This document shows positions 1-64,000 of a stretch of 64,000 bases of DNA, in pieces. The DNA comes from an uncultured Spartobacteria bacterium. Lineage in GTDB: Bacteria; Verrucomicrobiota; Verrucomicrobiia; Chthoniobacterales; Chthoniobacteraceae. The DNA is taken from assembly GCA_903933715.1 (NCBI GenBank), contig CAIZLD010000029.1, positions 16,696-80,695 on the forward strand, written 5' to 3'. The notes beneath the pieces are model-generated. The model saw nothing but the letters and a program-made list of their open reading frames with translations. It had not been told where the DNA came from and made no database searches. The position numbers and the translations under genes were made by a program. The number at the start of each line of letters is the position of its first letter. Positions within the stretch are counted from its first letter, which is position 1.

Positions 1-1812
1 AACGGGCGATTGCAGCGAAATTGGCTGTTGTGCCATTTTGAGCACGGCGCGAACGCGTTCGACGGGGAGCTGAATTTCCTCGGCGACCTCTTCCGGATTC
101 GGCTCGCGCCCGTATTCCTGTACGAGTTGCTTCTGGACGCGCATCAGCTTGTTGATCGTCTCGATCATGTGGACCGGGATGCGGATCGTGCGGGCTTGGT
201 CGGCAATGGAGCGGGTGATCGCCTGCCGAATCCACCAAGTGGCGTAGGTGGAGAATTTGTAGCCGCGGCGGTATTCAAATTTCTCGACCGCCTTCATGAG
301 CCCCATGTTGCCTTCCTGGATCAAGTCGAGGAACGAGAGGCCGCGGTTGGTGTATTTTTTGGCAATGGAGATGACCAGGCGCAGGTTGGCTTCGACCATT
401 TCGGTCTTCGCCTTGAGCGCTTTGCGCAGCCATGATTTGAGCGTCCGGTATTCGGTCGCAAACTCGTCGGGAGACAGCCAGGTGCGGGTCTGGATTTCCT
501 TCTGCTTGGCGATATAGGCGGCGGCCGCGTCCGGTTTGCCGGACTGGGCGCGCTTGGCGATCTCGTCCCGGAGGAAGGAAGCGGTGCGGTATTGCTCGTC
601 CGCGATGTTGACAAATTCCTCGGTCACTTTCTGCTTGAAGTAGAACTTCGGATAGAACTTCTGGAGCGCGGCATGGGCTTTCGCAAATTCCTGGTGAGCC
701 TTGGTGCTGGCGCTCTTGGAATTCTGGGTCATCACGACCTTGTAGGTGCGGGCGGCTTCCGTGGCGGCTTTCTCGACCTGTTCGCACAGCTTCGGCAGCG
801 CCTTCATGTAACGCTCGCGGCTTTCGATTTTTTTGTCGAGGATGACGCGATCAAACCGCTCCCGGCCTTCGTTGAGTTTGTTGGCGAGGTCGAGGTAAGC
901 GCGGGCGATGAACCCGAAATGGTTGACGAATTTTTGGACGTTGAGTTCGGCTTCCTCGATGCGCTTGGAGATTTCGACTTCCTGCTCGCGGGTGAGGAGG
1001 GGGACCTGCCCCATTTGCTTGAGATACATCCGGACGGGGTCGTCCAGAATGTCGAGCTTCGCGTCGGCCTTGTCTTCTTCTTCCTCTTCCTCGGAATCTT
1101 TTTTGCCGTCCTTGTAACTGTCAACCTGGGAGGCATCGATGATATCGATCTCCATCCCGCGCAAACGGTTGAGGATCGCTTCCATCTCGTCAGGCTCGTT
1201 GACGCTGTCAGGCAGTGACTCATTAAGATCGTCAAAGGTGAGATAGCCTTGTTCCTTGGCGAGCTTGATGAGCTCACGAAGTTTTTCCGCCATTTCCGGC
1301 GCATCGACATTAAAGGGAACAGGAGCTTCCACCGGAGCAGCGACTTTACTGCTTTTTTCGGCTTTGGCAGGTGCAGCTTTGGCAGGTGCGGCTTTGGCTG
1401 GCGCGGCTTTGGCTGGCGCGGCTTTGGCTGGCGCGGCTTTGGCAGGTGCAGCTTTGACAGGTGCAGCTTTGGCAGGTGCGGCTTTGGCTGGCGCGGCTGC
1501 TTTAGCCGGAGCAGGTTTCGCGGGGGCCGCTTTAACCGGAACGGCTTTGACTGCGGTTTTGTGCTTGGGAGCGGGGGTTTTTGAAGCCGGTTTCGCAGCT
1601 TTTTTTGCAACCGGTTTTGGAGCCGGTTTGGAGGTCGCTTTAGTGGCCGGTTTGGCCTTATGCACCACACTCTTTGCGGTTACAGCTTTGGCGGCAGCTT
1701 TTGCCACCGGTTTTTTGCTCGGAATCGGAGCCGCTTTTTTAGCAGGCTTGGCGGCTGGGGCGGGAGTGCGTTTAGAAGCGGGAGAAGCAGTTTTCTTGGT
1801 CGATTTGGACAT
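1..1812 (-). CDS. rpoD: RNA polymerase housekeeping sigma-70, 3'-truncated by the window edge, with a K/A/P-rich N-terminal extension
   Basis: Absent from the ORF track because it runs off the window. The reverse-complement frame from ATG 1812..1810 is stop-free to nt 1. It contains region 1.1 ([23 protein letters not shown]), region 2 ([76 protein letters not shown]) and region 3 ([21 protein letters not shown]). An alternative in-frame ATG lies at 1293. Confidence 0.9.
1361..1495 (-). repeat. Nine head-to-tail 15-bp tandem repeats (GCTTTGGCWGGYGCR on the + strand) encoding (AKAAP)n inside the rpoD 5' region
   Basis: Direct reading of lines 1321-1500. The units start at 1361, 1376, 1391, 1406, 1421, 1436, 1451, 1466 and 1481, in frame with rpoD. 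Confidence 0.85.
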
Positions 1813-1981
1813 ACCCAGGCGGTTTCGAAACCTTTGTGTTTCGCTCCCAAAGCAAGTTTTTACAGCAGGAGCGACAAAGGCCGGGTAATATGGAGACTGG
1901 TTTGGAAGAGGTCAAGGAGTTGTTTCAAACTATTTTTAAGTTTTTATCATAAATGATGAAAAAAGTTGGGCGCGCTTTCTT

Positions 1982-3787
1982 TTAAGATCGCATCGCATTA
2001 ATCCGCTGCTGGAGTTCGAGTACGCGTTGCTGAAGTCTCAGGGTCTCCGCGGGCTCAACCGTTGGCATCCGCATCCGGGCGGCTGCGGCATCGCGAAGGC
2101 GCTCCAGATTGCGGCGTTCCAAGTCGCGCCAACAGTCGGCGGCTTGCCGGAGCGGGTCCGGGGGAAGCGTCTTTACATCCAAAAGCTCGGCCAAGGCGGA
2201 CTGCGCTTCGGCATCGCAACTCGCCAGGAAGGCTCCCAAGGTCGCGGGGACTGCCGGATCGAAGCGCCCTCTCATTACAATAGACAGGAGTTCGGCCTCC
2301 GGGAGCGGCGCAAAGAGGCTTTCCCAAGGTTGGGTCAGCAACCAGGAACGGACTTCGGGACTTCCCAGCGCCAAACGGCAGAGGAGACGCGTGGTATTGC
2401 TCAACGGGGCCAGCCGGGGTTGGGATTCGGTGGGGGAATTATCCTGGTCCTCTGATTCTCGCGTCCGCGACGGCTTGGGAGGGGCTTTGAGGAGCGAGAC
2501 GAAATACTCGGGCTGCATTTCCAACCGGGCGCTGACGTTGTGGATGACGGCTTCGCGGAGCAGGGGATCGGAAACCAGCACGACACTTTCCGCCATTTTG
2601 CGGGCAAAATCGGCTTTGCCCTTGGGAGTGGCAAATTCCGGATCGGCGGCGGCGCGTTCGATCTGAAACTCAAAAAAATCGCGGGCTTGGGCGATCTGCC
2701 GGATAAAAGCGTCGGCTCCCTCGGTTCGGATGAGGGAATCGGGATCTTGGCCCACCGGCATCTCGGCCACGCGCACGGAAAGCCCGGCTTCAAGCAAATG
2801 AGGCAGTGACTTCCCGGCGGCTTTTAACCCGGCGGCGTCGGAGTCGAAGCAGAGGATTACTTCGTCCACGTAACGCTTCAAAATCTGCGCCTGCCGCTGG
2901 GTGAAGGCGGTCCCCTGAGAGGCGGTGACGTTCTGCACGCCCGCTTCGTAGGCGGTAATGAGGTCGATTTGACCCTCGACGACGATCGCCGCTTTTTTGT
3001 CGATCAGCGGCCGTTTCGTTTTTTGGAGGCCAAATAAGACGTTCCCTTTAATAAAGAGCGGCGTTTCGGGCGAGTTAACGTATTTCCCGCCAAAAGCATC
3101 GGGGTTGAGCACGCGCCCGCTGAAGGCGATCACCTCGCCAATGTCGTTGCAGATGGGGAACATCAACCGGTCGCGGAAGCGGTCGTAGAAATTCCCGCTG
3201 CGCCGCCCTTGTTCGTCCTCTTTCCAGGTCACCAGCCCGCTGGCGATGATTTCGTCGTCCCGATAACCGGCCCCGATCGCCCAGCCCGTAAGGGCGTCCC
3301 ACGACTCGGGCGCATACCCGAGCTTCCAGCTTTTGGCGACTTCCACGGTGAATCCCCGTTTCTTTAAGTAATCCCGGGCTCCTTGCGCCGCCTTGGTCCG
3401 CATTAAATTAGTATGGAACCATTGCGCCGCCCCCGCATGCAAGGCGAGCAGACGCTGTTTGAGTTTCTGATGGGCGCTCTCCTCGGCGCTCATCGGTTCT
3501 TCTTCGACCCGGATGCCCGCCTTTGCCGCAAGCCGCTTGATCGCTTCGGGGTAATTAACGTTCTCGTAAAGTTCGACAAATTTGAACACCCCGCCGCCCG
3601 CGCCACATCCGAAACATTTGAAGATTTGCCGGGCCGGATTAACGCTGAAGGAGGCGGTTTTCTCGTGATGGAAGGGACAGCATGCCTTGTAGGCTGACCC
3701 GGCCCGTTTGAGCGGAAAATAGCTCGAAATGACATCGACGATGTCATTTGCCTGCGCAATCTGCTCAATGAGGTGTTCGGGAATCAT
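1982..3787 (-). CDS. dnaG: DNA primase
   Basis: 601-aa ORF. It has the N-terminal CHC2 zinc finger (CCPFHHEKTASFSVNPARQIFKCFGCGAGG), a TOPRIM region (IVVEGQIDLI ... CFDSDAAG), and sits immediately upstream of rpoD in the classical dnaG-rpoD order. Confidence 0.95.
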   Translation of the reverse strand: MIPEHLIEQIAQANDIVDVISSYFPLKRAGSAYKACCPFHHEKTASFSVNPARQIFKCFGCGAGGGVFKFVELYENVNYPEAIKRLAAKAGIRVEEEPMSAEESAHQKLKQRLLALHAGAAQWFHTNLMRTKAAQGARDYLKKRGFTVEVAKSWKLGYAPESWDALTGWAIGAGYRDDEIIASGLVTWKEDEQGRRSGNFYDRFRDRLMFPICNDIGEVIAFSGRVLNPDAFGGKYVNSPETPLFIKGNVLFGLQKTKRPLIDKKAAIVVEGQIDLITAYEAGVQNVTASQGTAFTQRQAQILKRYVDEVILCFDSDAAGLKAAGKSLPHLLEAGLSVRVAEMPVGQDPDSLIRTEGADAFIRQIAQARDFFEFQIERAAADPEFATPKGKADFARKMAESVVLVSDPLLREAVIHNVSARLEMQPEYFVSLLKAPPKPSRTRESEDQDNSPTESQPRLAPLSNTTRLLCRLALGSPEVRSWLLTQPWESLFAPLPEAELLSIVMRGRFDPAVPATLGAFLASCDAEAQSALAELLDVKTLPPDPLRQAADCWRDLERRNLERLRDAAAARMRMPTVEPAETLRLQQRVLELQQRINAMRS

Positions 3788-3840
3788 GAAGGGCGAAACA
3801 CCGTAACCAACGCCGGGGGAAAACGCCAGAGAAGTTCGGG

Positions 3841-4191
3841 CTACGATTTACCGCCGGGGTCTTTGTGGCGGTAATGGAGCACTTGGACGGTTTCCAGCGT
3901 GGCCAGGCCGCCTTCGAGCAACTCGTCGAGCACCGGAAGGAACTGGTTGATCTTCTCCCGGCTGTCGATGATCTCTATTATAATAGGGAGATCCATGGAG
4001 AGGCGCAGAATTTTGGAGGTATGGATTCGGCTCGATGCCCCGAACCCGAGCGGCCCGCGCAGAACGGTCGCCCCGGCCATCTGCATTTCGCGGGCCTTCA
4101 GGACCAGCACCTCGTAAAGCGGCTTGTGGTCGAAACGATCGCTTTCTCCGATGAAAATGCGCAGCAACGTCGATTCTTCTGGGATTTCCAT
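3841..4191 (-). CDS. DUF190 (PII-like) protein commonly paired with CrcB
   Basis: Internal ATG at 4191 of tracked ORF 3841..4527. MEIPEESTLLRIFIGESDRFDHKPLYEVLVLKAREMQMAGATVLRGPLGFG is typical DUF190. It lies 2 nt downstream of the crcB stop. Confidence 0.8.
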   Translation of the reverse strand: MEIPEESTLLRIFIGESDRFDHKPLYEVLVLKAREMQMAGATVLRGPLGFGASSRIHTSKILRLSMDLPIIIEIIDSREKINQFLPVLDELLEGGLATLETVQVLHYRHKDPGGKS

Positions 4192-4193
4192 AA

Positions 4194-4583
4194 TCAGATT
4201 CGGTTGATTGTCAGGGCAAGCAGATGGCCCAGCCACACCGCAACAAGGCACGCCACCAGCGAGAGCACCGCGTTCGCTCCCGCCGCAAACCATTCGCCGT
4301 CGCGGGCGAGATTGAGGGTTTGCAGGCTGAACGAAGAAAACGTCGTATACCCACCGCAGATCCCCAGCATCACAAACTGACGCAGACCGGGACTGGCCCA
4401 GACCCGGCCTTCCGGATCGGTCAGGGTGGCAAAAAGACCGATCACAAACGAGCCGCTGATGTTGACGACCAGCGTCCCCAGGGGGAAGAATTCGCCCGCC
4501 CTTTGAGCCACAAAACCGGATACCCAATAGCGGCCGACGCTTCCCAAAGCTCCGCCCAGCGCAATTAAGAGATATTCGATCAT
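4194..4583 (-). CDS. crcB: Fluoride ion channel CrcB/FluC
   Basis: 129 aa from the ATG at 4583 (MIEYLLIALGGALGSVGRYWVSG...GTLVVNISGSFVIG...GICGGYTTFSSFS). Four TM segments and the CrcB signature GG(F/Y)TTFS(T/S)F. Confidence 0.9.
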   Translation of the reverse strand: MIEYLLIALGGALGSVGRYWVSGFVAQRAGEFFPLGTLVVNISGSFVIGLFATLTDPEGRVWASPGLRQFVMLGICGGYTTFSSFSLQTLNLARDGEWFAAGANAVLSLVACLVAVWLGHLLALTINRI

Positions 4584-5669
4584 GATGGTTGAACCGTGAT
4601 CATAGGAACTAAAAGTCGCGGAATACAACGCAAAATGCCTACCCTCGCGCTCCATGCAAGATTCGTCTTTTGGCGAGGCGAGGGGATTACACCCCCGGCG
4701 ATAAAATTTTTTGCCTGATGTTTTCACATACGAACTTTATGGAGCCATATCGTTCGTGATACGAATGAATATTGCACAAAAAGAACTACTTATTTTAAGA
4801 ATCACGCCCGATTAGCGGGAATTGTGGGTCTTTATCTTAAGAACCGTCTGGAACCCAGCATGGGTGTGTTACACCTTTTGGAACTTGGAGGGTGTCACAC
4901 ACCCGGGGATGCGTGCTTACATTATCAGAGTAGTCCTGACTGGTTCGCTTGTTGGAAACGGCAAACCTGAACTGCCGTTAACCGAAAGCTGTGAAGTTAT
5001 CCCCAACACCGAATCGGCTTCGGATCGTTAGCCCTGAATCCATGCGGGGGGCACTCCAAGCCTCTTCGGGCGCACACCATTCAGACTCGGTAAATGGCTC
5101 GAAATAGAGCAACTGTTTACCACAGGAATCGCGGCTCTGCGCAAGCCTGAGGAAAAGCTTTTCCAGAAGCGGATTGCTGGCTGTCGTTTAAATTCGAATC
5201 CACCGGGGATAAACCAGCGGGCAGACGGGATCTCTCTAAAAAAGGAAGAAGCTATTTGCGGCACCTGGCTCAATTGCAAACGATCCGTCCGCCGGATCGA
5301 ATCGAAGGGCCGAATTTGAAGGATCGCCCGACTTAAAATGGCGGTTGTGCGCAAGTTATTCACGGCGCAATTCACCACCCTTGAATAACTCCGGGCGCGA
5401 CAACCCTCCGGCATGGCGGGCAAAAAATATCACACAAGTTGTTCACAAGAGGCCAACCCCCTGCGCCGGAATCGAATATACACAACATCCTACAATCTAT
5501 GTCATATAAAATTGCGGTAGGAGAGATTTGCCGCGTTCGATTTAGCGGTTTTTCAATTTGGCGGTCCCTGTAAATCCATCCCCGGCATGTAATGGGAAAA
5601 CGCCCGTTAGTTCCCCTGGCCAGGAATCCCGTGAATTTGACATTCGCTCGCATGGGGCGATGTTGTGGT

Positions 5670-5720
5670 GGAGTTCTGAGGGGGTTGCTGGTTTTTCCTC
5701 TTCGGAACTCCGCTTTTTTT
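5670..5720 (+). terminator. Intrinsic terminator-like hairpin with a U-tract on the plus strand only
   Basis: GGAGTTC (5670-5676) pairs with GAACTCC (5705-5711), with an inner GAGG/CCTC pairing, followed by GC and TTTTTTT (5714-5720). It ends 17 nt before the stop of the convergent lipoprotein gene and may also serve that gene weakly. Confidence 0.6.
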
Positions 5721-5736
5721 AAGCCCAAAAACAGGA

Positions 5737-7245
5737 TTACCCGGCCGATCGCTTCGGCACAGACTTCCGCGATACCGAGGGCTTTACGGGGGCCGGTTGT
5801 GGCGTTTGGCTCGGAACCGGCGTGGGCGGCGCAATCACCGGTTTCGGCGACGGCTGCGGGGTTGTTATCACGGGAATCCCTCCGGGCAATCCAATCGATG
5901 GCAATGCTGGAGTTGCCGTGCCGCTTCCATATGGGACCGGCACCAGCGGTGGCGTGGGGGTTGGCACCGGGGTCGGCGTGGGGGTTGGAGTCGGCAACGG
6001 GGCCGGTTTGGAAAGCTCTTCCCATGTATAAAGCGTGCCGCCAAAACCACCCAACTCATTAAGGAGCCCTGCCACCCGTTCCCGGATGCGGGGCAGATCG
6101 GGCGGCCCGAATGGTTTTTCGGCCGTGTTGGGAAAATAAAGATAGGTTACTTTGAGCGGAGAAACCGCGCGGGTAAGCGCCGTGGTTAAAGGGTTGATCG
6201 CCTTCCCGATCCGTAGCGACGCTTCGCCCACGACGTCCCGCGGCCCGATGTCCCCCACGATGGCGGGATAGATGATCGACCCGCAAATCACGGCACAGTA
6301 GTCCCCCACCCTTGCCTGAAACGCCGGGTCCATGCCTTCCGCTAGCAGCCCCGGCAATACGACATACGGATCGGTCTCGGCCAGCAGAAAGCTGCACGTT
6401 TTGAGCAAATTAACCTCATACCGGGCGGCTCCGACGGATTCCCTCAACGCATGGAGACGCGGCTCACCCAACGCTTTGCTTTGCGCAACCTCGTTCTCCA
6501 GAGCCTTCAGCCGGGCTTGTCGCCCCGGCAAAAACGGGTTGTTGAGCACGGTCCGCTTGGGCCATCGATAACTGGTCATCGGCTGGAAGGTTGGGTCGCT
6601 CGGATTGACTACGGGAAGCCGGTCCGGGTCGGAACCGTCGGTATCCACGTCCATATCCGCCTGGAGCAGCAACGCGGCGCGCTGAGTCGCGGGATGGCGT
6701 AGTTCCAGGATGGTTTCGCAATCAAAGAAATTGTGCCGCGAAAGCAGCGCATCGAGCCGTGCGAGGTTCCGCTGGAGCACCAGCACCTTGCGTGCGTACA
6801 GATCCTCAAAGCGATCGGAGACCCGGGCTTGCGGGAGCATCTCGGTTAAACCCGGCAAAACGGTTGGCAATGCCTCGTTTAATTTCGAAAGCGAGCGCAG
6901 GTCGCGGTTGGCGGTGGGAACTTTGACCTTCACGTTGAGTTCCAGGCTGTAGCTCCCTTCGGTCGATTCCTCTTGCGTGGCGGTCCCGCCTGGTTCGGTG
7001 GCCACTTGGGAGCGGAGCAGCATCCCGTTGAAAAGTTTGGAGACCTCCATCCGCTTTTGCGGAATCCAAATCGGGGTCGGTTTGGGAGTCGGCGCAGGAG
7101 TTGCGGCCGCCTTCGGCTCGCAAACCCATTTCCACGCGCGTTTGCAGCCGGAAAGCGGACTTAAGCAGAGAACGGCGATCGCGAGGGTGAGAGCGAATTT
7201 GGCAGGCATTGCTCTTATGTTTGCCTCGGGATGCCGCGATTTCAA
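5737..7245 (-). CDS. Lipoprotein with a GH75 (chitosanase-like) domain and a Pro/Thr-rich C-terminal tail
   Basis: Lipobox LSPLSGC follows a signal peptide (alternative start at 7209, MPAKFALTL). Three motifs line up with fungal GH75 chitosanases as I remember them: DMDVDTDG (cf. MDIDCDG), DPYVVLPG (cf. HPYVVFG) and YPAIVGDIGPRDVVGEAS (cf. YGIWGDTNGGVSTGEAS). The C-terminus is a PTPTPTPTPVPTPTP tract. Confidence 0.7.
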   Translation of the reverse strand: MKSRHPEANIRAMPAKFALTLAIAVLCLSPLSGCKRAWKWVCEPKAAATPAPTPKPTPIWIPQKRMEVSKLFNGMLLRSQVATEPGGTATQEESTEGSYSLELNVKVKVPTANRDLRSLSKLNEALPTVLPGLTEMLPQARVSDRFEDLYARKVLVLQRNLARLDALLSRHNFFDCETILELRHPATQRAALLLQADMDVDTDGSDPDRLPVVNPSDPTFQPMTSYRWPKRTVLNNPFLPGRQARLKALENEVAQSKALGEPRLHALRESVGAARYEVNLLKTCSFLLAETDPYVVLPGLLAEGMDPAFQARVGDYCAVICGSIIYPAIVGDIGPRDVVGEASLRIGKAINPLTTALTRAVSPLKVTYLYFPNTAEKPFGPPDLPRIRERVAGLLNELGGFGGTLYTWEELSKPAPLPTPTPTPTPVPTPTPPLVPVPYGSGTATPALPSIGLPGGIPVITTPQPSPKPVIAPPTPVPSQTPQPAPVKPSVSRKSVPKRSAG

Positions 7246-7248
7246 CCG

Positions 7249-7644
7249 CTACTTTTTGGCAAATGCTATCAGGGTAAGCACCATGCCGATTCCGCTCAAA
7301 ATGGCCATCGCAATCACGTCAAGCGGCGCCCGGTTGACCATAACCTTGGGAATATATTGACCTGAAAGACCGGCGGTGGCCAAAAGCCCCAAAATCAAGC
7401 CGGGCGTCAGGTATTCCACATGCGACTCCCCGTAATGAACTAAAAAACCGGCCGCAACCAGAGTCAGCCCGCAAACAAGCCCAAGCGCCAGCGATTGAAT
7501 ACTCTTGGTCTTCCAAAAAGCCACCAAGCCCCCCAGGAGGGTCAAGACTCCAAAAACAAAGTAATAAATCTCGGTGGTTTCGATCACAAAGGGGGTCATA
7601 AGCCAAACGGCCCGCGCTGTCACCCAAAAGATAATTCGCAACAC
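7249..7644 (-). CDS. TMEM14/UPF0136-like small membrane protein
   Basis: 131 aa with four hydrophobic helices. LLGGLVAFWKTKSIQSLALGLVCG resembles the TMEM14 signature GGxxGYxKxGSxxSLxAGxxxG. Its stop lies 3 nt before the lipoprotein ORF. Confidence 0.6.
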   Translation of the reverse strand: MLRIIFWVTARAVWLMTPFVIETTEIYYFVFGVLTLLGGLVAFWKTKSIQSLALGLVCGLTLVAAGFLVHYGESHVEYLTPGLILGLLATAGLSGQYIPKVMVNRAPLDVIAMAILSGIGMVLTLIAFAKK

Positions 7645-7749
7645 ACATAATCAGGAAGCATATCATTCAGGCCGCGAAGTTTTCGAATCTGGAGCCCATC
7701 CCTTTCTCTGGGGTTTGACATTTGAACCACAACAGGGCAGAAAAGCCCG

Positions 7750-8838
7750 ATGTTGCCCCTTCCGACAGTAGCTGCCCGGTATTCTGGGCATTCTGACGTT
7801 CGGAAATGCTTGAATATCCAGGTCTTGCGCGGAATCGCGGCCATAATGGTCGTTTGTTTTCACGCCATCATCTACTATTTCTCGGTCCCGGAGTATCACA
7901 CGATGCCAGACTGGGCTTATTACGGTGCCGCAGGGGTGGATCTCTTTTTCGTCATCAGCGGCTTTGTAATGGTTCACGTGACGCAGCACCGTTTCGGCTC
8001 CCTGGCCAGCCAATTGGATTTTCTGCATGGCCGCATTACTAGGATCTATCCGCCTTACTGGGTGGCAACCCTGCCAGTCATCGTCGCCTGCCTGCTTTTT
8101 TCAAACGGAATCAACCTGACGCTTAACTCGAAAACCCTCTTTACCTCGTTTTTTCTTTTTCCGACGGGAGGCTTCCCGCTGTTGCGTGTCGGCTGGAGCC
8201 TGATCCATGAGATCTATTTTTACGTCGTATTTTCGTTTTTCCTGCTTGGGAAACGGGAATCTCTCGGCAAAAAACTCCTGTTCTGGGCGCTTTTGATATT
8301 GGGGGCGGCTGTGTATCTCCCGGCTTCCTGGCGGCAAATCCCCCTCGTAAACCTCATCTTCAACCCGTTTACCCTGGAGTTTATCGCGGGGTGTTTCCTG
8401 GGTCTCCTGGCATGGCCCAAAAACCTGAAATACGGTCCATTGCTGATGGTCGGCGGCTTTATCCTGCTGATGGGTGGGACGCTCCTCATGCCGGAAAAAG
8501 CTCCCGTGACCGGAGACTGGAGGCCGCTTTTCCTCGGGGTTCCCGCGTTCCTGATCGCCAGCGGAGCCTTGGCGATGGAACACAACGCCCAGATCCTCAG
8601 TTGGAGCTTGCTCCAACGGCTGGGCGACGCCTCATTTCAAATCTACCTCTGGCATAACACGGTGGTTTCCGCCATTTCGCGCTACTCCCTCAGATTTGCG
8701 ATGCCCAACAGCCTGCGTTGCCTTTTGACGATTGTGTGCGGGGTTACCGTCGGCTACCTGGCCCATCTCTATATCGAGAAACCGCTATTGCGCCTCACGC
8801 GGAATTGGCACATGAAGCGTCCTCTCCCTCCGGCGTAA
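7750..8838 (+). CDS. Acyltransferase family 3 (O-acyltransferase) membrane protein
   Basis: LNIQVLRGIAAIMVVCFHA ... GVDLFFVISGFVM ... W(S)LxxEIYFY motifs and about 10 TM segments. Confidence 0.85.
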   Translation: MLPLPTVAARYSGHSDVRKCLNIQVLRGIAAIMVVCFHAIIYYFSVPEYHTMPDWAYYGAAGVDLFFVISGFVMVHVTQHRFGSLASQLDFLHGRITRIYPPYWVATLPVIVACLLFSNGINLTLNSKTLFTSFFLFPTGGFPLLRVGWSLIHEIYFYVVFSFFLLGKRESLGKKLLFWALLILGAAVYLPASWRQIPLVNLIFNPFTLEFIAGCFLGLLAWPKNLKYGPLLMVGGFILLMGGTLLMPEKAPVTGDWRPLFLGVPAFLIASGALAMEHNAQILSWSLLQRLGDASFQIYLWHNTVVSAISRYSLRFAMPNSLRCLLTIVCGVTVGYLAHLYIEKPLLRLTRNWHMKRPLPPA

Positions 8839-8843
8839 ACGCC

Positions 8844-9800
8844 TCAGCTTTCCCGCAGTTCCCCGGTCCCCAACCGATTTAAAAAATCGGCATACGTGTG
8901 GCGGATGCCTGCTTCCAGATCGTAGCGCGGTTTCCAGCCCGTCGCGAGCAGGCGGGAGCTGTCCATGAACTTGCGGGGGGTGCCATCGGGCCGCGTTGCG
9001 TCCCACTTGAGTTCTCCTTGAAACCCGGTGATCCGGGCGATCAAATGTGCAAGATCAAAAATCGAAACGTCCGATCCCGAACCGGCGTTGATCCAATCCG
9101 GCGGAGTCTCCAGTTCCAGCAGCGTGAAAAGAGCTTCGGCGAGATCGTCCACATGCAGAAACTCGCGCCGGGCCGCGCCCGTTCCCCAAAGCGCCACCGA
9201 AGAAGCCCCCGTGACCGCCGCTTCATGAAACCGCCGCAACAACGCCGGGAGCACGTGCGAATTCTCCGGGTGATAATTGTCACCGGGGCCGTAAAGATTC
9301 GTCGGCATGGCCGAGTGAAAACAAACGCCGTATTGCTTGCGGTAAAATTGACACAGTTTGAGCCCGGCGATCTTGGCAATCGCATAGGCTTCATTGGTCG
9401 GCTCCAGCGGAGAAGTAAGGAGACATTCCTCCCGCATCGGTTGGGGGGCTTCGCGAGGATAAATGCAGGAACTGCCCAGGAAAAGGAGCCGTTCGGCGCG
9501 GTGAGTCCAAGCTTCGTGGATCACGTTGTGAGCGCTCGCCAGGTTCTCGTGAAGGAACTCGGCCGGATAGGTCGCGTTGGCATGAATTCCGCCCACCCGG
9601 GCTGCCGCCACAACCACAACCTGGGGCTTCTCCTTCTCGAAAAAGCTGCGGACCGCCGCGCCGTCGCACAGATCAAGCTCCTGCCGGGTGCGCAACACGA
9701 GATTTTCGAATCCACGCGCTTTCAAGCAACGGACCACCGCCGAACCGACCATCCCCCGGTGTCCGGCCACATAGATGCGGGTTGAAGGATTGAGTTTCAT
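8844..9800 (-). CDS. fcl: GDP-L-fucose synthase (GDP-4-keto-6-deoxymannose 3,5-epimerase/4-reductase)
   Basis: [16 protein letters not shown]-binding fold, [18 protein letters not shown] and YAIAKIAG (YxxxK). Directly downstream of gmd. Confidence 0.9.
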
Positions 9801-9804
9801 AAAT

Positions 9805-10824
9805 CTAGCTGCCTGAGATGCCGCTGAGGGCCAGTTCGCGCCGGGCCAATTCCAGATCGGCTTCGGTCATAATCTGCACCAACTCCTTGAATTTCACCTT
9901 CGGTTCCCAACCGATCTGCTTCTTGAGCTTTGAGGGATCGCCGATCAGGAGATCAACCTCGCTGGGGCGCTCGTACCGGGCATCGTGTTTCACGTATTGT
10001 TGCCAATCAAGCCCGAGCAGCCCAAAGCATTCCTCGCAGAACTCCCGGATCGTGTGGGTTTCGCCCGTGGCGCAAACGTAATCATCGGGCCGATCCTGTT
10101 GCAGCATCAGCCACATCACCTCCACATATTCCTTCGCATAACCCCAGTCACGCTTGGCGTCCAGATTCCCCAGGAACAATTCATTCTGGAGCCCCAGCTT
10201 GATGCGCGCGGCGGCCCGGGTGATTTTGCGGGTCACAAACGTCTCGCCCCGGCGCGGGCTTTCGTGATTGAAGAGAATCCCGTTGGAAGCATGCAAACGG
10301 TATGCCTCCCGGTAGTTGACCGTCAGCCAATAGGCGAAAACCTTTGCGCAACCATACGGCGAGCGAGGGTGAAACGGCGTCGTCTCCCGCTGCGGCACCT
10401 CCTGCACTTCCCCAAACATCTCGGACGAGGAGGCTTGATAATAGCGGACGTCCTGCGTCAAGCCGGCCTCGCGCACCGCCTCAAGCAATCGCACCGCGCT
10501 CAAGCCGGTCACATCCCCCGTATATTCGGGGATATCAAACGAGACCCTCACATGGCTCTGTGCGCCGAGATTGTAAATTTCGTCCGGCTTCAAATCGTAG
10601 AGAAGTTTCACCATCTGCACCGAGTCGGCCAGATCGCCGTAATGAAGGAATAGGTTCGCTCCCTGGGCGTGAGGATCATTGTAAATCTGATCGATGCGAC
10701 CGGTATTGAACGTCGAAGCCCGTCGGATGACTCCGTGTACTTCGTATCCTTTTGCCAACAGAAGCTCCGCGAGATAGGAGCCGTCCTGTCCAGTAATGCC
10801 AGTGATGAGCGCTTTTTTCTTCAT
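9805..10824 (-). CDS. gmd: GDP-mannose 4,6-dehydratase
   Basis: Start trimmed to ATG 10824 ([23 protein letters not shown]). Also [24 protein letters not shown] and [12 protein letters not shown]. Confidence 0.93.
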
Positions 10825-10900
10825 GGGACGGAGTTTAGGGAATTTTGTGATTATGTAATTGCGCAAACGCGCAAATATGGCTTAAGAATTTACGCAATCA

Positions 10901-12031
10901 ATGCCTTCTTCATTGAAACGTAAAATCATCGCGGTTGCTTTCCCTTGCATCACCGAAACCGAGTTGGCGCTGCTCGATGGCATCCGGGAAGGGGTTCCCA
11001 AAAACTGCGAAATCATAGTCGTCTCCGGCGGCTACGAAACGGTCCTGCGGCGACTGGCGGAAATGAAGGAACTGACAGGCGCGATTGGCGACTTTGTCAG
11101 CGATGCCTGGGTAAAAACATTGATCAATCAAGGCGTCGCCGTCATTCAACTGGCGCAATGTTCATCTCTTAAAGGGGTTCCCAATATTGCTCCCGATTAT
11201 CCCGCCATGGGTTCCCTCGCCGCCCAAACGTTGCGCAATAACGGCGTCCGCTCGTTCGCTTTTGCGGGGGTGCCCGGACAATATGCCTCGGCCCAGCTTT
11301 TCGCCGGTTTTTCAGAACAAGTCGCGCAGAACTCAGCGGCTGCAACCCCCTTCAGCGGGATCTCTTTGGTCCAGATGCGCGAATTCCTGCGCCGATTGCC
11401 GCGTCCTCTCGGTCTTTTTGCCGCCACAGACCGCCTGGCCCGTTTTGCCGTCCTCGCCGCACGGGAGCTCGGCTGGAAAATCCCCGAGGAACTCGCCGTA
11501 ATCGGCACCGGCAATCAGCGCCTCGAATCGCTATACGCGGGGATCTCTCTTTCCAGCTATGAACTGCCGGGGCGGGAACTCGGGCGGCGGGCTGTGGAAT
11601 GCCTGATCCACGGGGGGACGCCGTCTGGAACAGCGCCGATGGCGCGTCTGCATGAGCGTGAAAGCAGTCTGCGCTCCCCTACCGGCCTGGACCGCACCCT
11701 TGCCTTTGCGCGCAGCAATCTTGATCGGCCGATCCAGGTCGCCGACCTGTGCCGGGTTGCCGGGATGTCGCGCCGATCCCTCGAAACCGCCACGCAAAAC
11801 CGGCTCGGGATCAGCCCCGCGCATTACGTTCAAAACCTTAGGCGAGAACAGGCTTCGAGGCTCCTTTGCACCACCACGATGAGCATCCAGTCGATCGCGC
11901 AAGCGTGTGGCTATGAAGAACCGGGCGTTTTCGCCACAGCCTTCCGCCGCTGGACCGGGAAAACTCCCAGCGCTTTCAGGGCGTCCAGCGGCGCAACCGC
12001 AGGGCATTGCCAATCACCGAAACCGAACTGA
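10901..12031 (+). CDS. XylR-like transcriptional regulator (periplasmic-binding-protein-like sensor domain plus C-terminal AraC-type HTH)
   Basis: The N-terminal approximately 260 aa resemble a sugar-binding/LacI-type fold. The C-terminus has two AraC HTH units (IQVADLCRVAGMSRRSLETA ... SIQSIAQACGYEEPGVFATAFRRWTGKTPSAFR). Divergent from gmd-fcl. The last 56 nt overlap the convergent copA 3' end. Confidence 0.75.
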   Translation: MPSSLKRKIIAVAFPCITETELALLDGIREGVPKNCEIIVVSGGYETVLRRLAEMKELTGAIGDFVSDAWVKTLINQGVAVIQLAQCSSLKGVPNIAPDYPAMGSLAAQTLRNNGVRSFAFAGVPGQYASAQLFAGFSEQVAQNSAAATPFSGISLVQMREFLRRLPRPLGLFAATDRLARFAVLAARELGWKIPEELAVIGTGNQRLESLYAGISLSSYELPGRELGRRAVECLIHGGTPSGTAPMARLHERESSLRSPTGLDRTLAFARSNLDRPIQVADLCRVAGMSRRSLETATQNRLGISPAHYVQNLRREQASRLLCTTTMSIQSIAQACGYEEPGVFATAFRRWTGKTPSAFRASSGATAGHCQSPKPN

Positions 12032-14162
12032 GGCTCATCGCGGCCCCGGCGATCATCGGGCTCAACATCAGCCCGAGTGCCGGATAGAGCACCCCTGCGG
12101 CAATCGGCACGCCCAGCAGGTTGTAGATAAAAGCGAAAAACAAATTCTGCCGGATATTTTCCATGACCGCCCGGCTTAATCGAATCGCGCGGACCATTCC
12201 CTGCAAATCGCCGTGCAGCAATGTAATCCCGGCGCTCTCCATTGCCACATCCGTTCCGGTGCTCATCGCGACTCCGACATTCGCCCGGGCCAGAGCGGGA
12301 GCATCGTTGACGCCGTCGCCCGCCATGGCCACTTTGCGGCCTTGCGCCTGTAACTCGGCGATGCGCGCGTGTTTTTGTTCGGGACGCATGGAAGCCGAGA
12401 AATCGTCGATGCCAAGCTGCCGGGCTACGCGTTGGGCGACTTTTGCGTTATCGCCGGTCAGCATCACCACCTTTAACCCCATTGCGTGCAACGCTCGAAC
12501 CGCTTCCGGCGTTGATGGCTTGATCGGGTCCGCAACGGAAATTGACCCCAAATATTGATTTCCGCGAGCCACGAACACCGTCGCTTCATCGGATGCCTCC
12601 GGCACGACCCCGTTCTCTTTTAAAAAACCGGCCGTTCCGACGAGAATCAGATTCCCTTCGACAATGCCCTGCACTCCCGCACCCGCTTTGGCGTGAAAAT
12701 CGGAGACTTTTTTTAACGGCCCCGCTTTGGCGAGAATCGCCGCCGCCAGCGGATGCTCGCTCCCCTGCTCCACCGAAGCCGCTGCCGTCAGCAATTCCGT
12801 TTCCGTAACGCCCGGAGCCGGAACCAGCGCCGTCATCCGCGGCTTGCCTTCGGTGAGCGTCCCGGTCTTGTCCACGACAATTGTGTCCACGGTCTCGAGC
12901 GCCTCCAAAGCCGCCGCATCCTTGATGAGAACCCCAGCTTGCGCTCCTCTTCCCACACCCACCATCACCGACATCGGGGTTGCCAATCCCAGCGCACACG
13001 GGCACGCGATCACCAAAACGGAAATTGCGCCGACCAACGCGTAAGCCAATCGCGGCTGCGGCCCCACGCTCATCCATACCCCGAATGTCACCAGAGCCAG
13101 CAGCACCACGGCCGGAACGAAAAACCCCGCCACGCGATCCGCCAAGCGTTGAATGGGCGCCCGGCTGCGTTGGGCCTTGGCGACCATTTCGACGATCCGG
13201 GCCAGCACCGTTTCGCTCCCGACGTGTTCCGCCCGCATCACCAGCGAGCCCGAGCCGTTCACCGTCCCGGCGGTCACCGCGTCCCCCGTCGATTTCCGAA
13301 CCGGTTCCGCTTCGCCGGTCAACATCGCTTCATCCAAGAACGACTCCCCGTCCGTCACAACGCCGTCCACCGGCACGCGCTCGCCGGGCCGAATCCTCAG
13401 CAAATCGCCCGCGTGGACCTCAGCAACGGCAACGTCGCGTTCTCCATCCGGGTCGATCCGCCGGGCGCTCTCGGGAGCCAGCCTCAGGAGTTCACGAATC
13501 GCCGTCCCGGTGCGGCTGCGGGCTTTGAGTTCAAGCATCTGCCCCAGCAACACCAGGACGACAATCACAGCCGCCGATTCAAAATAAAACCGGCCCTGCA
13601 ACTCCGGCGGAAACAGCCCCGGTGCGAGGAGCGCAACCGCGCTAACCCCGTAAGCGGCCAAGACGCCCAGCTCGATCAAGGTGAACATGTTCAAGTTCCA
13701 CGACACGAGAGAACGCGCCCCCCGCTGAAGCAATGGCCACCCGGCCCAGAAAACCACCGGCGTGCTTAAAAAGAACTGAGCCCAGCCGGAACTGGCATGG
13801 CTTAACCCGCTGAAATGCCCCATTGCCAAAATCAAGACCGGCAGGGCCATTACCGTTCCCAGCCAGAATCGCAATGTCATGGCATCCAGTTCCGAGGTGT
13901 CCTCCGGCTGACCGGCGGTCACAAACTCCGGCTCCAAAGCCATCCCGCATTTCGGGCAATCGCCGGGGTGATCCTGGCGGACTTCCGGGTGCATCGGGCA
14001 GATATATTGGCCCGACGGCTTTCCTTTCGGCAGCTCCGTGCTTTCGGCCAGGAATTTCTTCCGGCACCCTTCGGAGCAAAAATAATACGTTTCGCCGTCG
14101 CGTTCCGCCCGGATCGGGCTGGACGCATCGACCGTCATCCCGCAAATAGGGTCCAGAGGCAT
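11976..14162 (-). CDS. copA: Copper-translocating P1B-type ATPase with N-terminal TRASH/YHS and CPMHP-type metal-binding modules
   Basis: ICGMTVD...YYFCSEGCRKKF (TRASH), YICPMHPEVRQDHPGDCPKCGMAL, TM CPC motif (IACPCALGLATP), DKTGTLT phosphorylation site, and GDGVNDAPAL hinge. Confidence 0.92.
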   Translation of the reverse strand: MPLDPICGMTVDASSPIRAERDGETYYFCSEGCRKKFLAESTELPKGKPSGQYICPMHPEVRQDHPGDCPKCGMALEPEFVTAGQPEDTSELDAMTLRFWLGTVMALPVLILAMGHFSGLSHASSGWAQFFLSTPVVFWAGWPLLQRGARSLVSWNLNMFTLIELGVLAAYGVSAVALLAPGLFPPELQGRFYFESAAVIVVLVLLGQMLELKARSRTGTAIRELLRLAPESARRIDPDGERDVAVAEVHAGDLLRIRPGERVPVDGVVTDGESFLDEAMLTGEAEPVRKSTGDAVTAGTVNGSGSLVMRAEHVGSETVLARIVEMVAKAQRSRAPIQRLADRVAGFFVPAVVLLALVTFGVWMSVGPQPRLAYALVGAISVLVIACPCALGLATPMSVMVGVGRGAQAGVLIKDAAALEALETVDTIVVDKTGTLTEGKPRMTALVPAPGVTETELLTAAASVEQGSEHPLAAAILAKAGPLKKVSDFHAKAGAGVQGIVEGNLILVGTAGFLKENGVVPEASDEATVFVARGNQYLGSISVADPIKPSTPEAVRALHAMGLKVVMLTGDNAKVAQRVARQLGIDDFSASMRPEQKHARIAELQAQGRKVAMAGDGVNDAPALARANVGVAMSTGTDVAMESAGITLLHGDLQGMVRAIRLSRAVMENIRQNLFFAFIYNLLGVPIAAGVLYPALGLMLSPMIAGAAMSLSSVSVIGNALRLRRWTP

Positions 14163-14295
14163 ATCTTAGAATAAATCGGAAGCGTGGTTTAGGGAAGGTG
14201 GATGTAAAGATGGCTCGTGCCGCCCCAATCGCGCTCGGAGATTTTTACGCCTTCGAGTTGATTCCGAGCCCGCTTGCCGCGATAATTGCCTCTCT

Positions 14296-16260
14296 TTGAA
14301 CTCCATTCGGATGAACGGAACCTATTTTTACCGCCTGATCGCGAGCGCCGCCCTGCTCCTGGCCTTTGCGGGGTGCGACAACAACCCGCATCCGCGTCCG
14401 CTGCATGCCCAACGCGAGGATGGCAAGCCGTGGGTTGTCAGTTACCGGGCGGTTGGCGAAGACCCCCGTTCGCTCGACCCTCAATTCAGCTATGATACGT
14501 TGGGGCACGGCATCATCGTGCAGATTTACGAAAGCCTCCTCCAGTACAATCCTTACAAGACCGATCCATATGAGCTGGAGCCGTGCCTCGCCGACGGGAT
14601 GCCGCGCCGGATTAAAAACGAGGGCAGCGGCACCGAGACTTATGAGATCCGGCTCAAACGCGGGATTTATTTTCATGACGATCCGTGTTTCCCCAATGGC
14701 AAGGGCCGCGAACTGACGGCGGCGGATTTTGTCTACACCTTCCAGCGGATCGCGGACCCGGCGGTGGAGTGCCCGGTGCTCTCGACCTTGCAAGAATTCA
14801 TCGCGGGGCTGGGCTCCGCTTACCAGCATGCGCGCCAAGCCGGGAAGTTCGACTATTCGCGCCCGATGGAAGCGATCACGGTGGTTGACGACCACACTTT
14901 TCGATTGAATCTGCTGAGAGCCTACCCGCAAATCCAATACTGGCTGGCCATGCCGTTTACCGCGCCCGTTCCGCGCGAAGCGGTCGAGTATTACACCGGC
15001 AAAGACGGGCGCGACCTATTCAAATTCCACCCCGTTGGCGTCGGCCCTTACCGGTTGGCGCAATGGTCGCGCAGCCGCTTTATCCGGCTCGCCCGTCACG
15101 AACGTTACACCGCCACACGGTTCCCGCAAAACGGCTGGCGCTCTTCGCAGGATGGCCTTCTACAGCCGCTGGCAGGCGGATCGTTACCGGTCGTTGATGA
15201 GGTTCAGTTTGCCGTGATCCGCGAAGCCATCCCAGCGTGGCTGCTTTTCCGCCAAGGCTATCTCGATCGTTCCGGCGTTGGCAAAGATGTCTTCAATTCC
15301 GTCGTCACCGCCGGGCAGACCCTCTCTGAAGAGTTCCGAGCCCGGGGCGTCCGCCTTTATCGGGATGTTGAACCGGGGACGTTCTATTCGCAGTTCAACC
15401 TGGAAAACGCGGTTGTGGGTCAGAACCTGAAGCTGCGGCAAGCCCTCTCCACAGTTTATGACCAGGAGCGCGCCAACGCGATCTTTGGAAACGGCATCGA
15501 CATCAAAGCCGAGCAGCTTCTGCCGCCCGGCGTCATCGGCTATCAACCGGGATTTTCAAATCCGTTCCGCAGCCAAAGCCTGGCGCAAGCCCGGAAGCTC
15601 TTGGCCGAAGCCGGATTTCCCAACGGCATCGATCCGAAAACAGGGCAGCCGCTGGAATTGACGCTCGATGTGATCGCGGGCAGCGCCGAAAGCCGCCAGC
15701 GGGCCGAGTTCGACCAAATGCAATTCCAGCAGCTCGGCATTCGCATCAAAATCGAGGAAAACACCTGGTCCCGTTTTCAGGAGAAGCAATTGCGCGGCCT
15801 CTTTCAACTCAACAGTGGCTCCGGATGGAATGCTGATTACCCCGATCCCGAAAACTTTTTTTTCCTGTTCTATAGCAAGAACGTCCCGCCGCAGGGGAGT
15901 AATTACACCCGTTTTTCCAATCCCGAGTTCGACCGTCTCTTTGAGCAAATGGCGACCATGGACAACGGCCCGGAACGGCTCGGAATCATCCACCGCATGA
16001 CGGCGATTCTCGTCGAACAATGCCCCGTCATTTTCACCCACCACCCCGTCACCTTCACGCTCAACCAGCCATGGGTGCCGCGCCTCTTCGATAACGCCAT
16101 GCTCGTCACGGCCAAATACACCGTGATTGATCCGGCCTTGCGCGCACGGAAGATCCGCGAATGGAACCGCGCCCCGGCCTGGCCTTTGTGGACCCTGGGC
16201 GGCTTGTTGGCCGCGGTGATCGGCTATGTCGTTATCAAAGCCCGGAGGAGCGCCCTGTAA
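14296..16260 (+). CDS. ABC transporter substrate-binding protein, family 5 (Opp/Dpp/Nik-like), lipoprotein with an extra C-terminal TM segment
   Basis: Signal peptide plus lipobox (LLLAFAGCDNN) and SBP_bac_5-like length and motifs. The C-terminus WPLWTLGGLLAAVIGYVVIKARRSAL is a hydrophobic helix followed by basic residues. It is followed by two cognate permease genes. Confidence 0.85.
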   Translation: MNSIRMNGTYFYRLIASAALLLAFAGCDNNPHPRPLHAQREDGKPWVVSYRAVGEDPRSLDPQFSYDTLGHGIIVQIYESLLQYNPYKTDPYELEPCLADGMPRRIKNEGSGTETYEIRLKRGIYFHDDPCFPNGKGRELTAADFVYTFQRIADPAVECPVLSTLQEFIAGLGSAYQHARQAGKFDYSRPMEAITVVDDHTFRLNLLRAYPQIQYWLAMPFTAPVPREAVEYYTGKDGRDLFKFHPVGVGPYRLAQWSRSRFIRLARHERYTATRFPQNGWRSSQDGLLQPLAGGSLPVVDEVQFAVIREAIPAWLLFRQGYLDRSGVGKDVFNSVVTAGQTLSEEFRARGVRLYRDVEPGTFYSQFNLENAVVGQNLKLRQALSTVYDQERANAIFGNGIDIKAEQLLPPGVIGYQPGFSNPFRSQSLAQARKLLAEAGFPNGIDPKTGQPLELTLDVIAGSAESRQRAEFDQMQFQQLGIRIKIEENTWSRFQEKQLRGLFQLNSGSGWNADYPDPENFFFLFYSKNVPPQGSNYTRFSNPEFDRLFEQMATMDNGPERLGIIHRMTAILVEQCPVIFTHHPVTFTLNQPWVPRLFDNAMLVTAKYTVIDPALRARKIREWNRAPAWPLWTLGGLLAAVIGYVVIKARRSAL

Positions 16261-16302
16261 CATGAAGAACCGAGCGGATTTTCCAAGCCTCGCACCCCCC
16301 CT

Positions 16303-16432
16303 CGTTCCCAAACTCTGTTTGGGAACGCACTCGCTCTTGGAAACTCTGTTTCCCTGCGCTTGCAATGGGAGCGACGCTTCACGAAACAGAGGTTCGCGGA
16401 CAAGTGCGTTCCCAATCGGGAGATTGGGAACG
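16303..16432. repeat. Inverted pair of approximately 60-bp REP-like units, each headed by a GTTCCCAA hairpin
   Basis: Hairpin 1 is CGTTCCCAAA(16303-16312)/TTTGGGAACG(16318-16327). Hairpin 2 is CGTTCCCAAT(16407-16416)/ATTGGGAACG(16423-16432). The left unit and the reverse complement of the right unit align over about 60 nt. The same hairpin recurs at 26964-26992. Confidence 0.8.
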
Positions 16433-16460
16433 AGGGAAGCAAAACACACCCTCTAAAACC

Positions 16461-17453
16461 ATGCTGAACTATTTCATTCGCCGCTTGATTTACATGGTGC
16501 CGATCTTGCTCGGCGTGATGCTGATCACGTTTGTGTTGTTCAACATCGTCGCTTCGCCGCGCGAAATGGCTTTGCAAAATCTCGGGCCCAAAGCCTCCGC
16601 GCAAGCCATCGAGAACTGGCTGCACAATCGCGGTTATTCCGATGAACACGGCAAACCGTATCCGCTTTTCCTGAATACCGAACGGGGCCACAATCCGTTC
16701 GATTCCCTTTATTTCCGCAGCATGAAGCGGTTTGCCACGTTTGATCTCGGCACTTCCTTTGCCACAGGGGAGCCGGTCGTCGAAATGATCAAGCGCGGGG
16801 CAATTCCCTCGCTCTGCATCACGCTCCCCGCCTTTGTCGTGGGGTTGTTCCTCTCCATCGCCACGGCGCTGCTGCTGGTCTTCGTGCGCGACTCGCTCAT
16901 CGACCGCTGGGGGGCCGTCCTTTGTGTGGCGACAATGAGCATCCCGATCACTGTCTATGTCATCTTCGGTCAATGGATGGCGGCCAACCTCTTCAACTAT
17001 TTCCCGGCGTTTGGTTTCACGATGGAAGGATTCTCGACGGCACGCTTTATCGCGCTTCCCGTGGCGATCATGATCTTTAGCGGGCTGGGCGTGGATGTGC
17101 GGATGTATCGCGCCGTTTTCCTGGAAGAAGTCCGCGCCGACTACATCCGAACGGCGCAAGCCAAGGGAGCCTCCCATGCCCGTGTGTTGTTGGTTCATAT
17201 GCTCAAAAACGGGATGATCTCGCTCATCACGCTGGTCGTCGCCGCGCTGCCATTCCTGATCATGGGGACACTGGTCATCGAGAGCTTCTTTGGGATTCCA
17301 GGTCTCGGGAACCTGATGACGACCGCCATTCAGACCAAAGATTTTGGGGTGATTCAGGCCGACGTTTACTTCGGCTCATTGCTTTATCTGTTCGGATTGC
17401 TGCTCACCGACATCTGTTACGCCGCCGTCGATCCCCGTATCCGACTTCAATAA
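16461..17453 (+). CDS. ABC transporter permease (OppB/DppB-like)
   Basis: Start trimmed to ATG 16461 (MLNYFIRRLIYMVPILLGVMLITFVLF, the typical OppB N-terminus). It has the EAA-like loop (YIRTAQAKGASHARVLLVHMLKNGMI). Confidence 0.9.
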   Translation: MLNYFIRRLIYMVPILLGVMLITFVLFNIVASPREMALQNLGPKASAQAIENWLHNRGYSDEHGKPYPLFLNTERGHNPFDSLYFRSMKRFATFDLGTSFATGEPVVEMIKRGAIPSLCITLPAFVVGLFLSIATALLLVFVRDSLIDRWGAVLCVATMSIPITVYVIFGQWMAANLFNYFPAFGFTMEGFSTARFIALPVAIMIFSGLGVDVRMYRAVFLEEVRADYIRTAQAKGASHARVLLVHMLKNGMISLITLVVAALPFLIMGTLVIESFFGIPGLGNLMTTAIQTKDFGVIQADVYFGSLLYLFGLLLTDICYAAVDPRIRLQ

Positions 17454-17454
17454 T

Positions 17455-18441
17455 ATGCCCATCTGGATCTCCAATTGCCTCATTCTCGCCGGTTGCGCCG
17501 CGCTGTTGGTGTTATTGCGAGCCTTTCTGTTCACCGAACGCTCTCGCCGCGCCTTGAACCGTTTGCGCCGCGACCGCATCGGGATCGTCTGTTTCGTGAC
17601 GATCGTGGCGTTGCTCCTCTGCGGTGTGGCCGATTGCCTCCAGGTCGTCCCCCGCGTCACGCTCCTTGATTACGCTTTCCGCAACGTCCCGCGCGAGGAA
17701 GGCTACAGCGCGCCGCTCGCCCCCACGACCTTCAATGAGCGCGACCCCAAACCGCTCAACGGTCGGCATCTCCTTGGCACCGATTTGCTTGGCAAAGATG
17801 TCTTTTTGCAAACGCTCAAAGGGTGCAAAACGGCCCTCATCATCGGCGGATTGACGAGCCTCCTTTATATCCCGGTCGGCGCGCTGCTGGGCATCCTCGG
17901 CGGCTACTACCGGGGGCGCGTGGACGATTTCATCCAATACCTCTACAGCACGCTAGCTTCCATCCCGGGCATCCTGCTCCTCGTGGCCGTGATGATGACG
18001 CTCGGCAAAGGGCTTGACCGGATGGCGATTGCCCTCAGCCTGACTGCCTGGATTGGCCTTTGCCGCCTCGTTCGAGGGGAAACCTTCCGCCAAGCCGCCA
18101 AGCCTTATGTGGAAGCCGCCCGGGCGTTGGGCCAAAGCCACGGGAAGATCATCCTCCACCACATCCTGCCCAACGTGATGCATTTGGTGGTCATTAACGC
18201 CATTCTGGGCTTCTCGGGCTTGGTGTTGACGGAAACAATATTGAGTTATCTCGGCGTCGGCGCTCCCGTCGGCACGGCAAGCTGGGGCATCATGATCGAT
18301 TCCGCCCGCATGGAACTGAGCCGCGAACCGGCCGTCTGGTGGCCGATCACCGCCGCCAGCGGAGCCCTGTTTGCCCTCGTTCTCTCGCTTAACCTGCTGG
18401 GCGATTCGCTCCGCCGCGCGTTCGATCCCAAAGCGGCGTAA
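17455..18441 (+). CDS. ABC transporter permease (OppC/DppC-like)
   Basis: Six TM segments and YVEAARALGQSHGKIILHHILPNVM (binding-protein-dependent transport signature). It starts 1 nt after the preceding permease. Confidence 0.9.
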   Translation: MPIWISNCLILAGCAALLVLLRAFLFTERSRRALNRLRRDRIGIVCFVTIVALLLCGVADCLQVVPRVTLLDYAFRNVPREEGYSAPLAPTTFNERDPKPLNGRHLLGTDLLGKDVFLQTLKGCKTALIIGGLTSLLYIPVGALLGILGGYYRGRVDDFIQYLYSTLASIPGILLLVAVMMTLGKGLDRMAIALSLTAWIGLCRLVRGETFRQAAKPYVEAARALGQSHGKIILHHILPNVMHLVVINAILGFSGLVLTETILSYLGVGAPVGTASWGIMIDSARMELSREPAVWWPITAASGALFALVLSLNLLGDSLRRAFDPKAA

Positions 18442-18492
18442 TTTTCTGCTTCCTGCGCGGCGCGGTTCCGGGTTCAATTCCCCCCTTTCCAA

Positions 18493-19212
18493 ATGATCTT
18501 ATTACCAGCCATCGATCTCATGGGCGGGCAAGTTGTCCGGCTCCGCCAGGGCAAAGCGTCCGATAAAACCGTCTACTCCAACGATCCCGCCGCGTTCGCC
18601 AAAAAATGGGTCGAAGAAGGGGGCGATTTTCTTCACATCGTCGATCTCGACGCTGCGTTCACGGGCGTTTCGCAGAACCTGGAAGCCGTCCGGGCCATTA
18701 CGGCAGCAGCGGGCGTTCCGTGCGAACTGGGCGGCGGCATGCGAACTGAAGAAGCCATTGCCCGCGCCTTCGACGCCGGGGTTGCCCGGATCGTCATTGG
18801 CACTCGCGCCGCCGAGTCGATCGATTTCGTCGCATCGATGGTTCAGAAATTTGGCGGAGAACGGATCGCAGTCGGCATCGACGCCCGCAATGGCGAAGTC
18901 TCCGTGAAAGGCTGGACCGAAGCCTCCGGCGTGAAAGCGCTCGACCTCGCCAAACAGGTCGAAGCCGCCGGCGCCGGAACGATCATTTACACCGACATCG
19001 CCACCGACGGCATGCTCGTCGGGCCCAACTTCGCCGAAATGGAACACCTCCTGGGTGAACTAAAATGCCAACTCATCGCCAGCGGCGGCGTTTCGTGTGC
19101 CGAAGATGTCATCCGGCTCAACGGAATGAACGGGCTCTATGGCACCATCATCGGCAAAGCCCTCTATGACGGGAAAATCGACCTCCCTGCGCTGGTCAAA
19201 GCTCTTCGCTAA
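18493..19212 (+). CDS. hisA: 1-(5-phosphoribosyl)-5-[(5-phosphoribosylamino)methylideneamino]imidazole-4-carboxamide isomerase
   Basis: MILLPAIDLMGGQVVRLRQG ... LHIVDLDAAF ... GGGMR ... IASGGV; canonical HisA (beta/alpha)8 motifs. Confidence 0.9.
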   Translation: MILLPAIDLMGGQVVRLRQGKASDKTVYSNDPAAFAKKWVEEGGDFLHIVDLDAAFTGVSQNLEAVRAITAAAGVPCELGGGMRTEEAIARAFDAGVARIVIGTRAAESIDFVASMVQKFGGERIAVGIDARNGEVSVKGWTEASGVKALDLAKQVEAAGAGTIIYTDIATDGMLVGPNFAEMEHLLGELKCQLIASGGVSCAEDVIRLNGMNGLYGTIIGKALYDGKIDLPALVKALR

Positions 19213-19223
19213 CCCTCCCCATT

Positions 19224-20528
19224 ATGCGCGTTCTCTTTCTTGACTGCATTTCCGGCATCAGCGGCGACATGACCGTCGGCGCATTGTGCGATCTCGGCGT
19301 CAAACCGTCCGCCTTGGAGTGGGAACTCTCCAAGCTCGAACTGGGCGACTACCACATGCATTTCGAGCGCCAGCAGCGCAAAGCCATTGAAGGAGTCAAA
19401 TTCGGCATTCACGAGGGAGCAACGCATCGTCAGGAACAAGACAAGCCATGCACCTGCGGCGGTCACGATCACGGGCATGGACACGACCATGGTCATGAGC
19501 ACGGGCATTCTCACCATGGGCACGGCCACACCCATCACGGGGAAGAACACGCGCACGGGCGTTCCTATGCCGAGATCCGCGCTCTCCTTGAAGCCAGCGA
19601 CCTGAGCGATTTTGTTAAAAAACACGCGATTTCCATCTTTCACCGCATCGCCGTTGCGGAAGGGAAAATCCATGGCAAACCGCCCGAGGAAGTCGGTTTC
19701 CACGAAGTTGGCGCGCTCGATTCCATCGCCGATATTGTCTGCGCTTGCGTGGGGTTCGAAACGCTCGGCATCGACGAAGTTCGCGTATCCGCGCTTTATG
19801 ACGGGCACGGCTGGGTCGATTGCGCCCATGGCCAATTCCCGGTCCCCTGCCCCGCCACGCTGGAATTGCTCGCCGGGATTCCGGTCGGCCAATGGGACGA
19901 ACCGTTCGAATTCATCACCCCCACAGGGGCCGCCATCGTCGCGGAATTTGGGCGTTCTTTTGGAGTCATGCCGACGATGCGGATCGAAAAAATCGGCTAC
20001 GGCATCGGGGGGCGTCAGCTTCCGAATCGCCCCAACGTTTTGAGGGCCGTTCTTGGCGAACGGGAGGCCAACGCCTCTCCCCTTTACCAGACCGACACCG
20101 TCGTGCGGGTCGAGACCAATATTGACGACCTTTCCCCGGAAATCACGGGTGCCGTGCTGGGTCGTTTGATGGAAGCCGGAGCGCTCGATGCCGCTCTGGT
20201 GCCGATCCAGATGAAGAAAAACCGGCCGGGAGTGCAATTGAGCGTCTTGTGCGAAGAAGCCGCGCTTCAGAAGATCGCCGATCTGATTTTTGCCGAAACC
20301 ACCGCCTTTGGGCTGCGCATGGACCGGGTGGAGCGTTGGAAGCTGGAGCGCCGGTTTGAAAATGTCCGCACCCCGTGGGGCGAAATCGTGGTCAAAATCG
20401 GGCTGCGCGGAGGGAAAATCATTCAAATCGCCCCCGAATTCGAGAGCTGCCGCGAGCTAAGCGAGCGAACCGGTCAACCACTCCGGGCGGTTTACGAGGC
20501 GGCCCTGCACTCCTTCCGCCACGAATAA
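19224..20528 (+). CDS. larC: LarC-family nickel insertion protein (DUF111) with a His-rich tract
   Basis: MRVLFLDCISGISGDMTVGALCDLGV N-terminus, His-rich tract GHDHGHGHDHGHEHGHSHHGHGHTHHGEEHAHG, FHEVGALDSIADIV, and C-terminal MKKNRPG. Confidence 0.88.
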   Translation: MRVLFLDCISGISGDMTVGALCDLGVKPSALEWELSKLELGDYHMHFERQQRKAIEGVKFGIHEGATHRQEQDKPCTCGGHDHGHGHDHGHEHGHSHHGHGHTHHGEEHAHGRSYAEIRALLEASDLSDFVKKHAISIFHRIAVAEGKIHGKPPEEVGFHEVGALDSIADIVCACVGFETLGIDEVRVSALYDGHGWVDCAHGQFPVPCPATLELLAGIPVGQWDEPFEFITPTGAAIVAEFGRSFGVMPTMRIEKIGYGIGGRQLPNRPNVLRAVLGEREANASPLYQTDTVVRVETNIDDLSPEITGAVLGRLMEAGALDAALVPIQMKKNRPGVQLSVLCEEAALQKIADLIFAETTAFGLRMDRVERWKLERRFENVRTPWGEIVVKIGLRGGKIIQIAPEFESCRELSERTGQPLRAVYEAALHSFRHE

Positions 20529-20555
20529 CCTGGCCGCCGGAGGCGATTGGCCGGG

Positions 20556-21032
20556 TTAATAAAACTGCGCGTAATCGACGTAGGGAGTCCCGTTCCGGCG
20601 ATACTTCTTTTTGCGGCGATGCATTTTCGCGTTTTTGCGAAGAATCACCCCAATTGCCACAAAAGTGAAAAATGCACCCAGCGCAAACCAGAGCAATGGG
20701 TTGCGCGCGGTGTTCTGTGCCCAGATTGCGCAAAACGAGCCAAATAAAAACATCAGGCAAACCATGTTGATCAGATTGCGGATCTTCGCGTGATGCAGGG
20801 CTGAGGATCGCTCAAGCGATTGCATTTCGGCATCCTCTTCTACAGCCGAGCGTTGGATTACCGAAGGGCGTTGCATTTTGGAAGTCAGAATATCCGCATA
20901 CGGAACCGCTTCCGGGCGTTGTATCTCGGGGTGTTCTGGTTTTTGCTGGCCGAGAACGCTGCTCGAAAGAAACAGCAGAAAAATGAGCAGCGCGCTTCGA
21001 ATCTGAAAAACTAAAAACGACGTGGGGTTCAT
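20556..21032 (-). CDS. Hypothetical membrane protein (signal peptide, two C-terminal TM helices, basic tail)
   Basis: 158-aa ORF with N-terminal LLIFLLFLSSSVLG and TM segments LINMVCLMFLFGSFCAIW and LLWFALGAFFTFVAIGVIL. I recognised no family. Confidence 0.5.
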   Translation of the reverse strand: MNPTSFLVFQIRSALLIFLLFLSSSVLGQQKPEHPEIQRPEAVPYADILTSKMQRPSVIQRSAVEEDAEMQSLERSSALHHAKIRNLINMVCLMFLFGSFCAIWAQNTARNPLLWFALGAFFTFVAIGVILRKNAKMHRRKKKYRRNGTPYVDYAQFY

Positions 21033-21181
21033 TCGAGATCAGATTAGGAGGAGACCTCTCCTTCAACTTGAAAAAGATACCCCCTTTTTTTTCACAAGGG
21101 AATAGTAAATTTCGCTAATGACAAACTTTTTATTAAAAGCAGTTCTTATGCCTGGGTATGATAAAATCTGTAAATTTTGTA

Positions 21182-22135
21182 TTACTCGGCTTCCTTAGCC
21201 CCTTCGGAGAGCACCTCGGATTGCGCGGCGCACAGGCAGCCGCCAAAAATAATCAGCGAACCCGAAAGATAAATCCACATCAGGACCGCCACCACGCTGC
21301 TAAGAGTCCCGTAAAGAATGTTGAATTTTGCGAAATTTACCGCGTAAAAGATGAACCCTTCCTTCAAAAGCAACAGAAACACCGTCGCGAGCGCAGCCGA
21401 AATCCAAACCTCCCTCACCAGGGTCTTTCGACGGGGCGCGTATTTGTAGAACATCAGCAACCCGAAAAAGAGGATCAGCGGAGGAAGAACCCTGGGCGCT
21501 ATTCGTAGGGAATATTCCATCAATTCATAACCAACCACGCCCGAGGAACGCCAATAACGCTCAATCGCTGTCATGATCACTGGGGCAACGACCCCCAATA
21601 GAAGGGTGGATGCCAAAATAGCCATCATACCAAGGTTGGCGATCGGTAATCGCCACCACGAATATTCTTTGGTTCCCCAAGCGCGGTTTACGCCATGCAC
21701 CAAGGCTTGAAAAAAACGCAACCCGCTCCAAAGGAGGGCCAGGATGGCGATGAATCCAGCTTGGGTTCGCCCATTGAGCGCGCCCGTGACCGTCGATTGC
21801 ACGATGTTTTGCTCGTTAGGACTAACTGGAAAATACGTATTAAAAAATGCAAGCACCTGACTGGCTACCGCCTGCTTATCCCCCCAAATCATCGTACCCA
21901 GGGTTATAAACAACAGCAGCAGCGGAAACAGGGCAAAGAAGGCATAGTAAGCGAACGACGCGGCCCGCAGTTCTCCGTCGATTTCCAAATACTTGTAAAT
22001 CATCCGGACCAGGATTTTCCAAACAAGACGGAAAAAGGCCGTTATTTTTGCCGCCGCTTTTGCCCAAAAAGCCTCAAAATTCATTTCACGGCAATCATAA
22101 GCGTTTTTTTTGAGTCCTGACCAGTGGATTTCCAA
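21182..22135 (-). CDS. YihY/BrkB family inner-membrane protein
   Basis: 317 aa with about six TM segments. AASFAYYAFFALFPLLLL and YGTLSSVVAVLMWIYLSGSLIIFG are typical of YihY/virulence factor BrkB. Confidence 0.8.
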   Translation of the reverse strand: MEIHWSGLKKNAYDCREMNFEAFWAKAAAKITAFFRLVWKILVRMIYKYLEIDGELRAASFAYYAFFALFPLLLLFITLGTMIWGDKQAVASQVLAFFNTYFPVSPNEQNIVQSTVTGALNGRTQAGFIAILALLWSGLRFFQALVHGVNRAWGTKEYSWWRLPIANLGMMAILASTLLLGVVAPVIMTAIERYWRSSGVVGYELMEYSLRIAPRVLPPLILFFGLLMFYKYAPRRKTLVREVWISAALATVFLLLLKEGFIFYAVNFAKFNILYGTLSSVVAVLMWIYLSGSLIIFGGCLCAAQSEVLSEGAKEAE

Positions 22136-22163
22136 GCTCCCGCCTAGGGAAGCGAGTTGAAAA

Positions 22164-22913
22164 TTATATTTTCAGAGAACGATAAGTTATTTTGGATGGG
22201 GCGTGCCGATCCAGCAGCACCGCTTCGACCGCTCCCTGCTTGAGTTGCTCCTCGCGGTGAGCGGAGATCGTTTCAGCAGACGGAACCCCGTCTTCCTCGC
22301 GAGTCAACGTCAGATGCCCCACTGTCCAGGCATCCAATCCCACGTTCAGCCTCTCGTCCTGGGATAATCCTGAAATCTTAGTTTTACGTAAAAACTCGCT
22401 CATCATGCTTGCGGAGTGATGCTTGCCGGAAATCACCGCAAACGGCTCCGGGGCGTTTGAGAGCGCCCCTCCATTGGTATGGTAGGAGCCATCGTAATCC
22501 AGAGTCAGCAGCAGATCAGGCTCCCCATTGCGCCCGAGTTCCGCAAAAAGCATTCGCGCCAGATACGGCGGACCGTAGATTTGCTCGAACGCATTCTTCA
22601 GGAGCGGGCTCATGGAATACGAGACCAAACGCCGCAGTGAAACGTCTTGGGCCGACCGGGTAAACCCTTCCGCTCCAGCGACTTCGATCCCCGTCATGCG
22701 AAGCCGCTCAATATCCCCGGGGTGCCCGATGGCTCCCATCGCGATGCGGTCATAAATCTCGAAAAGCTTCTGGCGTTCGCGGCTCACCGTGACCAAAAGG
22801 ATCCCGTCCGCGCCACTTAAAGCAACAATGGGGCTTCCGGCGGCGAGTTGATTTTCAATGTATTCGCGGCGGTTTTGGATGGCCTCGACCCAGCGGTACG
22901 GTTCTTCAATCAT
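22164..22913 (-). CDS. prcA: 20S proteasome alpha-type subunit (bacterial PrcA-like)
   Basis: Collinear similarity to mycobacterial PrcA as I remember it: IYDRIAMGAIGHPGDIERLRMTGIEVA..RSAQDVSLRRL ... LTLDYDGS (cf. [27 protein letters not shown] ... RITYDGS). ATGA start/stop overlap with prcB. Confidence 0.8.
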   Translation of the reverse strand: MIEEPYRWVEAIQNRREYIENQLAAGSPIVALSGADGILLVTVSRERQKLFEIYDRIAMGAIGHPGDIERLRMTGIEVAGAEGFTRSAQDVSLRRLVSYSMSPLLKNAFEQIYGPPYLARMLFAELGRNGEPDLLLTLDYDGSYHTNGGALSNAPEPFAVISGKHHSASMMSEFLRKTKISGLSQDERLNVGLDAWTVGHLTLTREEDGVPSAETISAHREEQLKQGAVEAVLLDRHAPSKITYRSLKI

Positions 22914-23737
22914 GGGGTTGGTTGGTTTTTAGCGTTTTGCAGATCACGTTGGTATGCTTTGATCAGGACGGCGTCGGGAAGGGTCGTGATCCCTTTCGAA
23001 TTGACGATCTTCACCAGCGGATAGACCCGTCCGTGGCGGTCCACTGCCCCGGTTGCGGTATCGTTTTGCGCCGCCGTATCGAGCGCCCGTAACGCCAGCA
23101 GAACGGCCTCTTCTTCGTTCATTTTGAGCATCGGACGCGATCCATAGGCGTTCGCGTATTGCAGCACCGCCCGGACCGAAGGGGAACCGGAGCCGGATGC
23201 CGCAAAATCGGCGACCTCGAACTGCGCCCCCATCACATCATAAAAATAGAGCCGCGAAAGATCGGCTGCGGGATCGTAGGCGGCAAAAATCGGGACCACC
23301 ACCCCGACCCCCTGCAACGCCATGCCGATGTTATCGCGCAGCAGCTTGGAAAGCGCCCGGACCTTGCCCTCCATGCTCATCTCCTGGAGTTGGCTGCGCC
23401 GGTAAAATTGGAACGAATGCTCCAGCATCCGCGCCATTTCCCAGGCGGTCGCGGGCACCCCGGCGATCGCCATCAGTGAAAAGCGGTCAATTTCAAGCAC
23501 CTTATCGGCCCGGTCGTAAATCACCAGATTCCCGGAGGTCGCCCGGCGATCGCCCGCCATGAGGACGCCCCCGGCAAACTTGAACGCCAGAATGGTCGTC
23601 GCCATTGTTTGGCACCCTTCCGGCAACGGCCCGCCGCGTGGGGCATGGACTGGCGGCGGTTCGGGCAAAATCCCGTTGCGGCGCAACAAAGTGGGGAAAT
23701 CGGGCACCCCCGAGTCCGTCATGGGAGATGGTTCCAT
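22910..23737 (-). CDS. prcB: 20S proteasome beta subunit with propeptide and catalytic Thr (PrcB-like)
   Basis: TTILAFKFAGGVLMAGDRRATSGNLV closely parallels Mtb PrcB [26 protein letters not shown]. An approximately 46-aa propeptide precedes the Thr. GSGS motif further downstream. Confidence 0.9.
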   Translation of the reverse strand: MEPSPMTDSGVPDFPTLLRRNGILPEPPPVHAPRGGPLPEGCQTMATTILAFKFAGGVLMAGDRRATSGNLVIYDRADKVLEIDRFSLMAIAGVPATAWEMARMLEHSFQFYRRSQLQEMSMEGKVRALSKLLRDNIGMALQGVGVVVPIFAAYDPAADLSRLYFYDVMGAQFEVADFAASGSGSPSVRAVLQYANAYGSRPMLKMNEEEAVLLALRALDTAAQNDTATGAVDRHGRVYPLVKIVNSKGITTLPDAVLIKAYQRDLQNAKNQPTP

Positions 23738-23740
23738 AAA

Positions 23741-23917
23741 TTATTGGCCGGTGCGCTGGCGGTAACGTTTGGATTGCTCCGGGTCCACCCGGCGCATCCT
23801 CTTGATTAAATCCTTTGTATCGGGTTTCGAGATGTCAGGGGAACGGGGTCCGTCTGAATCTCCCTGTTTGGGCCCCCAAGGTGCGGGAGCCACCGGCCGC
23901 TGGGTTCTCTCTGGCAT
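23741..23917 (-). CDS. UBact-like prokaryotic ubiquitin-like tag (Pup homologue), C-terminal RTGQ
   Basis: 58 aa from ATG 23917 (the tracked ORF extends to a GTG at 23965, which would overlap the divergent LysM gene region). MPERTQRPVAPAPWGPKQGDSDGPRSPDISKPDTKDLIKRMRRVDPEQSKRYRQRTGQ. Small, disordered-looking, ends in R-T-G-Q, with its stop 3 nt before prcB. Confidence 0.7.
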   Translation of the reverse strand: MPERTQRPVAPAPWGPKQGDSDGPRSPDISKPDTKDLIKRMRRVDPEQSKRYRQRTGQ

Positions 23918-23991
23918 AAAATCAGGATCGGTTATAAAAGTGTGCATTGCAGGGCTTGCCTTCACTGGATCGGCATGAGAAAAGTAGAGCC

Positions 23992-24609
23992 ATGCACCGT
24001 TGGTTTCGTTTCTGCGCCTTGATCGCGCTTATGGCTTTTTCGCAAGGTGGCCTCGCCCAAACCCCTTCGGAAGAAACCTCCACCGCCCCCATTCCCAAGC
24101 ACCGGATCAAGGCTTCGCCTTCCGATCTCGTCCAGTTCCATATGGAGGCGCAGGGGAAGAAAATCGACGAATTGAAAGCGCAGCTCGAAGCGCAGGCCCA
24201 GCTCATCCGCGCCCAGACCAAGCTGCTCGAAGAAATCGGCCAGCGTAGCGAGCTTCAGACCAAGCAGATCGAGACCCTCAATGGCGACCTGAACCGGCTC
24301 AACGCCAACCTGCTCTCACGCAACAGCGAACCGGCACCGGGCTCCACCCCCGTCCATACGGCCGAACCGGTGGTCGTTACCCCGACCTCCCCCGTGGCGA
24401 ACCCGGCCGGTCCCGCAACCCCGGCGATCACGCCGGGAGCCCCGACCCATGTGGTCAAACAAGGCGAGACACTGATCTCCATCGCCCGGCAACACGGCCT
24501 CACCGTTTCCGAACTGCTTAAAGTCAACAAGATCGAGGACGAGCGCAAATTGCAGATCGGCCAGACCTTACTTCTCCCCCCACCCCCCAAAAAAACTGAC
24601 AGCCAATAG
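23992..24609 (+). CDS. Secreted coiled-coil protein with a C-terminal LysM domain
   Basis: Start trimmed to ATG 23992 (MHRWFRFCALIALMAFSQGGLAQ signal peptide). Coiled-coil-like EELKAQLEAQAQLIRAQTKLLEE, then LysM (HVVKQGETLISIARQHGLTVSELLKVNKIEDERKLQIGQTLLLP). Confidence 0.8.
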   Translation: MHRWFRFCALIALMAFSQGGLAQTPSEETSTAPIPKHRIKASPSDLVQFHMEAQGKKIDELKAQLEAQAQLIRAQTKLLEEIGQRSELQTKQIETLNGDLNRLNANLLSRNSEPAPGSTPVHTAEPVVVTPTSPVANPAGPATPAITPGAPTHVVKQGETLISIARQHGLTVSELLKVNKIEDERKLQIGQTLLLPPPPKKTDSQ

Positions 24610-24614
24610 AGACA

Positions 24615-25127
24615 ATGGACGACTCAACTCAATGGTTTCTGATGAAACAGTCCGACGGCTCCGTCTTCGGCCCGCTGACGTTCAACCAACTTCACCAATG
24701 GGCGATTGATGCCTATATCGCTCCGCTCGATAAGATTTCCAACGATCAGATCAACTGGGTCAAAGCGCCGATGATTCCCGGGCTCCATATGGATTACCTG
24801 GTGGAACTTGAACCGGGCACCTTCTACGGCCCCACTACCATTGGAGCCATTCGCGAATTCGTGAACGGCGGCGAGATCACCCAGGACGCCCCCCTCACCG
24901 ACTGCAGAACCGGCGAACAAAAAACGTTCAGCGAGTTTGCTGGAACTTCTCTTTCCGAGACTTCGCAGGAAATCATCCGGGTCAGCGCCCGGGAAAACCT
25001 CCAAACGCGCATCCGCGAACTGGAGGAAGCCTTGCTAAAGGAGCGCCAGCAGCGCAAAACCATGGAGGAACTCCGGGTAAAAGCCGAGATCCGGATCGCG
25101 GAACTCGAAGAGCTGCTCGGGATCTAA
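24615..25127 (+). CDS. GYF_2 (DUF4339)-domain protein with a C-terminal coiled coil
   Basis: WFLMKQSDGSVFGPLTFNQLHQWAIDAYIAPLDKISNDQINWVKAPMIPGL fits the W..G..GP...L.....G.I.....W pattern. A second degenerate copy follows. No signal peptide. Confidence 0.6.
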   Translation: MDDSTQWFLMKQSDGSVFGPLTFNQLHQWAIDAYIAPLDKISNDQINWVKAPMIPGLHMDYLVELEPGTFYGPTTIGAIREFVNGGEITQDAPLTDCRTGEQKTFSEFAGTSLSETSQEIIRVSARENLQTRIRELEEALLKERQQRKTMEELRVKAEIRIAELEELLGI

Positions 25128-25182
25128 GCCGACAAAAATCGGTGCTTACAATCACTTCCTTTTTGAGGTAGGTTACGCACGC

Positions 25183-25989
25183 ATGGCTTTATTTAAAAAA
25201 ATTCTGGTCCTCCTTTGGGCAAGCGCCGGGATCGCCTCGGCGGCTTCCGCGCCATTGACCGCAAAGGAACTCGCTTCGGTCGAGAAAATCGACGCCGTAT
25301 CGGTTCCCACCCCCGCCGAGTTGATGGCCGCCTTGAACAAAGTGGCCAAACCGAACTGGCAATCCAAATATCGCCCTCCGATCCCGACCAATTTCTCCAG
25401 CCGCTCCCAGATCGCGCTAAACATCGGGGGGCTCATTGCGGACGGCTACATCGCCGTGGAAGCCGAAGACGCCCAGCAGGTCAAAAACATCGGCAAAGAC
25501 ATCATCGCGCTGGCCAAATGCCTGGCCGTCAGTGAAAGCGTCATTGCGCGCGGCAACAGTATTTTTGAATTTGCCGAACGCAACGAGTGGAACACCTTGA
25601 AAGAAGAACTCGAAGCGACTCAGAACGAAGTCAAACTTGCGCTTGAGGAACAGCACGACTCCGGTTTGGTCAACCTCGTCAGTCTGGGGGCGTGGATTCG
25701 CGGCACCGAGGTCGTCAGCGGATGGGTCGCTGATAACTACACCCCGGAAGCCGCCAAACTCCTGCGTCAGCCGGGCATCGTCGCCCAGATGCGCGCCAAG
25801 CTCGACGAACTCCCGCCCAAAGCCAGGGAAGATTCGCTCGTAAAAGACCTGGCCGCCGGGCTCCCTGAACTCGAACAACAAATTTCTTTTTCGAGCGACA
25901 AAACCCCCACGCAAAACGAAATGAAGAGCGTGAAGGAAATTTCCGGCAAGCTCATGGCCCGCATCTCCACCAAACAAAACCCGAAATGA
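25183..25989 (+). CDS. Hypothetical secreted, predominantly helical protein
   Basis: 268 aa with a signal peptide (ILVLLWASAGIASAASA). I recognised no family. ATGA overlap with the next ORF. Confidence 0.6.
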   Translation: MALFKKILVLLWASAGIASAASAPLTAKELASVEKIDAVSVPTPAELMAALNKVAKPNWQSKYRPPIPTNFSSRSQIALNIGGLIADGYIAVEAEDAQQVKNIGKDIIALAKCLAVSESVIARGNSIFEFAERNEWNTLKEELEATQNEVKLALEEQHDSGLVNLVSLGAWIRGTEVVSGWVADNYTPEAAKLLRQPGIVAQMRAKLDELPPKAREDSLVKDLAAGLPELEQQISFSSDKTPTQNEMKSVKEISGKLMARISTKQNPK

Positions 25990-26435
25990 ACCGGCGCTTG
26001 CTCTTTTTGCTGATTTCGATGGTCGCCCTGAGTTCGCTCCAGGCCGCTGAACCAACCCCCGCCACCCCCAGCGATGCGGAAGTCAAAGCCCGCGCAAGCG
26101 CCCTGGAAGTCGCCGGAGGTTTCTCCAACGAGGGGTTCAAAATCCGCGACGGCCACGCCACGCTTTCCATTACGCCCAAAGCGCCCAGATTCATCCAGGT
26201 CAACCTTTCCAGCGGGAACCAATATTGGTTCATTGCCGCTGCAGCCGATCCGGCTAAACGGCTTGCCGTAAGCCTCTACGACGAAAAAGGAAAGCCGATC
26301 CCCACGGAATCTTACGAAAATAAGGCACAAGCCGCCGCCGGATTCTCGCCCCAAATTAGCGGACCTTACATTGTCCGGGTTGAGGAACTCGAAGGCGCCC
26401 CGGCCACCTTCTGCCTGCTCTACAGCTATAAATAG
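25986..26435 (+). CDS. Hypothetical secreted small protein
   Basis: 149 aa with a signal peptide (LLFLLISMVALSSLQA) and alternating beta-like pattern. I recognised no family. Confidence 0.6.
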   Translation: MNRRLLFLLISMVALSSLQAAEPTPATPSDAEVKARASALEVAGGFSNEGFKIRDGHATLSITPKAPRFIQVNLSSGNQYWFIAAAADPAKRLAVSLYDEKGKPIPTESYENKAQAAAGFSPQISGPYIVRVEELEGAPATFCLLYSYK

Positions 26436-26443
26436 GAATCGCC

Positions 26444-26911
26444 ATGGAATCCGCCACCAAGACCACCGAAAAAACTTCCGGGCCGAGAGTCAAACAATTC
26501 TCCGTGTTCCTTCCCAACAAGGTCGGAGCGCTCGGCGAGATCGTTAAACTGCTGCACGAACACACGATTCATGTCCTGGCTTTGGATGTGCAGGACTCCG
26601 CCGATTGCGCGATCGTCCGCCTCGTCGTGAGCGATCCCGAACAGGTCATGGAGCTCTTTGGCGTTCACGATATTCCCAACGCCGTAAGCAATATTCTCGC
26701 TGTTGAATTGCGCGGTGGAGCCATCGAATTGCCCAAGCTCCTTTCGGCGCTCCTCATGGCCGAAGTCAACATCCACAGTTGTTACGGGTTGCTCCCCCAC
26801 CCGCACGGAAACACCGCCGTGGCCTTGCATGTAGAGGACAACGATTGCGCCGTGGCCGTCTTAAGCAGTCACGGATTCCGGGTTTTGAGCCAGATGGATA
26901 TTTCGCGGTAA
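26444..26911 (+). CDS. Tandem ACT-domain protein
   Basis: QFSVFLPNKVGALGEIVKLLHEHTIHVLALDV, and a second unit AVELRGGAIELPKLLSALLMAEVNIHSCYG; a typical ACT beta-alpha-beta-beta-alpha-beta spacing. Confidence 0.7.
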   Translation: MESATKTTEKTSGPRVKQFSVFLPNKVGALGEIVKLLHEHTIHVLALDVQDSADCAIVRLVVSDPEQVMELFGVHDIPNAVSNILAVELRGGAIELPKLLSALLMAEVNIHSCYGLLPHPHGNTAVALHVEDNDCAVAVLSSHGFRVLSQMDISR

Positions 26912-26963
26912 AGCGATTCCCGTTCTTAGCCGCAAAAAAGCGCAAGAGGCGCAAAAAAAACTG

Positions 26964-27054
26964 CTCGTTCCCAAATGGAGTTTGGGAACGAGAGAAAGGC
27001 GCAAAGAAGAGCAGTGCTTGTCTTTCCTTTGCGCCTTTGCGTCTTTGCGAGAGA
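26964..27054. repeat. Composite intergenic repeat: a GTTCCCAAA hairpin plus a GCAAAG-family inverted pair, filling the convergent gap between the ACT gene and lpxK
   Basis: CTCGTTCCCAAA(26964-26975)/TTTGGGAACGAG(26981-26992), then AAAGGCGCAAAG(26995-27006) pairing with CTTTGCGCCTTT(27027-27038), ending in GCGTCTTTGCGAGAGA at the lpxK stop. Confidence 0.8.
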
Positions 27055-28245
27055 TTAAAAAAACCGTTCTGGAGCCATGACCGGCTGCGGTTGGCAAATC
27101 CGGGCGACGCATTGTTCCCAGCTCTCGTGGCCGGTCAGGATTTCGATCTCCACGCGCAGGAAATAGATCGGCAATTCCAAATCCTTCAACTTGGGAAACC
27201 GGACACAATCTTTCTCGGTCGTCAGGATCGCGTCGAGATCGCGATTCACGCACCGCCGGATAAATCCCGCGATGTCTTTTTCCGAGAACCGATGGTGATC
27301 GGCGAAGTGTCTCGAAAGCTCAATTTTCGCCCCCAGCTTGCGCAAGCCGTCCTCAAAGCTCTCGGGCCGGGCGATGGCGGAAAGCGCGCCGATATACCGC
27401 CCTTTCAAAAATGAAAGCGGCACTATTTCACCGGTGAAAACATTCTGCAAATATTGCGGGCTGTGCGTGCATTCTATAATCTCCGCCGTCCGGTTGTACA
27501 GGCGGATGCGCTCGATCAAGGCAGCGTTGCTCACGCCCGGCACGCATTTGGTGATGAAGATGTAGGAGGCGCGGCGGAGGTTGGCGTGCGGCTCGCGCAA
27601 GGTGCCGCGCGGGAGCATAAACTCATTGCCGAACGGAGCCTGGCAATCGACCAACACCACGTCGAGGCGATGTTTGAGCCGCAGGTATTGCAAGCCGTCG
27701 TCCAGGAGCAGCGTATCGCAACCCATTTTTTCGATGGCGTAGACGCCGCTCTTGACCCGGTCCTTGTCCACCAAAACGATCACGTTTTTGAGATTATTGG
27801 CGAGCATGTACGGCTCGTCCCCGGCAATCCGGGAATTGAGCAGCAGCTTTTTGCCATCCGAAACGATCCGGGGCACAAACTCGTTTTCCGAGCCGAAGCG
27901 GTTGACGAGGCGTTTTAAAAGCGGCGGTGCCTTGCTTTTGTAACCCCGGCTCAGGATCGCCACATTGCGGCCGCCCGCCTGCAACGCGCGGGCAAACTTC
28001 TCCACGACGGGCGTTTTACCGGTTCCCCCCACCGTCAGATTGCCAATGGAAATCACGAGGCAGCCGAGCGCCCGCTCGCGCATCACCCGCTTGCGGTAAA
28101 GCCACAGGCGCAGTTGCACGATTTGCCGATACAGGCGCGAAAGCAGCCAGAGAAAGCCGCGCAACAGGGCGGCGCGCTTGCCAAAGCGTTCCCCGAGGAT
28201 GACCTCGATGGCAAATTGTTCAAACTCTTCAAGCCAGCGGCGCAC
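27055..28245 (-). CDS. lpxK: Tetraacyldisaccharide 4'-kinase (lipid A biosynthesis)
   Basis: P-loop [29 protein letters not shown], and a length of about 396 aa. Confidence 0.9.
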
Positions 28246-28251
28246 GTTGGG

Positions 28252-29097
28252 CTATCCTTTGACGATTTTGACGCCGTTTTTGTCGGCGCTCGTTACCACG
28301 GTGCGGGCTTTGATGTTCCCGGCGGCCGTGAGCATGGCGGCGGCAATCTTTTCGGGATGCTCCAACGTGACGCAAGCAATCGTTGATCCCGAACCGCTGA
28401 GGAATCCGCCCAATGCCCCGGCCTCTTCGCCCGCCCGGATCACGTCGGGCAAAAACGGGATGAGCGGTTGGCGGAACGGCTGGTGGAGGTAATCGTCGAA
28501 TGCTCCCCGGAGCGCTTCGTATTGACCGCAGGCAAACGCGGCGGTGATGCGGGCGGCATTGCCTGCGCAGGTGACGGCCAGCTCGTGTTGCAGATCGAGC
28601 GGCAAAACCTTGCGGGCGGCGGGCGTGGAAACTTCAAAATCCGGGATCAGGAGAACGAACGACAAATCCGGGGAAACTTCAAACGAGAGGCATCCATCCG
28701 CGCTCGCCACGGTGAAACCGCCAAACTCCGCGGGGGCGGCATTGTCGGGATGTCCCTCCAGCTCACTGCACAAAAGGAAAAGCTCCTCGCGTTCCAGCGG
28801 GCCTCCCGCCAATTCATTGAGCCCATGGAGAATCCCAAGCCGGACGGTCACGCTGCTGCCCAGCCCCCGGGATTGGGGAACATCGCCCGTGATCGACCAG
28901 CCGAACCCGAACGGTTTGACCCCGGCGGTTTCAAAAAAACGGGCGGCGGCTTTGACCGCCATCGGAGGGAGCTTGGCGGCCGATGGCCCCCGGCGCACGG
29001 TGACGCGGTTATAGATCCGCAACGCCACTCCCAAGCAATCATAACCGGGCCCGAGGTTGGCGGTGGTGGCGGGAACGCGCAGGGTGATGGAGTTCAT
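28252..29097 (-). CDS. thrB: Homoserine kinase
   Basis: Start trimmed to ATG 29097. VPATTANLGPGYDCLGVAL, GLGSSVT, EGHPDNAAPAEFGG, HQPFR, and GGFLSGSGSTI (GHMP kinase, ThrB signatures). Confidence 0.85.
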   Translation of the reverse strand: MNSITLRVPATTANLGPGYDCLGVALRIYNRVTVRRGPSAAKLPPMAVKAAARFFETAGVKPFGFGWSITGDVPQSRGLGSSVTVRLGILHGLNELAGGPLEREELFLLCSELEGHPDNAAPAEFGGFTVASADGCLSFEVSPDLSFVLLIPDFEVSTPAARKVLPLDLQHELAVTCAGNAARITAAFACGQYEALRGAFDDYLHQPFRQPLIPFLPDVIRAGEEAGALGGFLSGSGSTIACVTLEHPEKIAAAMLTAAGNIKARTVVTSADKNGVKIVKG

Positions 29098-29208
29098 AGT
29101 GTGTCCCTTAGAAGAGAAATCAAAACGGGCGCGCAGGAAAGCAGGAAGTGATGGCAATTCGCTTTTGATGCGAGGTTTCCTTCACCGCGCTCGCTCGTTT
29201 TTCCACCG

Positions 29209-30840
29209 TCAGATCCTCTTGGGATCCCGTCCATCCATCGCCTCGGCGATCCCCTGGCGCAAGGTTTCAAACGTGAACGGCTTGGAGATGATGGTGTCGA
29301 TTTCCAGCCGCAGGGAGGCGCCTTGCGGCAGAGATGCCCCGAAACCGGTCAAAAGCGCAATGCGAATTTCGGGATCGCGAGCCCGGATTTCCGCAGCCAG
29401 CAGATCGCCGTTCATCTTGGGCATCGAATAATCGGTCAAGAGAAGATCAAAACGCCCGGGAGTAAAATGCTCCAGCGCCTCGGTGCCGTCAGACGCCAGT
29501 TCGACTTGATGGCCGTCTTCGGCAAGGTAAACCGCAAGCACTTCCCGAATGTTCGGCTCGTCCTCCACCACAAAGATCCGCAGGCCGGTCATTGTTTTGG
29601 ACAGGACCGGTTTTTCCAGGCTGGAAACCGGGAATTGCACGGTGACTTTGGTTCCCTCCCCCTCCCTGCTCTCGATCTTGATCCCGGCCTTGTGACGCTG
29701 GGCGATGCCGTGGACGACTCCCAGTCCCAGCCCGATCCCGGTATGGTTTTTAGTGGTAAAAAACGGTTCCAGGCAACGGCTCAATACTTCCGGGTTCATC
29801 CCCACCCCGTTATCGGCGATCGACGCGGCCACTCCCCCATCGACAGAATAAATGCTCGCCCGGATCGTGCCGTTTTTCGGAATGGCGTCCACGGCGTTGA
29901 GGATCAAATCGGTGAACATCTGCCGGAGTTCATTGCGGACCCCGTCGATCTTGGGCGCATCGCTGAACTCGGTCTGGAAGGTGACTTCGCAGCCTCTCGA
30001 CTGGGCCTGGTCTTTCCAATACATCTGCGTCAAACAGATGGCTTCCATGAGCACTTCGTTGAGCTCGATCGGCTCCATCGAGCCCGTTTCCCCCCCCGAG
30101 TGATAAAAGCCGCGCAGCCGCATCACGATTTCAGAGCAATATTCCGCCGACTCGTTGATTTTGCAGAGCGCTTTCCTGAGCTTGGCGTTATCAGCCATGT
30201 CCTCCGGTTTTCTTAAGAACCACTCGCTGTGGGCAAGGATCGGGGAAAGGGCATTGTTAAAGTCGTGGGCGATCCCGCTGGCCATACGTTCCATGGCGTT
30301 GAGGCGCTCTTGCTGGATGCGTTGGGCTTGGGCGGCGCTCGATTCATCCAGCGCCTTTGAGAGCTGCTGGTTGGATAAAGACAATGCCTGCGTGCGTTCG
30401 GCCACTCTCTTTTCCAGTTCGTCGCGGACCGATTTGAGCGCCAATTCGCCCCGCTTTCTCTCCATGGCAAAATAAATAGTCCGGGCGAGCCTTTTTTCCG
30501 TCAGATCGGTCTTTAGCAGGTAATCCTGCGCGCCTTGGCGGACGAATTCGAGCGCCAGGTCTTCATCGTCCAGCGCGCTCAAGATGATGACCGGCAGGTG
30601 CGGCATCGCTTCCGAAAATTGGGTGAATGTTTCCAATCCGCTTGAATCGGGCAATCCGAGCAATACCAAATCCACCGCCATCCCTTTTTCCATCTCCGCC
30701 ACAGCCTCACTCAAACGCGAGAACACGCCGCTCAAGATCATTTGGCCGCCCCCTTCTCCCAGCATTTCCGCCACGAGCCTTTGGTCCGGTAGATGATCTT
30801 CCACTAGAAAAACGCGCACAAATTTGGGCGGGGGTCTCAC
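29209..30840 (-). CDS. Hybrid histidine kinase: degenerate REC, coiled coil, HisKA, HATPase_c, REC
   Basis: GTG start at 30840. H-box MASGIAHDFNNAL, N/G boxes (LILNAVDA, DNGVGM, GIGLGLGVV), and a C-terminal receiver with DLLLTDYSMPKMNG. The N-terminal receiver lacks the acceptor Asp (see findings). Confidence 0.85.
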   Translation of the reverse strand: MRPPPKFVRVFLVEDHLPDQRLVAEMLGEGGGQMILSGVFSRLSEAVAEMEKGMAVDLVLLGLPDSSGLETFTQFSEAMPHLPVIILSALDDEDLALEFVRQGAQDYLLKTDLTEKRLARTIYFAMERKRGELALKSVRDELEKRVAERTQALSLSNQQLSKALDESSAAQAQRIQQERLNAMERMASGIAHDFNNALSPILAHSEWFLRKPEDMADNAKLRKALCKINESAEYCSEIVMRLRGFYHSGGETGSMEPIELNEVLMEAICLTQMYWKDQAQSRGCEVTFQTEFSDAPKIDGVRNELRQMFTDLILNAVDAIPKNGTIRASIYSVDGGVAASIADNGVGMNPEVLSRCLEPFFTTKNHTGIGLGLGVVHGIAQRHKAGIKIESREGEGTKVTVQFPVSSLEKPVLSKTMTGLRIFVVEDEPNIREVLAVYLAEDGHQVELASDGTEALEHFTPGRFDLLLTDYSMPKMNGDLLAAEIRARDPEIRIALLTGFGASLPQGASLRLEIDTIISKPFTFETLRQGIAEAMDGRDPKRI

Positions 30841-30849
30841 AACCCAGCG

Positions 30850-32481
30850 TTATAACACATGAATGTTTTTAATTTCCACACCAATTAAACAAACATCATC
30901 GGTAAAATTATGGTTGATCGCAAAATCACGCACCTCGTTGATCGTTTCGTCTATTAACTTTTCTGAGGAGTTTACAAGCCCCTTGCGTAATACCTCCTGC
31001 AACATCTCTTGATTGAAATAAGTCTCGTGCTCGCCTTCCACTTCACAAAGGCCGTCGGTGAACAAAATCAATAAATCCCGCTCTGCAATGGGGCGAATGT
31101 GGGTCTCAAAATGGGCGTCTTTAAAGACCCCCAAGGCGGGACCGGGACGCTCCGAAGGAGCGCAGATCGGGCCGATTTCCCCGGTTTCACGGCTGATGTG
31201 GATCGGCCATGGATGCCCCGCGTTGGAATAGCGCACGCACTTCTCCCGAAGGTCCACAACCATGGCGAACGCTGAGGCAAACATCGGGGTGCGGGCGCGG
31301 CGCAAAATTGAGAGCAGGGCGCGATTGATCTCCGTCAGGAAACGCCCGGGATCTTGCGCCGCGGGCAGCATCTCCTCCACCAAGGCTCGCTGGATCGCCG
31401 TGACGAGCGCCGCCCGGACGCCGTGCCCCATCACGTCACAGATGAACACCCCGGCCTCCGTATCCGAGAGCGGAATGATGTGAAAAAAGTCGCCCCCGAC
31501 GGCGGTGGTGGGAATATAGCGGCTGAAAAACTGGATCGCGCTTTCTTCCACCGAAGCGTTGCGCGGAAACGTGGGGAACTGTTGAGGCAAAAAAGCCTGC
31601 TGGATTTCGCGCGCCATGTGGAGATCGTCTTCCAATTCCGTATTGCGCTGGCGGATTTCGGCATTGTAGCGGAAAATTTGCTCCTCGGCGGCCTTGCGCT
31701 CGGTAATGTCGCGCCCGATCCCGATCACCCCCACGACCTCCCCTGCCCGGTTCCGCAACGGAACCTTGGTGGTCGAAATCCAGCGCACGGCGGAGGAATT
31801 CGAGACGACGACCTCCTCCCGGTTCAGAATCGGCTGCCCCGTTCGGCAAACGACCGCGTCGTCCTCCTGGAATTTCGTGGCGATCGGATTAGGGAAAAAA
31901 TCGAACACGCTTTTTCCCACGACTTGTTCGGGCAAATCGACCGAAAGCGTGCGGCGGTGGGCGATGTTATCCAAAAGATAACGGCCGTTCACGTCTTTGA
32001 CGTAGATGGAATCCAGCAGATTGTCGATCACGTTGCGCAACAGGTTGCGCTCTTCCTCCAAAGCATGCTCGGCAGCCAACCGCTCCATGGCGTAGCGGAT
32101 CGAACGGGCCAAACTGCGGGGGTCCACCTGCCCCTTGACCAGATAATCCTGCGCCCCTTCCTTCACGGTCTGAAGCGCAAGCGACTCGTCATCAAGCCCG
32201 CTGAGAACAATCAGCGGGAGCATCGGGGCATGATTGACCATCCGATGAAACGTATCGATCCCCTGGCTGTCAGGGAGGGAGAGATCCAGTAAAATAAGTT
32301 GGAAATCCCCCCCGGCAAGTTTTTCCATGGCCTCGGAAAGGCGGGTGGTCACGACGGTTTCGAACCGCCCGCTTTTGGCATCAATCAACAACTCCTGAAT
32401 CAAACGGGCGTCTCCCGGGTTGTCTTCCACCAGAAGCACCCGGATAGCCGGTTCTGCCGTCGTTGGTTGCGTCCCTGGCAT
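30850..32481 (-). CDS. Response regulator with PAS and PP2C/SpoIIE phosphatase output (RsbU/RsbP-like)
   Basis: REC (VLLVEDNPGD ... LILLDLSLPDSQG ... DYLVKG), PAS (NVIDNLLDSIYVKD ... GIGRDITERK), and SpoIIE (GGDFFHI ... CDVMGHGVRAAL ... LFTDGL). Confidence 0.88.
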   Translation of the reverse strand: MPGTQPTTAEPAIRVLLVEDNPGDARLIQELLIDAKSGRFETVVTTRLSEAMEKLAGGDFQLILLDLSLPDSQGIDTFHRMVNHAPMLPLIVLSGLDDESLALQTVKEGAQDYLVKGQVDPRSLARSIRYAMERLAAEHALEEERNLLRNVIDNLLDSIYVKDVNGRYLLDNIAHRRTLSVDLPEQVVGKSVFDFFPNPIATKFQEDDAVVCRTGQPILNREEVVVSNSSAVRWISTTKVPLRNRAGEVVGVIGIGRDITERKAAEEQIFRYNAEIRQRNTELEDDLHMAREIQQAFLPQQFPTFPRNASVEESAIQFFSRYIPTTAVGGDFFHIIPLSDTEAGVFICDVMGHGVRAALVTAIQRALVEEMLPAAQDPGRFLTEINRALLSILRRARTPMFASAFAMVVDLREKCVRYSNAGHPWPIHISRETGEIGPICAPSERPGPALGVFKDAHFETHIRPIAERDLLILFTDGLCEVEGEHETYFNQEMLQEVLRKGLVNSSEKLIDETINEVRDFAINHNFTDDVCLIGVEIKNIHVL

Positions 32482-32543
32482 GCTCTATTCTCCTTTGAAT
32501 CGACGCCGGGTGCAAACAAGAATGCCTCCCATTGCTGATCCGC

Positions 32544-35150
32544 TTACCCTGCCTCTTGCGTCTCCGGTAGTGTAAAATGGAATGCGGCTCCCTTGCCGAC
32601 TTCGGATTCCACCCAAATGCGCCCACCGTGGCGCTCCACAATCCGTTTACAGATCGCCAGTCCAATCCCCGTCCCGGCGTATTCCTGTCGGGTGTGCAGT
32701 CGCTGAAAAATGACGAAAACCCGCTCAAAATCTTTCGGATCGATCCCCAGGCCATTGTCCTTCACCACAAATTCCCAATTCCCATCCAAAAGGGTGGCGC
32801 CAATCTCGATCCGGACCGGCTGCGGTCCCCGGAATTTGAGGGCGTTGCCGATCAGGTTTTGAAAAAGCTGACCGAGCTGAACCGGGTCGGCATCAAGCTC
32901 CGGCAATTCGCCCAAGACGATTTCCCCCTTATTTTCCTCAATCGCAAACCGCAGGTTATCCAAGGCCCGCTGCACGATATCCGCGACTTTGAGCCGCTCG
33001 AACGGCCGTCCATGGGTTCCGACGCGGGAGTATTGAAGCAAATCCTGAATAAATTGTTGCATCCGTTGCGCACCTTCCACGGCATAATCAATGAACTCCT
33101 GGGCGTTGGCGTCGAGCGAATCCCGGTAACGGCGCGAAAGCAGTTGAGTGTAGCTGGCCACCATCCGGAGCGGCTCTTGCAAATCGTGGGAAACCATGTA
33201 GGCGAATTGTTCGAGCTCCTGGTTGGAACGGTGCAACTCTGCGAGCACCCGGTCTAGCGCCGCCTGGGCTTCCACGCGCTCGGTCACATCGGTCGAGACG
33301 CCCACAAAATGGATGAGGCGGCCCGAAGCGTCGCGGACGGGGGTGATTTTGATTTCGTTCCAAAACAGAGTTCCGTCTTTTCGATAGTTCCGGATCACCG
33401 CCTGGCATTCCTGTTGATGAACCACCCCATCGTGGAGCATGGCAACGACCTCCGGCTCGCTCTCCGGCCCCTGTAAAATCCGGCAATTGCGCCCGATCAC
33501 CTCCTCCTTGGAGTAACCGGTGATCCGCTCAAAGGCAGGGTTCACATCGACGACCGGGTTATCGGGCTGGGTCGGGTCTGTGATGATGACGGCGCTTACG
33601 ACGGCGGCAATGGCCCGGTCGCGTAAGATCAGCGTCTCCTGGATTTCCTTCAGATTAGTAATATCGGTGCGCAGGGAGACGATGCCGCCATCGCGCGTCC
33701 GGTGATCGCTTACGCGCAACCAGCGTCCGTTGATCCGCTGATCGAAGGGATGGTGGTCGGCCTTCCGGTACGTCGCCATTCGCTTTTGAATCCACGCTTC
33801 CATATCCTCAACTCCATCCACATGCCCTCCCCGGCGCATGAACTCGCGCAATATTTCTTCCAGCGAAACACCCGGTATAATGATATCTGCGCACCGTTCA
33901 AACATGGTCCGGAAAGTCTGGTTGCAGATCACGAGGCGTTCGTCGGGGCCGAACATTACAAAACCGGCATTGATGTTTTCAATGGCATCGACCAGCCGCT
34001 CGCGGGCCAGACGGAGTTCCTCGGTGCGGTGCTGCACCCTGGTTTCTAAATCATCATAGGCGTGACGCAGTTTTTCCTGTGCCTGGTTGAGCTCGTCAAT
34101 CCGGCGCGAGAGCGTTTCGGCCATTTGATTGAAAGCCTCCCCAATCTCTCCAAATTCTCCTCCCTCCAGCTTGCTGCGGACATCCAATCTCCCGGCGCTA
34201 AGTCCCCTCGCCACGCTGGCGAGGTGCCGGGCCGGGCGCACAATGCTGTTCCGGGCCAGCATCCAAGCCGCCACCGTTCCAAACAACGCGATCCCCAGCA
34301 TCAGTCCCAGCTGTTCGTAGAGCCGCTTTTGAAACGGAGCATACGCCTCCTTTTTGGAAATCCCGACCAACACCGAGAGATTGCCAATTCCCGGGGCTTT
34401 GAGCCGGGTCATCCCATAAATCCGCTCCACCCCATCCGCTCCGACCGCTTCCATCGATCCGGCATTTTCGGCAGAACGGAATTTTTCCGCGATCGGCATT
34501 TTTTTCCCTACCCATTTTTCCGGGTCCGGATAGCGCATCAAAAAAGCGTCATGCTCGTCAACCATCGCAATCGAACTGCCGGGGGGTAATTTGACGCGTG
34601 TCCCGAAATCGCTGACAGTCCTCAGATCAAGCCCTACATAAACCACGCCGGTGATGTTCCCGTTTGGGTCAATCATTGGCAATGCCAGATGAAAGCTGGG
34701 CTTTTTGGAGATTCGCCCAATGATAAATTCGCCGACTGTAAATGCCTTCGTCTGGACCGCTCGCTGAAAGAAGGCGCGATCCGAAAGATTGGTTGGTTCG
34801 GTGACGGGGGGAGCGGACGCAATGACATTCCCCTGGGCATCCAGGGTTGCGACAATCGAGAAGAGCGGGTTTTGCTTGAGCATCTGCTCAAAGAGCGGCT
34901 CCGATTCGCTTCTCGATTGCGCTTTGACGCTGTCGAGTTGCGCCATCACGGTCAGCAATTGGCGGACGGAATCAATGAGCATCTCCTGGGTATTCGAGAA
35001 CACCCCCGCCAGACGCAAAGCCTCGGCCTTGGTATTTTCTTTGGCCCTCGCGATCTGTTCGCTGGCCGTATTGATTTCCATCACGACCAGCGGCAGGAAT
35101 GCCAATCCCATCAAGACCATCAGTTTGATCCGTAAGCTGGATGACCTCAC
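32544..35150 (-). CDS. Membrane sensor histidine kinase: Cache-like periplasmic domain, HAMP, PAS, LOV, HisKA, HATPase_c
   Basis: TM1 (LMVLMGLAFLPLVV), an approximately 250-aa extracytoplasmic domain, TM2 (LGLMLGIALFGTVAAWML), HAMP, PAS, LOV (NPAFERITGYSKEEVIGRNCRILQGP...RKDGTLFWNEIKITPV), H-box (FAYMVSHDLQEPLR), and G-boxes (DNGLGI, GTGIGLAIC). The GTG start at 35150 overlaps the shc stop. The next in-frame ATG is at 35120. Confidence 0.85.
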   Translation of the reverse strand: MRSSSLRIKLMVLMGLAFLPLVVMEINTASEQIARAKENTKAEALRLAGVFSNTQEMLIDSVRQLLTVMAQLDSVKAQSRSESEPLFEQMLKQNPLFSIVATLDAQGNVIASAPPVTEPTNLSDRAFFQRAVQTKAFTVGEFIIGRISKKPSFHLALPMIDPNGNITGVVYVGLDLRTVSDFGTRVKLPPGSSIAMVDEHDAFLMRYPDPEKWVGKKMPIAEKFRSAENAGSMEAVGADGVERIYGMTRLKAPGIGNLSVLVGISKKEAYAPFQKRLYEQLGLMLGIALFGTVAAWMLARNSIVRPARHLASVARGLSAGRLDVRSKLEGGEFGEIGEAFNQMAETLSRRIDELNQAQEKLRHAYDDLETRVQHRTEELRLARERLVDAIENINAGFVMFGPDERLVICNQTFRTMFERCADIIIPGVSLEEILREFMRRGGHVDGVEDMEAWIQKRMATYRKADHHPFDQRINGRWLRVSDHRTRDGGIVSLRTDITNLKEIQETLILRDRAIAAVVSAVIITDPTQPDNPVVDVNPAFERITGYSKEEVIGRNCRILQGPESEPEVVAMLHDGVVHQQECQAVIRNYRKDGTLFWNEIKITPVRDASGRLIHFVGVSTDVTERVEAQAALDRVLAELHRSNQELEQFAYMVSHDLQEPLRMVASYTQLLSRRYRDSLDANAQEFIDYAVEGAQRMQQFIQDLLQYSRVGTHGRPFERLKVADIVQRALDNLRFAIEENKGEIVLGELPELDADPVQLGQLFQNLIGNALKFRGPQPVRIEIGATLLDGNWEFVVKDNGLGIDPKDFERVFVIFQRLHTRQEYAGTGIGLAICKRIVERHGGRIWVESEVGKGAAFHFTLPETQEAG

Positions 35151-37135
35151 ATCGGGAGTTTACTCCGTTGGCCCTTTATTGCACGCGCATTTGCATTGAC
35201 AAGGAATGATGCCGCCTTGGGGGAATTCCCGTTGGCGTAGGTGGCCAGAGCCAGCAGCGGAAAATTATTCCGGTACATGTCGTAGTTGAGATAAAAGACC
35301 CGCGGGAAGCCGGTGCCGGTGGTCTGGGGTTCGCTCCAGCTTCCATCCCGGTTCTGCTTTTGCAGGAGCCACTGAACGCCGCGCCGGATGGATGGCCGCC
35401 GTGAATCCCCCCACGCGCACAGCCCCATCACTGCCCAGGCTGTTTGAGATGGAGTGCTTTCCCCGCATCCTTTGAGCGACGGATCTTCGTAACTTTGCGG
35501 CGATTCCCCCCACCCCCCGTCTTGATTCTGGCAACTCTCCAGCCAGTCCCGAGCCCGCTCGATCCAGGGTTGATCCATCGGCGCTCCAACGGATCGCACC
35601 CCCCGGAGCACCTGCCAGGTGCCATAAATGTAGTTCACCCCCCAGCGTCCATACCACGAGCCGTCCGGTTCCTGGGTTCGCCGCAGATAAGCCAGAGCCC
35701 GCTCCACCGCCGGATGCCGCTGATCAAAATCCAGGTACCCGAGCAGCTCCAGCATACGGCCGGTGAGATCGCTGCACGACGGGTCGAGAATGGCGTTGTG
35801 GTCCGCAAACGGGATGCTTTCGAGCCAACGCCGGGTGACATCTTTGTCGAAGGCCGCCCAGCCGCCGTCACGGCACTGGAAGGAGAGAAGCCACGGCAGG
35901 GCGCGTTCAAAGATTTTCCGCAGTTTATCTTCGGAGGCTCCCGAACAAGGGGCAAACCGCAGCGCCATGAGCACCATCATTGTATCGTCTGTATCCGGGT
36001 AGTAATCGTTTCGGAATTCAAACGACCAGCCGCTGGCCACCGGATGCGGGTTATTGATCGCCCAGTCCCCACGGATGCAGACCTCCCGTTCGATCAACCA
36101 TTGAACCGCACGAGCCCGGGCGTCACCGCAACCGCCCCCGCTTTCCTCCAAAGCGATGAGATTGATGGCGGTGTCCCAAACCGGTGAAAGACACGGCTGG
36201 ATACGAAAATCTTCCGGGTCGTCCACGAAGAGCCCTTCGAAATCCCGCAATGCCTTGGATAAAACCGGGTGGGAAGCGTCATACCCGAGCGCCTTGAGGG
36301 CGATAATGGAATTGAGCATCGCCGGGAATACGGCGGCGAGCCCGTGGGAACCGCTGCCCATCCGTTCGGTCATCCATCGCACTGCTTCCCGCAAGGCGCG
36401 CTCGCGCAGCGGCTTAAAGCCCAGCCCGTCGAGGCGCTTGAAAAAACGATCCACCCCGAGAAAAAAATTGCGCCAGCTCACCCAAGGCCGGGCGATTTGA
36501 GGCATCAGCTCGCCGGGATCATCAATGGGAAAAAGTTCGCCGATCTGCAAGTCGGGATGCAAATGACGGGTTGGTTGCAAATGATTGAGGATCGCGAGCG
36601 GGACGATCATCGCTCGGCTCCAGGAGGACATTTGATAAAGACTGAACGGGAAGCGATCCGGGATGAGCACCATCTCGACGGGAATGGTGGGCAGGAGTTC
36701 CCATGGAAACTGACCCAGGAGCGCCAGATACAGCTTGGCGTAGGTGTTCATGCGCGGCACACCGCCCAACCGCAGGGCGACGGCACGGGCCAGTTGCATA
36801 TGAGGCGCCTGCGGCGAATCTCCCGCGAGCTTCAGCGCGAAGTAAGCCTTGACCGTCGCGTTCACCTCGTCGGGTCCGCCGTAGTAAATATTCCACCCTC
36901 CCTCCGGGGTTTGGCGCTGCCGGATATGGGCCACGCATTTCTCCTGAAGCACGGGATCGACCGTTGCCGCCCAGTGCATGTAAAGAATGTAGTCGGAACA
37001 AAGGGTGCTATCGACGATCAATTCACCCGCCCAATGCCCGTCAGGATTTTGGAGGCGCAGCAAGTTGGATTGCGCCCGGGCAATGGCTTCTTTAAGTGAG
37101 GAGTGCCGTGGGTCAGTTACGGGTTCGGTTGCCAT
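35147..37135 (-). CDS. shc: Squalene-hopene cyclase
   Basis: Start trimmed to ATG 37135 (MATEPVTD; the tracked start at 37315 would overlap hpnH by 155 nt). Repeated QW motifs (QNPDGHWAGE, QTPEGGWN, QCRDGGWAAF, QEPDGSWYGRWG, QNQDGGWGE, QNRDGSWSE) and the catalytic DxDDT motif (YYPDTDDTMMV). Confidence 0.92.
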   Translation of the reverse strand: MATEPVTDPRHSSLKEAIARAQSNLLRLQNPDGHWAGELIVDSTLCSDYILYMHWAATVDPVLQEKCVAHIRQRQTPEGGWNIYYGGPDEVNATVKAYFALKLAGDSPQAPHMQLARAVALRLGGVPRMNTYAKLYLALLGQFPWELLPTIPVEMVLIPDRFPFSLYQMSSWSRAMIVPLAILNHLQPTRHLHPDLQIGELFPIDDPGELMPQIARPWVSWRNFFLGVDRFFKRLDGLGFKPLRERALREAVRWMTERMGSGSHGLAAVFPAMLNSIIALKALGYDASHPVLSKALRDFEGLFVDDPEDFRIQPCLSPVWDTAINLIALEESGGGCGDARARAVQWLIEREVCIRGDWAINNPHPVASGWSFEFRNDYYPDTDDTMMVLMALRFAPCSGASEDKLRKIFERALPWLLSFQCRDGGWAAFDKDVTRRWLESIPFADHNAILDPSCSDLTGRMLELLGYLDFDQRHPAVERALAYLRRTQEPDGSWYGRWGVNYIYGTWQVLRGVRSVGAPMDQPWIERARDWLESCQNQDGGWGESPQSYEDPSLKGCGESTPSQTAWAVMGLCAWGDSRRPSIRRGVQWLLQKQNRDGSWSEPQTTGTGFPRVFYLNYDMYRNNFPLLALATYANGNSPKAASFLVNANARAIKGQRSKLPM

Positions 37136-37160
37136 TGCGTTTGAATTGAATCGCGGAAGC

Positions 37161-38366
37161 TCACCTTTTTGCGGTGATCCGCGGCCGCGGACCGAAGTTG
37201 AACCGGAGGTTTTTCCAGATGTCTCCCCGTTGGGCATTGATGCCGAGGGTGGCGGTCGGTTCATGCCCGCAATGGACCATGCAATGTTCGCACCGGGGAT
37301 CGCGAGCCACGCCATTCACTCTGCCCAGCCGGTCCCAGTCGGTTGCCTCAATCAACTCGCGGTAGCTGGCGTAATGGGCGTCGGTAATGAGATAGCACGG
37401 CCCCTTCCACCCCCGCACATTGCGCGTCGGGATCGCCCATGCCGAACACGACAACTCCCGTTTGCCTGCCAGAAATTCGAGATAAACCGGCGTTCCCAAC
37501 AGTGGAAAACGGCGGCCCCATTCTTCCGCATTCCGAAATTTTTCGATCGTATCCGCCCGCGTCAGGAAAAAATCTTCCGGCCGACCCTGCTTTCGCCGAA
37601 CCATCGCCTCGGCTGCCTCCGCGTAATCATACCCTGGTGTGATCGTGTGTCCGTCAACTCCCAGGGTGCCCAGAAAGCTCCACAATTCCTCGATTTCCAC
37701 CATTTTCGTTTGTTTATAAATGGTGGTATTGGTTGCTACCTGGTAGCCCAGGATTTTGGCCATGCGGATCGCCAGAACGCATTCTTTGAAGACGCCGCTT
37801 TTTTCGACAATCCGGTCGTGGGTTGCTTCCAGGCCGTCGAGGTGGATATTCCAGTAGAACCAACGGGACGGTTTGATGACCGGCCTCTTTTTATCAATCC
37901 GCCCGCTGCGAATGACTGCCGCCTCTTTGTGGGAAATGAGCTTTTCGAGAATGAGCTGGTATAAAATGGGCTCGAATCGCCGGGGCTCTTCGCTCCATTG
38001 CACGGCGAGATAATCGCTCATTTTACGCCGCATAATGAGGGCGTTGGTGCAGAGATAAACGATCCGTTTCTGATCGCGCAACCCGGCCACCAGCGCTTCG
38101 ATTTCCGGGTAAAGAAGCGGTTCGCCACCGCAGATGGAAACCATTGGCGCATCGCATTCGGCCGCCGCCGCGAGGCAATCGGCAAGCGGCATCATGTCGC
38201 GAATCGTCGAGGCATATTCGCGGATCCGACCGCAACCGGTACAGGCGAGATTGCAGGCATGGAGCGGCTCAAGCTGGAGAACGGTGGCAAAGCGGGATAC
38301 CGCGCGCCAGCGTTGCTTCAGGAGAGTCGATGCGATTTTAAGCGTAAGAGGCAGCGGAAATCTCAT
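37161..38366 (-). CDS. hpnH: Hopanoid-biosynthesis radical SAM protein (adenosylhopane synthase)
   Basis: LEPLHACNLACTGCGRIREY radical-SAM CxxxCxxC in the HpnH-typical N-terminal context. About 400 aa, immediately upstream of shc. Confidence 0.85.
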   Translation of the reverse strand: MRFPLPLTLKIASTLLKQRWRAVSRFATVLQLEPLHACNLACTGCGRIREYASTIRDMMPLADCLAAAAECDAPMVSICGGEPLLYPEIEALVAGLRDQKRIVYLCTNALIMRRKMSDYLAVQWSEEPRRFEPILYQLILEKLISHKEAAVIRSGRIDKKRPVIKPSRWFYWNIHLDGLEATHDRIVEKSGVFKECVLAIRMAKILGYQVATNTTIYKQTKMVEIEELWSFLGTLGVDGHTITPGYDYAEAAEAMVRRKQGRPEDFFLTRADTIEKFRNAEEWGRRFPLLGTPVYLEFLAGKRELSCSAWAIPTRNVRGWKGPCYLITDAHYASYRELIEATDWDRLGRVNGVARDPRCEHCMVHCGHEPTATLGINAQRGDIWKNLRFNFGPRPRITAKR

Positions 38367-38544
38367 GGGTGCGGGAGAGTCTCCGGGATGGCTGCTAGGG
38401 GGACACAGCCAAACCCGGAGTCACTCCGCCCCTGTTATCGCAATAGGCAAAGGAATCGGTTGCCGCCTATGACGTCCTCAGGCAGTTCTCGCCGTATTTT
38501 TGCAATCGGAATGTCAGGCACCCGCACCGCCAGCCTGGCGGTTT

Positions 38545-38586
38545 AAAAAAACAAAAAAACGGGGTTCCGTCAGAAACGGAACCCCG
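38545..38586 (-). terminator. Intrinsic terminator downstream of the PEP-CTERM gene
   Basis: On the minus strand, CGGGGTTCCGT-TTCTG-ACGGAACCCCG (11-bp stem, 38560-38586) is followed by TTTTTTTGTTTTTTT. Confidence 0.8.
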
Positions 38587-38612
38587 CAAAAACTTCCTCG
38601 CTAAAAAAGCCT

Positions 38613-39314
38613 TTAAACAGCCCGGCGGCGCATCCGCTGGCCGAAGGCAAGCAGCCCCACGCCGCCCACAAGCATCGCCCAAGTGGACGGTTCGGGAACG
38701 GCCGGCGGAGCCGCCACGTAGGTATAGGTCACCGTGGCGGTCGCATCAGCGTAGGTTTCTTGGCTGGCCGAAGTGTTTCCACCCGTATTTGTAAGCGTTG
38801 TTTTGGTAAGGGTTGCCAAACCAAGCCTGATGTTGCCAACGCCAACCGTTGAAAATTCCGACAAGATTAAACCAGACGTATAATCAACCGTGTTGTTGCC
38901 GGTCGCCGTTGCTTCTCCCGTAGTCATCGACCCACCCGCGAGAAGGCTATAATTAAGCCCGTCTGTGTCCGGGACAATCAAAGTCAGCTTCTGGCTCAAT
39001 AACGCATCGGGATCAGATAATGTCAGCTTTAGAGAGGTATATACAGTTCCGCTGGAACCGGAGGGCGATGTATTTTGAAGGGTTATTGTCGTAGACGCTC
39101 CCGAAGAGAGGGATAGTGTCACCTTTGACAGAGTGCCCAAACGGGTGTCAAATTTTTGCAGCAAAAAATAGGTATCAATGTCCGTTTTGGTCGAACTCAA
39201 TGAGGCCGAGTAAGGACTGGTGGTGGCGGCATCGGCATATTGAGCACTCCCCAGGAAAGTCAGGGCAATGCTCAAAAAAGAAACGGCAGCTTTTTTGAGC
39301 GGTGTTTTTGTCAT
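38613..39314 (-). CDS. PEP-CTERM sorting-domain secreted protein, Thr/Ser-rich
   Basis: Signal peptide (AVSFLSIALTFLGSAQYADA). The C-terminus VPEPSTWAMLVGGVGLLAFGQRMRRRAV has PEP, a TM helix and an Arg cluster. Confidence 0.85.
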   Translation of the reverse strand: MTKTPLKKAAVSFLSIALTFLGSAQYADAATTSPYSASLSSTKTDIDTYFLLQKFDTRLGTLSKVTLSLSSGASTTITLQNTSPSGSSGTVYTSLKLTLSDPDALLSQKLTLIVPDTDGLNYSLLAGGSMTTGEATATGNNTVDYTSGLILSEFSTVGVGNIRLGLATLTKTTLTNTGGNTSASQETYADATATVTYTYVAAPPAVPEPSTWAMLVGGVGLLAFGQRMRRRAV

Positions 39315-39484
39315 AAGAATGAGGTGTTTTTTCCAGGAATTTTGGGATTCCTTTTTGAATTTCGAGATTTTTACGGGAAACCCGGAGGATTGGCAAGATT
39401 AAATTATTAGATTTCCCATAAAGATACGGAGCCTTTAATTAGCCCGCCTTATCAAATCCACTCAATTATTAATCCGGGTAATCC

Positions 39485-40627
39485 CTAAACGTTGAACCGG
39501 AATTCCATGACGTCCCCATCTTTGACGACGTACTCCTTGCCTTCGATCCGCAATTTGCCGGCTTCACGGGCTTTGGCGAAAGAACCGAGCGCCACGAGAT
39601 CGTCGAAGGCGATCGTTTCGGCGGCGATGAATCCGCGCTCGAAATCGGAGTGAATGACTCCGGCGGCGGCGGGCGCTTTGTCGCCTTGGTGAATGGTCCA
39701 GGCGCGAGTCTCCTGTTCCCCGGTGGTCAGGTAAGTGCGCAACCCCAGCAGATGGTAAACGCTGCGGATGAGCGAACCGACACCGCTTTCGCTTACCCCC
39801 AGGTCTTGCAAATATTCCTGCGCTTCTTCCTCCGGGAGATCGATCAATTCGCTCTCGATCTGGGCGCTGATGACGACCGCCTCGGTGGCGAGGTGGGTCT
39901 GGACGTAATCCTGCACCGCTTTGACATATTGAGTGGACGGGTGCAGTTCGGCGGTATCCGGCTTGGCGAGTTCCGTGGCGATCTGGGCGAGGTCTCCTTC
40001 GGCCACGTTGCAGGCGAAGATGGTCGGCTTCATCGTCATCATCATGAACTCCTTGGCGATGCGCTTCTCGTCGTCGCTCAGATCGAGGGTGATGGCCGGT
40101 TTGCCGCTGTCGAGGTGCGGAATCAGTTTTTCGATCACCGCGTATTCGGCTTTGGCCGCTTTGTCGCCGACGCGAATCGATTTTTGCAGGCGTTCACCGC
40201 GTTTGGTGATCGAGGCGAGGTCGGCCAGAATCAGCTCGGTGTTGATGACTTCGATGTCGCGCACCGGATCAATGGTCCCGGCGACATGGTGAATGTCGGC
40301 GTCTTCAAAGCAGCGGACAACTTGCACAATGGCATTGACCTCGCGGATGTGGCTCAAAAATTGGTTCCCGAGCCCTTCCCCCTGGCTGGCCCCACGAACG
40401 AGTCCCGCGATATCGACAAACTCGATCACCGCCGGGACAAGTTTCTTTGAGTGGGAAATCTTCGAGAGAGCGGCGAGCCGGGGATCGGGCACCGTGACGA
40501 CTCCCTGGTTGGGATCAATGGTGCAAAAAGGGTAGTTGGCCGCCTGCGCTTTTCGCGTCCGGGTGACGGCGTTAAAGAGGGTGGATTTGCCAACGTTGGG
40601 GAGCCCGACAATGCCTGCGCTTAACAT
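39485..40627 (-). CDS. ychF: Ribosome-binding ATPase YchF
   Basis: Start trimmed to ATG 40627. [35 protein letters not shown], and a C-terminal TGS-like [12 protein letters not shown]. Confidence 0.93.
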
Positions 40628-40674
40628 AAGGCCGGGGAGCGTAGTCTCGAAAGGGCCGCCCGGAAAGCGCTTTT

Positions 40675-41133
40675 TTATTCTATTCGCGAGGTTTCCATGC
40701 TGGAAGGATGGCTGGCCTGGTCGTCGGCTTCCAGCCATTCAAAAAGGGTCGTTTTGGCCGGGTTGAGCCCGAGTTTATGGCATTCCTCCACAAAGGAGGC
40801 CCGCTTTTCCATATTATTATAAAGGCAATAGGTTTCCATGGAATCGCTCCAGGCCCGGATCTCTTCGGGCGTTTTTGGTAATCCTTGTTCGTCCACCCAG
40901 ATACCCAGCTCTTCGTCGCTGCGCCCATGGCGGACTTGTTGGAGGAATTCCTCCCCGGTGATCCCCTTAAAAGCAAAAAGCGTCCGGTCCAATGGACAAT
41001 CAAAATGGTATTCTCCTGCGGTTCCGGCCAGTTCCGCGCGGGCTTTGTCGATGGCGCGGGCGAGAATGGCGTAATCGCGGATGCGAACTCTCGGGCTGCG
41101 CGGCGGTTCTTTAGTCAAATCTTTGGCTTTCAT
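40675..41133 (-). CDS. DUF5069-like protein
   Basis: Start trimmed to ATG 41133. KDLTKEPPRSPRVRIRDYAILARAIDKARAELAG..GEYHFDCPLD resembles DUF5069 as I remember it. Assignment not verified. Confidence 0.55.
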   Translation of the reverse strand: MKAKDLTKEPPRSPRVRIRDYAILARAIDKARAELAGTAGEYHFDCPLDRTLFAFKGITGEEFLQQVRHGRSDEELGIWVDEQGLPKTPEEIRAWSDSMETYCLYNNMEKRASFVEECHKLGLNPAKTTLFEWLEADDQASHPSSMETSRIE

Positions 41134-41241
41134 TGATCCCCCTTCGCCCAATAGTTTCGGGCTGCCCGCGCCCTTTGGCCCTCTTGGCAACATCCCCAAA
41201 AAGAGCCCGCGAAAAAGTCGGGGTGCGTGGCTTCCGTAGGC

Positions 41242-41421
41242 GTTCTCTTTGCGCCAGTTCAGCCGGTGTTCTCTTTGCCACCGGCTTCAGCCGGTGGTTT
41301 TCATGCAACCCGATGCCCCAGCCGGCTTCAGCCGGGCTTTTTCCTTTTACAAGAGAAGCCCGGCTGAAGCCGGCTCAAGAGCTTTTTCAAGGCGCACCAC
41401 CGGCTGAAGCCGGTGGCAAAG
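41242..41421. repeat. Nested inverted repeats built from the palindrome CCGGCT(TC/GA)AGCCGG
   Basis: U1 at 41278-41297 (CCACCGGCTTCAGCCGGTGG) is the exact reverse complement of U4 at 41397-41416. U2 (41319-41337) is the reverse complement of U3 (41358-41375). There is also the direct repeat GTTCTCTTTGC at 41242 and 41268, and GGCAAAGCAAAGC twice at 41415-41444. Confidence 0.85.
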
Positions 41422-41489
41422 CAAAGCCGGGGCAAAGCAAAGCGGGTGACAAAGCGTTGGCTAAAACCCGGACTGAGAAGAGTTTTAGG

Positions 41490-43082
41490 TTACGGCTCGA
41501 TCCCTGCCGGGCGAAGAAAAACCCGGAACGCCGCGTTGGAATAGGCAAGCTCCAAAAATGGCGGCGCGCTATGCGGTCGCCGATACAAATATTCCCCCAT
41601 CGTCCCCTCGCCCGCCGGTTGGCTTAAAATGGCGCTTGCAACGGCATTGACGCGGTCCGGTTCGTACGCCACCACACACGCCACCCGGCGACGCGCCAGG
41701 ATCGCTTCGGCCTCGGCGGGATCGGCGCTCAGGTAAAAGCGGGAACTGTCCACAGTTCCGGGAAGGCTCTCGTGGGAACTCCCGGCCACGCATGGCTGGC
41801 CCGACCAGTAGGCCAGCGCCGGGGATTGCCACCACGGAGCGAGAATCGGCAACCGGCGCGCCCCCTTCAACTGCTGCGCTACATCAAAAAGTGCGAGCTG
41901 ATCGAGACGTTTTTCGGCCCGGAATCCAATCTGGACGGGCGTGTTTTGCTGTTTCCAGTTCAACCCGACAGGCCACAGCGCAATGAGAAACACTACCATG
42001 GCAAGCCGGGGCCGGGTGAAAATCGATAACAAGGACGGAATTGCCATCGTAAGGGCCAAGCCGAGGAAGTAACCCCAGCGCGCCTGCCACCACGTCAGCG
42101 GGATTAAAACGGCGATCAGCCCCAGCCAAAACCGGGCGGCCGCATCGCGTTGCCTCCAGCCCCGCCAGTACAACGCCGGGAGGAGCAACAGAATGCCGCC
42201 CATCCATTGAAATAGCGTGACTAGAGGAACATGGGCAAGTTCGCCGATCGTCCGGCTCCAATTCGCAAACTTGTCGCGCACCCCTGGGTCCGGCATTGCC
42301 AGAAGCCGCCCCCCTTCCACGGTGAAGGCCAGCAACCCCACGGCAATTAATGGCAGCCAGAAGCAAAGCCGCTCTCTATTAGAGAGCTTCGTTTTTACCA
42401 TCAGCCCACAAATCACCGCGACTCCCCCAAGCACCAGCGGTTCATAGAGGGAAACCCAGATTCCCAGTCCCCAAACGAACCCGCCGATCAGAGCCCAATG
42501 ACGCGTCGGTTGGGTCAGGAGCGCCATCTCTGCCCCCAAAGCCGCCGCCATGCAGAGCATTAAGAGCGATTGATGATCAGGCCGACCCAAGACCGTCCCC
42601 TGAACCAGAATGGGGTTCACGGCAAAAAAAACCAGCATCGCGACCCGGTAAGACAACTCAATTCGTCCGCTCCAAACCCAGAGAAATGCCGCCGTAAGAA
42701 GTCCCAGTAAAGGGGAAATCCAGGCTCCGGCAGCATCCAAGGCAGTCTGGGAAGAGATACCGCTCGCCCGGATCGCCGCCGCCAACCCGGCCGTCAGGTA
42801 ATCAAACGGGGCCGTCGTATGAGGCCGGACTCCCTCGGGCCAATTCTCGAACAAATGTTCGTGAATCACCCGGCCGGGGTGTTCCAGCACTGATTGCACC
42901 CGGGTCATTCGGGAATAACAATCCGGGTCCACAAAGAAGGTCCGCCCCGCCACAAACACATCGGCCGCATTCCAGCAACGCACCAGCACGACCAAAGCCA
43001 GCAGGCCAGGGAGGAGGAAATTCTTCAGAGAGCGGGGAGACATCACGCCGTCACCTTCCCAGAAGTGAAACCATCTGTCCAC
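41490..43082 (-). CDS. Polytopic membrane protein, GT-C-fold glycosyltransferase-like (STT3/ArnT-type)
   Basis: About 13 predicted TM helices. The first extracytoplasmic loop FVDPDCYSRMTRV resembles the acidic DxD/DPD loop of GT-C enzymes. GTG start at 43082, alternative ATG at 43043. The family call is tentative. Confidence 0.5.
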   Translation of the reverse strand: MDRWFHFWEGDGVMSPRSLKNFLLPGLLALVVLVRCWNAADVFVAGRTFFVDPDCYSRMTRVQSVLEHPGRVIHEHLFENWPEGVRPHTTAPFDYLTAGLAAAIRASGISSQTALDAAGAWISPLLGLLTAAFLWVWSGRIELSYRVAMLVFFAVNPILVQGTVLGRPDHQSLLMLCMAAALGAEMALLTQPTRHWALIGGFVWGLGIWVSLYEPLVLGGVAVICGLMVKTKLSNRERLCFWLPLIAVGLLAFTVEGGRLLAMPDPGVRDKFANWSRTIGELAHVPLVTLFQWMGGILLLLPALYWRGWRQRDAAARFWLGLIAVLIPLTWWQARWGYFLGLALTMAIPSLLSIFTRPRLAMVVFLIALWPVGLNWKQQNTPVQIGFRAEKRLDQLALFDVAQQLKGARRLPILAPWWQSPALAYWSGQPCVAGSSHESLPGTVDSSRFYLSADPAEAEAILARRRVACVVAYEPDRVNAVASAILSQPAGEGTMGEYLYRRPHSAPPFLELAYSNAAFRVFLRPAGIEP

Positions 43083-43107
43083 CCGGGGCTAAGCATCTAC
43101 AATTATT

Positions 43108-43166
43108 TCTCGCAAGGCGCAAAGGCGCAAAGAAGAGCAGGCTTTCCCTAGCGCCTTTGCGAGAGA
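43108..43166. repeat. GCAAAG-family inverted repeat upstream of gyrB
   Basis: TCTCGCAAGGCGCAAAGGCGCAAAGAAGAGCAG (43108-43140) faces GCGCCTTTGCGAGAGA (43151-43166). Confidence 0.8.
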
Positions 43167-43327
43167 TTTTCTGAAACGTAGATTCAAAGAGGGTCCGGGA
43201 AATCCCCAGGCCAGGCAGACAACTTTTCGCCCAGCCTTCCCAATATCTTGTGTTTTTACACCCCCTTGCCCCCAACAGATTGGGTTTCCGAAAAATTAGA
43301 GTTGTCGTTTGCCCCGCGAGAGGCTAG

Positions 43328-45985
<2,658 letters not shown>

Positions 45986-46028
45986 AAATCTCGCGCAAAC
46001 CACCGCAGCGAATGAAAGACAGGAATAG

Positions 46029-46110
46029 CTCACGCAAAGACGCAAAGACGCAAAGGGATAGGATTTCAAATTCCTCTGCCTTTCTTTGCGCCTTTGCGTC
46101 TTTGCGTGAG
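46029..46110. repeat. GCAAAG-family 27-bp inverted repeat pair between gyrB and gyrA
   Basis: CTCACGCAAAGACGCAAAGACGCAAAG (46029-46055) and CTTTGCGCCTTTGCGTCTTTGCGTGAG (46084-46110). The arms are reverse complements with one mismatch. Confidence 0.85.
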
Positions 46111-46164
46111 ATTTCTTTTCCTGGCTTCCTGGCTTCCTAATTCACCCCTTTCCCCTTTCCCGCG

Positions 46165-48759
46165 ATGTATACCTTAAACGAAAAAGTCGAGCCGATTAAC
46201 GTAGCCGATGAGATGAGCAAGTCCTTCCTGGACTACTCGATGTCCGTTATCATTTCCCGCGCGTTGCCCGACGCGCGCGACGGATTGAAGCCTTCGCAAC
46301 GGCGCATCCTCTTTGCGATGCACGATCTCTCGCTCTTCCCCAACCGCCAGCATCGTAAGTGCGCCAAGATTTGCGGCGATACCAGCGGCAACTACCATCC
46401 TCACGGCGAAGCGGTCATTTACCCGACCCTCGTCCACATGGCGCAATCATGGGCCATGCGCGACTGTCTCGTGGACGGCCAGGGAAACTTCGGCTCGGTC
46501 GAAGGCGATCCACCCGCCGCCATGCGTTACACCGAGGCCAAGATGACCCATTTGGGCGCGGCTTTGATGGACGACATGGACAAGGACACCGTCGATTTCG
46601 TCCCCAACTACGACGAAACCCGCACGGAACCGACCGTTCTTCCGGCTGCCTGGCCCAACCTGCTCGTCAATGGAGGCACCGGCATTGCGGTCGGCATGGC
46701 CACCAACATGCCGCCCCATAATTTGATCGAAGTCGTCAACGGCATCTGCGCCCAGATCGACGATCCCGATATCACCGTGGAAGGGTTGCGCGAGTTCGTC
46801 AAAGGCCCAGACTTCCCGACCGGTTGTACGATCTGCGGCACCGCCGGGATCAAGAACTACACCGAAAAAGGGCGCGGCAGCATCAAAGTGCGCGGCAAAG
46901 CGGGCGTCGAAGAGATCAAAAACGGCCGGGAACAGATCGTCATCACCGAGATCCCCTACAATGTCAACCGCGCGACGCTCGTCGAGCGGATCGCCGAATT
47001 GGTTAACGAGAAAATCCTCACCGACATCAGCGCCATCCGGGACGAGTCGGACGAAAACACCCGCGTTGTTATTGAGCTCAAGCGCGACGGCAACCCGAAG
47101 GTGGTCATCAATAATCTTTACAAGCACACCGCGCTGGAAAGTTCCTTCTCGGTGACGATGCTCGCCATTGATCACGGCAAACCAAAGCTCCTCTCCATCA
47201 AGGATGCCAACGTCGCCTATATCGAGCACCGCCGCGAAGTCGTTCTGCGCCGCACCCGGTTCGAGTTGCGCAAAGCCGAAGACCGCGCCGAGACATTGGA
47301 AGGTTACCTGCTCGCCCTGGCGAACATGGACGCCTTCATCAAAATCATCCGGGGTTCGTCCAACCGCGACGAAGCCAAGGTGAAATTGCTCGCTTACGAA
47401 TTCCCGCGCCACACCGTCGAAGCCCTTGGCATCCTGATCCGCGATCCCGCCCGCCTTGAAGACGGCCTCTACCGGTTCAGCGAAGCGCAAGTCTCCTCGA
47501 TCCTCGATCTGCGCTTGTATCAATTGACCGGCCTCGAACGGGACAAGATCGAAGCCGAATACAAAGCCCTCATCGAACGGATCAAAGATTTGCTCGATAT
47601 TCTGGCCCGCGAAGCCCGCGTGCTCCAGATCATCAAGGACGAGTTGCGCGCCATCGCCGATAAATTTGGCACGGCACGCCTCACGCAGATCGTCCCCGAC
47701 GAAGGCGAAATGTCGCTCGAAGACCTCATCTCCAACGAGGGCACGATCATCACGATCACCCACAAGGGGTTCATCAAACGCACCGCCGTCAGCTCCTACC
47801 GGGCCCAACGCCGGGGCGGCAAGGGAGTCAAGGGGATGATCACGCGTGAAGGGGCGACCGAAGAGGAAGAGGACGATTTCGTCGAACATCTCTTCACCGC
47901 CACCACGCACGATTACCTGATGTTCTTCACCCAGACCGGGCGTTGCTACATCGAGCGCGTTTACGAAATTCCCGAGATGGGCCGCGCCGCCAAGGGCCGC
48001 TCCATTGCGAACCTGCTGGAACTGCGCAGCGAAGAACAGATCGCGGCCACCATCCGTATTCAGGCCAAGAGCTCCGGCACCGGCCCGCTGGCAATCGATA
48101 ATACCTGGGATAAAGACCTCCACATCGTCTTTGTCACCCGTTCGGGCATTGTCAAAAAATCCAACCTGGCCGATTTCCAGAACATCCGCAAAGGCGGGCT
48201 CATTGCCATCAAGATTGAAGAAGGCGACCGCCTCATCGACGCCAACCTGACCACCGGCCAAAACGAAGTGGTCCTCATCACCAACAACGGCATCAGCCTG
48301 CGCTTCCACGAGGAAGAACTCCGCGACCAAGGCCGCGACACCGTCGGTGTCTGGGGCATCCGGCCTCAGGGCAAAGATTTTGTCGTCGCCATGGCGCTGG
48401 TGAACCCGGATTCGCAACTCCTCGTCGCCGGCGAAAACGGCATCGGCAAACGGACGCCGTTTGACGACTACCGCGTCCAATCGCGCGGCGGTAAAGGGAT
48501 CATCACCATGAAAACCGGCGACAAAACCGGCGACGTGGTGGGGGCTCTGACCGTCACCGACAAAGACGAATTGATGCTCATCACCAACAAGGGGCAAATG
48601 GTGCGCACGCGCGTGCGGGAAATCCGCGAGACCAGCCGCAACACCATGGGGGTCAAGCTAATCAACCTGCACCCCGGCGAGAAGCTTCAATGCATCGCCC
48701 CGGTGGTCGCCGACGAAGAAGAAGGAGAGACGACTCCCGAACTGCCGTTGCAAGAATAA
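46165..48759 (+). CDS. gyrA: DNA gyrase subunit A
   Basis: MSVIISRALPDARDGLKPSQRRILFAM, GNYHPHGEAVIYPTLV (QRDR region), active-site region AAMRYTEAKM, and C-terminal beta-pinwheel repeats. Confidence 0.97.
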   Translation: MYTLNEKVEPINVADEMSKSFLDYSMSVIISRALPDARDGLKPSQRRILFAMHDLSLFPNRQHRKCAKICGDTSGNYHPHGEAVIYPTLVHMAQSWAMRDCLVDGQGNFGSVEGDPPAAMRYTEAKMTHLGAALMDDMDKDTVDFVPNYDETRTEPTVLPAAWPNLLVNGGTGIAVGMATNMPPHNLIEVVNGICAQIDDPDITVEGLREFVKGPDFPTGCTICGTAGIKNYTEKGRGSIKVRGKAGVEEIKNGREQIVITEIPYNVNRATLVERIAELVNEKILTDISAIRDESDENTRVVIELKRDGNPKVVINNLYKHTALESSFSVTMLAIDHGKPKLLSIKDANVAYIEHRREVVLRRTRFELRKAEDRAETLEGYLLALANMDAFIKIIRGSSNRDEAKVKLLAYEFPRHTVEALGILIRDPARLEDGLYRFSEAQVSSILDLRLYQLTGLERDKIEAEYKALIERIKDLLDILAREARVLQIIKDELRAIADKFGTARLTQIVPDEGEMSLEDLISNEGTIITITHKGFIKRTAVSSYRAQRRGGKGVKGMITREGATEEEEDDFVEHLFTATTHDYLMFFTQTGRCYIERVYEIPEMGRAAKGRSIANLLELRSEEQIAATIRIQAKSSGTGPLAIDNTWDKDLHIVFVTRSGIVKKSNLADFQNIRKGGLIAIKIEEGDRLIDANLTTGQNEVVLITNNGISLRFHEEELRDQGRDTVGVWGIRPQGKDFVVAMALVNPDSQLLVAGENGIGKRTPFDDYRVQSRGGKGIITMKTGDKTGDVVGALTVTDKDELMLITNKGQMVRTRVREIRETSRNTMGVKLINLHPGEKLQCIAPVVADEEEGETTPELPLQE

Positions 48760-48774
48760 TAATCGGATCAACAA

Positions 48775-48813
48775 AACAGCCCGGGCGACATCCGTTGCCC
48801 GGGCTGTTTTTTT
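48775..48813 (+). terminator. Intrinsic terminator downstream of gyrA
   Basis: AACAGCCCGGGC (48775-48786), 10-nt loop, GCCCGGGCTGTT (48797-48808), running into a T-tract that extends to 48813. Confidence 0.9.
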
Positions 48814-48902
48814 ATGTTCTTCGGTTCTCTTTTCCAAACCAATAGCCTGTCAGCAATAGCCAATTTCCACACAGACTCCTCCCTTGCCTTCGGCGGCTTT
48901 CG

Positions 48903-50624
48903 GTGCTTTTACTAGCACCCCACAACGTGAGCTTATTTCGCTTTTTCCGCCCCGCTTTAATCGATGCCCTTCCTAATTACCGGCGCGCCATGTTCCTGCC
49001 CGACGTGATCGCCGGGATTACCGTCGGCATCATCGCCCTGCCATTGGCCATCGGGTTTGGCATCGCTTCCGGCGTCTCTCCCAGCCAGGGGCTTTGGACC
49101 GCCATTATCGCCGGATTCCTTATTTCTGCCTTGGGCGGGAGCTTTGTCCAAGTCGGCGGCCCCACCGGCGCATTCGTCCCCATTCTCTTTACCATTGCCG
49201 CCACCTATGGATATGAAGGGCTGGCTTTGGCGACGATGATGGCCGGGGTGTTCCTCTTCGCCATCGGCGCGTTGCGGCTCGGCGGACTCATCAAATTCAT
49301 CCCCTATTCCGTCGTTGCGGGGTTCACCAGCGGCATTGCCGTCGTGATAGCCATCGGCCAGCTCAAGCAACTCCTCGGCCTTGATGTCAAACTGCCCGCC
49401 GAAGCTCTGGCCCAATTCTGGGGCATTGTGACCCACCTTCCCGGCCTTAAATGGCAGAGCCTCGCGTTGGGGTTGCTCGCGCTGGGGATTATCCTTGGCT
49501 GGCCCAAACGCTGGCGCGCCGTGCCGCCCTCCATTGTCGCCATTCTGGTTACGGCGGTGATTGTCTATTTCTGGAACCCCGATCCGCAAACCGTTGCCAC
49601 GATCGGCTCCAAATTCGGCGCGAAGGCAATGGAAGGGCTGCCTCAATTCCAGCTTCCCCACTTCAGCTTCCAGCGAATCCAGCAACTCATGGGACCGGCA
49701 TTGACGATCACGATGCTCGGAGCCATCGAATCGCTGCTTTCGGCAATGGTCGCCGATGGGATGATCGAGACCCGGCACGACTCCAACCAGGAATTGATGG
49801 GTCAGGGCATCGCCAACTTCATCTGTCCATTTTTCGGCGGCATCTCCGCGACCGGGGCCATCGCCCGCACCGCCACCAACGTCCGAAGCGGGGGCCGCAC
49901 TCCCATTTCGGGGATCATCCACGCCATCACCCTTTTGATCGTCGTATTGGCCGCCGCGCCGTTGGCCCAATATCTCCCGCTGGCCGCTCTCTCCGCCGTA
50001 TTGTTAGTCGTCGCCTATCGCATGGGTGAATGGGCCAATTTCAAGGAACTCGCACGCGGTCCCAAGAGCGATTACCTGGTGCTGCTCGTCACGTTCGGCA
50101 TGACCGTCGCTTTTGATTTGAGCATCGCCGTTGGCTTTGGCCTCGCGCTCGCGTTCATCCTCTTTGTGCGGCAAATGGAAGAGATCACGCACGTCCGCAT
50201 CATCACCGAAGACAGCGATGTGGGGTTGGGCGGCGACTCGATCCGGGATAAATCGGTGCCCGAAGGAGTCATTGTTTACCGCATCGAAGGGCCGTTCTTC
50301 TTCGGCGTGGCCGAGAAGCTCGAAGACGCCCTGGACAGCGCCGAGATCAAGCCTCGCATCGTGATCTTCCGGATGCGCGCGGTCCCGGCCATCGACGGTT
50401 CCGGCCTGCGGGCATTGGAGATTATGCGGCACAAATTCAGCCGCCGGGGAACGCGACTCATTTTAAGCGGCGTGCAACCGCAACCGATGAAGGTGCTCTT
50501 TAATTCAGGGTTCGTGGACAAAATCGGCCTGGACAACGTCTGCCCTGACATCGACGCCTCGCTGGAACGGGCTTGGGAACTCGTGGGGGAAACACCTAAA
50601 CCGGTGGAAGCAGCGGCTTCGTAG
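48903..50624 (+). CDS. SulP-family anion permease with a C-terminal STAS domain
   Basis: DVIAGITVGIIALPLAIGFGIASGV, GGPTGAFVPI, ELMGQGIANFICPFFGGISATGAIARTATNVRSGGRT, and STAS (IVYRIEGPFFFGVAEKL ... AIDGSGLRALE). GTG start; the exact start is uncertain. Confidence 0.9.
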   Translation: MLLLAPHNVSLFRFFRPALIDALPNYRRAMFLPDVIAGITVGIIALPLAIGFGIASGVSPSQGLWTAIIAGFLISALGGSFVQVGGPTGAFVPILFTIAATYGYEGLALATMMAGVFLFAIGALRLGGLIKFIPYSVVAGFTSGIAVVIAIGQLKQLLGLDVKLPAEALAQFWGIVTHLPGLKWQSLALGLLALGIILGWPKRWRAVPPSIVAILVTAVIVYFWNPDPQTVATIGSKFGAKAMEGLPQFQLPHFSFQRIQQLMGPALTITMLGAIESLLSAMVADGMIETRHDSNQELMGQGIANFICPFFGGISATGAIARTATNVRSGGRTPISGIIHAITLLIVVLAAAPLAQYLPLAALSAVLLVVAYRMGEWANFKELARGPKSDYLVLLVTFGMTVAFDLSIAVGFGLALAFILFVRQMEEITHVRIITEDSDVGLGGDSIRDKSVPEGVIVYRIEGPFFFGVAEKLEDALDSAEIKPRIVIFRMRAVPAIDGSGLRALEIMRHKFSRRGTRLILSGVQPQPMKVLFNSGFVDKIGLDNVCPDIDASLERAWELVGETPKPVEAAAS

Positions 50625-50637
50625 GAAGCCCGAAAAG

Positions 50638-50671
50638 TCTCTCGCGAAGCTGCAAAGCCGCAAAGAAAAAG
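50638..50671. repeat. Single degenerate GCAAAG-family unit
   Basis: TCTCTCGCGAAGCTGCAAAGCCGCAAAGAAAAAG, directly after the SulP stop. Confidence 0.6.
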
Positions 50672-50711
50672 ACGTGTCTTTAGCAGGGGCACGGGTACGC
50701 TCGGGAGCAGA

Positions 50712-51215
50712 ATGAAAATCAGGGCTTCCGTTCTCATCTGGGCCATCTCATTGGCCCTCTTCATCGGATCGGTATTCTTATTGGGTGCTTCATTGCCGGA
50801 GAGGGTCGCGACCCATTTTGGCGCATCCGGTCATCCGAACGGCTGGATGATCCGTTCCAGCTATCTTCTATTTTCCATCCTCTTCGGTATTGGCTTTTCC
50901 AGTTTTGTTACCGGGATATCCTATCTTGCGCGCTTCCTCCCGCCTTCCACGCTTAATGTGCCGCATTCACAATACTGGCGTTCTCCCGAGCATTTCGGGG
51001 AAGCCTGCGATTTCCTTTTCCTGCATGCCTTCTGGTTTGGGACTCTCGTCTCGGTTTGGCTGACGGCATTGCATTATTTGATCGTGCAGGCCAACCGCAC
51101 GGTTCCCGTTGTATTGAATTCTGCCCGGATGGGCGCATTGACTGTAGTCTTTTTGGCAGGAACCGCTGTTTGGGCAGCAGTTCTAATTCGGCATTTTGCC
51201 CATCCTTCAAAATAG
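50712..51215 (+). CDS. DUF1648-like membrane protein
   Basis: N-terminal TM helix followed by LPERVATHFGASGHPNGWM (the DUF1648 pattern P..ip.Hf...G.pdgw), then three more TM helices. Confidence 0.55.
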   Translation: MKIRASVLIWAISLALFIGSVFLLGASLPERVATHFGASGHPNGWMIRSSYLLFSILFGIGFSSFVTGISYLARFLPPSTLNVPHSQYWRSPEHFGEACDFLFLHAFWFGTLVSVWLTALHYLIVQANRTVPVVLNSARMGALTVVFLAGTAVWAAVLIRHFAHPSK

Positions 51216-51217
51216 AT

Positions 51218-54200
51218 CTATTCCAACAACCCCCGAATCTCCTCCATCGTGAGCCCTTCCATCAGCGGCTCTTCGTTTTCGATGGTGGCGTCGATCATCT
51301 CGCGTTTCTTGCGTTGCAAATGGAGGATTTTCTCTTCCACCGTGCCTCGCGCAATCAGCTTGTAGGCGGTGACGACGTTTTGCTGGCCGATCCGGTGGGC
51401 GCGGTCGGTCGCTTGCGCTTCCACGGCCGGGTTCCACCACGGGTCGAAGTGGATCACCGTGTCCGCCGCCGTGAGGTTTAAGCCGACGCCGCCGGCTTTG
51501 AGGCTGATCAGGAAAACCGGAATGTCGCCGTTCTGGAACCGGTCTACTTCCTCCATCCGATCTTTCGTCTGACCGTCGAGGTAACAGTAGGCGATCCCCT
51601 GCTCTTCCAGCTCGCGCCGGAGGATCGAGAGCATCGAGACAAATTGACTAAAGACCAAGACACGGTGGCCGCCATCGACGGCTTCTTGCAATAGCTCGTT
51701 GAAAAGCTCCACCTTGCCGGATTCGGCTTGGCCTTCTTTGTCCAGTAACCGCAGATCGCACGCGGCTTGGCGCAGCCGTAATAGTGCGGTCAGCATGAGC
51801 ATTTGGGCGCGGCCTGCGTTCTTTTCTCCCGATGTTTCGTCGATTTGGGCGCGGGCTCCCTGCAATAGCGCGGCGTAGACTTCCTTTTGTGCCTGGGTCA
51901 GTTCGCAATAAGCGACGTTCTCCAGTTTTTGCGGCAGATCGGTGGCCACTTCTTGTTTGCGGCGGCGCAACAGGAACGGCCGAAGCCGCTTGGCGAGCCG
52001 CGACATCGTTTCTTTATCACCTTGCCGCGCAATCGGGATTTCGTAACGCTCGCGGAAGTCGTCCCGATCGCCCAAATAACCGGGCATCACAAAATTCATC
52101 AGCGACCAGACGTCGCGCACGGAGTTTTCCACCGGCGTGCCGGTGAGGATGAACTTGCGGGCGGCTCGCAACATCCCCGCCGCCTGCGCGTTTTGGGTAT
52201 CCGGGTTTTTGATGTGCTGGGCTTCGTCGAGAATGACGTTGGCGAACTCGAAGGCGCGGTAGCGCGTGGCGTCGCGACGCAAGAGCGGATAGCTGGTGAT
52301 GACGAGGTCGGCTTTCGGGATTTCCGCAAAATGGCGGGCGCGCTGCGCTCCCTCAATCACGACGACCTTGCGTTCCGGCGTGAATTTCTCCACTTCCCGC
52401 TGCCAGTTGAAGATCAGCGAAGAGGGGCAGACAATCAGCGATGGGCCGGGCTGGGTCCGCAAATAGGCGAGCGCTTGCAACGTTTTGCCCAAACCCATGT
52501 CGTCGGCGAGAATGCCGCCCAGCCCGTTGGAACTGAGGAAACTGAGCCACGACGCCCCGTATTTTTGATAACTGCGAAGCACGCCATCCAGGTCGCCCAA
52601 CTCCAGCGGCGTGATCTCCGCCTTGCCTTGCTGGCTTTGCGCCCATTGCCGCCACGACGCCCCGGCATTGACCGCAAACCCGGCTCCGGCAGCGGCCGCT
52701 TCGAGATAACCGGCATGCGCTTTATGGATTCGGTAGCTCCCCGGCTGCTGTTGTTGCGGGTTGCAGTCGCGCAGCACGCTTTGGAAATCGTCGAGCAGAC
52801 CGGAGTTAAAGACGGCGACTTTGCCGCTCTTGAGCCGGAGGTGGTTCTGGCCAAGTTGCAGGAGGCGCTGCACTTCGGAGGCGGAGAACCGTTCGCCGCT
52901 GCCGGTGGAGAGATCAAATTGCAAGTCGAACCATTGTTCGCCGGAACGGAGAATCTCGACGCGCGGGGTGATGCGCTCGATCTCCGCGCTGACATTCGTG
53001 AACCGCGGACCGAGGGTTACGTCCCATTGCTCCGCGAGCGCCGGGTAGCCTTCGCCAAAAAACGATAAAATGGCCCGCTCCCCCCGGAGCACGAAATGCC
53101 CGGTGGCATCCGGCCCGGTGAATCCAAAACGGGTCAGCTCGCCCAACGCCAGCCGTTCGGTTTCGAGATTGCGGCAGAGTATGCGCGCCGGGTTGGACGG
53201 GTCAGGGAGCGCCCAGTTTTCCGAGGGACTCGTCACGCCGAGGGTGACAATGCGCTTGGAGTAAATCCGCTGGAGCCGGGCGGTGAGATGGTTTAAGGAG
53301 CCTTCGAGGGTCAGCGAGAAGGTTCCCGCTTCAGGAACCATTTGTGGCGCTTGGCCCGGTGCTGCAGCGTTGCCGGTGATCTCAAAAAAGGCGCGCAACA
53401 TCGGAAGCTCCGTGGCCAGAAACGGCGCGGCCTGCTCGGGCGGCAGCATGATGTCCCGGCTTAAAAGGTCGGCATACGCCGGGGGCAGACCGGGCGCGAC
53501 CGGGGTGAAAACAGCCCCCTTTACGCACCAGGCGTTCCCCTGCCCTGCCCGCAAAAGCCGCGTGTCGGCCTCCCATTGGACGTGGAGCGTGACCCGCCCC
53601 TGCGCGTCCGATTTCACCTCCAGCCGGGGCTTCATTGCCTTGGCCGAAACATGCACCGCCGTGCCGCGTCCAAACCCTAGCCGCGGATGCCCCCGCAACC
53701 CTTCCAATAAAAGCAACGCCTGTTCGCGGGATAAAGAGAGCATCCCGGCGGCAGGCCCGGGGTTGAGCTTGCGAAGCGTTTCGATGAGCCGCAAATCGGC
53801 TTCCGAGCAGCGGTAAGTGCGTTGCGGGTCCAAGGCGTTGAAGAGAACCCGGCGGCCGTCCCGTTCCGCCTCCACCCCGACGGTCAGGTTGCCCCGTTCC
53901 CAAGCGGCCATAAACTGCGGCGGGAGCACGACATTCAAACTGACAAAATCCGGTCCCCGGCTCCCTGAATCGTCCACGGTAAAATGCGGCCCCAGGACTG
54001 GAGTTGGAGAAACCGCCGGAGCCGGACGGCGGCTGGCCATGTCCGAACCGGGGGCGCTCTTATGGGCAAGCACGGCGAACCCCAACGCCAGCGAATGAGC
54101 GCAAATCGTCCCCCATTGACGCGACTCCCGGCACGAACAGAGGTTTTCGATATCGCTTTTTGAGGAGACCTTGAGCCCGGCGCGCAATTCCAGATCCCCC

Positions 54201-54343
54201 TCCCGCACGATCCCATTGAGCACGGGGGGATGGTAGGCGGCGCTCACGACCCGCCCCGATTGCACGAGGGCGCGGGCCAGCTTCACAGCCTGCCAGCCTC
54301 CGGCATCCATGAGGAGTTTTTCGGTAAGCGGGACGGGTGTCAT
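51218..54343 (-). CDS. SNF2-family helicase/ATPase with an N-terminal SWIM zinc finger
   Basis: SWIM CSCRESRQWGTICAHSLALG. SNF2_N motifs (GGILADDMGLGKT, DEAQHIKN, LTGTPVEN). Helicase C (LVFSQF ... GGVGLNLTAADTVIHFDPWWNPAVEAQATDRAHRIGQ). Confidence 0.9.
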   Translation of the reverse strand: MTPVPLTEKLLMDAGGWQAVKLARALVQSGRVVSAAYHPPVLNGIVREGDLELRAGLKVSSKSDIENLCSCRESRQWGTICAHSLALGFAVLAHKSAPGSDMASRRPAPAVSPTPVLGPHFTVDDSGSRGPDFVSLNVVLPPQFMAAWERGNLTVGVEAERDGRRVLFNALDPQRTYRCSEADLRLIETLRKLNPGPAAGMLSLSREQALLLLEGLRGHPRLGFGRGTAVHVSAKAMKPRLEVKSDAQGRVTLHVQWEADTRLLRAGQGNAWCVKGAVFTPVAPGLPPAYADLLSRDIMLPPEQAAPFLATELPMLRAFFEITGNAAAPGQAPQMVPEAGTFSLTLEGSLNHLTARLQRIYSKRIVTLGVTSPSENWALPDPSNPARILCRNLETERLALGELTRFGFTGPDATGHFVLRGERAILSFFGEGYPALAEQWDVTLGPRFTNVSAEIERITPRVEILRSGEQWFDLQFDLSTGSGERFSASEVQRLLQLGQNHLRLKSGKVAVFNSGLLDDFQSVLRDCNPQQQQPGSYRIHKAHAGYLEAAAAGAGFAVNAGASWRQWAQSQQGKAEITPLELGDLDGVLRSYQKYGASWLSFLSSNGLGGILADDMGLGKTLQALAYLRTQPGPSLIVCPSSLIFNWQREVEKFTPERKVVVIEGAQRARHFAEIPKADLVITSYPLLRRDATRYRAFEFANVILDEAQHIKNPDTQNAQAAGMLRAARKFILTGTPVENSVRDVWSLMNFVMPGYLGDRDDFRERYEIPIARQGDKETMSRLAKRLRPFLLRRRKQEVATDLPQKLENVAYCELTQAQKEVYAALLQGARAQIDETSGEKNAGRAQMLMLTALLRLRQAACDLRLLDKEGQAESGKVELFNELLQEAVDGGHRVLVFSQFVSMLSILRRELEEQGIAYCYLDGQTKDRMEEVDRFQNGDIPVFLISLKAGGVGLNLTAADTVIHFDPWWNPAVEAQATDRAHRIGQQNVVTAYKLIARGTVEEKILHLQRKKREMIDATIENEEPLMEGLTMEEIRGLLE

Positions 54344-54411
54344 GGGAAAGCAAAGGGCTGCGCGTGCCAGAGATTACTCTAGCTCGGCAGCCCTCTTTTG
54401 CTGGGATTATT

Positions 54412-55353
54412 TTAGCCTTTCAAAGCCGCGACGGCGGTCTGGAGGCTCGGCACGTCGGAAATGGAGAGAACGTTGGTTCCCTTGCGGATGCGGCCAAAGA
54501 GCCCGGCCAAGACGCCGCCGGGGCCGAATTCGATGAAGAGATCGATTTTTTCGACATCCAGGAGGTATTCCATTGATTCGGTCCAGCGAACGCTACTGGT
54601 CACCTGCTCCCGGAGGGCATTGCGAATCTCGACCGGTTCGGAGACCGGCTTGGCATCGACGTTGCAGATCACTTTATATTGAGGCGTTTCGAAAGAGGTT
54701 TTCTCAAGCACCTCGCCCAAGCGGACATAGGCGGAGTTCATCAGGCGCGAGTGGTAGGCTCCGGCGACATTGAGCAGCGTGGCGCGGCGGATGCCGTGTT
54801 CCTTGGCCAGGGAAACGGCGAGTTCCACCTTGGCGCGTTCCCCGGAGATGACGATCTGGCCGGGAGCATTCAGGTTCGCAATATCCACATCGGTCTCGGC
54901 AGCCAGGTCGCGCACGATGTTCTCTTCCGCGCCGATCATCGCGGCCATCGTGCCTTCGGTGCTTTCGCAAGCTTCCTGCATGAATTGGGCGCGCTGCGAC
55001 ACGAGCGAGAGGCCGGTTTCAAAATCGAACGTCCCGGCGGCGGCGTGGGCGGTGAATTCCCCCAACGACAGCCCGGCGGTGGCGACCACGCCCGGCAGTT
55101 CGCCTCCCATTTCGTGCAAGAACGCTGCAAGGCAGGCGGCGCCGTGAACGTAAAGCGCGGGCTGACAATGGACGGTTTGGGTCAGTTCCTCTTGCGGTCC
55201 CTCGAACATCAACTGGCTCAGCGGGCGTTTCAAAAAGGTGTCGGCGCGTTGAAACAGGTTGGCAATCGCGGGGTATTGCTCGGCAAGGTCCTTGCCCATC
55301 CCGACGGTTTGCGCGCCCTGGCCTGAAAAGAGGAATGCGATACGTTGACTCAT
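54412..55353 (-). CDS. fabD: Malonyl-CoA:ACP transacylase
   Basis: Start trimmed to ATG 55353 (MSQRIAFLFSGQGAQTVGMG). Active-site GLSLGEF, and a length of 313 aa. Confidence 0.92.
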   Translation of the reverse strand: MSQRIAFLFSGQGAQTVGMGKDLAEQYPAIANLFQRADTFLKRPLSQLMFEGPQEELTQTVHCQPALYVHGAACLAAFLHEMGGELPGVVATAGLSLGEFTAHAAAGTFDFETGLSLVSQRAQFMQEACESTEGTMAAMIGAEENIVRDLAAETDVDIANLNAPGQIVISGERAKVELAVSLAKEHGIRRATLLNVAGAYHSRLMNSAYVRLGEVLEKTSFETPQYKVICNVDAKPVSEPVEIRNALREQVTSSVRWTESMEYLLDVEKIDLFIEFGPGGVLAGLFGRIRKGTNVLSISDVPSLQTAVAALKG

Positions 55354-55924
55354 ATTTGAATAATATTGGTTGGTTTCAATCCCGAGGCATGCCTGCGGGG
55401 CTAAGAGTGCTATCAGGAATCGGCCCGGATGCAAATTTGAATCTACGGGGTCGGGCCCCCCCAAATTTTGGATGATCCATGAAGCGGCTTGAGGATGAAT
55501 TAAGAAGCCAGGAACCCAGGAGAAGAGATTGAGGCCAAGGGGAATCGCGATGAGGGGGCGAGGAATTAAAAAAAGATGCCGCTCCTCAGGCTCTCCTGTT
55601 CGAGAGGCCGAAGGAAAGTTATTCACAACAATCTCCGTTGCCGTTAGCCCCCAGTGCGAGTCATGGAAATCCCGGCATTTCCCATTCATGCGCCCAAAAA
55701 TCGGCAATCCCTTACTGTTACGTAATCCACATAACAATGCGCATAGTTCACTGCAACCAAGTAACATGCGTAGTTATTATTTCTCACAGGAACTGACCGG
55801 CTTTGCACTGAATTCTGCCTTACGTTTTTGCCATAATAATGCGCCTAACATTCTATGTTTCAGTGAACTAGCGTTTTTTCACAACCCGTTTTTCTCCCAA
55901 AAGCGATGTGGGGGGATTTGAACG

Positions 55925-55964
55925 CAAAAAAAGCGGTGGAGCCGTCGCCGACTCCACCGCTTTT
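55925..55964 (-). terminator. Intrinsic terminator downstream of the nucleotidyltransferase gene (hairpin flanked by A-run/T-run, potentially bidirectional)
   Basis: AGCGGTGGAG (55932-55941) pairs with CTCCACCGCT (55952-55961). On the minus strand it is followed by TTTTTTT (complement of 55925-31). On the plus strand it is followed by TTTT. Confidence 0.85.
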
Positions 55965-55981
55965 AAGATAGTACGCTGGGC

Positions 55982-56743
55982 CTAAAGCCTGTTTTTGAGG
56001 ACGTCCGCGAAGATCACGTTGGCTTCGTCGAGGGTCTCTTTGCTCCCGATATCAAACCAAATCCCGGGAACCTCATAGGTATGGACCGGGATGCGGGTGT
56101 AGAGCCATTGGACGAACCGGCCGGGCTGGTCGGGGTTATTCCCCTCGGCAATGTATTCGGCGAACTTGGCGACTGTTTCCTTGGAATAGTAGTAAAGCGC
56201 GATCCCGGTCTGGGTGCTCTTTGGTTGGGCTGGCTTTTCTTCGAAGTGGGTGATGATCCCCTCCCCGTTCACCTCGATGCTGTTGTATTTCTTGATCGCC
56301 TCCAGGTCTTTGACGTCGTAGGTGGCCAGAACCGCCGCGCGCCCCTCGCAGAACTTGGCGAACTCCTCAAGCGACTCGCTAAAGAGATTGTCTCCGGCGA
56401 CCACGACGAGATCCGAGTTGACCAGGTTTTCGCGGTTGACGACCAGGTTGATGTCGCCAATCGCCCCGAGTTTGTCGGTGTCGTTCGTCGAGCCGTCGTT
56501 GACGATCTTGAACTTCATCTTGGGCTGCCGCTTGCCGTAATCGTCGGCCCAGGCTTGGAAATCGGCGGCAAACTTGTTGTTCGTGACGACGTAGACGTTC
56601 TCGATATTGGGAATGGGCGCAAGATTATCAAGAACCCAGTCAATCATCGGCTTCCCGGCAACCCCGAGCAGCGGCTTGGCCTTTGTAAGGGTGAGCGGGT
56701 AAAGGCGGGTGGCGTATCCGGCGGCAAGGATGAGAATGTTCAT
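55982..56743 (-). CDS. Sugar-1-phosphate nucleotidyltransferase (NTP_transferase family)
   Basis: MNILILAAGYATRLYPLTLTKAKPLLGVAGKPMIDW matches the G-x-G-T-R-L / K-P-L signature. The sugar and nucleotide specificity cannot be told from the sequence alone. Confidence 0.8.
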   Translation of the reverse strand: MNILILAAGYATRLYPLTLTKAKPLLGVAGKPMIDWVLDNLAPIPNIENVYVVTNNKFAADFQAWADDYGKRQPKMKFKIVNDGSTNDTDKLGAIGDINLVVNRENLVNSDLVVVAGDNLFSESLEEFAKFCEGRAAVLATYDVKDLEAIKKYNSIEVNGEGIITHFEEKPAQPKSTQTGIALYYYSKETVAKFAEYIAEGNNPDQPGRFVQWLYTRIPVHTYEVPGIWFDIGSKETLDEANVIFADVLKNRL

Positions 56744-56818
56744 GCAACTTTCAGTTCATGCCGGGTGGCGGCATTCCGCGCAAGCCAAAAAAAGCGGGGG
56801 CGGCTGGATTTGACGACC

Positions 56819-58288
56819 TTACGGTTTGGCCATCGCGGGAACGGGGTTCAAATCGGTATCGTAAACCGTCACTTGGCCCAGTTTTTCCAGTTGCGGGACG
56901 ATTTCCTTGGACTCCCCGACGACGATGATGACGAGGTTGCTCGGATCGATGTATTTTTGGGCCAGTTCCGCCGCTTTCTCCGGGGTGACTCCGGCAAGCT
57001 TCCGGGCGTAGGTCTTATAAAAGTCTTCGGGCAATCCATAGAGATCGATCTCCTGGAGGCGTTCGCCCATGCGCTGGTCGTTTTCGACGCTTAGGAGGAA
57101 ATTGCCGACGAGGTAGTTGCGCGAGAGTCCCAGTTCTTTTTCCGGGATGGGCTCGGTGCGGAGGCGCTGGAGTTCCTTCAGGATTTCCCCGACCGCCGCC
57201 CCCGTGACTTCATTGCGGACTTCGGCGGTGGCTGAAAACGCGCCGCCGAGCTTTTTCTGGGAAAACCCGGAGTAGGAGCCGTAGGTGAACCCGTGCTGCT
57301 CGCGCAGGTTGGCAAAAAGTCGGCCCGACATTCCGCCGCCCAGGACGGAATTGAGGACGTTCAGTTCCGGCACATCCGGGTTATTTTTGGCTACCCCGCG
57401 TCCGGCTACCAGCACGTTGCTCTGGACTGAGCCGGGCCGGTTGACCACATGGATTGAGACCCCTTTGATGGGCGGGAATACCTGGCTCGCATTACAGCAG
57501 GGCGGCACCGGCTTCTTTTCCAGCGCCCCGAAGGTCTCTTTAACTTGCGCCAGAACCTTGGCCGCATCGATATCCCCCACGACAACCAAGGTCGCGTTAT
57601 TCGGGACAAAATAGCAGTCATGGAATTGAACCAGATCGTCGCGGGTGATCGATTGCACCGATTCCGGGGTGGCGTAGGCTCCATACGGATGGGTGCCATA
57701 GAGCAATTTGTCACGGAGACGGGTTGCGAGCTCCTCCGGGTCCATTTTCTTTTGGACCAGATTGGAGACCGTTGTGGTCTTTTCCTTATCGACCTCCTCC
57801 TGCCGGTAAGCCGGGTGCAGGGCGGCGTCGCGCAGGAATCCGAGGATTTCGGAGCTGTATCGGCTCAAACCAGTTGCGGAAAGGACCAAAGCGTCATCGG
57901 ACGACCCGGCCTCCACGGTGATGCCTAGGAAATCGGTTTGCTTGGCAAACTCGGCAGCCGTTAAAGCTTCAGTCCCTTTGTTGAGCAGCTCCGCCGTCAA
58001 AGAGGCCAGGCCCGGTTTCGACCCATCATCAATGTCGCCCGATTTGAACAGCAAACGGTAAGTCACCATCGGCTGTTTGTAGACCGGCAATACGAAAACG
58101 CGCAGTCCGTTGGGGAGTGTTTCGGTGACGGCGTCCGGGAATTTCATCTCCGGGAGCGGTCCGGCGGGCGGAGCCTGGGTGCGGTCCACGGTATCGTTTG
58201 GCGTTGCAGACGGTTGGGAATTTTTCGCGGCGGGAGCGACCGAGGTCAGGGCCACGCCCAGTGCGAGAGCAAGAGAAAGCGTTTTCAT
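56819..58288 (-). CDS. M16-family peptidase, non-catalytic partner subunit (no HxxEH)
   Basis: Start trimmed to ATG 58288 (MKTLSLALALGVALTSVAPA signal peptide), with an ATGA overlap with the upstream M16 gene. At the position of HxxEH it has GLASLTAELLNKGT. Confidence 0.85.
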   Translation of the reverse strand: MKTLSLALALGVALTSVAPAAKNSQPSATPNDTVDRTQAPPAGPLPEMKFPDAVTETLPNGLRVFVLPVYKQPMVTYRLLFKSGDIDDGSKPGLASLTAELLNKGTEALTAAEFAKQTDFLGITVEAGSSDDALVLSATGLSRYSSEILGFLRDAALHPAYRQEEVDKEKTTTVSNLVQKKMDPEELATRLRDKLLYGTHPYGAYATPESVQSITRDDLVQFHDCYFVPNNATLVVVGDIDAAKVLAQVKETFGALEKKPVPPCCNASQVFPPIKGVSIHVVNRPGSVQSNVLVAGRGVAKNNPDVPELNVLNSVLGGGMSGRLFANLREQHGFTYGSYSGFSQKKLGGAFSATAEVRNEVTGAAVGEILKELQRLRTEPIPEKELGLSRNYLVGNFLLSVENDQRMGERLQEIDLYGLPEDFYKTYARKLAGVTPEKAAELAQKYIDPSNLVIIVVGESKEIVPQLEKLGQVTVYDTDLNPVPAMAKP

Positions 58289-59637
58289 TTTTTTTCGGTT
58301 TTCGCCATGGGGAAGCGCAGGATATTGACCCCGCTGGGTTGCAAATATTTGGTCGCGGCGCGCTGAATCGCTTCCGGCGTCACCGCTTCGTAACGTTCCC
58401 ACTCGTGGTTGATTTTGGAAGTGTCGCCGAACATCACATGGTAATGGGCCAGGTTTTCCGCGCGGCTCTGCATGGTGCCATAGGAAGAGGCGATCTCGCG
58501 CAACTTCAGGTTTTTGGCTTTTTGCAATTCCTCCGGGGTGACGCCCGAATCGCGGATTTTGGCGATTTCCTCGTCAATCAAACGGTCCAGCTTTTCCAAA
58601 GGGGTCGCCGGGTTCCCGATGGCAAAGACCCCCACCAATCCTCCTTTTTCCAGCAGGTAAGGAAAGACTTCGATCCCGGAGGCGGCTTGTTCTTTGCGAA
58701 CCAGCCGCTCGTAAAGGCGCGAGCTGCGGCCGGTTCCCAGAATATCGGCAAGCAACTCCACCGCCGGGGCGTCCTCGGCGGTTTCCGACGGAGCGCGCCA
58801 GGCATGGACGACCGCCGGGAGTGGCGTCGTGGGCGCAGTCACTGTTTGTTCAGCGGGCGCGGTCTGCGGCTTGAGCATAAAATGGGGCCGTTCGATCTCT
58901 TTGCCGCGCGGGATCGGCCCAAAATAATCGGCGATCAGCTTTTTGGCCGGTTCGATTTCAAAATCGCCCGCAATCACCAGGGTTGCATTATTCGGGACGT
59001 AGAAGTGATGATAGAAATCGCGAAATTCCTCGATCTTCGCCTGGTCAATATATTGGGCGGAACCGATGGGCGGCCATTGGTAAGGCGAGCCTTTAAAGGT
59101 CAGCTCGACGAGTTTTTCGAACAGCTTGCCATAAGGGGCATTGTCGGTTCCCCGGCGGCGCTCTTCCTTGACGACTTGCCGTTGGGTTTCCACACCCACT
59201 TTTTCCACCTTCCCATGCAGCATCCGTTCGCTTTCGATCCAAAGCGCCAGCCCGAGCTGATTGGCGGGGAGGTTGAAATGGTAATCGGTGCGGTCGAACG
59301 ACGTGGAAGCATTCAAGTTCCCCCCGGCAGCGGAGACCAGCTTGTCGATCTGGCCGCGCTGGATATTGGCGGTCCCCTCAAACATCAGGTGCTCGAAAAA
59401 ATGGGCAAACCCGGTCCGGTCGGGACGCTCGTTTTTACTGCCCACATGGTAAAGCAGGTAGGTGGAGACCAGCGGCGCGGTCTTGTTCTGATGCAGAATG
59501 ACGTGGAGCCCGTTGGGGAGATCGTATTCCACAAAATCGATGACCGGCATTTTCACGTCGGGTTGAGGAGGTTCGGCAGACGCGGCAAGCGAGGAAAAAA
59601 CCGCCGCGACCAGCAAAGCTAAAAATTTCATAGGCAC
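58285..59637 (-). CDS. M16-family zinc peptidase (pitrilysin/insulinase-like), catalytic subunit
   Basis: Signal peptide, an inverted zinc motif HFFEHLMFEG (HxxEH), and a downstream E in NASTSFDRTDY. Confidence 0.88.
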   Translation of the reverse strand: MPMKFLALLVAAVFSSLAASAEPPQPDVKMPVIDFVEYDLPNGLHVILHQNKTAPLVSTYLLYHVGSKNERPDRTGFAHFFEHLMFEGTANIQRGQIDKLVSAAGGNLNASTSFDRTDYHFNLPANQLGLALWIESERMLHGKVEKVGVETQRQVVKEERRRGTDNAPYGKLFEKLVELTFKGSPYQWPPIGSAQYIDQAKIEEFRDFYHHFYVPNNATLVIAGDFEIEPAKKLIADYFGPIPRGKEIERPHFMLKPQTAPAEQTVTAPTTPLPAVVHAWRAPSETAEDAPAVELLADILGTGRSSRLYERLVRKEQAASGIEVFPYLLEKGGLVGVFAIGNPATPLEKLDRLIDEEIAKIRDSGVTPEELQKAKNLKLREIASSYGTMQSRAENLAHYHVMFGDTSKINHEWERYEAVTPEAIQRAATKYLQPSGVNILRFPMAKTEKK

Positions 59638-59692
59638 GAGAGTAACAAATCAGACTCCGAATCGGAGTCGAGCGTTCAATTTCGCACAAAAA

Positions 59693-59723
59693 CTGTTCTT
59701 TGCGTCTTTGCGTCTTTGCGTGA
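59693..59723. repeat. GCAAAG-family unit (reverse orientation) just upstream of hemW
   Basis: CTGTTCTTTGCGTCTTTGCGTCTTTGCGTGA. Confidence 0.75.
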
Positions 59724-59738
59724 AACTTACCGCTCCGC

Positions 59739-60842
59739 ATGATGCCGCTTCGCCATCTTTACGTTCACATTCCGTTTTGCCTGAAGGTCTGCCCCTACTG
59801 CTCTTTTTACAAGGAACGGCTGGAGCCGACCCGGATGCGTCGGTTTCTGGACGCCCTGCTCCTGGAACTGGAGCGCGAATCAGGCAAACGGCTACTGCAA
59901 CCCCGAACTATCTTTTTCGGAGGCGGTACGCCAAGCGCGCTTTCCGCCTCGCAATTGGAATACCTGCTTACCGGCATCCGCGAGCGGCTGGATTTGAGCG
60001 CCCTGAGCGAATGGACGCTGGAGATGAACCCGGCGACGGTTTCAATGAGCAAAGCACGGCTCTTGCGCGCCTTGGGCGTGAACCGGATCAGCATGGGGGT
60101 GCAGTCATGGGACCCGGCATTGCTGAGCGTGCTCGGGCGGGTTCACACCGCGGCCCAAGCCGAGCGTTCGTATGAAATTTTGCGCGAAGCCGGGTTCGAC
60201 AATATCAACCTCGATCTGATGTTCGCGGTGCCGACCCAGACGCTTGCCCAATGGGAGGCGACTCTGGAGAAAACCATCGCGCTCGGGCCGGAACATATTT
60301 CCGCTTATTGCCTGACGTATGAGGAAGATACGGCATTTTTTGAGCGTTTCTCGTCCGGCCTATACGCTCAAAATAAGGACTGGGATGCCGACCTTTTCGA
60401 GGCGACGCTCGACCGGCTCGAAGCGGTCGGTTACGACGGATATGAGATTTCCAACCATGCCCGGCCGGGCCGCGAATGTTTTCACAACCTCGCCTATTGG
60501 GAAGGGGCGGATTATCTGGGGTTGGGGCCAAGCGCCTTTTCGACCTGCGGCGCCGAGCGTTGGCAGAATGTTGCTGACGTGCAGGCTTATACGTCTCGTA
60601 TTTTTGCCGGGGAATCGGCAATCGGGTTCCGGGAAGAGGTGGATGCTTCGACGCATCTTGCCGAACGGATTGCGTTCGGATTGCGCACGAACCGGGGCGT
60701 TGCGCTGGATTTGCTGGGGCCGTGGCAATCCGTGGTGGACGAATATTTGAGCGAGGGGTTCTTCACCCATGATGGCGCACGCATCCGGCTCACGCGAAAG
60801 GGCAAATTGGTCGCCGATACGCTGGCCGAAGCGTTTGTTTAG
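59739..60842 (+). CDS. hemW: Radical SAM heme chaperone HemW (HemN-like, oxygen-independent coproporphyrinogen oxidase family)
   Basis: LYVHIPFCLKVCPYCSFY (CxxxCxxC), FFGGGTPS, and an HNxxYW-like motif FHNLAYWEG. Confidence 0.9.
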   Translation: MMPLRHLYVHIPFCLKVCPYCSFYKERLEPTRMRRFLDALLLELERESGKRLLQPRTIFFGGGTPSALSASQLEYLLTGIRERLDLSALSEWTLEMNPATVSMSKARLLRALGVNRISMGVQSWDPALLSVLGRVHTAAQAERSYEILREAGFDNINLDLMFAVPTQTLAQWEATLEKTIALGPEHISAYCLTYEEDTAFFERFSSGLYAQNKDWDADLFEATLDRLEAVGYDGYEISNHARPGRECFHNLAYWEGADYLGLGPSAFSTCGAERWQNVADVQAYTSRIFAGESAIGFREEVDASTHLAERIAFGLRTNRGVALDLLGPWQSVVDEYLSEGFFTHDGARIRLTRKGKLVADTLAEAFV

Positions 60843-60863
60843 AAACTACGCGGATTTTTTTAG

Positions 60864-60899
60864 TCTCTCGCAAAAACGCAAAGGCGCAAAGAAGAGGAG
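60864..60899. repeat. GCAAAG-family unit (forward orientation) just downstream of hemW
   Basis: TCTCTCGCAAAAACGCAAAGGCGCAAAGAAGAGGAG. Confidence 0.75.
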
Positions 60900-60942
60900 T
60901 ACCTTGCTGGCTTTGCCTTTCCGCCCGCGTGGGGATACGTGA

Positions 60943-62019
60943 CTACCGTGCCCCGTCTGCGATCTCGCACAAATGCGCTACGGCCAGGTGGCCTGTCTGG
61001 TCGTAATATTTCGAGACGAGGGCGTCGGAGATGGATGCTGCTTTGTCCCGCTCGATAAGCGTAACAGTCGCCCCGCCAAAACCGCCGCCGGCCAGACGCG
61101 AGCCGAGGACGCCGGGCAAACCGCGGGCAATTTCCACCAATGTATCGAGTTCCGGCGTGCTGTTTTCGAAATGGCGGCGCGAACTTTCGTGGCTCGCAAA
61201 CATGAGCTGGCCGAAACCTTTGACGTTGCCGTTTTTAAGTAACCCGATCCCTTGCAGCACGCGCTCGTTTTCGCCGACGACGTGAAGCGCTCGCTTATAG
61301 GAAAGCTCTGGCAGGTTCGCTTTGCCTGCTTCCAACTGGGCGCTCGTGACATCGCGCAAGGCCTTGGCTCCGAGTCGCGCGGCGGCATCGAAGCATTGCA
61401 GGCGATGCTCGTTGTATTCCCCCCCGGAGAGCCGGTGCGGCGCTCCGCATTGCGTGATGAGTAGTTTCACACCATCCGGGAACGGGATGGTCTCCACCGT
61501 TTCAGCACGGCAGTCGAGGAAGATGGCATGTCCTTTTTTGCCAAATGCGGAAGAGGCTTGATCAAGCAAACCGCAGTTTACGCCCACAAATTCGTTCTCG
61601 GCACGGCGGCACATTTTGGCGATTTGCAACCGGTCCAGATTGAGGCCGAAAAGTTTCTGGAGCAGCATCGCCGTGGAAACTTCCAACGCCGCAGAACTCG
61701 ACAACCCGGCCCCGAGCGGGAGATCGCTTTGGATTTGCGCGGTGAATCCCCCCACGGGGAGGCCGTTTTTCTTAAAAACATCCAGCACGCCCAGCAAATA
61801 GTTCGCCCATTCGTTTTCTTTGCAGCGAACGAGCGCGGCGGAATCGATTTCCACGGCCTCACCCAGCGTGGAGGAGCGGAGGGAAACGCGTGAGGAATGG
61901 GTGAGTTCGCCGGTGAGAGTCACGCCCCTGTCGATTGCCGCAGAAAGGACCACGCCTTCGTTATAATCGGTATGGTTGCCAAGAAGCTCGACTCTACCGG
62001 GTGCGTAGGAAGTCTGCAT
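60943..62019 (-). CDS. galK: Galactokinase (GHMP kinase)
   Basis: APGRVELLGNHTDYNEG (galactokinase signature GRVNLIGEHTDY), a GHMP motif PLGAGLSSSAALEV, and GGGFGGATV. Confidence 0.9.
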   Translation of the reverse strand: MQTSYAPGRVELLGNHTDYNEGVVLSAAIDRGVTLTGELTHSSRVSLRSSTLGEAVEIDSAALVRCKENEWANYLLGVLDVFKKNGLPVGGFTAQIQSDLPLGAGLSSSAALEVSTAMLLQKLFGLNLDRLQIAKMCRRAENEFVGVNCGLLDQASSAFGKKGHAIFLDCRAETVETIPFPDGVKLLITQCGAPHRLSGGEYNEHRLQCFDAAARLGAKALRDVTSAQLEAGKANLPELSYKRALHVVGENERVLQGIGLLKNGNVKGFGQLMFASHESSRRHFENSTPELDTLVEIARGLPGVLGSRLAGGGFGGATVTLIERDKAASISDALVSKYYDQTGHLAVAHLCEIADGAR

Positions 62020-62112
62020 CGCGTTCTTTGTTATCCTGGGCGCCGTTCAGAATCAACGCTGGAGAGCATTGATTGCAAAATGGCGATTTGTTAATGCAAC
62101 GGTTTCCGGCGA

Positions 62113-64000
62113 TTATGGCGCTTTGCCTGCCTCCCCGTCGGCCCGCGCCCGTTCGGCGGCTTTTTGCAGGAGGTGCTGCAGCCGTTCGACACTTGGGGCG
62201 GCTGCGATTTTCCGGCCTTTGGCATCAGTCACATAGAAGCTGTCGATGGCGGCTCCTTTTTCTGTGGCGATGCGAGAGAGGGCAATATTAAGCCCGGCCT
62301 CGCTGAATCCGCTCAGGATATTGTGGAGCAACCCGAGCCGGTCGGGCGTCTGGATATCCACGAGCGTATAGATCGGGTGGGTGTCGTTGTCGATGACGAT
62401 GCGGGTCGGGAATTCCAGTTCCTGTGAGAGTTGATAGGGGCGGCGGTGCATCGCTTTACGCAGGGCGGGATGGAAATCGAATTTTTCGACCGCGAGCGCT
62501 TCAATGAGCGTGCTTTCCACAAGCTGGATGTCTTTCGCGTTGGTCACGGCCTGGAACTTCGTGTCGCATACCCTGAAAACATCAAAGACCAAGTGATCGC
62601 CCCGGGTGAAAATGTCGGCGCTCAAGATGTTCAAATGTGCAACCGCAAGCGACCCGGCGATCTTGGCCAGCAAATGACTGCGATCCCAGGTGCAAACCCA
62701 GAGCTCGCTGTGTCCCCGGTCGGGATGGGCAACCCAACGGATGGCAGGAGCGAGCACGGGGCCGCCGGTCATCTGCGCCTCGAAAAAGTCCCGAAAGAGC
62801 TGGATGTGGGCGGCAATCGAAGGCTCGTCGAAAGCGCTGAAATACCCGTCGGGCATGAAGTCAAAATGCGCCTCCACTTCTTCGGCGTAAGCGGTTCCGA
62901 GGCGCTTCAAGACGGCGACCTGAGTCCCTTTACGCTCCAGGGTGCGTTGCTCAAAGAACGCTTCCCCTTCGGCCAGGTATCGGCTCGTGCTGCGGTAGAG
63001 CTGCCATACGAGCGATTCCTTCCAATCCGACCAGGTCGTCGTATCCCCGACGCCCATGCCATCGGCCAGCGTTACGAGCATGAGCGCGTCAAGATTCGCC
63101 TGGGTCTGGACCGCTGCCGCGAATTCGCAAATCGTGGCGGAATCTTCCAGGTTGCGCCGCTGCGCGGTGCTGGAGAGGAGAATGTGCTGGTCTACCAAAA
63201 AGACGAGCATCTTGCGCGACTCGGAAGAAAGTTGCAGCCGGGCGGCGACCCGGGAAGCCGCCGTGGCGCTCGCCTCGGCATGATACTGGACGTTGGCGGC
63301 TTTGCCGACATCATGCAGCAGCAACGCCAGATAGATCAGGAACGGCGTCTCGTTCTTCATGAAGAGCTCCCGGTAGCCTTGGAGCCGCTCCTCCCGGGTG
63401 TCGATCAGATCATCCAGTTTTTCCATGCAGATGAGCGTGTGCTCATCGGCGGTGTAGCGATGAAAGAACTCGTGCTGGACGAGGCAGGTCATCGGTGCAA
63501 ATTCCGGGATGTAGCGCCCCAAAAAATCGCACTCGTGCATCATGCGGAGGATGCGGCCCACCTCGCCCTTCCGGCAGAGGATCGCGATGAACGTTTCGCG
63601 TGCCGCACGCGCATAACAGTAGGTGCGGTCAACCAACTGAAGGCGGCGGCGGATCAGGGTCAGCAATTCCGGTGCAAAAACCGCCCGGCGTTGTTGGGCG
63701 TGCTGGAAGGCGCGGATCATGCGGAAGGGGTCTTCCTTGAAAATCTCTCGAGTTTCGGGATAGAGCCGCCCTTCGAAAAGATAGAAGCCATCAAAGCATT
63801 CACGCTTTTTCTTGCGCCGCAGGAAGTCCAGAACGCTCCGGTGCTTGGGCACCTCCCCCGGCAGACAGAGTTTCCCTGCGGTGGCCTCGGTGATTTGGTA
63901 AATCGTGCGGGCGTGCTGGTAATAATCGCGCATGAACGCCTCGATCCGGCGCAACGCGTTTTTTTGCTCGTAACCGAGCTTGGTGGCCACGGGGAGCTGA
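62113..64000 (-). CDS. glnD: [Protein-PII] uridylyltransferase/uridylyl-removing enzyme, 5'-truncated by the window edge
   Basis: The frame remains open upstream of the tracked GTG at 63990 to the window end. HD domain (HRYTADEHTL ... LLHDVGK) and two C-terminal ACT domains (ELWVCTWDRSHLLAKIAGSL; YTLVDIQTPDRLGLLHNILSGF). Confidence 0.88.
   Translation of the reverse strand, partial: QLPVATKLGYEQKNALRRIEAFMRDYYQHARTIYQITEATAGKLCLPGEVPKHRSVLDFLRRKKKRECFDGFYLFEGRLYPETREIFKEDPFRMIRAFQHAQQRRAVFAPELLTLIRRRLQLVDRTYCYARAARETFIAILCRKGEVGRILRMMHECDFLGRYIPEFAPMTCLVQHEFFHRYTADEHTLICMEKLDDLIDTREERLQGYRELFMKNETPFLIYLALLLHDVGKAANVQYHAEASATAASRVAARLQLSSESRKMLVFLVDQHILLSSTAQRRNLEDSATICEFAAAVQTQANLDALMLVTLADGMGVGDTTTWSDWKESLVWQLYRSTSRYLAEGEAFFEQRTLERKGTQVAVLKRLGTAYAEEVEAHFDFMPDGYFSAFDEPSIAAHIQLFRDFFEAQMTGGPVLAPAIRWVAHPDRGHSELWVCTWDRSHLLAKIAGSLAVAHLNILSADIFTRGDHLVFDVFRVCDTKFQAVTNAKDIQLVESTLIEALAVEKFDFHPALRKAMHRRPYQLSQELEFPTRIVIDNDTHPIYTLVDIQTPDRLGLLHNILSGFSEAGLNIALSRIATEKGAAIDSFYVTDAKGRKIAAAPSVERLQHLLQKAAERARADGEAGKAP

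Follow-up and report, generated by a model that had tools for sequence, protein, structure and literature searches.

A UBact-proteasome gene cluster of non-actinobacterial lineages was described by Lehmann, Udasin, Livneh and Ciechanover (2017, BBRC 483:946; cited in PMC5751360). The actinobacterial Pup system, represented by mpa, dop, pup, prcB, prcA and pafA of M. tuberculosis, follows the same logic with the same enzyme families. Its gene order has been called rigidly conserved, with dop preceding pup, and Pup also shows a terminal Q/E polymorphism (PMC3511204). Further, a PafA-family gene was described as invariably lying next to pup (PMC2588565). Some actinobacteria have pupylation loci that lack proteasome genes (PMC3511204), as do Plesiocystis and Rhodopirellula (PMC2588565).

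Here, we analysed a 64-kb stretch of DNA (hereafter the window) of a 116-kb parent contig from a metagenome assembly (the 116,145-bp contig of ERZ1426739). Its source is an uncultured freshwater bacterium of the Chthoniobacteraceae (order Chthoniobacterales, Verrucomicrobiota). The phyla listed for UBact in the original description reportedly include Verrucomicrobia. The locus probably represents the tag and protease module of a UBact-proteasome system whose partner enzymes are dispersed in the genome. The features discussed below are as follows.

21182..22135, minus strand: gene for a YihY/BrkB-family membrane protein (PF03631, 156 bits; TIGR00765), 28 nt downstream of prcA
22164..22913, minus strand: prcA, predicted 20S proteasome alpha subunit, 249 aa (PF00227, 32.2 bits against a cut-off of 22.4)
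22910..23737, minus strand: prcB, predicted 20S proteasome beta subunit, 275 aa with a 46-aa propeptide (PF00227, 97 bits)
23741..23917, minus strand: predicted UBact tag gene, 58 aa (MPERTQRPVAPAPWGPKQGDSDGPRSPDISKPDTKDLIKRMRRVDPEQSKRYRQRTGQ) plus TAA stop, assigned by PF20513 and NF033388 matches and by conservation
23918..23965, minus strand: in-frame extension of the UBact frame to a GTG, which would give 74 aa; probably non-coding
23918..23991, no strand: divergent intergenic region, 74 bp from the UBact ATG to the ATG of a LysM-protein gene (23992, plus strand)

The tag gene and its 20S operon

UBact, prcB and prcA are real, intact and translationally coupled genes under purifying selection. 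All three are read in one direction, from the minus strand. Between the UBact stop (TAA, 23741-23743) and the prcB ATG at 23737 lie just the three nucleotides ttt, and the prcB TGA and prcA ATG overlap as ATGA at 22910-22913, so the tight three-gene packing noted in the first-pass annotation can be read directly from the sequence. The coupling of the UBact stop to the prcB start (gaps of -4 to +3 nt) is kept in most close relatives.

Judged by its profile matches, the product of the small upstream ORF is a UBact tag. It scored 76.9-77.8 bits against Pfam PF20513 (cut-off 27.8) and 83.4 bits against the NCBIfam equivalog NF033388, 'ubiquitin-like protein UBact' (cut-off 35), and matched UBact models only, as the Pup model (PF05639) gave no match even at E <= 10. 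The C-terminus, ...KRYRQRTGQ, stands directly before the stop codon and fits R-[T/S]-G-[E/Q]; it ends in Thr-Gly-Gln, not in the GG[Q/E] of Pup. Of the 58 related loci compared, 52 have this ORF immediately before prcB. Copies from several phyla agree in length, start and C-terminus, and the same length of 58 aa together with an MPE start recurs in 39 Chthoniobacterales relatives. The median dN/dS of 0.087 (522 pairs) indicates strong purifying selection, with a mean pS of 0.67 against a pN of 0.15 and synonymous sites near saturation. The first-pass annotation had called the tag UBact rather than Pup, and had made this depend on conservation of the small ORF and on its alignment to tag profiles; the results on both points bear the assignment out. 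Its end coordinate of 23965, on the other hand, has to be moved. That position corresponds to the GTG of the 74-aa version, whereas the conserved start is the ATG at 23917 (MPERTQ..., 58 aa); sequence upstream of this Met is unconserved, and the Chthoniobacterales relatives begin at it. The terminal residue is Gln in 30 and Glu in 10 of the Chthoniobacterales copies and switches between near-identical relatives, a pattern which, as with PupQ and PupE, fits a retained deamidase.

By homology, the downstream pair encodes the beta and alpha subunits of a bacterial-type 20S proteasome. PrcB carries its catalytic residue at Thr47 (codon at 23597-23599), from which the mature chain would start as T47-TILAF after the 46-residue propeptide. 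Asp17 and Lys33, numbered from the catalytic Thr in an alignment with Rhodococcus beta1, are present, and position -1 is occupied by Ala instead of Gly. Among proteins of known structure, PrcB is closest to Rhodococcus beta1 (114 bits), followed by M. tuberculosis PrcB (97 bits), in keeping with the propeptide, the TTILAF threonine and the parallel to mycobacterial PrcB that had been pointed out before. The best solved relative of PrcA is M. tuberculosis PrcA (52.8 bits). Both subunits fall under the cut-offs of the dedicated bacterial models, PrcB with 172.9 bits against TIGR03690 (20S_bact_beta; equivalog cut-off 191.9) and PrcA with 67.8 bits against TIGR03691 (20S_bact_alpha; cut-off 139). 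Public prcB calls start five codons later, with the ATG at 23722 (270 aa), and the exact PrcA protein occurs on 9 public contigs of up to 157,934 bp. The nearest relatives of PrcB (76-80% identity) all come from Chthoniobacteraceae, Spartobacteria or Verrucomicrobiota MAGs that share its flanking genes, and they place the operon in the non-actinobacterial context proposed earlier, namely Chthoniobacteraceae of the Verrucomicrobiota.

The YihY/BrkB gene is a neighbour rather than a known component of UBact systems, and is possibly co-transcribed with the operon. Only the closest relatives (L001-L003, L006 and L010) have it at this site; in sister clades, Amidase_3 and PG_binding_1 genes stand there. 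On the other side, the divergent region separates UBact from the gene for the LysM protein (205 aa in the public gene call) and is presumed to be a promoter region. A scan for the sigma-70 consensus found no sites in 23918..23991, and a scan of the region for sigma-70 and terminator consensus sequences gave no excess over shuffles. Rfam and tRNA scans of the 64-kb window returned no matches.

Partner genes around the operon and in relatives

The Pfam scan of 50 window ORFs detected no PF03136 and no proteasomal AAA domain, and the best match in a tblastn search of the whole 64-kb window with 48 PafA, Dop and Mpa proteins reached only E = 0.009. Gene calls and Pfam annotations tabulated for the 116-kb parent contig show none of the three genes to approximately 8 kb past either window edge. 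Any PafA, Dop or Mpa gene is therefore no closer to the operon than 30 kb in one direction and 48 kb in the other, and the earlier statement that no ligase, deamidase or ATPase occurs within about 20 kb holds over this larger span. No PafA or Dop assignable to this organism was present among the best 120 matches listed or among the listed members of ten large Dop clusters, and none of the candidates sharing the organism's source pattern came from ERZ1426739, ERR4210593 or ERZ273134xx; with the best 120 matches listed, neither presence nor absence in this genome follows.

We then compared the layout of related loci by tblastn, with up to 10 kb of DNA examined per side. All 12 complete loci outside Chthoniobacterales, from Latescibacterota, Poribacteria, Nitrospinaceae, Gemmatimonadota and a Verrucomicrobiota MAG of another order, have a contiguous Mpa-Dop-UBact-PrcB-PrcA-PafA arrangement, which agrees with the first-pass claim that canonical loci keep these genes adjacent. 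Approximately 40 Chthoniobacterales loci have the operon without an adjacent Mpa or Dop. PafA lies 1-6 kb upstream in seven of them, without Dop or Mpa, and about 33, including the window and the closed 5.6-Mb genome CP170506.1, have none of PafA, Dop and Mpa within the 10 kb or less examined per side. The UBact locus studied here thus stands outside any cluster with Dop, PafA and Mpa, and such clustering characterizes canonical loci rather than the UBact family itself. In Fimbriimonadales (L054, L055 and L057), a 20S operon occurs without a tag and without partner genes nearby.

The partner genes exist in Chthoniobacterales at separate loci, as an Mpa-Dop pair, as Dop alone or as PafA alone. 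The PafA and Dop clades are cleanly apart in the tree, and the order has one of each. The Dop proteins P0196 and P0245 scored 496 and 505 bits, respectively, against the NCBIfam Dop equivalog cut-off of 492, and several proteins of Chthoniobacteraceae or Chthoniobacter MAGs are named Dop by NCBI. In addition, one contig of a relative (CAVXLY010000007.1, 1,420,384 bp) carries all six genes dispersed on one strand, with Mpa-Dop at approximately 1.282-1.285 Mb, PafA at approximately 1.201-1.203 Mb and UBact-PrcBA at approximately 1.195-1.197 Mb. The first pair is therefore approximately 85 kb from the PafA and UBact-PrcBA genes.

Gene dispersal and alternative readings

Given the order-wide split layout and the orthologues of PafA, Dop and Mpa at separate Chthoniobacterales loci, the missing neighbours are best read as gene dispersal rather than as an enzyme-less system, and the partner genes most likely reside elsewhere in this genome. 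The absence of neighbours that the first-pass annotation reported was correct; the weight it gave to this absence should be reduced, since a split layout is the rule across Chthoniobacterales. We suggest that an ancestral six-gene cluster, Mpa-Dop-UBact-PrcB-PrcA-PafA, was broken up in this order, with UBact-PrcB-PrcA kept as a tight operon and Mpa-Dop (or Dop alone) and PafA coming to lie at other chromosomal sites. By homology to actinobacterial Pup, UBact would be made with a C-terminal Gln, which a Dop orthologue would deamidate to Glu. A PafA orthologue would then use ATP to join the Glu side chain to substrate lysines, and an Mpa/ARC-type AAA ATPase would recognize the tag, unfold the substrate and pass it on to the 20S core formed by PrcA and PrcB. 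The tag could also be removed by Dop. We thus infer covalent attachment of UBact to lysines and delivery to the proteasome by analogy, and the dispersed layout leaves this expected mechanism unchanged.

The lineage might instead have lost PafA, Dop and Mpa, so that a conserved core of UBact and 20S subunits acts without canonical conjugation. UBact might then serve as an adaptor or assembly factor without covalent attachment, or an unrelated ligase and unfoldase might attach and deliver it. Such a loss would account for approximately 80 kb of contig without a partner gene and for the lack of a PafA or Dop match with this organism's signature among the matches listed, and the Fimbriimonadales operons offer a precedent for 20S genes without tag or partner genes nearby. 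Nevertheless, strong purifying selection acts on the RTG[QE] terminus as on the entire tag, a finding that is hard to explain without ligation chemistry, and Dop, Mpa and PafA are widespread at dispersed loci in the same order and family, with all six genes on the related 1.42-Mb contig. Moreover, the PafA and Dop evidence consists of the best 120 matches listed, from which absence does not follow. We therefore consider this loss improbable.

A chimeric or mis-joined contig could also have parted the operon from its true neighbours, as the source is a metagenome assembly. This is scarcely credible, because the window proteins are each present on 9-12 public contigs, assembled up to 116, 122 and 158 kb, with matching neighbours wherever these are shown, and because the partner-less layout recurs in the approximately 33 related loci that include a closed genome. 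Finally, the possibility that the small ORF arose by chance or is an untranslated prcB leader, to which the absence of the exact protein from public gene calls (no caller predicted the ORF for this organism) and the lack of an obvious Shine-Dalgarno sequence upstream might point, is effectively refuted by the conservation pattern, namely the low dN/dS with near-saturated synonymous sites and the length, start and C-terminus shared across phyla, as well as by curated HMM scores 2-3 times the cut-offs and by the fact that the missing Shine-Dalgarno sequence is common to all Chthoniobacterales copies.

The dispersal reading has several consequences. In Chthoniobacterales, the tag has stayed with the protease, whereas the ligase and the ATPase-deamidase pair have relocated, and this hints at separate regulation of the supply of tag and protease and of the enzymes. 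The gene order that reviews call rigidly conserved is not universal, with a whole verrucomicrobial order as the exception. Searches based on gene neighbourhood will under-call pupylation-like systems in such lineages, and gene callers miss the tag gene itself in this organism. The locus also adds a clean, intact member to a system that is still experimentally uncharacterized as far as the literature searched and the PDB show: mentions of UBact in that literature were passing citations, with no experimental studies found, and no solved structure in the PDB matched it.

Comparison with described UBact and Pup systems

The locus is a fresh member of an already described kind of tagging and proteasome operon, with a dispersed layout that is order-wide. 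It shares with described UBact systems the tag family, the R-T-G-Q/E end, a tag length of 55-67 aa and the position of the tag immediately upstream of prcB-prcA, and the set of PafA, Dop and Mpa orthologues exists in the order. Unlike in the 12 contiguous loci of other lineages, the tag-protease operon of Chthoniobacterales stands apart from both PafA and Mpa-Dop.

The likeness to the actinobacterial Pup system extends to the tag, which is small and disordered, has Gln or Glu as its last residue and is encoded immediately before prcBA, to the glutamine-synthetase-fold paralogues Dop and PafA, and to the ARC/Mpa AAA ATPase; the 20S subunits here are most similar to those of Rhodococcus and Mycobacterium. 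Unlike Pup, the tag has no match to the Pup model and ends in TGQ rather than GGQ, and both the dop-before-pup order and the adjacency to a PafA-family gene fail at this UBact locus. Actinobacterial Mpa has the tail motif GQYL, whereas the UBact-linked ATPases end in ...V/I-I and lack its penultimate-Tyr tail, so docking may differ from the actinobacterial model behind the mechanism outlined above. The pupylation loci without proteasome genes and the tag-less Fimbriimonadales operons show that the modules are separable in evolution. In those partial sets, however, the locus or the genome lacks one module, whereas here the tag and protease remain together and the enzymes, in relatives, are encoded elsewhere in the same genome.

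The UBact tag gene and its proteasome operon

Reading of the sequence between 22164 and 23965 gave three co-directional ORFs, with two candidate starts for the Pup-like tag UBact:

23965, minus strand: start of the GTG-start version of the tag ORF, 74 aa
23917, minus strand: start of the ATG-start version of the tag ORF, 58 aa (MPERTQ...KRYRQRTGQ)
23741-23743, minus strand: tag stop codon, TAA
23737, minus strand: ATG of prcB (20S proteasome beta subunit, 275 aa), three bases past the tag stop
22910-22913, minus strand: ATGA, the prcB TGA overlapping the prcA ATG
22164, minus strand: end of prcA (alpha subunit, 249 aa)

The tight packing described in the first-pass annotation (3-nt gap and ATGA overlap) was confirmed; tag and protease genes form an intact operon with translational coupling. 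The span that it had proposed holds for the operon and not for the tag end at 23965, as the gene likely starts at 23917, whose Met is identical across Chthoniobacterales copies.

The tag ORF scored 76.9-77.8 bits against Pfam PF20513 (UBact; gathering score 27.8) and 83.4 bits against the NCBIfam equivalog NF033388 'ubiquitin-like protein UBact' (cut-off 35), with no match to the Pup model even at E <= 10 and none to any PDB chain. Its initial identification as UBact with an RTGQ terminus was thus borne out. Of 58 related loci retrieved with PrcB, 52 carry an ORF ending in this C-terminus immediately before prcB, and in most close relatives the tag stop and prcB start overlap or are 0-3 nt apart. 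Across 39 same-length copies, the mean difference was 0.67 per synonymous site versus 0.15 per non-synonymous site, with a median dN/dS of 0.087 (522 pairs); the tag is strongly constrained, terminal RTG[Q/E] included. On these sequence grounds (model scores, conservation, dN/dS, and stop/start spacing), the small ORF is judged to be a translated gene under selection. It is both conserved and alignable to UBact profiles, two of the points on which the first-pass annotation had said that its reading could fail. Near-identical relatives can differ in the last codon, with Gln in some and Glu in others; the totals are 36 Q and 22 E, and for Chthoniobacterales 30 Q and 10 E. The exact tag protein (23741-23917, minus) was missing from a collection of ~15 billion predicted proteins in which this organism's PrcA and PrcB occur on 9-10 contigs; gene callers overlooked its tag gene. 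At another locus (L067), a 56-aa UBact carrying PF20513 was called as a gene.

The propeptide and catalytic TTILAF Thr noted earlier in PrcB are present: a 46-residue propeptide precedes TTILAF, and Asp17 and Lys33, numbered from that Thr, are in place, giving a predicted active site that is catalytically complete. PrcB matched PF00227 with 97 bits, and its best solved relatives were Rhodococcus beta1 (114 bits) and M. tuberculosis PrcB (97 bits), in keeping with the suggested mycobacterial likeness. PrcA matched PF00227 with 32 bits, M. tuberculosis PrcA (53 bits) being its best solved relative. Both fell below the NCBIfam bacterial-20S equivalog cut-offs (PrcB, 172.9 vs 191.9; PrcA, 67.8 vs 139), and their sequences mark them as divergent representatives of the bacterial 20S type. 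The residue preceding PrcB Thr1 is Ala (QTMA|TTILAF, 23597-23602, minus), as in most Chthoniobacterales. L008 and L042 have Gly, the residue usually present at this autoprocessing site, and L013 has Ser.

Genomic setting of the operon

The closest PrcB relatives (76-80% identical) come from MAGs labelled Chthoniobacteraceae, Spartobacteria or Verrucomicrobiota, many of them of lake origin, which agrees with the non-actinobacterial context first proposed. On the upstream flank they have ACT-domain, GYF, and LysM protein genes in common with the window, and on the downstream flank YihY/BrkB. Mis-assembly was ruled out because window proteins were each recovered on 9-12 contigs in public data, with assembled lengths of up to 116, 122 and 158 kb, and adjoining genes agree in every place shown.

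The operon is surrounded by cell-envelope genes. A divergent LysM protein gene (23992-24609, plus) lies 74 bp upstream, and in the window's clade a YihY/BrkB membrane protein gene (21182-22135, minus) lies 28 nt downstream. In sister clades, Amidase_3 (AmiC-like) and PG_binding_1 genes directly follow prcA (L012:11569-13155; L059:11517-13277). This neighbourhood may reflect plain synteny or a functional link. Elsewhere in the window, ORFs of 901 aa (43364-46069, minus) and 530 aa (41490-43082, minus) had no Pfam match, the latter weakly matching an NCBIfam archaeosortase-associated STT3-like oligosaccharyl transferase (29.6 bits vs cut-off 450). At 1-1812 (minus), public gene calls give a 709-aa protein that immediately follows dnaG, likewise lacks a Pfam match, and extends past the left edge; in this low-complexity stretch rich in Pro and Lys, a scan for the longest ORFs gave two pieces instead, 275-787 and 804-1670, which are probably not real genes.

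Dispersal of the partner genes in Chthoniobacterales

The reported absence of a ligase (PafA), deamidase (Dop) or ATPase (Mpa) nearby held in every search. Neither PF03136 nor a proteasomal AAA domain was found by Pfam scan of 50 window ORFs, 48 PafA/Dop/Mpa proteins searched against the whole window by tblastn reached only E = 0.009 at best, and the parent contig's tables of genes and Pfam domains listed no partner gene to ~8 kb beyond each window edge.

Three layouts emerged from a tblastn survey of all related loci. Contiguous Mpa-Dop-UBact-PrcB-PrcA-PafA occurred in 12 complete loci from other lineages (Latescibacterota, Poribacteria, Nitrospinaceae, Gemmatimonadota, and one non-Chthoniobacterales Verrucomicrobiota MAG), as expected from the earlier remark that canonical loci keep the partners adjacent; four truncated contigs are consistent with this six-gene layout. 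In seven Chthoniobacterales loci, a PafA-type gene lies 1-6 kb upstream, separated from the operon by unrelated genes, and both Dop and Mpa are lacking. The remaining layout, with zero partner genes within up to 10 kb on each side, was found in ~33 Chthoniobacterales loci, a group that takes in the window along with its nearest relatives and CP170506.1, a closed genome of 5.6 Mb. A split layout therefore characterises the order as a whole and is not peculiar to the window. In Fimbriimonadales (Armatimonadota), prcB-prcA is present at L054:4400-5710, L055:3750-5056, and L057:10001-11292, where neither a UBact ORF could be recognised nor PafA/Dop/Mpa found within each locus's retrieved DNA; in L054 and L057, a sequence whose translation resembles that of a tRNA gene lies just upstream. 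The fourth locus, L056, has Dop-UBact(...RSGQ)-PrcB.

Searches with a Chthoniobacterales PafA-type protein and with Dop proteins listed close homologues by the hundred, including several from Chthoniobacteraceae or Chthoniobacter MAGs that NCBI names Dop or Pup amidohydrolase. Two Dop proteins exceeded the Dop equivalog cut-off, and in a distance tree Dop and PafA formed separate clades, each containing Chthoniobacterales sequences. Among the best 120 PafA or Dop matches listed and the cluster members, none bore this organism's signature, and candidates picked by source pattern belonged to other samples; given the length of the lists, this is not evidence of absence.

Partner-gene loci retrieved for comparison
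Two-gene Mpa-Dop locus, lacking proteasome and tag genes: L060, L062/L063, L064/L065, L068, L069
Dop alone: L070-L072
PafA alone, with tRNA-synthetase-like and shikimate dehydrogenase genes on one side and NAPRTase on the other: L077-L086

All six genes lie on a single strand of contig CAVXLY010000007.1 (1,420,384 bp), with Dop ~85 kb from the tag:

~1.195-1.197 Mb: UBact-PrcB-PrcA
~1.201-1.203 Mb: PafA
~1.282-1.285 Mb: Mpa-Dop

The Mpa beside Dop on this contig (L068:4158-5886) was called in two pieces (431 aa and 140 aa), possibly a frameshift in a long-read assembly or a real disruption. UBact-linked Mpa/ARC-type ATPases end in ...[S/P/T/G/K]-[V/I]-I, one in ...PVA, with the penultimate tyrosine absent, both ~2-4 kb upstream of prcB (L037, L040, L042-L050, L053) and at other loci (L060:8268-9899; L062:8238-9902; L064:8340-10001; L069:8153-9814). 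The actinobacterial Mpa C-terminus is GQYL, unlike these tails, so throughout the UBact lineages the tail may act in another way when it docks on the alpha ring of the 20S core.

Predicted chemistry and comparison with known systems

By analogy with the actinobacterial Pup system (PMC3511204, PMC2588565), the terminal Gln of UBact would be deamidated by Dop and the resulting Glu side chain ligated to substrate lysines by PafA, using ATP. An Mpa-type ATPase would then bind the tag, unfold the substrate, and feed it to PrcAB; Dop would also remove the tag. We consider it likely that the locus is part of such a system in dispersed form, its missing neighbours resulting from dispersal across the whole order. 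The main rival, in which the enzymes have truly been lost and the tag does something else, appears very improbable, since it requires another cause for the strong constraint on the ligation terminus.

The kind of system is already known, given that UBact has a description dating from 2017 (according to a citing paper, PMC5751360) and curated Pfam and NCBIfam models; the locus is a tidy example of this experimentally untouched system. Passages in Pup-system reviews describe pupylation gene order as 'rigidly conserved' (PMC3511204) and the tag gene as 'invariably' adjoining a PafA-family gene (PMC2588565). Neither description fits the Chthoniobacterales layout, which adds modestly, across a whole clade, to the pupylation-type picture; the difference is one of genome organisation, not of components or predicted chemistry.

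Follow-up and report, generated by a model that had tools for sequence, protein, structure and literature searches.

Most of the LOV kinases characterised so far are soluble (PMC6798134). In YF1 (engineered YtvA-FixL), Erythrobacter EL346, Brucella LOV-HK and Caulobacter LovK, the LOV domain is followed, in this order, by the J-alpha coiled coil, the DHp domain and the CA domain. The active-site Gln of LOV domains is generally dispensable: some 350 natural Gln-less (LOVdeltaQ) receptors carry Leu or Ile, and also Ser or Thr, in its place; substitutions of Q123 in YF1 mostly keep light regulation; a Q-to-L replacement slows dark recovery approximately 10-fold; many substitutions yield attenuated responses; a natural LOVdeltaQ-GGDEF protein is repressed by blue light; and a link has been drawn between the LOVdeltaQ receptors and an origin from flavoproteins with redox activity (Dietler et al. 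2022, PMC9098866). On the output side, the RsbK-RsbY system of B. cereus connects a transmembrane sensor kinase, via a REC-PP2C regulator, to RsbV~P and sigma-B (PMC4574943). Here, we describe a locus in a 64-kb window (the whole stretch of DNA that was analysed, 64,000 nucleotides) that encodes a membrane kinase which, judging from its sequence, probably senses light along with a chemical cue and represents an unstudied type, though one with precedents. The host of this kinase is a soil/freshwater verrucomicrobial bacterium of the Chthoniobacterales.

The sensor histidine kinase ORF occupies positions 32544..35150 of the minus strand, on which all features with coordinates given below are also located, and encodes 868 amino acids when read from the GTG at 35150; the public gene calls begin at an ATG located 10 codons 3' of this GTG (35120; 858 aa). 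The 868-aa numbering is supported by the N-terminal 'RSFSLRIKL' sequence, which is kept across the orthologs. Pfam searches and a hydrophobicity scan yield the domain order TM–dCache–TM–HAMP–PAS_7–LOV–HisKA–HATPase. A predicted TM1 (approximately residues 6-28; 35067..35135), identified by a Kyte-Doolittle scan, helical in the structural model and preceded by conserved basic residues, leads into the extracytoplasmic dCache_1 sensor (residues 36-275; 34326..35045; Pfam match to residues 36-204 with 68.5 bits, cut-off 45; pLDDT 80-93), for which the closest solved relative is the sensor of B. subtilis KinD (4jgo; E 1e-10). A predicted TM2 (approximately residues 280-299; 34254..34313; hydrophobicity scan and model) is followed by the HAMP domain (residues 300-348; 34107..34253; 35.5 bits, cut-off 25) and the cytoplasmic PAS_7 domain (residues 390-504; 33639..33983). 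The LOV domain itself (residues 512-625; 33276..33617; Pfam match to residues 522-624) is joined by a J-alpha/coiled-coil linker, delineated from the ortholog alignment and the model (residues 626-645; 33216..33275), to the HisKA/DHp domain (residues 646-711; 33018..33215; 45.1 bits), with the phospho-acceptor His655 (codon 33186-33188) in the invariant SHDLQEPLR motif, and then to the HATPase_c catalytic domain (residues 755-864; 32559..32888; 101.5 bits); the scores of the last two domains exceed the respective cut-offs, as expected of a HisKA-class kinase. The linker between LOV and DHp has an identical length in 35 of 35 orthologs. The AF2 model of the full-length kinase, a monomer with a mean pLDDT of 66.6 and a pTM of 0.36, was used for per-domain secondary structure and not for inter-domain geometry; in this model, a single predicted helix (residues 623-674) spans the linker, enters DHp and passes His655.

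These results bear out several statements of a first-pass annotation of the same DNA, namely, the 868-aa numbering, the position of LOV as the last sensor before HisKA in a protein that also contains Cache-like, HAMP and PAS domains, the mostly soluble nature of (characterised) LOV kinases, and the presence of the LOV motif in the region of residues 508-625 (33276-33629), the quoted translation of which is reproduced without a difference. The motif is GRNCRILQG (residues 553–561); translation of the window in all six frames reveals no other of the LOV type, and the codon at 33483..33485, which the annotation had assigned to the adduct-forming Cys, is TGC and encodes Cys556, the counterpart of AsLOV2 C450. 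Profile alignment, proposed there as a check, gave a Pfam PAS_9 match with E 8.9e-26, and phmmer comparison to solved LOV domains gave E 3.7e-38, with 151 LOV chains below 1e-5, a similarity that greatly exceeds chance. The modelled domain shows the canonical A-beta to I-beta order of elements (DSSP; pLDDT 77-86) and, taken alone, matches 9vf7 with a TM score of 0.87 (Foldseek), whereas the best multi-domain fold matches are to the LOV kinases YF1 (4gcz), SB2F1, EL346 and Brucella LOV-HK. The polar flavin contacts N531, N555, R557, Q560, N588 and N598 correspond to AsLOV2 N425, N449, R451, Q454, N482 and N492, respectively, and are invariant in all 37 orthologs. Judged by these matches, the region is a genuine LOV (flavin, blue-light) domain, albeit not a fully canonical one.

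The pocket departs from the canon at three residues, and a fourth change in the domain accompanies them. The position of the active-site Gln in I-beta (AsLOV2 Q513/YtvA Q123) is occupied by Ser619 (codon TCG, 33294..33296), and that of the second FMN-phosphate Arg (AsLOV2 R467/YtvA R79) by His573 (codon CAC, 33432..33434); Ile558 replaces the motif Phe of GxNCRFLQ; and Ala520 is found where every other ortholog has Gly. An independent assembly (L002) contains the identical sequence, which rules out assembly errors as the source of Ser619, His573 and Ile558. The first-pass annotation had listed a 'GVQ' element, implying a full flavin pocket, but the element reads GVS; among the flavin contacts that it had singled out as a test of the LOV assignment, the Asn, Arg and Gln of NCRFLQ do align and the terminal Gln does not. 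Given that LOV receptors can generally do without this Gln and that approximately 350 natural ones lack it (PMC9098866), its absence reclassifies the domain and does not refute LOV.

The loss of Gln is shared by the entire family. Among the 37 kinase orthologs, whose named members belong to Chthoniobacteraceae, the Gln position is occupied by Leu in 28, Ser in 5, Ala in 2, Ile in 1 and Met in 1, and by Gln in none; the position of R467 is less uniformly altered (R in 26, H in 10, G in 1), and the adduct Cys is retained by 36, the sole exception being P0035 with Thr. Outside the family, Gln is present in 18 of the 20 closest LOV domains, indicating that its loss is derived. A home-made LOV HMM gave a Gln to Leu split of 70 to 22 on the matched sequences, a sample biased towards the Gln-less query and not a background rate, and a search with the LOV domain only, ranked by the summed scores of giant multi-PAS proteins, gave neither direct nearest neighbours nor a frequency of Gln loss. 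In a scan of contigs driven by DLQEPLRM, a generic HisKA pattern, most of the matches listed were PAS kinases unrelated to the family, and one full ortholog (L006) was among them. With a mean pairwise identity of 73% and 32% invariant columns among the orthologs, the LOV domain is comparable to the other cytoplasmic domains of the kinase, a pattern of conservation from which it appears to be under purifying selection.

By its residue pattern, the family belongs to the already described glutamine-deficient LOVdeltaQ receptors: the LOV residues, including the adduct Cys, are kept, Gln gives way to an uncharged residue that is neither aromatic nor Pro, and the replacements (mostly Leu, but also Ser, Ala, Ile and Met) are within the reported natural range. 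It differs from them in that the sole natural member assayed is the soluble M. loti LOV-GGDEF(-EAL) protein, with Met at this position, whereas in the present case the Gln loss extends over an entire family of orthologous transmembrane histidine kinases. From the soluble LOV histidine kinases, with which it shares the order of LOV, J-alpha coiled coil, DHp and CA, the GxNCRFLQG-type motif and, in the case of YF1, an alignment over LOV plus DHp with 32% identity, the window kinase is set apart by its predicted membrane anchoring and the dCache (periplasmic), HAMP and additional PAS_7 domains that precede LOV, by the missing active-site Gln, and by the partner gene, which encodes a REC-PP2C protein instead of a FixJ-, PhyR- or LovR-type regulator. 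Other membrane-anchored multi-sensor kinases known from sequence databases, such as P0216 (CHASE-TM-PAS-LOV-PAS-HK-REC) and P0239 (4HB_MCP-HAMP-...-LOV-HK), also combine an extracytoplasmic sensor with a cytoplasmic LOV domain in one protein, but possess the canonical Gln, other periplasmic sensors and C-terminal receivers.

As noted in the first-pass annotation, a PP2C regulator is encoded downstream of the kinase. This REC-PAS-SpoIIE/PP2C response regulator (30850..32481; Pfam), by adjacency the presumed cognate output, is followed by a hybrid kinase of the REC-HisKA-HATPase-REC type (29209..30840; Pfam), and the same succession of three genes was found in all 10 lineages sampled. The acceptor Asp and the four PP2C Asp motifs of the regulator are invariant in 10 loci; the N-terminal REC of the window hybrid kinase lacks the acceptor Asp owing to a 2-residue deletion (30646-30669). 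A multi-domain transmembrane kinase gene adjoining the gene for a response regulator with a PP2C output, with the acceptor Asp and the PP2C metal-binding motifs intact, is the arrangement of RsbK-RsbY; unlike in that system, the regulator contains an added PAS domain, LOV is among the inputs of the kinase and the conserved set includes a third gene, the hybrid kinase. Moreover, a search of the 64-kb window found no STAS, anti-sigma, stressosome or RsbV/RsbW-like partner-switch genes, no linked sigma-factor gene and no gene for an RsbM methyltransferase, and the sole STAS domain in the window is part of a SulP transporter. The route from YtvA to RsbU/RsbP, with which the locus had been compared, turns out to be a loose analogy and RsbK to RsbY (PMC4574943) a closer one. 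The likeness to the B. subtilis YtvA/stressosome–RsbT–RsbU pathway is one of logic only, with a blue-light LOV input finally bearing on a PP2C phosphatase: YtvA is a soluble LOV-STAS protein inside the stressosome, whereas the window LOV domain is part of a histidine kinase without STAS, coupling to the phosphatase would proceed by His-Asp phosphotransfer, and the kinase scores below the NCBIfam equivalog cut-offs for both YtvA_fam (140 bits against 250) and BluLightHisKinLov (126 against 450).

Taken together, homology, the residue pattern, the architecture, family-wide conservation and synteny point to a LOVdeltaQ-type flavin/blue-light domain placed directly before the DHp of a transmembrane dCache-HAMP-PAS_7-LOV kinase and working as outlined below, a reading to which we assign a probability of roughly 0.6. 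What it says about function, from flavin binding and the photocycle through the sign of the response to light up to the partners in phosphotransfer and the substrate of PP2C, is inferred. FMN would be held by the conserved residues of the pocket (N531, N555, R557, Q560, N588 and N598), and blue light would induce formation of the Cys556-flavin C4a adduct along with N5 protonation. With Gln absent at position 619, the signal would reach I-beta via water-mediated hydrogen bonds, as proposed for the LOVdeltaQ receptors, and dark recovery would probably be slower, conferring greater sensitivity to dim light. The change would then move through the J-alpha/coiled-coil helix of invariant length to DHp, where light would shift a kinase/phosphatase balance that is also set by the periplasmic dCache, HAMP and PAS_7. 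The sign of this shift cannot be transferred from YF1 because the linker of the window kinase is 2 residues shorter; an attempt to derive the sign by comparing the linker registers of the two kinases was dropped inasmuch as the 2-residue shortening fits no assignable register. Phosphoryl groups would pass to the REC-PAS-PP2C regulator encoded by the next gene, and the receiver(s) of the hybrid kinase may accept them as well; this phosphotransfer would control a Ser/Thr phosphatase whose substrate is probably a phospho-STAS partner-switch protein encoded elsewhere. The most likely overall role is thus that of a dual-input kinase, responding to a periplasmic ligand and to blue light, that would control the PP2C phosphatase; the dual chemical and light input suggested in the first-pass annotation appears to be a reasonable inference.

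The same family-wide absence of Gln can be read in a different way, namely, that flavin is bound but does not serve physiological light sensing, the domain being a redox- or oxygen-responsive flavin PAS module, or mainly a structural one for dimerisation and transmission, placed between PAS_7 and DHp in what is essentially a chemosensor. The variation between L, S, A, I and M, which suggests that no specific side chain is selected, would fit such a role, as would the ancestry and the attenuated signalling discussed by Dietler et al. (PMC9098866), the presence of other PAS domains, or none, in the LOV slot at the same scaffold position in relatives, and the missing Cys of one ortholog. However, the adduct Cys, for which there would be no need in a purely redox or structural module, persists in nearly all orthologs, the LOV domains most closely related to those of the family are canonical, and the one natural LOVdeltaQ protein that has been assayed responded to light. 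To our knowledge, the LOV adduct Cys has no role other than photoadduct formation. On balance, we regard this possibility as unlikely.

Upstream of the kinase lie two hopanoid genes on the same strand and at tight spacing, the squalene-hopene cyclase gene shc (35147..37135; TIGR01507, 680 bits; the longest ORF reaches 37315), the stop of which shares 4 nt with the kinase GTG start, and hpnH, encoding the radical SAM adenosyl-hopene transferase (37161..38366; TIGR03470, 369 bits). The first-pass annotation had emphasised this setting; the adjacency is real, and adjacency is all that constitutes the link. The hpnH–shc pair directly precedes the kinase in 6 of the 10 lineages, the most distant of them at 62% identity, as well as in a LOV-only variant. 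An initial view that the adjacency is limited to close relatives was dropped, given its presence in orthologs at 62-68% identity, and it is probably ancestral. A consensus scan detected a strong terminator-like hairpin upstream of hpnH (38559..38587) and no comparable site from hpnH down to the hybrid kinase gene, as would fit a single transcription unit; the number of promoter and terminator sites in the scan was, however, not above that in shuffled controls. Compatible with the preferred reading, and rather doubtful in its own right, is a functional tie, in which hpnH-shc and the kinase/PP2C module would share a transcript and the module would adjust hopanoid production or a membrane-stress response to light, to an envelope cue or to both; control of a hopanoid-modifying gene of R. 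palustris by the general stress response would agree with it. Against such a tie, the signalling trio stands without hpnH-shc in the remaining 4 lineages, LOV-less relatives of the kinase do not adjoin shc, and the flanking unrelated genes DUF5069 and YchF are as syntenic as the hopanoid genes, so that vertical inheritance suffices.

It is quite improbable that the LOV domain is degenerating in the window lineage into a cofactor-less PAS relic, with Ile558, His573, Ser619 and Ala520 jointly impairing flavin binding while the Leu/Arg-type orthologs possibly remain functional: I558 and A520 are indeed window-only changes at columns that do not vary among the 34 other orthologs aligned (two of just four such changes in the whole kinase), the phosphate-binding Arg is replaced, and a receiver Asp has likewise disappeared from the adjacent hybrid kinase, but identity to close orthologs is 0.82 for LOV compared to 0.78-0.84 for PAS_7 and 0.85 for CA, with no LOV-specific excess divergence, His at the R467 position also occurs in Gln-bearing LOV domains outside the family as well as in the 10 orthologs, Ile at the motif Phe position is seen in other LOV-like domains, the substitutions are conservative and the ORF is intact. 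An extended version of the light-sensing reading, in which the Gln loss would be adaptive (dim-light sensitivity in soil or sediment through slower dark recovery), the dCache and light inputs would be combined, and the module, ancestrally co-transcribed with hpnH-shc, would tune hopanoid/membrane homeostasis to light via a PP2C partner switch, is decidedly speculative.

Photoactive or not, the kinase family is an incremental addition to well-known families and introduces no new principle; if it is not photoactive, it shows merely that the NCRFLQ motif does not guarantee a photoreceptor. If it is photoactive, it would provide the first natural example of a LOV histidine kinase that lacks the glutamine, and the natural Leu/Ser/Ala/Ile/Met variation on an otherwise constant scaffold would allow the water-relay model of LOV signalling to be tested readily. 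In that case, it would also represent a rare tractable transmembrane kinase with a light-switchable second, cytoplasmic input, and would give first access to the light responses of the Chthoniobacterales, a little-studied group.

The peptide on which the first-pass annotation based its claim of an intact LOV motif is the exact translation of positions 33276-33629 of the minus strand, that is, residues 508-625 of the kinase ORF 32544..35150 (868 aa, GTG start). The motif GRNCRILQG spans residues 553-561, with the Cys556 codon TGC at 33483-33485, and is the sole LOV-type motif in a six-frame translation of the window. The region matches the Pfam PAS_9 profile, to which that annotation had proposed to align it, with an E-value of 8.9e-26, and a phmmer comparison with solved structures reaches 3.7e-38, the top matches all being LOV domains (Meiothermus MrLOVe 9vf7, PAL, aureochrome, YF1, phototropin LOV2, YtvA and Brucella LOV-HK). 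Chance similarity to LOV domains is thus excluded at the sequence level; furthermore, because the DNA of the cassette is identical in the independently assembled contig L002, the features of the cassette and of its flavin pocket are not assembly artefacts.

The Pfam domains of the kinase are dCache_1 (residues 36-204), HAMP (300-348), PAS_7 (390-504), PAS_9/LOV (522-624), HisKA (646-711) and HATPase_c (755-864). The Cache domain, for which the closest solved relative is the sensor of B. subtilis KinD, is flanked by two strongly hydrophobic 19-mers (about 6-28 and 280-299). The public gene calls place the start 10 codons downstream (858 aa); we favor the GTG start because the N-terminal 'RSFSLRIKL' is conserved at the protein level in many orthologs.

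The flavin pocket was aligned with AsLOV2 and YtvA. The equivalents of N425, N449, C450, R451, Q454, N482, N492, G511 and the E444/K485 pair are present; the active-site glutamine Q513 is replaced by Ser619, the second FMN-phosphate arginine R467 by His573, and the motif phenylalanine F452 by Ile558. Judged from this alignment, the pocket is not fully canonical, and the terminal glutamine, the alignment of which the first-pass annotation had made a test of its own claim, is a serine. Residue 520 (codon 33591-33593) is Ala in the window vs Gly in the other 34 aligned full-length orthologs; this position corresponds to N414 of AsLOV2, which lies in A'-alpha and is the partner of Q513 in light signalling, and YtvA likewise has Gly there.

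The absence of the glutamine reclassifies this LOV domain rather than refutes it, given the finding that the 'essential' LOV glutamine is generally dispensable (Dietler et al. 2022, PMC9098866). In that study, light regulation by YF1 was retained with most of 19 substitutions of Q123, the exceptions being Pro, His, Trp, Tyr and Arg, and the Q-to-L change slowed dark recovery ~10-fold and increased the effective light sensitivity. Natural receptors without this residue (LOVdeltaQ) number ~350, mostly with Leu or Ile but also with Ser or Thr, and in one natural case, the LOVdeltaQ-GGDEF protein of M. loti, blue light represses (PMC9098866). In the literature collection searched, no subsequent study of natural LOV kinases lacking the Gln turned up.

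The motif seen in the first-pass annotation is real and its interpretation, a combined light and chemical input, is right in part, but the most informative fact, a LOV domain that lacks the glutamine throughout the family, was missed. In a search of 5.8 billion proteins, 35 ortholog clusters were full-length and shared the architecture of the window kinase (60-100% identity), and two more lacked only PAS_7, 37 in total; the named members belong to Chthoniobacteraceae. Among these 37 orthologs, the Q513 position is occupied by Leu (28), Ser (5), Ala (2), Ile (1) or Met (1), and never by Gln; the R467 position is Arg in 26, His in 10 and Gly in one; all listed polar contacts with the flavin are invariant; and Ile558 is seen in the window only. 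Outside the family, 18 of the 20 most similar LOV domains (51-59% identity) contain Gln, so its loss is a derived trait of this kinase family. The domain might instead be a flavin module with a redox or structural role and no use in light sensing; this appears unlikely, considering that the adduct-forming Cys is retained in 36 of the 37 orthologs. In the exception, P0035, the motif at residue 556 reads GRNTRFLQG: the Cys is replaced by Thr, and the Gln position holds Met. Any signalling by such a LOV-like domain would have to go through photoreduction or redox chemistry of the flavin.

Directly downstream of the kinase, domain search identifies a REC-PAS-SpoIIE/PP2C regulator (30850..32481, minus strand), with a REC-HisKA-HATPase-REC hybrid kinase (29209..30840, minus strand) as the next gene. 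The trio was seen in 10 of the 10 lineages inspected (window/L002, L001, L003, L004, L005, L006, L086, L087, L088 and L089), with two genes inserted in L005. The acceptor Asp, the Ser, the Lys and the four PP2C Asp motifs of the regulator are all invariant, and among solved proteins the regulator is most similar to RssB of P. aeruginosa, a REC-PP2C protein; the REC-PP2C partner is conserved and predicted to be catalytically competent. No gene for a stand-alone STAS protein, an anti-sigma kinase or an alternative sigma factor lies within the window. In the N-terminal receiver of the hybrid kinase (30646-30669, minus strand), a 2-residue deletion (LVLL--GLPDS), identical in L002, removes the phospho-acceptor Asp; seven of nine loci read VLLDLSLPDS, and L001 has Ala for the Asp. 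This domain is probably a pseudo-receiver in the window and L001 lineages.

Upstream of the kinase are the hopanoid genes hpnH (TIGR03470) and shc (TIGR01507), the shc stop and the kinase GTG start overlapping by 4 nt (GTGA, 35147-35150). The tightly spaced, same-strand order hpnH-shc-kinase recurs in 6 of the 10 lineages, the most distant at 62% identity; as both outer flanks are common to L001 and L086 but L001 lacks hpnH-shc, the arrangement probably dates back to the ancestor and has been lost repeatedly. From this adjacency, a functional tie between the kinase module and hopanoid synthesis, which would be compatible with light sensing, seems rather doubtful: adjacency alone does not demonstrate it because DUF5069 and YchF, two unrelated genes, show equal synteny. 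The GHMP-kinase gene downstream of the trio (28252-29097, minus strand) is the homoserine kinase gene thrB (NCBIfam TIGR00191, 186 bits), not that of an isoprenoid-pathway kinase, and hence lends no support to a link with hopanoid precursor supply. Taking the longest shc ORF would move the start 180 nt upstream of the public one (37135-37315) and into the last 155 nt of hpnH, which makes the shorter call (662 aa) the more probable one. A terminator-like hairpin between a PEP-CTERM gene and hpnH (38559-38587, minus strand; 13-bp stem with 8 GC, plus a T-run) is the only strong site of this kind in 28.9-39.5 kb, with none inside the hpnH-to-trio cluster, the overall number of sites in the scan being no higher than in shuffled sequence.

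Elsewhere in the window, an 889-aa stop-free ORF (43364-46033, minus strand) without a Pfam match, which misled the longest-ORF gene picker, was rejected as a gene: it is a long open frame exactly antisense to gyrB (43361-45985, plus strand; 874 aa, EGDSAGG motif). An adjacent, overlapping pair of proteasome-family (PF00227) genes (22164-22913 and 22910-23737, minus strand; E 1e-7 and 1e-27), on a verrucomicrobial chromosome, is likewise found in the gene calls of the public contig.

The LOV domain is conserved on par with the other cytoplasmic domains (mean pairwise identity 73%, invariant columns 32%), and in the lineage of the window it has diverged at the pace of PAS_7 and of the catalytic domain, which points to purifying selection, not a decaying relic. 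Four changes at otherwise invariant columns are unique to the window, two of them within LOV (A520 and I558). That the window domain has lost its cofactor and become a relic in this lineage alone is highly improbable in view of this proportional divergence and of the natural His and Ile variants that exist elsewhere.

The AlphaFold model, built from an alignment of 25 orthologous sequences, is a monomer of an obligate dimer and is of low confidence overall (mean pLDDT 66.6, pTM 0.36), with confident Cache (pLDDT 80-93) and LOV (77-86) domains. The LOV region follows the canonical order A-beta/B-beta/C-F-alpha/G-I-beta, and a single unbroken helix (623-674) takes over where I-beta ends and passes through the phospho-acceptor His655. 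The top multi-domain Foldseek matches are the LOV kinases YF1 (4gcz; 32% identity over 374 columns), SB2F1, EL346 and Brucella LOV-HK. The length of the helical linker from LOV to DHp is invariant in the orthologs and 2 residues shorter than in YF1, so the sign of the light response is not predictable.

The conserved pocket with its adduct Cys, the invariant-length helical linker into DHp and the conserved REC-PP2C partner together suggest a light-responsive LOVdeltaQ domain in a dual-input kinase. The domain would bind FMN, and light would drive formation of the Cys556 adduct; protonation of N5 would be relayed to I-beta via water in place of the Gln; rearrangement of the coiled coil would then shift the kinase/phosphatase balance, which the dCache, HAMP and PAS_7 inputs would set as well; and phosphotransfer would proceed to the REC-PAS-PP2C regulator. 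The latter may dephosphorylate a substrate whose gene lies elsewhere; the analogy with the RsbK -> RsbY -> RsbV~P pathway of B. cereus (PMC4574943) makes a phospho-STAS protein the most plausible candidate.

The dCache-HAMP-HisKA scaffold occurs with no cytoplasmic PAS, with PAS_7, LOV, PAS_7+LOV, or PAS_3+PAS_4 (L033, L070, L075; P0036-P0045), and a REC-PAS-PP2C gene follows the PAS_3+PAS_4 variant too. These relatives are a natural domain-swap series on one signalling chassis; in a kinase that senses the periplasm, LOV is therefore one of several exchangeable cytoplasmic inputs. Among photoreceptor kinases, those that have been characterised are 'mostly soluble' (PMC6798134). The membrane-anchored LOV-kinase design is not unique in general: databases contain such proteins with CHASE or 4HB_MCP extracytoplasmic sensors, which, unlike the window family, keep the canonical Gln. 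Three known elements come together here, namely, a LOV kinase, LOVdeltaQ and a two-component system leading to PP2C; the dual-input architecture that unites them is membrane-bound and comes from a phylum that has received little study.
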